Shown in pieces: positions 1 through 45,841 of a stretch of DNA of 45,841 nucleotides (the first letter of the stretch is position 1; the number at the start of each line of letters is the position of its first letter). Origin of the DNA: Fonticula alba ATCC 38817. Taxonomy: Eukaryota > Protista > Nucleariida. Location of the stretch: NCBI GenBank assembly GCA_000388065.2, contig KB932203.1, one strand, 5' to 3'. The notes beneath the pieces are model-generated. The model did no database searches, was not told the DNA's origin, and worked only from the letters and a program-made list of their open reading frames with translations. The position numbers and the translations under genes were made by a program.

Positions 1-67
1 CACAAACCCTAGCGAGCTTCGACCGCGCGCTTCTGCTCACAGGACTACCCTCCCGCTCAAATACAAT

Positions 68-167
68 CCGTTTGCGCGCGCACTTTTTACCCAGCTCACC
101 GTTTTCCCGCCCAAATAACGCCCCGTTTGCGCGCGCACTTTTCTATCAAATCACCCGCTTTCCCGCC
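68..167 (+). repeat. Imperfect direct repeat, 55-bp period, 2 copies (CCGTTTGCGCGCGCACTTTT...TTTCCCGCCC)
   Basis: 20-bp identical starts at 68 and 123. Both copies end in TTTCCCGCCC. Confidence 0.9.
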
Positions 168-255
168 CCATAGCACCCATACTACTCCACTTCTACAAAA
201 CAGCACACACGTGACCACACCCCAGAACTATATAAGCACCCCCGCCACCTCGCGA

Positions 256-333
256 GGCCACTTTGTCAGCCGAGTGACGTCGCGGAAGGCCACTTCGTCA
301 GCCGAGTGACGTCGCGGAAGGCCACTTCGTCAA
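256..333 (+). repeat. 32-bp tandem repeat, about 2.4 copies (GGCCACTTCGTCAGCCGAGTGACGTCGCGGAA)
   Basis: Units start at 256, 288 and 320 with no spacers. Confidence 0.95.
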
Positions 334-664
334 CCGCCGATGTGGCCCAAGCGGCCAGGAGTCTTTTTCTCACCTCTTTTTGCCTCCTCCCGGCGACATT
401 CGCCTCTCCGCACTTTTTCCCGCTTTTTATTCCCTTTTTCGCGTCACGCGGATTACGCGTTCTGATAATTGAAGGGAGATGTTCTGGTAAGGGGTGGTTT
501 TCCAACAGCGTTCGGCGCCGCTCTGGCGCATTCGCTCGCCGCGACTTCGGGATTTTGACAATCAGGCTGACAAAGCGTGACACCCCAAATTCCATGCCTT
601 TTCCGTTCTACTGGAGCCCAATTGATTCTGATACACACGCCCGCCCGCCGAGGCCCCTCCTCCC

Positions 665-965
665 GCCACTTCAAAGCCCCGACAGCCACCCCTCCGCGCA
701 CATTTTCCCCCGCCTAGGATCCCCATGCCCACACTCTCCACGCCCGCCTACCTCCTCCCACTTGCCACATCCTCGTAGCCCGCCTACTTCCCCGTTGGAC
801 CCGGATTCCATGAACTGGTCACGCGGACATCCCGCGAATCGCCTTCCCACCCTTGCCCTGGTCCCTGCGCTGGTCTCGCATCGCGCCCACAAACACTTCT
901 CCTCCCCGGGATCCTCACACCCCCTCCTCCCAAGTCGTCCCACCCACTATGCAGATGACTTGATC
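665..965 (+). mobile_element. Possible highly decayed non-LTR retrotransposon RT fragment (motifs 3-5)
   Basis: Ordered FKA-(1-nt deletion)-DS...LGSP...RG...VPALV...HYADDL resembles the KAFDS...LGxP...RGVRQGCPLSPxLF...YADD series with roughly correct spacing. Only YADD is exact. Confidence 0.3.
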
Positions 966-1342
966 CAACACCCATGGGTCCTGCCCCTGCCTGGGCCCAC
1001 ACCTTCCCGGAGAGACCACTTTCCCCGGACCAAGCAAGCCCAGACAGGCCGCACGAGGCACCCCAGCCCGGCTCATAGCCCGCGCCTGCTCCAGCTCAAC
1101 GGCCCCCGCCGCGGCGCGCGTCCCTCCCCCCCCCCCCCCCCCCCCCCCCCGTGAGCTACAACAGCTTGACCCTCCGCGACCGAGCACTGCCTCGATACGT
1201 GGCCATCTTGTGCACTCCTGACCCCCCCCCCCCACGGGCCGGCCATCTGCCAGCCTATTCGAGCCTCCTTCCCCCTGGTCGCACCCCTCCTCTCGCACTG
1301 GCGCCACGAAGAGGGACTCCAAACAAAGTCCATGATGCGCGG

Positions 1343-2110
1343 GCCGCACCAAGGCCCGGCATCGAGCCGCCACCAAGGCCCGGCATCGAGCCGCCACCAA
1401 GGCCCGGCATCGAGCCGCCACCAAGGCCCGGCATCGAGCCGNNNNNNNNNNNNNNNNNNNNNNNNNNNNNNNNNNNNNNNNNNNNNNNNNNNNNNNNNNN
1501 NNNNNNNNNNNNNNNNNNNNNNNNNNNNNNNNNNNNNNNNNNNNNNNNNNNNNNNNNNNNNNNNNNNNNNNNNNNNNNNNNNNNNNNNNNNNNNNNNNNN
1601 NNNNNNNNNNNNNNNNNNNNNNNNNNNNNNNNNNNNNNNNNNNNNNNNNNNNNNNNNNNNNNNNNNNNNNNNNNNNNNNNNNNNNNNNNNNNNNNNNNNN
1701 NNNNNNNNNNNNNNNNNNNNNNNNNNNNNNNNNNNNNNNNNNNNNNNNNNNNNNNNNNNNNNNNNNNNNNNNNNNNNNNNNNNNNNNNNNNNNNNNNNNN
1801 NNNNNNNNNNNNNNNNNNNNNNNNNNNNNNNNNNNNNNNNNNNNNNNNNNNNNNNNNNNNNNNNNNNNNNNNNNNNNNNNNNNNNNNNNNNNNNNNNNNN
1901 NNNNNNNNNNNNNNNNNNNNNNNNNNNNNNNNNNNNNNNNNNNNNNNNNNNNNNNNNNNNNNNNNNNNNNNNNNNNNNNNNNNNNNCGAGCCGCCACCAA
2001 GGCCCGGCATCGAGCCGCCACCAAGGCCCGGCATCGAGCCGCCACCAAGGCCCGGCATCGAGCCGCCACCAAGGCCCGGCACCGAGCCGCCACCAAGGCC
2101 CGGCACCGAG
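1343..2110 (+). repeat. 24-bp minisatellite (GAGCCGCCACCAAGGCCCGGCATC)n spanning an assembly gap
   Basis: About 4 units before and 5 after the gap at 1442-1986. The last units vary (GCACC). Reads (EPPPRPGI)n in one frame. Confidence 0.95.
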
Positions 2111-3289
2111 ACGCGGGCAGCCCCTTCCCCTCCCGCCCCGCCCGACCACCCAGCCGTCGAAACGCACCACCATCCGCGTCCGGCCGAAGCCCCTACCCCC
2201 GTCGGGCCGCCGATGGCCCGCCAGCCACGCGAGCTCACTCGAGCGATTGGCAGGTGCGCGGCCGGCAGCACCTCTGCCCTCGTCGGGCTCGCCCCCGGCT
2301 CCACACCATCGGCCCCCCTTGGGCTAGGGTCCGGTCGACCACCGTTCTCAGCGATCGCACGCGCTCCTCCCCGCCTTCATCCTGTGCTCCAACAAGCCTC
2401 TACTCAGGACAGTGTGGCGAGACCTTGGACGGCCGCCCACGGGCCCGGGCCCCAGGGCCGCCACTTCCACACCTGCACCCATAGCTTGGGGCCATGCCAC
2501 AGTAGTCACATCCCCGCATTTGCCTCTACTGGAGCAGGCACCCCCCCCCCCCCCCCCCCCCCCCCCCCCAGACATGCCGCCCCGCCCGGGACCGGGTCCC
2601 CGCAATACCCTCGACCTAACACCACACCCACCTGTCCGACGCTCCCAGGCCCTGGTTCCACCCTTTGGCGTGTCCTCCCCGCGGGCGGACCATGGGTCCT
2701 GCATGGCTGCATTCGGCCTCTGACCCGAAGGCATCTGTGCCGGCGCCCCGCCCCAGACACACAGACACACGCCCGGGCAGATGCCGGCATCGGCAGGAGC
2801 GTCCCAGCACCCAATACCGCCATGCCGGGCATGCTCCTGCAGGCACGCCTCCACGTCGCCCCTCAGCGGCGACAGACCCGGTGGCCGCCTCGTGGCCATG
2901 CTCTCGCCCCACAGCCGACACCCCACCGCCATCGGCGCTTGCCGTCGGCAGGGACACCCACCCCGATCGCCGCAGGCCACGATCAGCACCTCGGGCCGGC
3001 CCCCCTCCAGCCGGGCCTACGTCTGGCCCATCAATAGGCGCACCCTCCGGCGGGGAAGGATCTCGCGTCCCGACATACCCCGGGTGCCGGACCCCACCCC
3101 ATCCGGGAGCCACAAAGCCAAATGAATCGTTCGACACAGCGCCAGCTATCCCCCCCCCCCCCCCCCCCCCCCCCAAACTGACTCGCCGCGCTGTCCGCGG
3201 GACTCCGGTCAAGACCCGGCTCTCGGCCGACGGCGACCGGCCTCCCCAATGACCGACTCGCCCTCGAGTCCTCGACACACCACAGAGGC

Positions 3290-3560
3290 AAGCATACGCG
3301 CCGGACATCGCCAGCTGGCGCCCCATCCCCGGCGCAGTCCACGCCTTCGAAGACGGGGGGACCCCGTCCCGGCATCCGTGGCCACCAACAGGGGTGGCAC
3401 TTTTCATCGCACAGCAAGAAGGGACACCATACCCGGCGGTCCGGCGCCTTCACCCCCTAGCCTCTGCCGCTGACCAAGGGTCCGACATCCCCGTTAGCGT
3501 ACCTCCAGATCGCCAGCCAGATCGTCCTCAAGATGGTCTACTCCCTGCGCCCGTCCTCCG
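3290..3560 (+). mobile_element. Possible decayed non-LTR RT fragment (motifs 1-3)
   Basis: PDIASWRPIP, then a +1 shift to AQSTPSKT (cf. WRPISLLSTLSKI), one in-frame TAG, then YLQIASQIVLKMVYSL with about 20 consecutive G/C-ending codons. Confidence 0.3.
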
Positions 3561-6500
3561 ATGGCGGCCACCGCCTTCGGTGTGCGGCTCGCAACCAGCA
3601 CCGCGCCAAGCAAGACCCGAGGGAGGTACACGGGAAGGGGACAAACCAGGCCCAAGGACGCAATAGGGCGAGCCACTGACCGAGGCGATGCGGGCCCTTT
3701 GCCCCCCCACCAGCTTCCGGCCTCTGCCCCGGCTCCCTCGCGTATACCGGACATGCGCGCATGGCGGCCGCGCATGTTCTCTGACGGACGCCACGCCACC
3801 ACACCCCCATCCGTCGGATCCCCACAAGACCCCACGCCAAGGTCCATATGCCAATCCGCTGGGACTGTGGCTCCCACTGCAGCATGGAAGATCTTGTCAT
3901 CCAAATGCACCTGATCCAGCATGGCCGGTGCCCAATTAACACTTCACCCATTTCGACTAAGACATGGCACGAGAACTATACACACGGGATCGCGCCGCCT
4001 TGTGGGTGGTGCCCTCCTCATGCAAGCGGTCCGGGGGACGGCCGCGGCCCCGAGGGTGCTGGACAAAGGATGGCGACGCACTTTTGCACCGGCCCATTGG
4101 CCCGGAGGTCAGGCCTGTCCTCTTGATCGGACTCAGGGCCCGAGGGGAAAGGAGCCCCTCCCCCCGGCGCCCCTCCCCCTTATGCCGACGAAGACCGGTG
4201 CAGAAGGGCGACATGCACAGGCAACGCTGGACATCGATCCGACCCCGGGAGCGTCCCTCCCAGGGCCCGCTCCTCTCGATCTGCGCCCCTTGCTCGACAA
4301 TTGCCCCTCTGGGCCGTCTGGCCGCTGGCTCGCCTCGGGACGGGCCGGATGCATCCAGACTGGCCCCCGAGCATGCCCGATTCCGCGCGGTGGGTGCGCT
4401 CGCCTTTCCCCGCCCACAGGACCGGCAGCAGGCAGCCGGTGCCATCTCCATCGCAGGCTTCCCCCTCCTCCCCCGAGCTGACACGCGACCTCGCGAGGGC
4501 CCAGCCACCGGCCCCGCACCACAGGCCAGGACCGGCCTCGGTGCCTCAGCACCGGGTCACCATTGATCGCCACATCGGGGATGTCGATCCTGGTCCGACG
4601 GAACGCCGATGAGGCCTTGCAGCCCTCCCTCTGGCCCGGCCATGCCCTGCCCCATGTACTGGTGTCTGGAGCGGCGCCGAGTGGGGAGCCCATGTGCAGG
4701 CGCGCCGCGCGCACATGGCAAGAGCCGAGACGTGAGCCCAACTCCCCCGAGCAGCTGCTTGACACCGTTTACTCTACCGAGGGGAAGCACGCACAGATCG
4801 GAATCCTTGTTATCTGGACGCGAGTAGTTATGGTCACCGCCTCCATGTACGACTGGTCGTGGAGACCGATGGGCGCCGGAGTCCGATGACGCGAGGTGGG
4901 GACCGACCCTTTTGGTGCCCGCCCGGGGATAGCCTCATCCCACAGCCCGGGCCACTCAGCGATTGGCCACCTCCCCCTCGATGGGCGCCCCTAAACATGG
5001 CCGCTCCGAGACGGGCCACTTCCGTGTCACATGCCCGGCCACTCCGCCCGCCTCGATGGCGGAAAGCCGGCCTCGGATCCCCCTGCTCCATTGCCTGACG
5101 ACGCGCGCCAAGCGACACCATCGCGCCCGGGCGCCGCGCCCTCCCGCGCCGATTCCGATCGTGGACATCGTCCCCTCATTGTCGGTGGCATGCCCGTGGC
5201 CAGTGCGCCCCTCGGCGTGAATTGACCCGTGTGCATCGACCCCTCCCGGGCACTGCCCGAAGGACGGCCCGGCGCGTGCCCAGGACCAAGCACACACATG
5301 CCCACCGATGATCCCATTGCAGGGGATGTCGACCATTCAGGATCCCTCCCCCGGCGCCTACCTCGGATTCGGTTTATAAATCGGATGCTCGCCGGCCCTC
5401 TCGCCTGTTTGCTGCCTCGCCCCAGGCCAGCCCCATGTGCCTGCCCTGCCCTCCGGCCCATCTCCCAGAGCCTTGCCCCATGCCCTGATCGGGCCCCATT
5501 GATGCAGAGCACCCCGTGGCCGGCAACACAAGCAGACATCGGCCGACCCCTTTCCACGGCCAGCGAGAAGTGGACCACAGGGCTGCCCCTCCCTTCCCAA
5601 CGGGGTGCCTGGGTACGGACACCGAGGGCCTGAGGGGGAGGCCCCCCAAGGGCCACGCCCGACCGGGAGCCCTCTCTCGGTGGAGCTCCCTCCCCGGATG
5701 TCGAGGGGCGTCGCCGTGGCTACACCACACGCCGAGCGGCATCGGGGGCGCCACCCACCCCCGTGCGATGGGGCTCGAACGCCGGGATAACACCGGGCAG
5801 GCGAATCCCACGCGGGGCCCGTCACGAGTGACTGCGCCACCCTGGCGAGGCCCTGCCAGTGGCAGCCACTCCATCGCAAGGCAAACAGAGCAGCAGTCGC
5901 CCCCGGCAACACCTGTCGCAAGAGCACTCACCTCGTGGCGATCGTGGCCGGCAATCGGGGCAGCTTCAGTCGGATCGACACGCCCATGAGGGCGATCATC
6001 CCGAAACAAAGGACATCGACATCCGGACCCTGGCCCGCTGGGAAGCGAGTCGCCTGCCCCCTTGAGCGCCTCGGGCGGCGTGACCCTCGGCGACCGACCC
6101 GGTGAGCCGGCTTCCCCCGAAGGCACAAGCAAGGACCTCTGCCACCGGGCGGGTCTGGGCTGACATCGCGTGCGGATGCCGCCCTGCATCGGGCGCCATT
6201 CCACGCCTGTAGCTGTGCGCCAACCCCCGCATCCGGGCCACGGCGAGTGCGCCCGATGGCGAGGGCGCCGCTGCGCGACACTTACGGCTACTAAGTCCAC
6301 CCCCGAGAAACAAAAAAACCCGCCAGTGTACGCGGGTGGGCCGGTCCGACTCGAGGCCCGTCCCTCTTCGGAGCTGATGCTCTCCCACGCCCGACGCACA
6401 CCGCCAGACAGCCGGGCGAGCAGGCCCCCGAGCCTCCCTTGCCGCTCCGTTGGATGCATCAGTCCCCATGCTCCTGAGCGCTGCCTGCCCAGGGAAGACC

Positions 6501-9500
6501 CGGAGCCATGCCTGTTCATCTCGCCCCAGGGATAGCCCAGCTCCCGGGGGGGGCAGAGACAGACACACTGCCCCGGACAGGCATGAGCACAGCCGGCCAT
6601 GGCATGCGACACACATACACCTTGGCCAGCCCAAGGGCGGCCCTCCCTCGACAGAGAGGAAAAGGGCGCGCATCACTCACGCCTCTCCAAAGACCGCGCA
6701 CTGGCCCTCCTCGGGCACCCAGTCGGAATGCCGACCGTCTGCCCGCGCAAGCCGGACGAGGGGGGATCGGCGGAGAGATGGGCGACAGAATATGCACGCC
6801 CAGGGGGGTGCATACGCGACACAAATTCCAGCGCAACATGACCATGCCCCGGCGGGGGACAGGCAACGAAAACCCACTGCCCCTCTTTCCCGAGCCGCTA
6901 GGTCGCGGAGAGGCGACACACCCTCCGGACCTGTCACCGCGGGGAGGGGCGCCAGGCGCAGGGCTGCGCTGCGGCCGGAGCTCTGGCACACTGGCCGGGT
7001 GGGGGGACGAGGGCACAGCCAGGACAGTGGCAGCCGGGCAGCCGAGCGATCCAGCCCGGAGCAGGGCGGAAGGGCCATACGCGGGTGGACCGGACGCGGG
7101 AGAACACGCGCGCTCGGTGTACCTGGGGCAGAGGCCGGGCCTCCCGGGGGCGGAGGGCAGGCGAGAAGAGGGAGAGAGAGCGAGAAACAGCCAGGTGCGG
7201 GAGGCGGCGGAAACATGCGAAAAAAGGCAGAGAGGGCGCGACGCGAAAAAAAAAAAAAGCAGAAAAGCCGCGTGGCATCGAGAAACAAAAAATGGGGGCG
7301 GGTGTGGGGGGGGGACACACACGACCGGCCCCGCCGGGTCTGCTCTCAAAAAGGAAACACACACACACCCATATGTGACACTGTTAAAAAATCCCCCTTT
7401 CCCGGCCTTCGGCCGAAGAAAACAGACCGTCTCTCGGGGGCGCTGAATCGGTCGCGTCCAGAGGCGGGTTACCGCATGTGCCAACGCTTCTCCGGTGCTT
7501 CGCGCGTCGACTGGCCCTGTTTCCCCGCCGCCTCCGGTGTATGTGTGGCCCCAGGCCTGGGGGGAGAAAGCATGCCCCAATGCTGGTGTTGCTGCCCGGA
7601 TGGCCGTCCTCTCCTCCGGCCTGAAGGCCCGGCCGGCCGTGTGCCGCGCGTCGATCGGCGTCGTGTTGCCTGCACTCTGCCGTTGTGGAGCTCTCATCCG
7701 GCTCCATCGCACTTGTCGAGACCGCCTGCCCGAGTTGCACCGGTCCTCGCAGGTGCAGCCGGGCCCCAGTGTCCGGCACCACCTCGTCATGGTGCTAGGA
7801 AGGCCCGTGTGGCGCGTTGGATGCGACCTGTGTGGAGGTGTCCCCCGTCGTCACCGGCGACGGTGCCCGGTGGGGCCATCTTCGACGGCGCCCAGCCTCC
7901 ACCGGTCCCTTCCTCATTCGATGTTTCTAGGCCGCCGGTGGCAAGACCGCCAGGTGCCCAAGCCACTGGCAGGGGCCTGACGCGTGAGGGGCTCTTCCGG
8001 GTCTCGGCCTGCTGCCCGTGGTGCCCGTTCGGGGGAGGGCCGCGCCCGTGTAAGTGCGCGATCGCCGCCGCACCTTTTCCGGCCCCGGGCCCGCCTCTTC
8101 GCCCGGAGTGGTGGTCATTTCAACCCCCTGTGCCACCCGCGTCCCTCCCCACCGGGCCTGGGCGTCATTCGCCCTTGCTCCACCGCGCGCGCGCGACTCG
8201 GCGGCCTGGTCCCGGGGCACAGACGCCCCCACCTCCCGCCCGGGAATCGCCCTTTCCCCAATGCAGCGCGAGGGCACTTTCGATGCCCGCCCCCGCCCTT
8301 TCGGCGGCCGGAGAGAGACCTCCAACAGCTCCCCGCCTCGGGGCGCGCGGCTAACCATAACCATTGCCTGATTTTTACGGTGGCGCCCGCCCGGCTTTTC
8401 CGGCACCCATAACCCAAAGGGATTTACGTCTCCCCCTGGGGCGAAATCCTCGCGCACAAGACACATTCCTCTTCGCGCACGTGCAGGACGCGGATGTGTG
8501 AACGTGTCTGCCTTGTTGTGTGCCGGCCGCACCAATGCGGGCGCAGCCCCTCGGGGGGCAGGGAAGAGGGGAACCCTGCCAGCCGCAGACCCGGCTCCCG
8601 GGCCCGGCGCCCCCCTATTTACGTCGACACCCATGCTAATGTGCCATCTTTCCGGTCGCGGTGCGCGTGCGCCCGGCGGGGCCGCGGTGCGGTGCACCGG
8701 TCGCGTGTGGTCGGACCGTTGCTCCACTCCCAATTGTCTCCCCGCCCGCAGGCGGCCCCGAGCCCAGGTGACCCCCATTTCCGTGTTGTTGTCTCGCCCG
8801 CCCCTCCCCGCCTCGCCCCTCGGACACCCTCGGGGCCGCCTCGACTGGGCATGTTTTTGTTTTCTTTTCCGCGGATCCCCCCCGACGGTCATGCCAATCA
8901 CCTCCCGCGGCAACATGTCCTGCCCTTTTCTCCCGGCCCACCTCGGCCGAAGGAGACCACCCCTCCCCGGCGTGTCCGAGCCCCTCCGCTCAAAGAGGTG
9001 GGCGGTCTCCCGGCTTTTCACATGCAGGCCGACGCTCCTGGACCACTGCCCCGATGGGACTAGTCTGCGGGTGCCCGTGTGAGCTCCGGGCGAAATATGC
9101 CCCCCTCCCTCCCTTGCCCCCGCCGCGCCCGGCCGCCGCCCGGTCACGAAGGGGCGTCCCCTGTTCCCGGGAGATCGCTTCGACGCGGACCGGCATGCGC
9201 AGGCTTCCCCAATGACAAGCAGCCTGCCTCGCGCTGTGTTTGCCTTTTCACGCCCCGGCAGATCCACACCCTCCAAGCGTGCTGGCTGCCATGCTCGAGC
9301 CCCTGGGTCAGCCGCCTCCCGGACCGGGGGCGCGAGGATTTCCACGACGACGCGGCCAGCCGCACGGCTCCCCCCCCCCACCCCTCGGGCCGGCGGTCGT
9401 GCGCGGCGCCGCCTCGGCCATGCTCTCGGGGCCGCCTTATGTCGTACGACTGTGTTTCCCCCCCCTCCCCCCGGCCGGCCTCCTGACTGGACCGAATGTG

Positions 9501-9662
9501 CCCGCGGGGACACCCGCCCCATCCTGCCCAGCGACCGGCGTTATAAGCATGCCTTGTCGCCGGGTCCCCTCCCCCGGAGGCGCCGCCATCCCCTCTGCCC
9601 GGCGCACGCTCATCCCTTCGCTCCACCCTCCCCCTGGGTCTCTCCACCCTTCCGCCTGCCGA

Positions 9663-10859
9663 ATGAAAATCCTCCGCCTCCTTGGCAGCTTGACGCTGCT
9701 GCTCCTGGCCGCCTCCGCCGCCCTGGCGACCCCCGACCCGGACGAGCACTTCCTCGCCCCGCTGGTCGACAACCCGGATGCCGAAGTCATCCCCGGCCAG
9801 TATATCGTGGTCTTCCGGCCGGACGTCTCCCTGGCCAATGCCCGGGTCTTTGCCGACTCGCTCAACATCGGCCGCTTCATCCACATCGGCCGCGAGTTCA
9901 AGGCCGTCGCCGGGCCCCTGTCCCCGGAGATGCTGCACCAGGTCCGGGCCCGGTCCGACCTGGTGGATTATGTCCATGTCGATCAAATCGCCCGCATCCA
10001 GGCCCTGGCCCAGTACAACCCGGACTGGGGTCTGGATCGTGTGGACCAGCGCAAGCTCCCCCTCGATGACTACTACATCTACGCCATGCACGAGGGAGCC
10101 AATGCCCATGTGTACATCATCGACACCGGCATCAACCACGACCATGTGAACTTCCGCGGCAATGCCTGGAGCGGCTACAACTTCCACGACAACATGCACC
10201 TGGCCGAGGATGACAACGGCCATGGGACGCACGTTGCCGGCACCGTCGGCAGCTCCACCTGGGGCGTGGCCAAGAGCGCCTCGCTCATCAGTGTCCGCGT
10301 CCTCGGGGCCAATGGCTCCGGCAGCATGTCCAACGTCGTGGCCGGGGTTGCCTGGGCCGCCGAGCACCATCGGAACTCCCTGCTCAAGAAGTCCGTCGCC
10401 ATCATCTCCCTGACCACCAGCGCCAACCAGCCCCTCGATGATGCGGTGCTCGCCGCCATCCACGCCGGCCTCACGGTCGTCGCCGCCGCCGGCAACGAAG
10501 GTCGCGATGCCTGCCACTTCTCCCCCGGGCGTGTGTCCGCCGTCATCACGGTGGCCGCCTCCGACATCAACGACGTGCGCGCCGGCTTCTCCAACTACGG
10601 GCCCTGCGTCGACATCTTCGCCCCCGGGGTGTCCATCACCTCCACCTGGATCGGCTCCTACACCGCCACCCGGACCCTCTCCGGCACGTCCATCGCCGCG
10701 CCCCATGTGGCCGGCATCGCGGCCCTGCGGCTGATCCAAAACCGCAGCATCGACAGCCCCACCGCCCTCAAGGAGGATATCATCCGGGAATCCACCAAGG
10801 ACATCATCACCGACACCCGCGGATCCCCCAACCGCCTGGCCTACATCTACTACCGGTAG
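9663..10859 (+). CDS. Secreted subtilisin-like serine protease, S8A proteinase K/aqualysin type; 398 aa, single exon
   Basis: Signal peptide MKILRLLGSLTLLLLAASAALA, I9-like propeptide (IPGQYIVVF), WGLDRVDQ, triad IDTG/HGTHVAG/GTSIAAPHVAG, oxyanion AAGN, FSNYGPCVDIFAPG. Confidence 0.96.
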   Translation: MKILRLLGSLTLLLLAASAALATPDPDEHFLAPLVDNPDAEVIPGQYIVVFRPDVSLANARVFADSLNIGRFIHIGREFKAVAGPLSPEMLHQVRARSDLVDYVHVDQIARIQALAQYNPDWGLDRVDQRKLPLDDYYIYAMHEGANAHVYIIDTGINHDHVNFRGNAWSGYNFHDNMHLAEDDNGHGTHVAGTVGSSTWGVAKSASLISVRVLGANGSGSMSNVVAGVAWAAEHHRNSLLKKSVAIISLTTSANQPLDDAVLAAIHAGLTVVAAAGNEGRDACHFSPGRVSAVITVAASDINDVRAGFSNYGPCVDIFAPGVSITSTWIGSYTATRTLSGTSIAAPHVAGIAALRLIQNRSIDSPTALKEDIIRESTKDIITDTRGSPNRLAYIYYR

Positions 10860-13627
10860 GCCGGCGCGCGCGCGCCCGCGCCTCGGCCCGCCTCCCCGGT
10901 GCCCGGCCCCCCTGGCCCCACTGGCCCCCGCCACCTGGTGCGCCTGGCTCTGCAGCATGTGCCCTCCCCCGCCGGCCGGCTGGCGGCCCGGCCATGTGCC
11001 GGCCTCTGCTCGTCGCATTCCATGCGCCTCATCTCCCGCCGCTGGATGGAAAATCTTTCCCTGCGATTCTTGAGCCCCTGGTCTCCCTTGTCACCGGGTG
11101 GTCCAGCAGTGCCATGCAATACAAGCGGATGTCCGATTCCTGCCCCGTTGCTTGTCTTTCCTCCGCCTCTCCCCCCGGGGCGACTGTCCAGCTCGTGGTC
11201 GACGGCCCATGCTGACGGGATCCGATGCCTGGGCAGGGGGGCTTGGAGTGGATGGTTGTGTGACCACTTGCCGGTCGTCTGGCGAAGAGCATGCCGGCCG
11301 CCTCTTCCCCCTGTTGCCTGTCACGCCAGTAGCCTCCAGACTTAGGTGTTTTGTTTTCTCTCTTCACACTAGTTGGTCACATTGCGCCATCCACGCCGCA
11401 AGACACCGATCGGGGGTGGTGCTGTTTCCCACCGGATCCGAGGAGCAGGTACATGTCGCGACCGAGGAGGCTCCAGCGTGTTTTAAGAGGGCGCGAGAAA
11501 GCGACACGACGGAGTCCCCGGTGACTCATTTGGCGGCTGGCTCCCTCGCCGCCCGCCGAATACGGCCGTAGACACGGGCCGACCTCTCACGATGGAGGTG
11601 CTCGCCAGATCCGGCTGGCGGCCCTCCTGACAAGGTCACTGAGGTAGTCGCCGCAGGCGCGCTCGGGTCACCCGCACTTGGCCTCGCCCATCGAGCGCCC
11701 GTGCGGGCATGCCCTTCGCACGACGGCACCTGGCATTCTCTTTGACCGTGTCGCCCCCGGCACCAGATCCACCTATACGAGGCCCTCAACCGCCGTTATG
11801 CTCGGGCCTTCCTCAATAATCCGCCCTCCCGTCTCCGGGTCCGAAATGGGTCCCTCCGGGCACTGGCAGTCGGGTCCTCGACACGGCCATCGGCCTCCCA
11901 GCACGTCCCCATCCACCCGGCACCCGCGCCAATGGCCCACTGTCCGAATGCCCGCTGGCAGGCAGACTGCCACCGCCGAGCCGGGCCCGGGTCGACGCCG
12001 CACGATCATCTTCCCTGGGGGTACCGGCTGGCACGGGGCTTGGAACCAGGTGGGCTCGCCGACCTGCGGCCCGGCGCCCGAGGCCCATTCGCGCTGGGAC
12101 CGATCTCCCGGCCACCGTCAACATGCCCACGGTGAGGCCTGCCTGGCCGCCTTGCGCGGCACGGTACCCGGCGATCCACCTCTGTGTTCGGCAATGCATG
12201 CCCCCCGGGCGCCCGAAAGCCCCCTGCTGCTGGCGAGTGCGCCCTTCGTGCAGGGGCGGTGTATGGTTCACGTGGCCTTCTTTGCAGCGGGCGCCCAGCG
12301 ATGGCCGCTCCCACCGACCGCATGCCCAAGCCAGCTCGCTGCGCGGCAAACCAAAGGGACCTGGGCCATGTGCACCGGCAATGGTGACTCCGCCCCCATT
12401 GGCGCCCGCGTCCGGTGGGCACCCCTCCACTCGACCGGCAGATCCAAGGGGCATCGGCGAAATGCAAAAATCACCCGTGTTCGGGCGCCACAAGATGGTG
12501 GCCCTTGACCCGCGGGCATCGCCAGCGCATCCGCGAAAGGCGAGGGAGCCCCGAGGTGCTTGGTGCCCGGTTCCAGCGGCTCTCCGGAGCCGGCAATGAT
12601 CCCTCCCCCCGGCACGACCGCTCGGCCTCCAGTCCCTCGTGCATCCCTTCGCCCGGGTCCCCTGCTCATGGCCTGCCTGGATACAAGCCAGACGGCCATG
12701 CCTTGCAAATGCTCCAAGCAGAGCATGCATTCGAGGGCCGATGCCCGGCGGAGACCGCCCTCCGCGGAGCCTCGAGGCCCAGCCCGGCCCGGCAGGTGCA
12801 TACCATAGGCAGCACGGTGATGCGGGCCCGAACGGGTGCCCCTCCGACCATCGAGGTGTCAGGTGCTCTTGCCACTCTTCGGCAGCTCGGCATAACTCGA
12901 TCTCAGGATCTCATACTCAGATGTACCCAGGCGCGCACACACACTCACACACCCATTCCTGCCCGAACCTGCTTTTCCATTCCCTGCGACACCCTTGCTC
13001 GGTTGCAGGGACGACTGCTGGCGCGCCGTGTCCACGCCCGAGACCATGGGCTTCGGCACCGCAGGAGCAAGATGGCTCTCATGTCGCCGGTGGCGGCCCC
13101 CCCCCCCCTGCCTCCTCGTCGGGTACGCGCTTATCGGGGCTCCCGGACGCCGGGACTCCGGTCGAGCAACCGCCCCACAGGGCCGGCATCTCGCAGGCCA
13201 AGGTGACGCTCCCTCCGTTTTCCAGGCACCCGACTCTGGCAGCCTAGAGCACCCCTGCCGAGCGATGGCCCTCCTGTGATCGGCCTCGCTCCCCCGGCCA
13301 TTCGACGGTGTTCTTGGTCCATGGGTCATCACACCGTCGTCTGTTTTGTTTGTGAGAGCATGGTTCGGCTGCTCCTGGCTCGGCCACGTCCAGGCTCGCA
13401 GGGGCACCACCCCCCTCGGACCAAGCCCGGTTCTCCGGCTGGCTCCCCCCGACCAGTAAAAGGATCTTGGCAGCCTGTCCATGCCCTTGGCATTCGTGGG
13501 TCTGTGGCACGGAGCCCACCATGTTGCCTCCTTACCGGGCCCTCCTCCCCTGTGGGTTCCTTTGTTGATATTAAAAGTATCTTCCAACGGGCTGGCCGGG
13601 AATCGGTCGCCAGGCTTCCAAAAACAA

Positions 13628-13699
13628 TGGGGACTAGAGGGATCGAACCACTGACCGCTCGATCTGGAGTCGAGTGCTCTACCACTGAGCTAAGCCCCC
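13628..13699 (-). tRNA. tRNA-Trp(CCA)
   Basis: Acceptor GGGGGCT/AGTCCCC, anticodon arm CTCGA-CTCCAGA-TCGAG, GGTTCGATCC T-arm, downstream TTGTTTTT terminator. Confidence 0.96.
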
Positions 13700-13731
13700 G
13701 AGGTTGTGGTGGTTAAAAGGAAAGGGACTCA

Positions 13732-13874
13732 ATAAAACTCTCGGGTTGCCCCACCCGGAGGGTGGCACCGACGGTTGCCTGCCCGGGAATGGTGGGCGTG
13801 TCCCGCCGCCCCCTCCTCGGGAAGTAGCAGCTGTGTGTGGATGAGGCGTTCTTTTCCTGCACACAGAGTTTTAT
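13732..13874. ncRNA. Candidate structured RNA or MITE-like element closed by a perfect 10-bp inverted repeat (ATAAAACTCT/AGAGTTTTAT)
   Basis: AT-rich terminal stem, internal hairpins CCACCC-GGA-GGGTGG and CTGTGTG...CACACAG. No family recognised. Confidence 0.3.
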
Positions 13875-13943
13875 CAGGCACATCAGCCGCTGGGAAGGGA
13901 GGCTCACTTCAAATATTTCTCGTGCACAAGAGTATATGGGCAG

Positions 13944-14267
13944 AAAAAAAGGAGGACGAGGCGGGAGACACACGACCATCCGTCAGGCAAGAGGAAGCAC
14001 GGCGAAGCATAATCCCCTTCCGCCAGCCTGGGAGGGTGCAAGCGGGGATTCCCACCGCCGCCGGGTGGCCGGCCCGGCTGCCGCGCCCCGAGAGAGGGGG
14101 CGACAGCGCCTCTCGCAGCGCGCCGTCGGCATCTGCCCCGGGTCGGATCACGCGCCGACGTGTGACCCCCGTTCTGGTACTACACCGGCTTCTGGTGGGC
14201 GTCCGTCTGGTGCCACCTCTCGGCCGGGTGTGGCCCACGCCCGTTCCACATATGCCATTGTCGGATG
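13944..14267 (-). ncRNA. Candidate ~300-nt structured Pol III RNA divergent from tRNA-Gln
   Basis: End pairing CATCCG/CGGATG, perfect 5-7 bp stems (GGGCGT/ACGCCC, CGTCGGC/GCCGACG, CGCCCC/GGGGCG, CCACC/GGTGG, AATCCCC/GGGGATT), T7 at the minus-strand 3' end. Confidence 0.25.
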
Positions 14268-14283
14268 CCCTGGGACGTAGAGC

Positions 14284-14355
14284 GGTTGAGTGGTGTAATG
14301 GTTATCACGGCAGACTCTGAATCTGTCAATCCGAGTTCGATTCTCGGCTCGACCT
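14284..14355 (+). tRNA. tRNA-Gln(CTG)
   Basis: Acceptor GGTTGAG/CTCGACC, anticodon loop CTCTGAA, GAGTTCGATTCTC T-arm. Confidence 0.96.
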
Positions 14356-14433
14356 TCATTTTGTGCCTTCTGATGCTGGATCGAAGGTCCTTCTCTTTAA
14401 ATAATCCTCCTTCGGCCCGTTCTTCTACCCTGC

Positions 14434-14505
14434 GTGGATATCGTATAGTGGTTAGTATAAGTGGTTGTGGCCCACTCGGCCCCAGTTCGATTCTGGGTAT
14501 CCACA
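14434..14505 (+). tRNA. tRNA-His(GTG); G-1 not encoded, A discriminator
   Basis: Acceptor GTGGATA/TATCCAC, anticodon arm AGTGG-TTGTGGC-CCACT, followed by TTATTTTT. Confidence 0.96.
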
Positions 14506-14625
14506 CATTATTTTTGGCCTATGTCCGCAGGCCGTCCTTTTTTTCTTCCGTCTTGTCCTCCTCCGGCGCACCGACCACCGCCGGCAAACGACCACCACCG
14601 GCAAACGACCACCCATGCACGTGTG

Positions 14626-14627
<2 letters not shown>

Positions 14628-14656
<29 letters not shown>

Positions 14657-14658
14657 AT

Positions 14659-14693
<35 letters not shown>
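14628..14693 (+). repeat. G homopolymer (29 G, AT, 35 G)
   Basis: Read directly. Length is unreliable in a draft assembly. Confidence 0.85.
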
Positions 14694-14894
14694 CGAAAAA
14701 ATCGCGACAAGTAACCATGCAGAGGGGGGGAGTGTATTTGCTCTCCTTTCCTCCAGGCAGGGAGCAGGAGAGAGAGAGAGAGAGAGGGAGGGAGAGAGAC
14801 ACTCCGCCGGGGGACAGGTGCAGCATCTGCACACACGGGGCGGAAGGGCACACGCACAGACGCCGAAGGGCGGGAGGGGGGAGGGGGGGGGGAC

Positions 14895-17800
14895 TTACTC
14901 CTGGTCAGCCAGGCGGAACTCGCTGATCATCTCCACCAAATACATCATGGAGATGGAGTCCGAGCGAGCACGCTCAGAGGCTTCGACCACCGCATGATGG
15001 ACCTTGGAGCGCTGGTCGCTCGGCACACCACCCAGGTAGCCCTATCGTGCCGGTGTAGCAACCGGACGGGCATGCGCCCGCATGTTCCACAGATGGGCGT
15101 GTGCGTGTTTGTATCCGAGTCCACACACATTGTTCCCGATGTCACACACACAGACACAGGCAAAGAGACATTCCTCCTGTCAGACAAAGCCCCAACCATG
15201 CACAAAGACAGCCAAAACACCCCCTCCCCCCGCGCCAAGGGCCCCCGCCCCCCAAACATCGCACGCACCTCGAACAGACGCTCAAAGCGAGAGCGATCCT
15301 CCAGCAGAGCACGCGACACGCGCGGCACGCAGAACGCCTCGCGGAAGGCCTCCCGCAGCTTCATGGTCCGAAGGAAGTCCCCATCATTGCTGGTGCACAG
15401 GAGCATGACCTTGTGGCCATTCGGCGGAACGGCCCGCATGGCCGACCGCAGCCGCACCAGCACCGGGTTCGAGTACACCGGCGCGCAGCCCTCCGGCCGG
15501 GAGTACTCCAGCAGGAGCTCCAGCTTGGAGATGATGACAATCGACACCGGCGACCGGTATGCATCCAGCAGGGTGTTCGTGATGGCAGCCAGCTTCTCGC
15601 TGGTGTTCTGCAACGTCGGCGACGTCGGATCGATGATGCGCACAAACTTCACCGCCGACTGCAGGGCATGGTGCACGGCGGTGGTCGTGCAGCCGACACC
15701 CTCCGCATCGCCATGCAGCAGCAGCGGCACCGTCGCACCGCCCGGGGTGCCCAGCAGCCGGCGAATGCGCTGGGCAAAGTGCTCCCCAAAGAAGGTCCCA
15801 TCGCCCAGAGGCAAATCCACAAAGCCCGGCGTGCGATACAGCTGCAGGCGATCATCCCGGCCGAAGGTCGAGGCAATGCCCGCCAGCCCCCGGAGGAGAT
15901 CCGCCTGGGTGATGGCGAAGCCATCCAGGCTGGCCGGGTCGAAGACCGCCGCCCCGCCCTCCTCCGAGGCCGGGGTGAACAGACGCTCCGAGGCATTGGT
16001 GAAGCCCCGCCGGACCAAGCTCGCCAGCTCCGCACCGCTGAAGTTCTCCGTCAGCGCCGCCAGCCGGGCGATGTCCACATCCGGCGCCAGGCCCCCGGAC
16101 TCCACATACGGCCGGAGGTGGATGCGCAGGATTTCCATCCGGCCAGCCTCATCCGGCAGCGGGATTTCCACCTGGATGTCAAAGCGCCCGGGGCGCAGCA
16201 TGGCCGTGTCCAGCAGGTCAATGCGGTTCGTCATGGCAATGATCAGGATGTTGTTCAGCTGCCCGACACCGTCCAGCATGGTCAGCAGCTGATTGACGAT
16301 GTTGGCCCCGACGCCGGTCGAGTCGGACGACCCGCTGGACCGGGACTTGGCCAGCGCGTCGAACTCATCGAAGATGACCACATGCAGACGCGCATCCTCG
16401 CCATACGTCTTCTGGTCCTCGATCGCCGGCTCGAACAGCTGCCGGACATTCTTCTCCGATTCACCGACATACTTGGACAGCAAATCCGGGCCTGGTGTCA
16501 GCCCGGCAAAGGATTACATGCGCGGTGCGCGGTGCGCGGTGCATGGTGCATGGTGCATGGTGCATGGTGCATGGTGCATGGTGTACGGTGTACAGTGTAC
16601 GGCGCACATGGTGCAAGATACACGGCGCACGACGCACAGGCACAGCACACAGCACAGAATACACAGCACACAGCACAGAATACACAGCACACAGCACAGA
16701 ATACACAGCACACAGCACAGAATACACAGCACACAGCACAGAATACACAGCACATAACACAAAGCACACAGCACACAATACAAAGCACACAACACACAAC
16801 ACACAACACACAGCATACAGCACACAGCACACGGCACACACCACGGCCACCAAGAGACAGCATCAGTGAGTCCCCCGGACCCCAGGGAATGAGGATAATC
16901 TCTTCAGTTAATAGCCAGCTTACCGCCACATGTGCAAACTCACCCCTCAACATCGGCGGGCACGTCCCGGGCACTGCCCAGCCACCCGCATGCGCACGCA
17001 CCATTCACAATCTTCACATCGTGCGCCTTGATGTACTGGGAGATGACACGCGCGATCAGCGTCTTACCGGTACCCGGCGGCCCGTGCAGGATGATGCCTC
17101 GCGAGTGCTGGATGCCGAACTTCTTGATGACCGACGTCGGCAGCATGCGCGTCGTCAACGCATGCCGGCGGATGGTATCCAGAATGTCATCCAGACCACC
17201 GATGCCCAGGTTGTAGCCGGTCATGCTGACCTTGCTGTCGAAGGCCTCGCGCTGGGGCGCATTTGTCAGGATGATCTTCGGGTTGTCCGAGATAAACACC
17301 AGCCGGGTGGCGGTCGCCATGCCGGCCCGCGGCGTGGCCACCAGAACACCGGACACGCCATCCTGATCGCCCTTCACATTGACCGCGTCGATGTTCAGCT
17401 TCAGCAGGTTCCCCTGGAAATGGAACACCTTCATCTGCAGGGTGACAGCAGCCACCAGGCCGGGAGCCAGGCGCCAGCGGGAGATGCCACGGAAGCCGGG
17501 TCAGTCCAAAGCCATCCAAAGCCACCACGCGGCCGGGCACGAAAAAGGAGACGCACCTCCTGCGACGTGTGGGCCACCTCGGCGAAATGGTTACGGTAGG
17601 CCTCCTCCAGCTCGCGGTGGTCGAACATGCGGTCGCGCTCGGCCGCGCGCTTGTTGGACTGCTGCGCCACGATGTCCAGCTGCGGTGCATGCCCGGGCGC
17701 AGGGGAGAGTGTAAGAGGCGAGGAGGGGAGGAGAAAGCACCAAAGAATGACAGGGCCCGCCTCGGCCCCCGGCCCGGAAGCCAAAGAGCACCGGCCAAGG

Positions 17801-18302
17801 CCCCGAGGCACGGACGTACGCGGAAGGTGATCGACACCATGGCCGGCGGCTCGGTGACAAACTCCAGCGTCACCGGGTCCCGCTGGTCCGCCGGAAAGAA
17901 GCTCCGGTGCGAATTACCGGCACCGATCTGGCCGCTGGACAGGGTGGACGAGGTGTCCCTGCGGGGAGGAGGTTATGGAAGCGGGGCATACGGCGCACAA
18001 GGAGTCAGCCCATGCGGCGGGGAGAGGGGCGGCCCGCACAAAGGCCGACACCCCGAGGGGCGGAAAGGGAGCGGGCCAGGGGGAACACCGGGCCGGGCCG
18101 GATCGTACGACAGTGAAAAGAAGATCGGCTTGTCGCTGACGGTGTTGGTCTTCAGCATGAGGTGGCGCGACGGGAAGGTCGGCATGTCGACCGGCGACGC
18201 GAGCAGGCACCCGGGCAGGGCCTGCTCGATGGTCATCAACTTCTCCATGGTGAAGTTCCGCCGCTGGGGCCCGTGGGCCAGGACAACATACTGCTTCAGC
18301 AT
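14895..18302 (-). CDS. NSF: Divergent NSF/Sec18 vesicle-fusing AAA+ ATPase; exons 18302-18109, 17958-17820, 17679-17557, 17434-17002, 16491-15269, 15041-14895
   Basis: N domain, D1 GIGGLD...GPPGTGKT...KYVGESE...FDEFDA...TNRIDLLDTAMLRPGRF, and an alignable D2. All five introns are GT-AG and preserve frame. Start assumed at gccATG next to a gap. Confidence 0.92.
16521..16840 (+). repeat. Intronic compound repeat: 7-mers (GCGCGGT, GCATGGT)n then a 21-mer (CACAGCACACAGCACAGAATA) about 5 copies with a degenerate tail
   Basis: Lies within NSF intron 16492-17001. Confidence 0.9.
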
Positions 18303-19174
18303 GGCGGGNNNNNNNNNNNNNNNNNNNNNNNNNNNNNNNNNNNNNNNNNNNNNNNNNNNNNNNNNNNNNNNNNNNNNNNNNNNNNNNNNNNNNNNNNNNN
18401 NNNNNNNNNNNNNNNNNNNNNNNNNNNNNNNNNNNNNNNNNNNNNNNNNNNNNNNNNNNNNNNNNNNNNNNNNNNNNNNNNNNNNNNNNNNNNNNNNNNN
18501 NNNNNNNNNNNNNNNNNNNNNNNNNNNNNNNNNNNNNNNNNNNNNNNNNNNNNNNNNNNNNNNNNNNNNNNNNNNNNNNNNNNNNNNNNNNNNNNNNNNN
18601 NNNNNNNNNNNNNNNNNNNNNNNNNNNNNNNNNNNNGGAGGGAGGAGGGAGGAGGGAGGAGGGAGGAGGGGAGGGCGAAGGCAGGGCGAAGAGGGGAGAT
18701 GCCCGGGCTGAGGTCGGCGCGAGGCTCACCGCAGGGTCTTTTCTCGTCCCCCGGCCAGGGCGCCTCAGTCGAGAGGGGGCGGCGCGCCGATGCCCGGGGG
18801 GGGACCGGGACACTCTTCACTTAGACACACTCCGCCGGGCCCGCCCCCGCCCCAGTCAACACTGGCGCGTCCGCCCCCCGCCCTTCTCTCTCTCTCTCTC
18901 GCTCGGCTGGGCGGGCTTCTTCGGGCCCCGCACCCTTGGGAAGGGGCAGGTGCCAACGTTGCGGATCCGGCGCCGACAGACTCCCGCCCACGGCCCAAGG
19001 CCCCCCCTCTGCCCCGCGCTGGACGGGCTCTCCTCGCGCGCCCGACAAGAAGGCCAAGGTGCCGGGGGCAGGTTGTTTTCTTTTCGCCCCGGTCTTTGGC
19101 CGGGTCTCTCCGGCGCTGCCCTCCTGCCGGACACCGGTCGGGCAGACTGTGCAACGGGCCAAAAAGGAAAGTTC

Positions 19175-19248
19175 TGTCCGAACCAGGACTCGAACCTGGG
19201 ACATTCTGTGTGTTAGACAGATATGATAACCATCTACATCATTCGGAC
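19175..19248 (-). tRNA. tRNA-Val(AAC)
   Basis: Acceptor GTCCGAA/TTCGGAC, anticodon arm TCTGT-CTAACAC-ACAGA, GGTTCGAGTCC, downstream TTTTT. Confidence 0.96.
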
Positions 19249-19391
19249 ACAAGGAGGACCGGCCTCCCGGCACCTAAGTACTACCAGCATCTGCTTTACC
19301 AGTACCCCCCCGCACTCACCCCGCCCAGACGCCCGAGCGAGAAAAAGCAGGTGACCTAAAATGCATTCCCCCTCGTGCCTGTCCATGAGCA

Positions 19392-19470
19392 GGTTGGATG
19401 GCCGAGTGGTTAAGGCGCCAGTTTAAGGCACTGGTGGGAAACCGCGTGGGTTCGAGTCCCACTCCAATCA
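19392..19470 (+). tRNA. tRNA-Leu(AAG), type II variable arm
   Basis: Acceptor GGTTGGA/TCCAATC, anticodon arm CCAGT-TTAAGGC-ACTGG, GGTTCGAGTCC. Confidence 0.96.
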
Positions 19471-19547
19471 CACTTTTGCCCCTTGTCACGCGCCTGGCCA
19501 CCAGCCGCCAGCTTCTTATGGCCACATGCCTCCCCATAGGATACGAC

Positions 19548-19620
19548 TCCCATATAGTCTAGGTGGTTAGGATACGTGGCTCTCACCCACGAGACCCGGG
19601 TTCGAGTCCCGGTATGGGAA
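19548..19620 (+). tRNA. tRNA-Glu(CTC)
   Basis: Acceptor TCCCATA/TATGGGA, anticodon arm CGTGG-CTCTCAC-CCACG, followed by TTTCTTTTT. Confidence 0.96.
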
Positions 19621-19667
19621 TTTCTTTTTGCCCCGGGGCCGCCTGCGCCCGCTCCTCGGCCCCGGCG

Positions 19668-20888
19668 GAAAAGGACAAGGTCCCAGGACTTGCCCACCCA
19701 CGCCCGCCTGGGTGTGTGGCAGTTGTTCCCCCCACCGCGCCCCTCTCGGCTCGCTCATTGTGCGGATTGGGGGGGGGGGGGGGGCCTGGCNNNNNNNNNN
19801 NNNNNNNNNNNNNNNNNNNNNNNNNNNNNNNNNNNNNNNNNNNNNNNNNNNNNNNNNNNNNNNNNNNNNNNNNNNNNNNNNNNNNNNNNNNNNNNNNNNN
19901 NNNNNNNNNNNNNNNNNNNNNNNNNNNNNNNNNNNNNNNNNNNNNNNNNNNNNNNNNNNNNNNNNNNNNNNNNNNNNNNNNNNNNNNNNNNNNNNNNNNN
20001 NNNNNNNNNNNNNNNNNNNNNNNNNNNNNNNNNNNNNNNNNNNNNNNNNNNNNNNNNNNNNNNNNNNNNNNNNNNNNNNNNNNNNNNNNNNNNNNNNNNN
20101 NNNNNNNNNNNNNNNNNNNNNNNNNNNNNNNNNNNNNNNNNNNNNNNNNNNNNNNNNNNNNNNNNNNNNNNNNNNNNNNNNNNNNNNNNNNNNNNNNNNN
20201 NNNNNNNNNNNNNNNNNNNNNNNNNNNNNNNNNNNNNNNNNNNNNNNNNNNNNNNNNNNNNNNNNNNNNNNNNNNNNNNNNNNNNNNNNNNNNNNNNNNN
20301 NNNNNNNNNNNNNNNNNNNNNNNNNNNNNNNNNNNNNNNNNNNNNNNNNNNNNNNNNNNNNNNNNNNNNNNNNNNNNNNNNNNNNNNNNNNNNNNNNNNN
20401 NNNNNNNNNNNNNNNNNNNNNNNNNNNNNNNNNNNNNNNNNNNNNNNNNNNNNNNNNNNNNNNNNNNNNNNNNNNNNNNNNNNNNNNNNNNNNNNNNNNN
20501 NNNNNNNNNNNNNNNNNNNNNNNNNNNNNNNNNNNNNNNNNNNNNNNNNNNNNNNNNNNNNNNNNNNNNNNNNNNNNNNNNNNNNNNNNNNNNNNNNNNN
20601 NNNNNNNNNNNNNNNNNNNNNNNNNNNNNNNNNNNNNNNNNNNNNNNNNNNNNNGAAAAGGACAAGGTCCCAGGACTTGCCCACCCACCCCGCCTGGGTG
20701 TGTGGCAGTTGTTCCCCCCACCGCGCCCCTCTCGGCTCGCTCATTGTGCGGATTGGGGGGGGGGGGGGGGGCCTGGCGCCCCCCCCCCCCCCCCCCCCCC
20801 CCCGCCGGGGGGTGGGGGGTTTTTTCCCCCCCCCCCCCCCCCCCCGGCCCCTCATTGTGCGGATTGGGGGGGGGGGGGGGGGCCTGGC
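19668..20888 (+). repeat. ~122-bp G-run-containing repeat on both sides of the gap 19791-20654, plus a partial third copy at about 20850-20888
   Basis: GAAAAGGACAAGGTCCCAGG...CTCATTGTGCGGATT(G)nCCTGGC. The copies differ slightly (CACGCCCGCC vs CACCCCGCC). Confidence 0.8.
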
Positions 20889-21239
20889 TGATGCCCCCCC
20901 CCCCCCTCCCGGCCGGAACGGTGGCTTGATCGCAGCCGCCAGCGCACCGGACCCGGCCGCCCCGCAGGCCCGGGGTTCCCCACAGCTCGGCGGCCGGCGC
21001 GGAGAGCCCGCCGGAGGGGGAGGGAGAAACCACACTCAAGCGCGATCGTCATGTGGGCATCCTTTTTTTTTTGTTTTTGCGCTCGGGTTTGTCGGCGGGA
21101 TCTGCTGCTCCGTTATCTTGCTCGTGTTGCACACTTCGCTGTCCCCCAATTTCCTTTTCCCGTGCTCCCTGTTGCCTTCCTTTCTGTCTTTTGTTCCGCG
21201 CGCCCCGCCGGGACACGCCCTCACCACCACACCGCCACC

Positions 21240-23913
21240 ATGGCCGAGGTGTCCGGAGCGAGGCCCACCGCGGCGCAGGCATCCCGCGCCGACCGGCCGG
21301 CCCCGCGCCGGCCCCCTCCCCGGCCGTCGACCGGCGTGCTGCTGCTCCAGGAGCGCCAGCAGCGCCAGCTGGATGTGGCCGGCCGCGCGGCCGCCCTCTC
21401 GGCCGCCCTCCGCCGTCGCGCCCAGTACATCCTCCTCCTGCCGGTCAGCCCCCTGGCCGAGGCGTCCCCGGCGCCCGACGCGCGTCAGCGCGCTCGCCAC
21501 GTCTGGCACCTGGCCCGCCAGCGCGGCCTCATCCACGGCCGGTGGGCCTCCCTCGCCGGCGATGCGCGGGCCCCAACCGCTCACGACCCCGAGCCCCGGG
21601 CCCCGGCGCCGTATGTCGTCTCCTCCGAGGCCCGCGAGCACTGCCTCATCGCCGCCCCCGGGGCCGCCAGCGATCCCGACTGGCGGTGCATCCACCAGGA
21701 CATCGGCCCGGCCTCGCCGGAGCCGGCCCCCGACTCGGCAGCCTGTCCGGCCCCCGGGCCCGATGCCATCGAGGCTGCCGCGCACCGGCTGCTCGACCAG
21801 CTGCCCGACCCGAGCACCGCCCTCCTGGTGCTGGTGGTCTGTGACTGCCATGCGTGTGCTGCCCCCGCCGACGACCCTCCCCCCAGGCCACCGGGCTGCC
21901 CCTTCGCCCGGCCAGACCAGCTCCTCCGGCTGTACGGCATCCTCAAGCGTGCGGTCGAGTGGTGGCCACATGTGGACATCCTCCTCTCCGGTGCGAACGC
22001 CCTCCTTTCTGCTCTCGCTCCCTCTTTCTGGTGTGCTCCTGTCGGCTCCTTGCACCGGGCAGCCCTCCCTGACATGGCATGCCCCCCCCCCCCCCCCCCC
22101 CCCCCCCNNNNNNNNNNNNNNNNNNNNNNNNNNNNNNNNNNNNNNNNNNNNNNNNNNNNNNNNNNNNNNNNNNNNNNNNNNNNNNNNNNNNNNNNNNNNN
22201 NNNNNNNNNNNNNNNNNNNNNNNNNNNNNNNNNNNNNNNNNNNNNNNNNNNNNNNNNNNNNNNNNNNNNNNNNNNNNNNNNNNNNNNNNNNNNNNNNNNN
22301 NNNNNNNNNNNNNNNNNNNNNNNNNNNNNNNNNNNNNNNNNNNNNNNNNNNNNNNNNNNNNNNNNNNNNNNNNNNNNNNNNNNNNNNNNNNNNNNNNNNN
22401 NNNNNNNNNNNNNNNNNNNNNNNNNNNNNNNNNNNNNNNNNNNNNNNNNNNNNNNNNNNNNNNNNNCCTCTGGCAGGAGATCTTCCGCTGCCGTGTGGCC
22501 CCGCCCCTGGCAGCCGCGGCGACCCGCCCCGGCCTCTGGATCCCGCGGCTGGCCCTCTGGCAGGGCCCCCTGCTCTTTGGGGACTCCCCCCACCCGGCCC
22601 TTTGTGCGCTCGCATCCTGTCGCCGGCATGCCCCCCGCCCTATTTCTTCCTCACCAATCGACGGCCTCCCCGCCCGCCCCCTCGCCCCTGCCTGTCCCAT
22701 CCATCGTAGTTGCCCGATGCACGGCCCGGTCGCCCGAGGCGTATCATCTTGGCCGCGCGTGGATGCACAGCCCGCTGCCCATGTGCCCGGCCACGGGGGC
22801 CCCCGCGCCCCAGCGCGCCGGCCTCTTCCGCCACGACTTGCGCATCGATCTCGACGCCTCGGGCAGTGAGCCGTCCCTCGCCAACGCCGCCATCCCCCTG
22901 GCCGACGTCCCTCTCCAGGCCCTGACCGGCCTTTCCTTCGACCTGTACATGCCCTCTCGGCCCCTGGCCTTTGTTTTTCTTTCCCCCCTCGCTTCAGTCC
23001 CCTCGAAATGTGTCTCACCCCCCCCCGCCCCCCTCCCCCTCTATAGTGTTATCCAGGCAGATGACCGCCTGGCCGGGGGGCGCCTGCTGGCATCGCTGGT
23101 CGCCGATCCGCGCCTCGGCCAGAGCACCGGCCTCCTGGCGTCGATGGTCCTCACGCCGGCCCGGGCCTTTTCCCGGAGCGCCGACTGGCCGGGCTACATC
23201 CTCCGGCCGCACCTGGCCGGGGCCCAGGCCAGCCGGCACCCGTCGGCCCCCCTCGCCGGGGCCCCGATCCACGCCGTGGCGCACTTCCTCCTGGTGGTCG
23301 CGCCGGACCCCCGGCGGCCCCCGGCCAGCGCCCCGGGGCAGCTGCACTTTTCCCTGCACCTGCTCGCGGCCCCGGGCAATGCGCCCTCTGCCGACCCGGT
23401 GCCCGCGGTGGAGATCCCCGCCTCCGGGCTCGGCATGTGGGACCCCCGGCGGGCCTTCGTCAGCGGGGCCGCCGGCTTCGCCGATTGGTCCCTGGCCGCC
23501 AGCTTGCAAAAGGTCCCCCGCCAGGCCGGCCGGCCGCCCCCCCCGGCTGCCTGTTCCCCCCCCCTGGTTTTGGATTACTCGGCCTTCAAGGCCCCCGGCG
23601 GGCCGCTGGTCACTGGCCCCATGCTCGCGGCCTTCCGCGCCACGGCCGACCTCCAGGCCGCCGAAGCCCACGAGCTGCCCCCTTCACACCCATACTGCCC
23701 GCCGCCGCCGCCGCCGCCGCCGCCGCGTCACCTGTCCAATGGCACCCCGGCCGACGTGCGCTTCGAGTCGGCCGGGCTCATCATCCCCTGCCTGACGGCC
23801 GGGGCCCTGCTCGGCCGTGTGCATCACCGCGAGTGGCGTCTCCGCCGCGAGCTCGCCCGCCGCACCGACCCCGTGCGCATGACCCCTCCGCCCCCTCCCC
23901 CGATCGCCGACGC

Positions 23914-23979
<66 letters not shown>

Positions 23980-25518
23980 CCCCCCTAACCTGTCCGGGTC
24001 CCAGTCCGCCCATCGACACTTGGACGAGCAGCTGGCCGATGCTCGCGGCCACCCGACGCCCGTCCTGGTCTCGGGCCCGGCTTCCGCGGCCTCGGAGCGC
24101 CCCCGGCCGCCCTTCCACCTGCCGACCCCGGCCGTCACCCCCTCCACCACCCGGCCCGCCCCATACGTCAGCCAGCTTGTTTCACAGGACGTCCTCGTGC
24201 ACCCGGGGCTCACCCCGCAGCAGGGTATGCATCCCTCCTCGGCCCCTCCTCGCCATGCCCTCCCTCTGCCCTGTGCCCGGTTCATCTCTCTTTCTCTCTC
24301 CCCCCCCCCTCTCTCTCTCTCTCGCGGCGTGCTGACTCACTCCCCCTCCCCGCTTTCTTGCTGCCTCTCCCCCTTTCGCCAGGTTTGGGCTCCTCTTGGG
24401 AGGACTGGCGCGCGCGGCTGGTCCTCGCGGCCAAGCTCTCGGCCCCAGCCCCACCGCACGCCGTCGGCGGCCCCGCCACGGCCCCGGCCCTGGCCTCGGC
24501 CCTGCCCCTGCCCAGCCTGCTGGTGGATCCACTCCTCCCGCCGTACAGCCCCCATCAAACCCTCGGGCTGGAGCCCTCCACCGACTGCCAAGAGCGCGAT
24601 GCGGACTTCCGGCGCATCTGCCAGGCGCACCTGGCCGACGAATTCGCCTCATTGCATGAGCCGCCTCGCCAGGCGGCCGGCCTGCCGACGGACCCCCTCC
24701 TGGCCGAGATGCTCGCGTGCCTCCATACCCCGATCACCAGTCCCCCCTCGGTGGCCAGTCCTGATGATGTGCCGGCCTCTCGGTCGCCCTGCCCGCCGGG
24801 GGACCTTCCTGCCTCGCCCTCCTCGGACCCCAGGCTGGCCCTGGGCATATCCCTGCCCCGGTCCGACTCGCCGCCCTCCTCCTTCGGCGTGGGTCCTCCC
24901 CCGGGGCGGGAGGCGATGCCGCCGCCCGTGCCGCCCCCCGTGCCGCCGCCCTCGGCTGCCCCCCGGCCCCGACGCCCGGCCCCGGGCAAGGCCCTTGCCC
25001 GCAACAAGACCGTGCGCCCTCTACACGCCCATGCTCCAAGCCCCGCCGCCCCACGTGCGCCCATTGTGTGGTGCATTTTCTGATCCCCTTCCCCCCCCCC
25101 TCCCCTGCTCGATGCCCCAAGGCAATCAAGGTGGCCATCACCCGGCTCCTGGCTCGGCATGGCGTGGCCTCCGGACACTCGCTCCTGGACACCCTCCGGC
25201 GCTTGCTCTACAAGCGGTCGACGCTGCTCCTGGTGCGCCGCCCCCCCCCCCTATGTGCCTTGCCACAAGGCCCCCCGTCCCCCTGCTTTGTCCCCCATCC
25301 TGCCGATAACCTAACGCGAGGAGCGCCGCTCTGTGCAGGCTGCCGAGCTCCGCAAGGACGCGCCCATTTCCAAAGTTCACATTGAGGCCATGCTCGAGTT
25401 GGATGAACCCCTCGTCGAGCGCATGCTGGCCACAGGCGGCGCCGCGGGGCCCGATGATCCGGATCCCCACGCCGCGGATGCCAGCCCACCATCCTCCCCT
25501 CGGGCCGATTGCCGATAG
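21240..25518 (+). CDS. MTBP: Probable MTBP/Sld7-family replication origin-firing factor, multi-exon, one gap inside
   Basis: Ordered matches to recalled human MTBP: QYILLLP~RYLLLV, RHVWHLARQR~ANVYHLLKRS, DWRCIHQD~DWQEIHFD, AAHRLLDQLPDPSTALL~AENLHQLSDKLPAPGRAMV, LYGILKRAVEWW~TVGALKHLREWY, LWQGPL~LWRGKI, IPLADVP~IKLSDLP, and a C-terminal AIKVAITRLLARHGV~ILKEVVTETLKKHSI. Clear GT-AG introns at 23873-24004, 24224-24382, 25012-25121, 25233-25338. Confidence 0.72.
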
Positions 25519-27508
25519 CCGGCCGTGAGGGTGCCCCGCCTCTCCCCCACGCTCCCCCTGGCAATAGCCAGCCTGCCAACCGGCGTTCTTGGCAGCCCCC
25601 ATGCGGCGTGCCCTCCCCTCTTGCATCCTGTGCCGCCGGCTGGTCGAAAGTGCCATGTCCCTCCTTTCGCGCGAGCGCGCCCGTCCAATCCTTTCTCTCC
25701 TCGGCAGACCAGCGCCCGAGTGGGGAGCTGGGGAACTTTCCGGACCCCCACCCCCCCCCCCCCCCCCCCCCCCCGGGTGTCCAAGCCAGAGGGGCGACAT
25801 GCAGACACACATACAAACAGCATGGCAACAATACAGGGCCGGTGATCGGGTTTGGCGAGCTCCCGGGGCACATTGTGGGCGCGGTCCGTCGCGCAGCCAC
25901 AAAGGGGAGGTTAACTCAGATGGGATTCTGGTCCGGGCAGATCAGCACGCGTGAAGTATAGGAGAATGGAGCATGATGGTATGTCAGAACCCCGAGGAAG
26001 ATCACGGGCTGTGGAGGAGCCGCAACAACGCGCCCCCCAGAGCCCACAACCAAGTGAGTGCACTTCGCCACTCGCTCTGAAGACGGCCCCCGGGTGTACA
26101 TGCTATTGGCCACACTCCTATCTTCCAGCGCCTTTCCACCGCTCGAGACAGCCCCCCCACCCGCAGTGCTCGCCAGCCGGGGTTGAACCACCGCCGGTGC
26201 CCCACCCCCGGGGACGTTCGTGTCCCCTCGCCAGACATCCCGCATTGTTGCGGCCAATCGCAAGGGGAAGTCCGCGCCCCTCACCCGGGAGAAGGCTCAG
26301 CGCCGGAGCCCAGTTGAGACAACCGGCCACTGTTCGGGTCCAGGTGTGTTGTGCTATCTCCCCCCCCCTCTCCCCATCCCCAGCTCATCTTTCAGCACCG
26401 GCCCTGGCACACGGATTCGGCCAGCAGTCAGCGGGCTATGCCGGTCACTGCCAGCCATTCGCCATCTCCGCGATGCCGCCCTGGCCTGCCGGGCCGGCCA
26501 ACCGTTGCCTTTCCCGCGAAGACAGCCCCTCTCTCGCCCGGTCGGAATGTCTCGCGCCCGCTGGGCCCACGCGCCGGACACGACTCCCGCCTTGGGAGCC
26601 GGAGTCCTGAGGCGTGTCACATCACATGACAGCCCAAGCACCAAGCTCCCTCCATGCGTCACGATGACCGAGGGCGCGCATCACGCGCGGTCCATCGGCA
26701 GCAGTGGGGCCGACTGCGCTCCTAAGATCCGGGATCACGCCACCGCGGACATTCGTTGGACACTTGCAACCGATCCGGGCCCCTTTTGGTTGCAGAGCCG
26801 ACCCGCCCCGGCAGGCGAGCACCTCATCCCGCGGCCGGGCCCGCCGCACGGGACGGCCTCGCGCCGCGGCCTGCGCGGCAGCAGGGACAAGTGTGACGGA
26901 GATCTCCGGCGCATGTTTGGATGTTGCGCTGGCCCGCCTCCCGGGCCGGAGCGGAGGGACATGCATTCCCGGGCCTCGGGGGGGCGGCTGGAAAAGCCCG
27001 GAGCGGCCGGCGGTCTCGCGCACCCTCGGCTAACACGGCCGGGNNNNNNNNNNNNNNNNNNNNNNNNNNNNNNNNNNNNNNNNNNNNNNNNNNNNNNNNN
27101 NNNNNNNNNNNNNNNNNNNNNNNNNNNNNNNNNNNNNNNNNNNNNNNNNNNNNNNNNNNNNNNNNNNNNNNNNNNNNNNNNNNNNNNNNNNNNNNNNNNN
27201 NNNNNNNNNNNNNNNNNNNNNNNNNNNNNNNNNNNNNNNNNNNNNNNNNNNNNNNNNNNNNNNNNNNNNNNCCCCCGACCGCCGTTCCGCCCTCCCCCTC
27301 CCTTCCCCTCTCCTTTGTCGCTGCCAAGAGGTGATCCGTGACATTGATTGTACGCGCTCCCACCGACGCTCCCCCCCCCATTCTCCCATCGTCTTTTCCA
27401 TGTGCCTCCCTGCTCACCGCCCCTCCTCGCCCCTGGGTCTCTCGCCCGGCGCATTCCGGCCCCCCGCTCAGGCCACGTGTCTGCGCCGCCCCTCGCTCCC
27501 TCAGTGAC

Positions 27509-30051
27509 ATGCCAAGCACCTTCCCCGACTTCGTCTCGTCCTCAGCATCCCCCGAGACCGGTTCCTCCTCCTCCTCCTCCCTGACGATGGCCCCCCCCGC
27601 CGCCAAGGAGATCGCCGACCCCGCTGCTCTTGCCGCTGACGTCGACGCCGAAGCCGCTCTCGCTGCCGCTGCCGCGGCCGACGCGGACCCGGCCGCCCCG
27701 GAGGCCGAGCAATCGCCCGCCGGCGGCCCGGCCCCCCCCGAGCCAGGCGCTTCTGCCACTCCGTCCCCCCCTCCCGTGTGTGCGGTCGACCACCCCGAGG
27801 TCTCCCCTCAGCCGGACCGGTGCTCGCCCCCGCCGGAGCCCGTCTCCCCCGCGGAGCAGCCGGAGGAGGCGAAGCAGCCCGGGCAGCCGGAGAAGGCTGC
27901 CCAGTCGGAGAAGGCTGCCCGCCGGCAGCAGCAGCAGCAATCGCAATCGCAGCAACAGCCCCGACGCCAGCGCCAGCGCACGGGCCAAGCCCCGGCCGCC
28001 GACGAGCCGGACACCGCTCCCGGCGCGCAAAAGTACTTCATCGGCCAGGTCCCACGCAGCCTGGACAGCCGCGGCCTGATGGCTGCCCTGTCGCAGGAGC
28101 TTCGTGCGGTCGGGGCCCCGGAAATTGGCCAGCGCATCGTCGACGCGACCATCGTCCGCGATCGGGTCACCGGCAACCACCGCGGTACGCTCGCGCCGGC
28201 CCGCTCCATGCCCCTTCCCCTGCTCCGCTCGCGTCGGCCCTGTCTGCTGTCCCTCCCCGATGTGCCCGACTCACTCCTCGGTCCACCTGAACCCCCCNNN
28301 NNNNNNNNNNNNNNNNNNNNNNNNNNNNNNNNNNNNNNNNNNNNNNNNNNNNNNNNNNNNNNNNNNNNNNNNNNNNNNNNNNNNNNNNNNNNNNNNNNNN
28401 NNNNNNNNNNNNNNNNNCTCCCCCTCCCCCTCCCCCTCCACTCACGCACCTCCAAAGACAACGCGGCTACCAAGCTCTTCATCGGTCAACTCCCCCGGAC
28501 CCCCTACCCTTCGACGCCGCCCTGCTCGCTGACCGTGGCCCTGCGAGCCCTCTTCACCACGCACGGCGGCGAAACCCCGCAGGATGTCATCGTCATGCGG
28601 ACCGTGCACAATCCCTCCCTGCCGCAGGACGCCCCGGATGCCCAGCGCAACGGCCTCGGTCGGGGGTGCGCCTTCGTGGTGATGGCCTCCACCGAGGGCG
28701 CCAACCGGGCCATCAAGGCCCTCAACGGGACCATGCTCCCGGCGGCTCTCTTCGGCCAGGATGCCCTGGACGTGGTCAACCGCGACCGGGCCAGCCGTGC
28801 TGAGGATGCCGACCAGGAGCCCCTCGTCGGGCCGTTGGTGGTCAATTTCGCCGCCAGCCACCAGCCCCGGTCGGCAGGCCGGCACCAAGCCCCGGCCGGG
28901 TCCCAGCACCACCCGGCTCCCGGCTCCTCCGGCGGGGCCTACCATCATCACCATCATCATCAGGGCTCCGCCGGCCCCGGTGGCGGCAACTACCACCATG
29001 CATACCAGCACCACTCGTCGCAGCATGCCCCCGGGCGTGGTCATCACCACCATGGCCACTACGGCGGCTCCGGCGGTGGGCCATCCTTCCGCGGGGCGCC
29101 CTACCGCGGGGTGTCTGGCCCCGGGAGACACTCGCAGCGTGGCGGCCCTCGCGGCGGCGGCGGCGGCGGCAACACTGCCGGTGCTCCTGGCGGTGCCCAT
29201 CCCCATGGGCCCTCCTCCAGCAACTATCACTCCCCCTCGCCCCCGCCCTCGGCCACCGACGGGGGGTATTACGGTCCTGGGGCCGGGTATGACCCGGCCA
29301 CCGCCGATGGACAGTACCAGCCACAGGCTGCCCCCTCTTCGCGCCGGGGCGACTCGGCGGCGTATGCCGGCGGTTCGGGCCCCCGGCGGGGGAGTTTCTC
29401 TTCCGGCGGCGCCTGGCGTGCCGGCGGCGGCGGCGCCCATGCATACGATCACCCCCCCGCTTCGGGCGCCAGTGGCTACCAGTCCTCGGGCGACCCGGCG
29501 TATCATGGCGGCGACCCGCGCTACAGCGGCCCCGGCTCTGGCCAGTATGTTTGTTCTTCCCTCTCTCCGCCTTCCTCTCGGCATGCTGCCTCCTCCTCCC
29601 GCCCCCCCATCCACTCACCACCACTGCCACCCCTTTCCCCCTTCCTCCCAGGTACCACGGAGCCATGGGCGGCTCGGCGGCCGGGCCCGCCTCCAGCGGC
29701 ACCTATGCCCCGGCATACCACCACGACCACCACGCCGGCCCCTCCTCGCACTACGGGCACAGCCAGCACCATGGGGCTGGGCCCGCCGCTTCGGGAGGCG
29801 GCCCGCCGATGGCCCCATCGGCCGGGCACCATTCCCTGTCATCCTCCGGCCATCACGCCCATCGTGGTGGCGGCCCGGGCGGGCAGCAGCCGCCCCCCGG
29901 CGGACCCGTCCCCGCCGCAGGTTCATACCCTGGCTACGCTTCACACCACCACTCGGTGTCGGGGCCATCATCCACCGCGGCCTCCGGCGCCTCGACCTAC
30001 GACCACCACCCCTCGCACCACTCTCACCACTCGGCCGACCTTTACCGGTAA
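27509..30051 (+). CDS. CELF/Bruno-like RRM RNA-binding protein with a long Gly/His/Tyr/Ser low-complexity tail
   Basis: RRM1 start KYFIGQVPR...IVRDRVTGNHRG and RRM2 KLFIGQLPR...GRGCAFVVM...AIKALNGTM...PLVVNFAA. Donor at 28185, gap 28298-28417, intron 29545-29651. Confidence 0.82.
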
Positions 30052-31298
30052 GGCCCGGTGGTTTTACCGCCAGCCGGCNNNNNNNNNNNNNNNNNNNNNN
30101 NNNNNNNNNNNNNNNNNNNNNNNNNNNNNNNNNNNNNNNNNNNNNNNNNNNNNNNNNNNNNNNNNNNNNNNNNNNNNNNNNNNNNNNNNNNNNNNNNNNN
30201 NNNNNNNNNNNNNNNNNNNNNNNNNNNNNNNNNNNNNNNNNNNNNNNNNNNNNNNNNNNNNNNNNNNNNNNNNNNNNNNNNNNNNNNNNNNNNNNNNNNN
30301 NNNNNNNNNNNNNNNNNNNNNNNNNNNNNNNNNNNNNNNNNNNNNNNNNNNNNNNNNNNNNNNNNNNNNNNNNNNNNNNNNNNNNNNNNNNNNNNNNNNN
30401 NNNNNNNNNNNNNNNNNNNNNNNNNNNNNNNNNNNNNNNNNNNNNNNNNNNNNNNNNNNNNNNNNNNNNNNNNNNNNNNNNNNNNNNNNNNNNNNNNNNN
30501 NNNNNNNNNNNNNNNNNNNNNNNNNNNNNNNNNNNNNNNNNNNNNNNNNNNNNNNNNNNNNNNNNNNNNNNNNNNNNNNNNNNNNNNNNNNNNNNNNNNN
30601 NNNNNNNNNNNNNNNNNNNNNNNNNNNNNNNNNNNNNNNNNNNNNNNNNNNNNNNNNNNNNNNNNNNNNNNNNNNNNNNNNNNNNNNNNNNNNNNNNNNN
30701 NNNNNNNNNNNNNNNNNNNNNNNNNNNNNNNNNNNNNNNNNNNNNNNNNNNNNNNNNNNNNNNNNNNNNNNNNNNNNNNNNNNNNNNNNNNNNNNNNNNN
30801 NNNNNNNNNNNNNNNNNNNNNNNNNNNNNNNNNNNNNNNNNNNNNNNNNNNNNNNNNNNNNNNNNNNNNNNNNNNNNNNNNNNNNNNNNNNNNNNNNNNN
30901 NNNNNNNNNNNNNNNNNNAATATCATTGTGCCCCAGCCTGGTTGTGTTTGAATTGCTCCGTTTTTCTCTCCCCCCTCCCCCACCGCCTTGTTGCTCTCTG
31001 TGCTCTGTGTGTATGTCCTGCGCTCTGCTCCCCCTTTCAGACCATTCCAGTGGTTCCCATGTCGCCGCCCTCCTCCCCCCTCCTCCCCCCTGCGCGCCTG
31101 GCTCGGTGAAGCTTCCACCGGCTCACGCAATCCTTGGTTGAATAATTGAAGTTGTTGAAGATCGCCAGGGGATGCACGCGCAAGCGCGCATGCGAATAAT
31201 ATACAAGTGCGGCCATCCAGCCGCGAGCCGCCCGGCGAGCAAGTCCACCAGCCGGGCCGAGCGACAAGCCCCGCCTCGGCCAAATCAACCCCCGGTCG

Positions 31299-34200
31299 CT
31301 ACCCGTCGGAGAAGAGTGCCGCAAAGAGCGCTCGGCTGACCGCCGGGCCAATCCGCCGGCCGGTTCGCTCCACGCGAATGCCCTCCACCAGCCGCCGCCG
31401 CGCATTATCATCATCTAGTGCGGCATACGCGCGGTAGAGGCTACATCCGGCCCATCCACATCCACACAAATACCATCACACAGATGGGCTCAGTCAGTGC
31501 CTCCACTCGCGGGAGAGCCATGCACGGCCGCCGGTGAGCACCCAAAAGGATCACGCACTCAAAGAGGGTCGGATACTCCTGCGCAATGGCCAGCGCCATG
31601 TCCGGCCCGAGGCTCTTCACCTGGACCAACTGCTTCAGGTAAAGTTCGCCCACTGTCTGCAGCTGGCTCTTGGTGTTGATTTCCCCGAATAGACGGTAGG
31701 TCAGCAGAATGCGCGAGAGGCGGGGAACCGGACCGGGCGCCGGGCCCCGCGCGGGGGGGCCCTCTCGCAGCTCCCGCGACAGGGCATGCCGCACATCGGC
31801 AATGTCTCGCGCCGAATACACCACCGGCATCTGGTCCAGGGCCACCAACTCGCGGCCCTGCACCCGCATGGGCGTGCCCCGTCCCCACCGTGGAGGGCAG
31901 GTCGTACGTCAGAATCAGCGGCCGGAGGGGCGAGGGGCGAGCGAGAAAAAAAGAAGGAAAGAAGGACTCAGCGGCCTCTGCCGCCCGGCGGTCCCCCATA
32001 CCAGATACAGCTTTCCAAGGTAAGTGGTCAGGTGTTCCAGCAGCTCGATCGTGTCGTCCAGCCCAGTGGTATTCCGCAGGAAGAAGTGATTATCGGTCTG
32101 AGACCGGAGGGCCACATTGCCGGCCGCCGGGCACGGGCAGGCGCAGCAAGCCCGGCGGTCAGTCATGGCCACACGCAGACACACACACACACACACACGC
32201 GCGACAAAAAAGGAGAACACCGCCCAGGCGCACGGGCCACATACCTGCGTGTGCAGAGCCGCCGATTCGAGCCGGCTGCGCTCAGCCTCGAACATGACCG
32301 ACCCCGAGGAGGTATGGTCCTCGACGATGTAAAACACCAAATCCATGCCGGACAATTGGAGCCGGTGCTAAATGCACTCGATCGAGCCCCCCATGACAGG
32401 ACAGAGCCGGGTGAGAAAAGAGGACCACACGGCAGGAAAGGGCCCCCGCCCCCCTCCCAACAGCAGAGGTACCCCCCCTCCCCTCACCCCCTGGCGACCT
32501 GGCACATACCTTCTGCTCGCGATACCGCCGGTCCTTGATGCTGGCCGCCAAATCGTCGAGGCGCTTGCGCTCGGCCACCACGCCCAGCATGACCTCCGCT
32601 GGGCATGAGCACCAGACACAAGGTCCATCGCCAAGTCAGTACCGGCGCGAGCGTGGAAGAGAGAACCACGCCCGGGCTGGTGGCGCCCCCCCGGCCGGCC
32701 GTACCATGTGTCGAGGGATCGCGCGCTACCCAGGTGATGTCGCCCACCGACAGGGGCCGGGTGTCCACGGCGTAGCCCTTGCCGGACAGCTGCCCCTGGA
32801 TGTAGTCGCGGTCACTTCGCCCGCGCACCTCCCGCGAATCCAGCAGCATCATGATCTCGAAGGTGCCCGGGTGCATGGTGATGGTCTGGCCGAGGGACGA
32901 GGGGAAGATGGTCAGTGGACCTCCCGGCCGGGGAGCCGCGCCAAGGCAGGCTCCGTGCATGGCGCGAAAGGGCCCCCCTTCGGGCCCGCGAGAAGGGGGC
33001 GTACTCGAATCTCCGGGTGCGAAAGGGAGAGCTCGGAAATCGGCACGGCAGCCGGCATGGCGGCAGCGCCGGCAACGCCCGCGGCAGCAGCAGGGCCAGC
33101 CGCGGCGGCAGGGGCCTGTGTGTCGGCGGCGGCGGCCGGGACCTCGTCGTCCGGTCGGGCGAATCCCGGCGGCAGGCCGGCCGTCGTGCAAAGCACATGC
33201 GCCAGTTCGGTGCCCTCGCTATTCAAGTGATACCGATTGGGCTCCGAGGATCTGGGCACCCGTCTGTCAGTACAAGCATCCCCGGAGGGAGGGCCACGCG
33301 GATGCCCCAATGCCCCCCCCCCCCTCCCCGGGCGCGCCGAGCATGGCACCTTGCCGACGCACCGCGAAACAAGCCCCCGCTTGATGAGCCCGGTCATGGC
33401 CGAGAAGGAGGAGCTCAAAACCAGGGTCCCGGACAGGTCCACCTGCTGATTGGCCGCCAGCAGGCGCATGCACACTTCCGCCTGCGAGGGTGGCCAGGCC
33501 GGCGCGCGCACGACCGCGCGTTAGACCAGGCAGCCCTCCGCAGGGTGGAGAAACGGGGCGACGTGGAAGGGGGCAAGAAAAATGCAAAAGGAAAAGCCAG
33601 TCACCCACCTCCGAAATGATGGCCTCGCGTGTGTGGATGTGATTTCGGAAGTTGCCGACATAGCCCCCCCCGGCGGCCGGGGCCCCCGGGCCGGCGCCCG
33701 GCGAGTCGCCACCCTCGGCGTCAACTTCCGGCCGCCAGGGGACGAAGGCCGCCCGGGAGGTCGCCTCATCCAAGCGCAGGAGGCTGGTCAGGATGGAGAA
33801 CGGAACGCTGCCCGGGGCCGGGGCATACATGCGGGTGGATTTCTTCCGGGACTTGCCCCCGGGGGCAGCCTTTGCCGGGGCCACCGCCGTGGGGGCCGGC
33901 TCCTGGCTGGCCGCCGGGGCCGCGGGCTGAACCCCAGGCAGGCCCAGTGACCCGAGCGGAGCCAGCACATCGGCCACACGGTGCAGGGCCAACTCCGGCG
34001 GCCCGTGATCGCGGGTGTAGGCAGCCAATGCCCGGTCCAGGGTTTGGGCGATCCCCCGGCCAACGCCCTCCAGGATCAGGCACGACGTGCCGTCCGGCAG
34101 CACCAGCGGATAGCGCTGGAGGCTGCGAATGGCCTGCCATGCACGAAGGCAGACCAAGGCCAGGTCATGGACACGGGGCCGAGGGAGGAGGCATGCACAA

Positions 34201-34509
34201 GGGCCAGACGCCGGCCAGCTGGTGAGCTCCCTGGCAGAAAGGGCCGCACAACCGGGGGGGAAAAAAAAAAGAAGAGGGAAGCACCCGACGCAAGCATACC
34301 TTGCGGTAGGTGAACCGCGCCTGGCTCGACCGATGGATGGCATCGGACTCGATGCGCTGGAGGGTTTCCAGAAAGAGGCTGTTCGGGAAGGGCAGTTCCG
34401 CCGGCTGGGGCGCCGAGGGGGGACCATCCGCCGGCCGCGGGCGCTTGGCCGGCCGCGGCGCACCAGACTGCCCGGAGGGAGGGCCCGAGCCCGGCGGACC
34501 ACCAGACAT
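31299..34509 (-). CDS. MUS81: Structure-specific endonuclease MUS81, multi-exon
   Basis: N-terminal HhH (NSLFLETL...RFTYRKAIRSLQRYPLVL...GVG), winged helix, ERCC4 domain (LLDSRE...LSVGDITW...ERKRLDDLAASIKDRRYREQK), C-terminal HhH2 (LVQVKSLGPDMA...RRIGPAVSRAL). Spliced ends checked for frame. Confidence 0.95.
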
Positions 34510-34862
34510 CCTCCACACGGGGAAGACACACACGGAAAACGCGGGGGGGGGGGGAGGGGAATAGGCAGAAAGGAGGGACAGAAGAGGCGCGAGGGAGGGG
34601 GAGACTCATAGGGGGAGGGGCGCCGGCCCGACGCCGTGGACAGAAATGGGGCTTTTCTATTTTTCTATGTGGGGTTTTTTCGGGGGGGGGGGGGGGGGAG
34701 GCAGGGCGGGCAGGAGGAGAGACGGAGGCGTATGCGCGGCCAAGATCGACCGGCCATTCTCACGCCAGATGCCGACGGACGGGGCCTAGCAGCCGGGTGG
34801 CGCTACGGCCCGCACGCGCGGGCGATCGCGTCCCCGCCAGCAGCCGGGACACGGACCGCGGA

Positions 34863-35457
34863 TCAAACCGGCTCGGTGGCCGCCGACTCCGCTCCCACCG
34901 GCGGGGCGACAGCGGGCGGGTGCACGGCCTCGGCCTCGGCCTCGCCAGCGGCCTTCTTCAGGAGCTGCTCCTGTTCCTGGAGCGACGCCTCCAGGGCCCC
35001 GGCATAGCGCTCCGGGCTGACGCACCAGGGGTTGAAGGGGAACTTCTGGACAATCGGCCCCCGCTGATGGTTGGATGGCTTGGCAATGGCCAGGAAGCCC
35101 TCGCTCTCGGGCTGCGGCGGAGGAAAAAAAAAAGTCAGCCAGGGCGACCCAGCCAAGAGCAACATGCCATCGCATCGGGCGGGGAAACAGAGACAGACCC
35201 ATGCAGGGCACACGCACAGCGGTGGACACGAGGCTCGGATTGGTGGCCAGGTTGCGGTTGAGCTCGATCAGCTGCGCCCCCGACAGGCCGAGGTTGATGG
35301 AGGAGGTGATCGGCTCGGTGGGGGCGCCCTCGGCGCTGGCGGCCGGCCGAGCCTCGAAGGTGGCCAGCGTCGAGCGCGCGTGGATCTTTTGCCCCCGGGG
35401 CGGGCCGCCTGACAGACCGAGGGCCAGGCGAACAGCATCGGGCCCGCGCGCGCCCCG

Positions 35458-35498
<41 letters not shown>

Positions 35499-35944
35499 AC
35501 CGGGCAGGTCCGGCGGTCGGGCGGCCAGGATGATACAGCGGACAAGGGGGGAGGGGTGAGAAAAGACAGCAGGATCGCCGGTGGCTGCCTTGCCAGGCGG
35601 GCGAGGATGCCCCAACGGGCTCACGCACGGGGACGCCCCTTGCAGGCGCGCTTGTCGATGGACTGGCAAATGTTCGCCGGGAAGGACACTTTGGTGACAG
35701 TTTGCCCGGTCCGCAGGACCGAGTGCCCGGGGGCCAGGCCGAGGATCAGCAGCCCATTCACATGGTGGAAGACCGCCCCGTGCGACTGGTCGGTCTTGAA
35801 CCGGTCGTCGATGTAGTACGACTTGCCGTACCGCGCCAGGAAGGGCTGGTACTCGGCCTCGAATTCGGCCACCTCCGCGTCGCTGGTTGGCGCCTCGCTG
35901 GCCAGGGCCACGGTCCGGCGGAGGGACTGAAGGTCCTCGCTCAT
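34863..35944 (-). CDS. ABITRAM: Abitram (FAM206A/Simiate) homologue; exons 35944-35629, 35408-35218, 35111-34863
   Basis: HVNGLLILGLAPGHSVL~HSNRICVITLAESHPVL, GAQLIELNRNLATNPSLV~GRLMEVNENILHKPSIL, PESEGFLAIAKP~PSTEGYIAVVLP. Introns preserve frame. Confidence 0.88.
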
Positions 35945-37197
35945 GGTCGGGAGTTGGGGGGGGGGGACGAAAAAAGGAGGGAGCAAGCGCCAATGGGTGG
36001 GCGGGGCAGGAGGGGAGGGGGAAGGGAGGAAAGACGGGGAAGGAGATGCCTTGCGACGGCACCCCTCTGTGTCATCGGCCGCCCCGGGCCCCGAAAAAAT
36101 GGGGACCCGTACGAGGCCTTCCTTCCCCGACCTGGGAGGCCCCTCGCCGAGGGTACGGAGGGCGGGAATGGCGAGCGGCGGCCACCACCACCACCACCAC
36201 CATGCCTGGCCCCGCCCCGTCCCCCCCCTGAAAAGAGCACGCGCTGTGCCGCCTCCCGCCCAACCGCGCGGGGAGAAGGGAACAAGGACCATGTATTGGG
36301 TGAGAGCATTGGCAGTTGGGTATGATACAGGGGGAACCAGGGCACGGCGTGCCGGCCGTCCGGTCCCCGGGGAGGGAAGATGGCAGGATGTGTCTCGATT
36401 GTGTGTGTGTGTGTGTGCGCGAAACACACCCGCCCGAGAGGGATGCTCGTCGGGAGGGGAGAGGGCATGCTCTTCTTGCGCTCGCGCCCGGGTGCATGCA
36501 CACAGGCTGGCCCGCTCTCTCGCGCTCGCCCACGCACACGCGCTCTGACAGTCTCCCTGGCTCTCTCCCTCTCTCTCTCGCTCCCACTGTTTCGGGGTTG
36601 GAGGATGCTCTATGGGTGCTTCTCGGAAGGAGGAGGAGGAGGAAGACGAGGGAATATAGGGAGGGAGGTGAAGGGGATGCCCCGCGACATCTGCGCGCGC
36701 GAGTGCGGGCCAGGGCCGCGGAGCTGGCCCCTTTGTTGCTGTGAAGGAGGAAGGACGGGGAGAGGCGGTGCGTGGCGCGCACGAGAGCGCAAGGCGAGGC
36801 CAAGAGGAGGGATTGGGGGAGGACGCGGGTGCGCCCATCTAAAAAGTCCTGATACGATGTCCGGCTCCGCCCCCCAGGGGGGAATTCACCAAAGGGGGAA
36901 GAGGGAGCGAGCGAGCGAGCACACACCTGCGCGGGTCTCTTCGGGAAGCGGGTGGTTGTGTGTCCGAGGCGGGCGGGGCGACGCCATGGTCGCCATCATG
37001 GCCCGCCACATCGCTGTCCGCCTACCGCTCTCATGCCCTCCAGAGAGGCCGAAACGAGCTCCTGCTTACTTGCGCGGGGGGTGGAAGGCACCCGGTGGGT
37101 ATGGCACAACAGCAGCAGGAGGAGGAGGAGGAGGGAGAGAGCGGCTCCCGGCCTCTCGCCCGGAGGCCAGGAAGGAGGAACCCCCCGCGGAGGGCCG

Positions 37198-40100
37198 TCA
37201 ATCCGAGTGGAAGATCTCGCTCTCAAAGCCGAAGAAGGGATCATTCTCGTCCATCTGCATGCGGCTGAGGGTGCGCTCGCTCATGACCCGGCGGATGAAG
37301 TCATCGCCACCGGCCGACCGGTGGCCGTGCTGCTGGGCCTGCTGGGCCTGTTGGGCTTGCGCCTGCGCCGACATGTGGTGATGATGGTGGTGTGGCTGGC
37401 CGCCGGAGCCCGGGGGGCCGCCCCCAGGCCGGCCGGCGCCGGGGCCACTGCCCGACGGGACGCCACCGGGTCCGCCCCCGGCGCCGGTGCTCACAACCGG
37501 CGCCGGGCCCGGGGGCCGGCCGGCGGCCACGGCCGCCGGATGCGGAGCCACCAGCGTCCCGGCCAGGACGTCCTCCGGCACACGCGGCACAATCGGCGGC
37601 TGCATATGCCGCAGGAGGGCGAACTTGACCCCGAAGAACCACGGGTCACGCTTGACCTCCGCCGCGCCGGCCTCGCTGCCCAGGCGCCGGCGCTCCTCCC
37701 GGCAGAGCAACCGCCGGATGAAGGACTTGCATGTTTGCGAGATCGGGTCCCCGTCCCACCGGGCATGGGGAATGAGCTGGACACCGGCCGGGTGGGCGCC
37801 AGGACTGGCGGCCGCCACGGCGGCCAATCCCGTCGCCCCGGCCGCCGCATTGGCCTGTGCCGTCAGGTCATCCGGGAAGAGCAGCGGCGCGGTCAGGATA
37901 TTGGAGAAGGTGGCCCGCCGGTCCGGCCCCTTGAAGGGGGTCCGGCCGTAAATCATCTCATAAACGAGAATGCCCAGGGTCCACCAGTCCACCGGGACCG
38001 CATGCCCCCGGGAGAGGATCAGCTCCGGCGCGATGTACTCCTCGGTGCCGACGAAGGAGTGCGTCCGGAAGGAGTCCACCACGGCCTGGGTCGAGACGTC
38101 GGACACGCGCTACGCACGGCAGCATCGAGGTCATGTGTGTGTGTGTGTGTGTGTGCGGGGGGGGGGGGAGAAGGAGGAAAAGAAGGAGAGATGAGAGACG
38201 AGAAAAGGGAGAGAAGTGAGAGAAGTAAGAGGCGAGAGAAGGTGGAACATCAAGGGGTCAGACAATGCAGAAGGCAGGCGAAGGAGAAGAGCGGAGGAAA
38301 AGGGCGAAAAAAAAAGGAGGACCAAGATCGAGCAGCGAGGGGGGGGGCAAAGGGAAAATCCAAGCATGTACCTGCATGACACCGCTGCGCACGACCGATA
38401 CACCGCCCCCGCCGCTGGCCTTCTTGCTCAGGTCGAAATCCGCCAGCATGATGTGCCCGGAGGAGTGGAGGAGCAGATTCTCCGGCTTCAGGTCTCGGTA
38501 GACGAACCCCAGCATGTGGATGTACTCCAGTGCCAGGACCACCTCGGCCGTGTAGAACCGCGCGGCCATCTCGCTGATCCGGCGCCCGGGCTGGCGCTGC
38601 AGTGTCCGGAAGAACTCCCCGCCCGCGCAGTACTCCATCACAAAGTAGATGTACTCCTTGCTTTGGAAGCAGTGGTACAGCGGCACAATGAACGGGTGGT
38701 TGGCCGACCGGAGGATATCCCGCTCTGTCAAGACGCGGTTAATCTGGGCAGCGGACACAGGGGCGCGAAACAAGCGATGGGATCCGAGGGCAGATAAGAG
38801 AAGGAAGGGGAAAGAGAGAAAAGGNNNNNNNNNNNNNNNNNNNNNNNNNNNNNNNNNNNNNNNNNNNNNNNNNNNNNNNNNNNNNNNNNNNNNNNNNNNN
38901 NNNNNNNNNNNNNNNNNNNNNNNNNNNNNNNNNNNNNNNNNNNNNNNNNNNNNNNNNNNNNNNNNNNNNNNNNNNNNNNNNNNNNNNNNNNNNNNNNNNN
39001 NNNNNNNNNNNNNNNNNNNNNNNNNNNNNNNNNNNNNNNNNNNNNNNNNNNNNNNNNNNNNNNNNNNNNNNNNNNNNNNNNNNNNNNNNNNNNNNNNNNN
39101 NNNNNNNNNNNNNNNNNNNNNNNNNNNNNNNNNNNNNNNNNNNNNNNNNNNNNNNNNNNNNNNNNNNNNNNNNNNNNNNNNNNNAAAAGAGAGAAAAGGC
39201 AAAAGAGAGAAAAGGCAAAAGAGAGACTTGTCAGAGACACGGCCAAACAGCAAACACAGGAAAGGACCAAGAGGCAGAGAGGGAGGAAAGAACGCACACG
39301 ACCACGGCGCAGCATGTCCCGCTTTTCCAGGACCTTCATGGCGAAGAAGCGCCGCGTGCCGGTCCGCTGGACCAGGAACACCCGGCCCACATCGCCCTTG
39401 CCCAGCAGCCGGATGATGCTGAAGTCCTCCAGCCCGGTGGTCTTCGGCCCGGTCAGGGCCGGCGAGCTGACCACACGGGTGAGCGAGGTGCTCCCGGGCA
39501 CGGGGCCGCCCACCGGGCCGGAGCCCGGCGCCCCGCCGGCCCCGCTCCCGGCGATGTCCAAGTTCGACGCGGCCGACGGCATGGTAGGCTGGCGCCCGCT
39601 GGCCGCCGCCGCCGGAGCCGCCGGCCGCGACCGCGGCAAGTACACATGCTCATACGACCGCTGGAATTGCTGCCGGTCGATGGCCGCCGAGCTGTGGGAC
39701 CCGGTGCCGAACCAGCCGCCCGGCGGCTGGATCAGCCGCGAGGACCCACCACCCGACGAGGAAGATCCAGCCCCAGTCCCAGGTCCAGGGCCAGCCCCGG
39801 GCGACATGCCACCCGCCGGCCCGGCGCTGCTGCCGCCGCCGCCGCCGCCCCCGCCACCGCCCAGGGTCGACAGCGAGAGCATGGTCTTGGCGTGGGAAAT
39901 GCCGCTGCCCAGGCGCGACATCGACCCGGACCCGGAGAAGAAGCCCTCCGGCGAGTCGCGCGCCGCATTGGCCGCCGTCTGCTCGGCCCCCTCCAGCGGC
40001 GAGGAGGCCGACCCCGGGGGGCCCACGGACGACGGGAAGTGGTGAGCCTGCGAAGCGGACACCGAGCGCTGGTGACGGCCACCGCCGCCGCCGCCGCCGC

Positions 40101-42734
40101 CGGCACCCGCCGCCGGCACCTGCAGATGCGGCGCATGCCCATGATGATGATGAGGATGGTGCCCGGCAGCCCCTCCACCGGTCGCCGGCCCGCCGGTCGC
40201 CGGGGAGGAGGGCGTCGAGGACACCGAGATCGAGGAAAACCCCAGTCCCGCCGCCAGCGAGGCAAGCAGGTCCGAGCTCGAGGCGCTCGGCATCGGCGAC
40301 CCATCCGAATAGGTCAATGTGTTGGTGGAATTCGACCGACCCGACCGGGGGAACTGCCCGCCGCCCAGGTGCTCCGGGCCGCCGGCTGCCCCGGCGGCCA
40401 GCCGCCCGGCATTCGGCGAACCATGCGCACTCGGCCCGGCCGACAGCGATGTGATCCCGGGCGATCCGGCGCCACTGCCGGGGGCCGTGGGATTCGGCGA
40501 CCCGGTCACGCTCGACGCCGCACTCTGGCTGCCATACGGCTTGTGCGCATGGCCGCCAGACCCCGATCCGGAGGAGGCGGCGGCGGCGGCGGCGTTGGCC
40601 CCGGCCGTGCTGCTGGAGCTGCCCGACGAGTGGAAATACCGCATGAAGGAGCTGAACGAGGAATTCAACAAGGAGGACGGCGAGGAAGTCGACCCGCCGG
40701 TTTGCGGCGGCGGCGAGTACGAAATCGAGGTGATGGCATTGGCATTGCCCCGCGCGTGCAGAGCCCCGCCCTCCGGCGAGGACATTGTCACCACCGACTG
40801 GTGCAGTGGCGAGGTCGTCGACCCGTGAGAGAAATGCCGGCCGCTGGTGCCCACGCCGCCGCTGCCGGATTGCTGCGGCTGCGGCTGCGGCTGCGACCCC
40901 GGGGGGTGGTAGATGCCCGCCAGCTTGGGCGGGGCTTCCGGCTGCTGGGCAGGCGGCTCGGCCGCCGATGCCTGGCCGGCCGCCGTCTGAACCGAGGGAC
41001 CGGATGCCTGGGCCGGGGCACTGGCCTCGGCCGTCAAGAATGACCGGACCACGGTGGCCGTTGGCGCCAGCACCGGCGCCGACACCGGCGACCCGGGGCC
41101 CAAATACGGCGAGCCGCCCGTGCGTGGCTGCTGCGATGCCTGCTGCGATGCCTGCTGCGATGCCTGCTGCGATGCCTGGGAAGAGGGATGCTCGGGCGCC
41201 GGGCCCGACGGCACTGTCCCCGCCAGGGGAGGAGTCGCCACCGCAGCACCATGGGCCTTGTCGCCGGAGGGCGAAATGCCCCCGGCTCCGGGTGCCCGCG
41301 CCGGCACCAAAGCACCACCCTCCGCGCCGACGACCGGATCCGGCGACGCATGGACCGGCGGCGAGGCGGCCGCCTCGGCTGCATGGGGTCGACTCCCGGA
41401 CTCGGCATCGCCGCCGGCGAAGGCGCCGCCCCCACTGCCGGCCGTGGTGGCAAGGCGCCGGGCCGCCGCCGCAGCCGCCGCCGCGCGCATCTCCGCCGCC
41501 GCCGCGCGCATCTCCGCCGCCGCCGCGCGCAACTGGCGGATGGCCCCCTCGCGGGTGTCATCCACCGCCCGCTGGAGGGCGCGCTTGGGACGGGCGGTTT
41601 GAGCCCGCACCGGGCCACCCCCGGCCGACAGCCCGAGGATGGCCGCCGCCGCGGTCGATGCCGGCCGGATGCTGCTCGTACGAGGGAAGTGCACCGACCC
41701 GGTCACCGGCACCGGCACCCCGGTCCCCGGGTGGAAGTCCGGCACCGACACCGCCCGGTGCATGGTGCTCTTCGGGCAGCCCCAGCTCCCGGAGTCGAAC
41801 AGCGCCTCGGCCACATACCGCCGCAAGGGGGCATTGCCCCCGCGCGGAAGCTCCGACATGGCCCGGATCCACCAGCGCCCCTGGCGCACCGCATGCCGGG
41901 CCACCCGCGCGCGTTCCTGGGTCACGGCCTCCTCGGCCGCGGCCAGCTTCTCATCCGGCGCCGGGGGCGGCGGTGGGGGCGGCTGGAAGGTGGTCGACCC
42001 GTCGCTGGCGAGCCCGCCGGCAATGGCAGCCTCCTCGGCCTCCTGCTGGCCCTCGGCCATGCCGGCCCGGTCTCCCCCCACGTCGAAGGGGTGGTCACTT
42101 TGCGAATCGGCCGCATGGTCATACCCATCATCATCGTCCCCGATGAAGAAGGTGCTCGAAGCGGCCGGCCCAGCAGGCCCCGGCACCGGGGACACCGCCG
42201 TCGACAGCAGGCCGGCCGGCGTGTGCGGCCCGCCGGGCGACTGGCCGGCCGCCGACACCGGGCCCAACGCCGCACGCAGGTCCACCATGGCCCCGGCGGG
42301 CAACGGCGAGATCTGCCCCTCGGAATGGTGCGACCGCCGCCGGTGCAGCGGCAAATGCCCGTCCACCATCAGCGACAGGTCGAAGCCCACGTCAATCGGC
42401 CCGGGCGGCGGCCGCAACCCCGAGGAAGTCCCATCATCGGATCCCACATCGATGTCGCCATCATCATCATCCCCATCGTCCCCATCGCTCGGGCCCTCGG
42501 CCAGGGTGTCATCCAGCCGGCCGCTGTGGGGATCGTGGTGGAAGGCACCGCCAGCGGCCCCGCGATCCGGGGCCACCTCCGACGCGCCTCCCCCCGAGGA
42601 GGGCAGGCTGGCCGCGGTGGCCGCCGCCAGAAGGTCGGCCTGCGAGGGGGGCCGTGCGAGGGCCGCGTCCGCGCGTCCGGCCGGAGGGATGCCAGCTGTG
42701 GCGCCAAGTGTGCGTGTGTGCGTGCGTGCGTGTG

Positions 42735-42811
<77 letters not shown>

Positions 42812-44391
42812 GGGGGCGGGAGGAGGAAAAAGAAGGGTTAGCCCAAAAACGCATGCACGCAGCAAGATGCACGTCGCATGTGGAATGGAAGGGCAAGAGG
42901 AGGGGTACGCACCAACGGCCACGCTGCCATTGGCCAAGGGTGATGTGGTCGAGGTCGGAGAGAGGACCGAGTCCGAGTCGTCCAGGGCCTCGATGTCGAC
43001 GTCACTGCCGAAGCTGGCATTGCTTGGGCGATTGTGTGTCCTGGGGGGGGGGAGCCCCGGCGACGGACGGGCAGGTGGCACCGGAGGAGGCGCGACGAGC
43101 AGGAAACGGTCGGATCAGCACGCGAGCAGACACAAGTGCCCGAGGAGGGGCGCAAAAAAAGGGGGGGAAAAAAAGAAGGCGGCCCAGCCCACCCGCCGGA
43201 GCATGTGCGACAAAAAGCCCGGACAACGCACCCGGGGGACTGCATCAAGTGGTGATAATGCGCATGAGCCGGCCGCTGCCGCTGGCCCGAGAAGTGTTGT
43301 TGCTGCTGCTGCTGCTGCTGGAGATGCTGCATGTGCGAATGGTGCTGCTGGAGGTGCATCGCATGTGGCCGATGGCGACCACGCGCGCCGGTCGAGTCGG
43401 TGTCCAGCATGAGGGCCGGGCCGCCGGCGCCGCCGCCCCCGGGCCCACCAGCAGCGGGGCCCATCGCCAATGACCCCATGGCCGAGGAGAGGGACGACAC
43501 GCGCATGAGCCCATGCCCGGCGCCGGGCCCGCCGGGCCCACCGCGCCCCGGGAGATCCAGGCCGCCGGCATCCTCGAGCACGCCCCCATGGTCGGACAGG
43601 GGCACCCCGGAGCCGGGATCTACCCCGACGATGCCGCGGCCCCGGGCCCCGTCGTCATGCTCATCGTCATCATCATCATCATCGTCGGTGATGATGTCGT
43701 CGTCGTCCTGGGCCCGGGAGCTGGCGCCCAGGCCGCGTGCCGGGTCATACCGCCGGCCATCGGGCCCGGCGACCGATCCGGCCCCGGCCGACCGCATGGC
43801 CATCTGGCTGTGCAGCGACCGGAGGGCCTTCGGGTCCGACTGGAAGAACCCGCTGGCAGATGCCCCGCCATATGCGGCCACGAGATCCGAGGAGCTGTGC
43901 GTGCGCCCGGAGCCCCCGGCCGCCAGGCCGAGCGAGCTGAGCGACGTCGATGAGGCCGACGTGCTGCCGGGGCCACGGCCCGCATGGAAGCCGCCGCCGC
44001 CGCCGCCGCCGGTGCCGGCCAGATGCTGGCTCGACCCGCCCGACGGGGCCAGCGAATGGTGCGAGGAGTGGGCGTGACGCTGGCCNNNNNNNNNNCCGCC
44101 GCCGCCGCCGCCGCCGGTGCCGGCCAGATGCTGGCTCGACCCGCCCGACGGGGCCAGCGAATGGTGCGAGGAGTGGGCGTGACGCTGGCCGGGCGGCGAG
44201 TACCGCGCCGTCACCGCATCAGAGGGCGGGATCCCGCCCGCGGCCGAGGAGGATGCCCCGACCGCGCCGGATGCCGGGCCACTGCCACTGCCACCACCCG
44301 GCGCCGGGGCACGGCCGTACGAAAGGGAGTCATCGCTGTCGCTGTCATCCCCGATGAAGAGCCGCACGCCGCCGGGGGTGGAGGACTGCAT
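37198..44391 (-). CDS. AGC Ser/Thr kinase of the Fpk1/Kin82/Nrc-2 group (related to plant AGCVIII), about 1,950-1,990 aa; exons 44391-43232, 43040-42913, 42695-39298, 38743-38372, 38109-37198
   Basis: [22 protein letters not shown], diagnostic DFD instead of [25 protein letters not shown]-terminal DPF. Exon lengths sum to 5,970 nt. The start ATG follows a probable 5'-UTR intron. Confidence 0.9.
42708..42810 (+). repeat. (GCGT)n tetranucleotide microsatellite in kinase intron 2
   Basis: About 25 units read directly. Confidence 0.95.
43991..44190 (+). other. Identical 95-bp copies flanking a 10-N gap; probable unmerged contig overlap
   Basis: 43991-44085 equals 44096-44190. Confidence 0.75.
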
Positions 44392-45841
44392 GGCCACCTG
44401 CGGGGGGGGGGGGGGTAGAGGAGGGGCGAGGAGGGAAGGAGAGTGCCCGTGAACGCGATCTGAGCACAGAGCAGAGGCCTGCCCCCCGGGGGGGGGGGGG
44501 GGGGGGGGGGCCGCCGTGGGGAGGAGCAAGGCAAGGAGACGGGCGGGAGGGCCAGGAGTAACTGACGTAAGCACCAAGACCGCGATGAGAGGGAGGGAGG
44601 CGGAGAGGCAGCCGTTTGAGAGGCCGCCCATCCGAGCTCCAGGGGGGATTGGGAACGGGAGGCGAGGCGCAAGCGAGCGAGCGAGAGGGGGGAGGGGGGA
44701 TGACGTACAACTGCCGCGACGGGGGAGGGGAGGGGGGAAGCTGGAAGGGGAACGGCAAGAGGGGGCAAAGAAAGGAGGAGGGAGGAGGTCGGTGTGTGCG
44801 TGTGTGTGCGCGTGCGCGCGTGCGTGTGCGTGTGCGTGTGAATGAAAGAAGCCAGCCCTCAGGGGAGAGTAGGGGGATGCCCGGCCCCCAGGCGGAGGAG
44901 GGCTCACAGGATGGGGGCCGAAAAAAAAAAAAGACTCTCCAGGCCCGCAAAAGGCAGGTGGCAAGGCCGGCGCCCCGCCCGGCCAGCGCCTCGCACTAGT
45001 GCCCCCTCCTCAGCAGAACAGATACACACACACACACACACACACACACGCACGTACGCACTCATAGACGGACACAGATGCTCTTCTCCATCCTCCCTCC
45101 CGGCCTGGGCCCGAGGGGGCGGCGCGGAGAGGAGGCCCGGTCGCCACCGCGCCAGAGAGCCCGGAGAAGCGAGGGCCGCCGGCTGCCCCGGCTATCCCGG
45201 GCCGTCGGGCGCCGGCCCGGCCTTCGGGGGCCAGACCCCGTCCCGCGCCCCGGGCCGGCCGGCGCTTCTCTGCGGTCCGACCCGCGGCAGGCCCCACTGC
45301 CGACCGGCCGCCAACGCCCGGCGCCGCGAGGGGGCGTGCGCGCGTGACGCCCCCCCTCTGTCGCCCCTCGCGCGCCCCTCTCCCGGGGCCTTGTCGCCGG
45401 CCGGCGGGGGCTCGCTCTCTCGCCCTTTTTCCGCCGGTTCTCCCGGAGCGGGGTGCCCCACCAGCCGGGGGCCCGCCCGCGGCACCCTGCAGGTCGGGCG
45501 CGTCCTCATCTCCCCCCTCACATCGCGCGCCGTGGATGAGAAGAACCCGGCGCATGTTCCCGGGAACGTGCTCCGCCCTGCGCGCAGCCCGCCCCTCGTC
45601 CCCCCCCCCCCCGCGGCAGCGCAGCCGGCGTAAGCCCGGGCGGCCCACAGGCGCCCAGGGGGACTGACCGTTTATTTGGCCCGGGCCCGGCGGCCACCCT
45701 TCAGCCAAGCCGGGGCTCCCCCCCCCCGGCCCGGGTCCTGGGTCCCCGGGGCCCGCCCTAGGCTGGCCTGGGAACAGGCAAGCGAGCCAAAGACCAAAAA
45801 CGAGAGATAGGGAGACAGAGAGAGAGAGAGAGAGAGGGGGG

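What the first reader, a model, noticed from the sequence alone, without database searches (positions are those of the whole stretch)
21240..25518. Full-length, animal-type MTBP in what looks like a non-animal (probably fungal-side) protist
Seen: seven ordered N-terminal/middle motif matches plus a C-terminal helical segment matching MTBP as I recall it. Known: MTBP partners Treslin/TICRR in origin firing and is the counterpart of yeast Sld7, which shares the C-terminal module but lacks the N-terminal vWA-like domain. Inference: if the host is a holomycotan, the long form is ancestral in opisthokonts and Sld7 arose by truncation. This gene would likely be auto-annotated as hypothetical.
Basis: partly seen in the sequence, partly recalled or inferred. 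Interest (0 to 1): 0.7.

Follow-up and report, generated by a model that had tools for sequence, protein, structure and literature searches.

The report
Probable Sld7/MTBP replication-factor gene
This slime-mould (Fonticula alba) gene, filed as 'hypothetical', probably encodes its version of a known DNA-replication start factor (Sld7/MTBP), recognisable only by the predicted shape of its tail; that it is a complete animal-type version is not shown.

Summary
The gene is real. It has 8 exons at 21240-25518 (+) and equals Fonticula alba H696_01822, annotated 'hypothetical protein'. Public cDNA-like contigs show five of its seven splice joints. They also bridge the assembly gap in frame: the gap hides the end of intron 1 plus 22 exon letters, so the deposited 1013-aa model lacks 23 residues (true length about 1036 aa).

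No sequence method sees MTBP. Pfam found no MTBP_N, MTBP_mid, MTBP_C or Sld7 match for the whole protein or 14 pieces. PDB phmmer found nothing. An exhaustive phmmer over 1.84 billion proteins found only the protein itself.

The last ~75 residues do point to Sld7/MTBP, by four routes:
- Language-model features rank an MTBP_C cluster first and an Sld7_C cluster second.
- A three-helix AlphaFold model has an Sld7_C cluster as its best match in the ESM Atlas.
- Foldseek ranks the Sld7 C-terminal domain (3X38) first in the PDB.
- An exhaustive structural alignment ranks 3X38 first (Z 8.9, 73 of 78 residues).

My reading is a probable, very divergent Sld7/MTBP orthologue. The N-terminal vWA domain, Ku-like barrel and animal middle domain are unproven, because the model there was unusable (pLDDT 34). 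The 'long form is ancestral' inference therefore stays open.

The parts
21240..21990 (+). Exon 1 (ATG at 21240; ends with 1 base of a split codon). Encodes residues 1-250, an Ala/Pro-rich region with alternating predicted helices and strands. Its fold is unassigned.
   Evidence: Exact substring of P0001 residues 1-250. Donor G|GTGCGA at 21991. Contig X3 record 10 ends its first block at 21990. No Pfam or PDB match.
21991..22466 (+). Intron 1 (5' part, ending in a poly-C run) plus the assembly gap 22108-22466. The gap also hides the first 22 letters of exon 2.
   Evidence: tables 5 and 5c: joint 21990 -> 22467 with 22 letters between them, in one contig of depth 4.1.
22467..22603 (+). Visible part of exon 2. 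The deposited model starts it only at 22514, and so lacks 23 residues.
   Evidence: Contig X3 record 10 covers 22467-22545. Frame shown. The annotated protein reads ...VDILLS|AAATRPGLW. Donor T|GTGCGC at 22604 is inferred and agrees with the NCBI model.
22710..22944 (+). Exon 3.
   Evidence: Whole codons are an exact substring of P0001 residues 282-358. Contig X3 record 11 ends at 22944. The acceptor at 22709|22710 is inferred and agrees with the NCBI model.
23047..23872 (+). Exon 4a. It holds the beta-rich stretch (P0001 ~320-443 spans exons 3 and 4a) that is the only candidate for a Sld3/Treslin-binding barrel. This is unproven.
   Evidence: Exact substring of P0001 residues 360-634. Secondary structure comes from a low-confidence model. 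No fold match.
23873..24004 (+). Intron 4: 132 nt, GT..AG, in frame and free of stops. It contains a ~60-nt poly-C run that would read as poly-proline if retained.
   Evidence: Joint 23872 -> 24005 in contig X3 record 13. Absent from P0001.
24005..24224 (+). Exon 4b.
   Evidence: P0001 residues 635-707.
24383..25011 (+). Exon 5: a Pro/Ser-rich, probably disordered linker. Its last 7 codons (24991-25011) begin the C-terminal domain.
   Evidence: Joints 24224 -> 24383 and 25011 -> 25122 seen in contigs. P0001 residues 709-917. Composition.
25122..25232 (+). Exon 6: helix 1 and the first part of helix 2 of the Sld7/MTBP-type C-terminal domain (S7M-C).
   Evidence: P0001 residues 918-954. Three-helix model. 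Best structural match is Sld7 C-terminal domain 3X38 and an Sld7_C cluster. Feature search ranks MTBP_C and Sld7_C top.
25339..25518 (+). Exon 7: rest of helix 2 and helix 3 of the S7M-C domain (to about 25431), a short acidic/Pro-rich tail, and the stop codon at 25516-25518.
   Evidence: Joint 25232 -> 25339 in two contigs. P0001 residues 955-1013..

Best explanation
The gene encodes the Fonticula alba member of the Sld7/MTBP family of replication origin-firing factors. It is so divergent and compositionally skewed (Ala 16.5%, Pro 15.8%) that only its C-terminal domain can still be recognised, and only by fold. Shown here: a transcribed, spliced gene of about 1036 codons whose last ~75 ordered residues are predicted to form a three-helix domain that best matches the Sld7 dimerisation domain. 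Inferred from what is established for yeast Sld7 and animal MTBP (PMC6377148, PMC8807876, PMC13572456): this C-terminal domain pairs two copies of the protein. A part of the long N-terminal region, most likely the beta-rich stretch around residues 320-443, binds the Sld3/Treslin partner. The resulting 2:2 complex brings Cdc45 to phosphorylated MCM double hexamers. The Pro/Ser-rich middle would be a flexible, possibly phosphorylated linker.
For: (1): language-model feature search of residues 900-1000 against representatives of 7.7 million clusters ranks an MTBP_C (PF14920) cluster first (0.83, 188 of 256 features) and an Sld7_C (PF18596) cluster second (0.78). These are the two families the hypothesis named in advance, and the literature holds them to be homologous. 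(2): AlphaFold single-sequence model of residues 900-1000 gives three helices (P0001 908-929, 936-958, 966-986), as reported for S7M-C in PMC6377148. (3): shape search of the ESM Atlas puts an Sld7_C cluster first (TM 0.58, 77 residues, rmsd 2.8). (4): Foldseek ranks 3x38_D (Sld7 C-terminal domain) first of 350,542 PDB chains, with 3x38_B and 3x38_A also listed. (5): exhaustive VIA alignment to 48,161 chains ranks 3x38_A first, Z 8.9, rmsd 2.5 A, 73 of 78 target residues. It is the only chain with Z >= 8; the next is 7.0. (6) The domain sits at the extreme C-terminus behind a long disordered region, as in MTBP and Sld7. PMC6377148 states that the two Sld7/MTBP domains occur in no other protein. 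(7) The gene is expressed and spliced.
Against: No sequence statistic supports it. Pfam MTBP_N, MTBP_mid, MTBP_C, Sld7_N and Sld7_C gave no hit at E <= 10 on the whole protein or on 14 pieces. PDB phmmer gave nothing. Exhaustive phmmer found only the protein itself. Each structural or feature score is weak on its own: feature score 0.83 is below the tool's 0.9 'lead only' line, and only 2 of the ten best family hits agree; Foldseek E is 2.5; the model's pLDDT is 60; the tool warns that Z below about 13 can be a common arrangement for helical bundles. Routes 3-5 share one model. The N-terminal Sld3/Treslin-binding barrel, which the family also requires, was not demonstrated. No Sld3/Treslin partner was sought in this genome.
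Confidence: 0.7

Rival explanations
1. [quoted passage not shown] This would make the long form ancestral to opisthokonts and fungal Sld7 a truncation.
For: Length (about 1036 aa) is close to human MTBP (904 aa by PMC8807876 figure legends) and far from yeast Sld7, whose 3X38 chain ends at residue 257. The low-confidence model shows alternating helix/strand elements in residues 46-240, then a strand-rich stretch at 320-443, the order expected for vWA then barrel. The S7M-C-like end is supported. From memory only, and untested, some short stretches resemble human MTBP.
Against: No Pfam MTBP_N or MTBP_mid hit at E <= 10. The feature search of residues 1-360 gave no usable hit. The N-terminal model has pLDDT 34, and its fold searches return only generic alpha/beta pieces, best Z 5.1, with no Ku, vWA or 3X37. 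The one citable Treslin-contact motif matches at chance level. Much of the length is Pro/Ala-rich low complexity, so length alone says little. Basidiomycete Sld7_C proteins of 411 aa exist.
Confidence: 0.15
2. A lineage-specific orphan protein unrelated to Sld7/MTBP. Its C-terminal three-helix segment resembles the Sld7 domain only because short helical bundles are common.
For: No relatives at all by phmmer in 1.84 billion representatives or by word search. No Pfam family. Every individual C-terminal score is below the usual significance lines (notes).
Against: Four searches, using two kinds of information and four libraries, each put the pre-specified family first among 48 thousand to 7.7 million alternatives. 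The match covers 73 of 78 residues of 3X38 and stands about 2 Z units above the next row. By contrast, the same searches with the N-terminal model gave no such target.
Confidence: 0.15

Closest known systems
Saccharomyces cerevisiae Sld7 (C-terminal dimerisation domain, PDB 3X38; Pfam Sld7_C PF18596)
   Same: A terminal three-helix domain. It is the best structural match to the model of P0001 911-985 (Z 8.9, rmsd 2.5 A, 73 of 78 residues; Foldseek rank 1). An Sld7_C cluster is top in the Atlas shape search and second in the feature search.
   Different: Sequence identity is only 11-14%, and there is no HMM match. The F. alba protein is about four times longer. Its N-terminal Sld3-binding barrel and an MCM-binding helix (PMC13572456) were not identified.
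Animal MTBP (Mdm2-binding protein; Pfam MTBP_N PF14918, MTBP_mid PF14919, MTBP_C PF14920)
   Same: Similar overall length. Ordered N-terminal half, disordered Pro/Ser-rich middle and a small helical C-terminal domain. An MTBP_C cluster is the top feature-search hit for residues 900-1000.
   Different: None of the three MTBP Pfam models matches. The vWA domain, Ku-like barrel and Cdk8/19-cyclin C-binding region described in PMC8807876 and PMC6377148 were not demonstrated here.
Treslin/TICRR-Sld3 pair (loss of the vWA-containing CIT domain in fungi)
   Different: For Treslin the argument rests on plant and animal sequences with a demonstrated vWA domain. For this protein no vWA domain has been shown.

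Membership tests
Sld7/MTBP family | S7M-C: a three-helix domain at the extreme C-terminus (the Sld7 dimerisation domain fold, PDB 3X38) | tested here: met
   Three helices predicted. 3X38 is rank 1 by Foldseek and by exhaustive VIA alignment (Z 8.9, 73 of 78 residues). An Sld7_C cluster is top in the Atlas shape search. The model is of middling confidence (pLDDT 60).
Sld7/MTBP family | Significant sequence-profile match to Sld7_C (PF18596) or MTBP_C (PF14920) | tested here: not met
   No hit at E <= 10 for the whole protein or for pieces 900-1000 and 910-990. Only a language-model feature resemblance was found. A profile-profile test could not be run because no family sequences were available by reference.
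Sld7/MTBP family | S7M-N: an N-terminal Ku70-like beta-barrel that binds Sld3/Treslin | tested here: inconclusive
   The single-sequence model of residues 1-620 has pLDDT 34. Fold searches on it are uninformative. Pfam and PDB gave nothing. The human 306-316 contact motif matches at chance level.
Sld7/MTBP family | Physical binding to Sld3/Treslin, self-association, and a requirement for origin firing | not testable with these tools
   Needs biochemistry or genetics. An F. alba Sld3/Treslin was not searched for, because no query sequence was available by reference.
Animal-type MTBP | N-terminal vWA domain (human residues 1-236, PMC8807876) / Pfam MTBP_N | tested here: inconclusive
   Pfam MTBP_N found no hit. 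Feature search of residues 1-360 gave no usable hit. The structure model is unusable. The helix/strand alternation in residues 46-240 is compatible with a vWA fold but not diagnostic.
Animal-type MTBP | Middle region with the Cdk8/19-cyclin C-binding domain (human 595-704, PMC6377148) / Pfam MTBP_mid | tested here: not met
   No MTBP_mid hit at E <= 10 on the whole protein or on pieces 580-800 and 690-830. The corresponding part is Pro/Ser-rich low complexity.

The most novel reading that the evidence does not exclude
Fonticula alba keeps a long Sld7/MTBP with a vWA domain and Ku-like barrel in front of S7M-C. The opisthokont ancestor would then have had the long, Ku-like architecture, and the vWA domain would have been lost inside Fungi after they split from nucleariids, in parallel with loss of the vWA-containing CIT from Sld3.
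Probability: 0.35. Interest if true: 0.5.

Novelty: new member of a known kind. Interest (0 to 1): 0.35.

Why it matters
Sld7/MTBP was the last core origin-firing factor to be linked between yeast and animals. That link needed remote-homology methods, and the papers read here compare only animal and fungal sequences. I found no paper naming Fonticula together with Sld7 or MTBP. A probable orthologue in a nucleariid, the sister lineage of fungi, gives a data point between the 257-residue yeast form and the roughly 900-residue animal form. Once its N-terminal half is modelled with a real alignment, it could show when the vWA domain and the middle region were gained or lost. On the practical side, the gene is mis-annotated in two ways: it is called hypothetical, and its model lacks 23 residues because of an assembly gap. 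The case also shows that F. alba's extreme composition hides orthologues from HMM searches.

Tried and rejected
- **Pfam scans.** Seven exon translations, the whole database protein and seven further pieces gave no MTBP, Sld7, Ku or vWA family. Only chance-level DUF819 and DUF3782 hits appeared.
- **PDB sequence search.** The whole protein and three pieces gave nothing at E <= 10.
- **Word-index search.** The stop-free genomic ORF 22712-25309 (region 1-505) found only the F. alba protein itself.
- **Exhaustive phmmer.** Against 1.84 billion representatives it found only the protein itself. No alignment could therefore be built for folding or profile comparison.
- **AlphaFold on residues 1-620 without an alignment.** pLDDT was 34. 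Foldseek and VIA searches with that model returned generic alpha/beta fragments, best Z 5.1. I treat these as uninformative, not as evidence against a vWA domain or barrel.
- **Human MTBP 306-316 motif taken from PMC6377148.** The best match was at chance level.
- **Literature.** No paper holds Fonticula with Sld7 or MTBP, nor MTBP + Sld7 + Arabidopsis, nor Sld7 + Sld3 + LECA. A broader protist search returned nothing relevant. The supplement of PMC6377148 holds no alignment as text.
- **Neighbouring ORFs.** Pfam on ten long ORFs gave nothing. In this 70% GC genome, long ORFs occur in all frames.
- I did not build my own joined 1036-aa protein. I made no comparison with human MTBP or yeast Sld7 sequences recalled from memory (no reference). 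I ran no further search on the C-terminal piece, judging the odds of shared 5-residue words too low.
Full report
**What is there**

The window is about 70% G+C with nine assembly gaps. Reading 21000-25800 and the frames gives a gene on the + strand, with ATG at 21240 and TAG at 25516-25518. The word-index search with the stop-free genomic ORF 22712-25309 returned one protein, P0001. This is NCBI 'hypothetical protein H696_01822 [Fonticula alba]', 1013 aa, with no precomputed Pfam domain.

Seven exon translations are exact substrings of P0001. The protein is encoded at 21240-25518 of scaffold KB932203.1 of assembly GCA_000388065.2. Fonticula alba belongs to Opisthokonta, order Rotosphaerida.

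**Gene model, gap and expression**

Four small public runs of one 2012 study, kept as contigs, were laid on 21000-25800. They are only guessed to be RNA, but their contigs skip five GT..AG intervals, so they derive from spliced transcripts. The joints are:
- 21990 -> 22467
- 23872 -> 24005
- 24224 -> 24383
- 25011 -> 25122
- 25232 -> 25339

The model is as follows:

| Exon | Coordinates |
|---|---|
| E1 | 21240-21990 |
| E2 | 22 hidden letters + 22467-22603 |
| E3 | 22710-22944 |
| E4a | 23047-23872 |
| E4b | 24005-24224 |
| E5 | 24383-25011 |
| E6 | 25122-25232 |
| E7 | 25339-25518 |

This sums to 3111 nt, or 1036 codons plus the stop. The E2/E3 and E3/E4a joints are inferred and agree with the NCBI model.

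The interval 23873-24004 is an in-frame, stop-free intron carrying a long poly-C run. Read as an ORF it would look like a poly-proline tract.

The gap was tested as the scan's program asked. Contig X3 record 10 joins 21990 to 22467 with 22 letters that are not in the window. Then 1 (left from E1) + 22 + 1 (position 22467) = 24 = 8 codons, and reading resumes at 22468 in the open frame LWQEIFRCRV.... The two sides are therefore continuous in the mRNA and in frame. The annotators could not see into the gap and used a later AG (exon start 22514), so P0001 lacks 23 residues. This rests on one contig of depth 4.

**Is it MTBP by sequence? No method says so**

- Pfam at E <= 10 finds no MTBP_N, MTBP_mid, MTBP_C, Sld7_N, Sld7_C, Ku or vWA model. 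This holds exon by exon, on P0001 as a whole and on seven further pieces.
- phmmer against all PDB sequences finds nothing at E <= 10.
- phmmer against 1.84 billion cluster representatives finds only the protein itself.
- The protein is 16.5% Ala, 15.8% Pro, 12% Leu and 8.5% Arg. That composition lowers the power of such searches.
- The only stretch of human MTBP I could take from a source rather than memory is residues 306-316, spelled out in PMC6377148. Its best match is NAAIPLADVPL at residue 339, with a score that 73% of shuffles reach.

**The C-terminus nevertheless points to Sld7/MTBP**

- The language-model feature search of residues 900-1000 ranked an MTBP_C cluster first (0.83) and an Sld7_C cluster second (0.78) among representatives of 7.7 million clusters. 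The tool calls hits under 0.9 leads only.
- AlphaFold without an alignment folds residues 900-1000 into three helices, with pLDDT 60. This matches the three-helix bundle reported for S7M-C (PMC6377148).
- With that model, the Atlas shape search lists an Sld7_C cluster first.
- The exhaustive VIA alignment to 48,161 chains lists 3x38_A first, with Z 8.9, rmsd 2.5 A and 73 of 78 residues. It is the only chain with Z >= 8; the next is 7.0.

None of these scores would convince alone, and the last three share one model. But the target family was named before any search. It came first in four rankings that use two kinds of information, which chance does not plausibly explain. The same searches run on the N-terminal model produced no such target. 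PMC6377148 states that the Sld7/MTBP domains occur in no other protein. I therefore file the gene, at about 0.7, as a very divergent Sld7/MTBP-family member.

**What is not shown**

By PMC8807876, human MTBP consists of:
- a vWA domain (residues 1-236);
- a Ku70-like barrel (237-420) that binds Treslin;
- a middle region with the Cdk8/19-cyclin C site (595-704; PMC6377148);
- S7M-C at the C-terminus.

Sld7 has the barrel and S7M-C only. For the F. alba protein, the N-terminal 620 residues fold at pLDDT 34, and no alignment can be built. The low-confidence secondary structure (helix/strand alternation in 46-240, strands in 320-443) is compatible with vWA plus barrel but proves nothing. The 'animal-type, full-length' label and the claim that Sld7 arose by truncation therefore remain open. 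The analogous claim for Treslin/Sld3 is already published (PMC8807876).

**Likely mechanism (inferred from the family, not shown here)**

- The C-terminal domain dimerises the protein.
- An N-terminal barrel binds Sld3/Treslin.
- The 2:2 complex is recruited to DDK-phosphorylated MCM double hexamers and delivers Cdc45 (PMC13572456; PMC9219753).

I also did not compare with MTBP or Sld7 sequences from memory.

**Verdict**

The gene is real and expressed. The gap is bridged in frame. The gene is probably a new, highly divergent member of a known family.

Noticed in passing
window 13628-19620: Six tRNA genes (Trp, Gln, His, Val, Leu, Glu) lie on both strands within 6 kb, just upstream of the gene. 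The last one (Glu, 19548-19620) abuts the gap 19791-20654.
   Followed up: no
window 22467-22513 and gap 22108-22466: The deposited gene model H696_01822 lacks 23 residues. The true start of exon 2 lies inside the assembly gap, and a cDNA-like contig supplies 22 letters that the assembly does not have.
   Followed up: yes
window 22082-22107, 23918-23980, 25746-25775: There are long poly-C runs. One abuts the gap at 22108 and is a possible cause of the assembly break. One sits in an in-frame intron that would read as poly-proline if retained.
   Followed up: partly
window 21991, 22604, 23873, 25012, 25233: Five of the seven intron donors share the unusual extended form GTGCG(C/A), which may be a species-typical 5' splice-site consensus.
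   Followed up: no
window 14895-18302 (-), from L001 3656-7063: The upstream neighbour is a 752-aa AAA ATPase (Pfam AAA and AAA_lid_3 in the collection's precomputed hits). The three downstream called genes have no Pfam family.
   Followed up: no
window 23518-23538 and 25088-25105: Much more abundant contigs of all four runs share 18-21-letter matches here and then run on as unrelated sequence. These are probably short GC-rich motifs shared with highly expressed transcripts.
   Followed up: no
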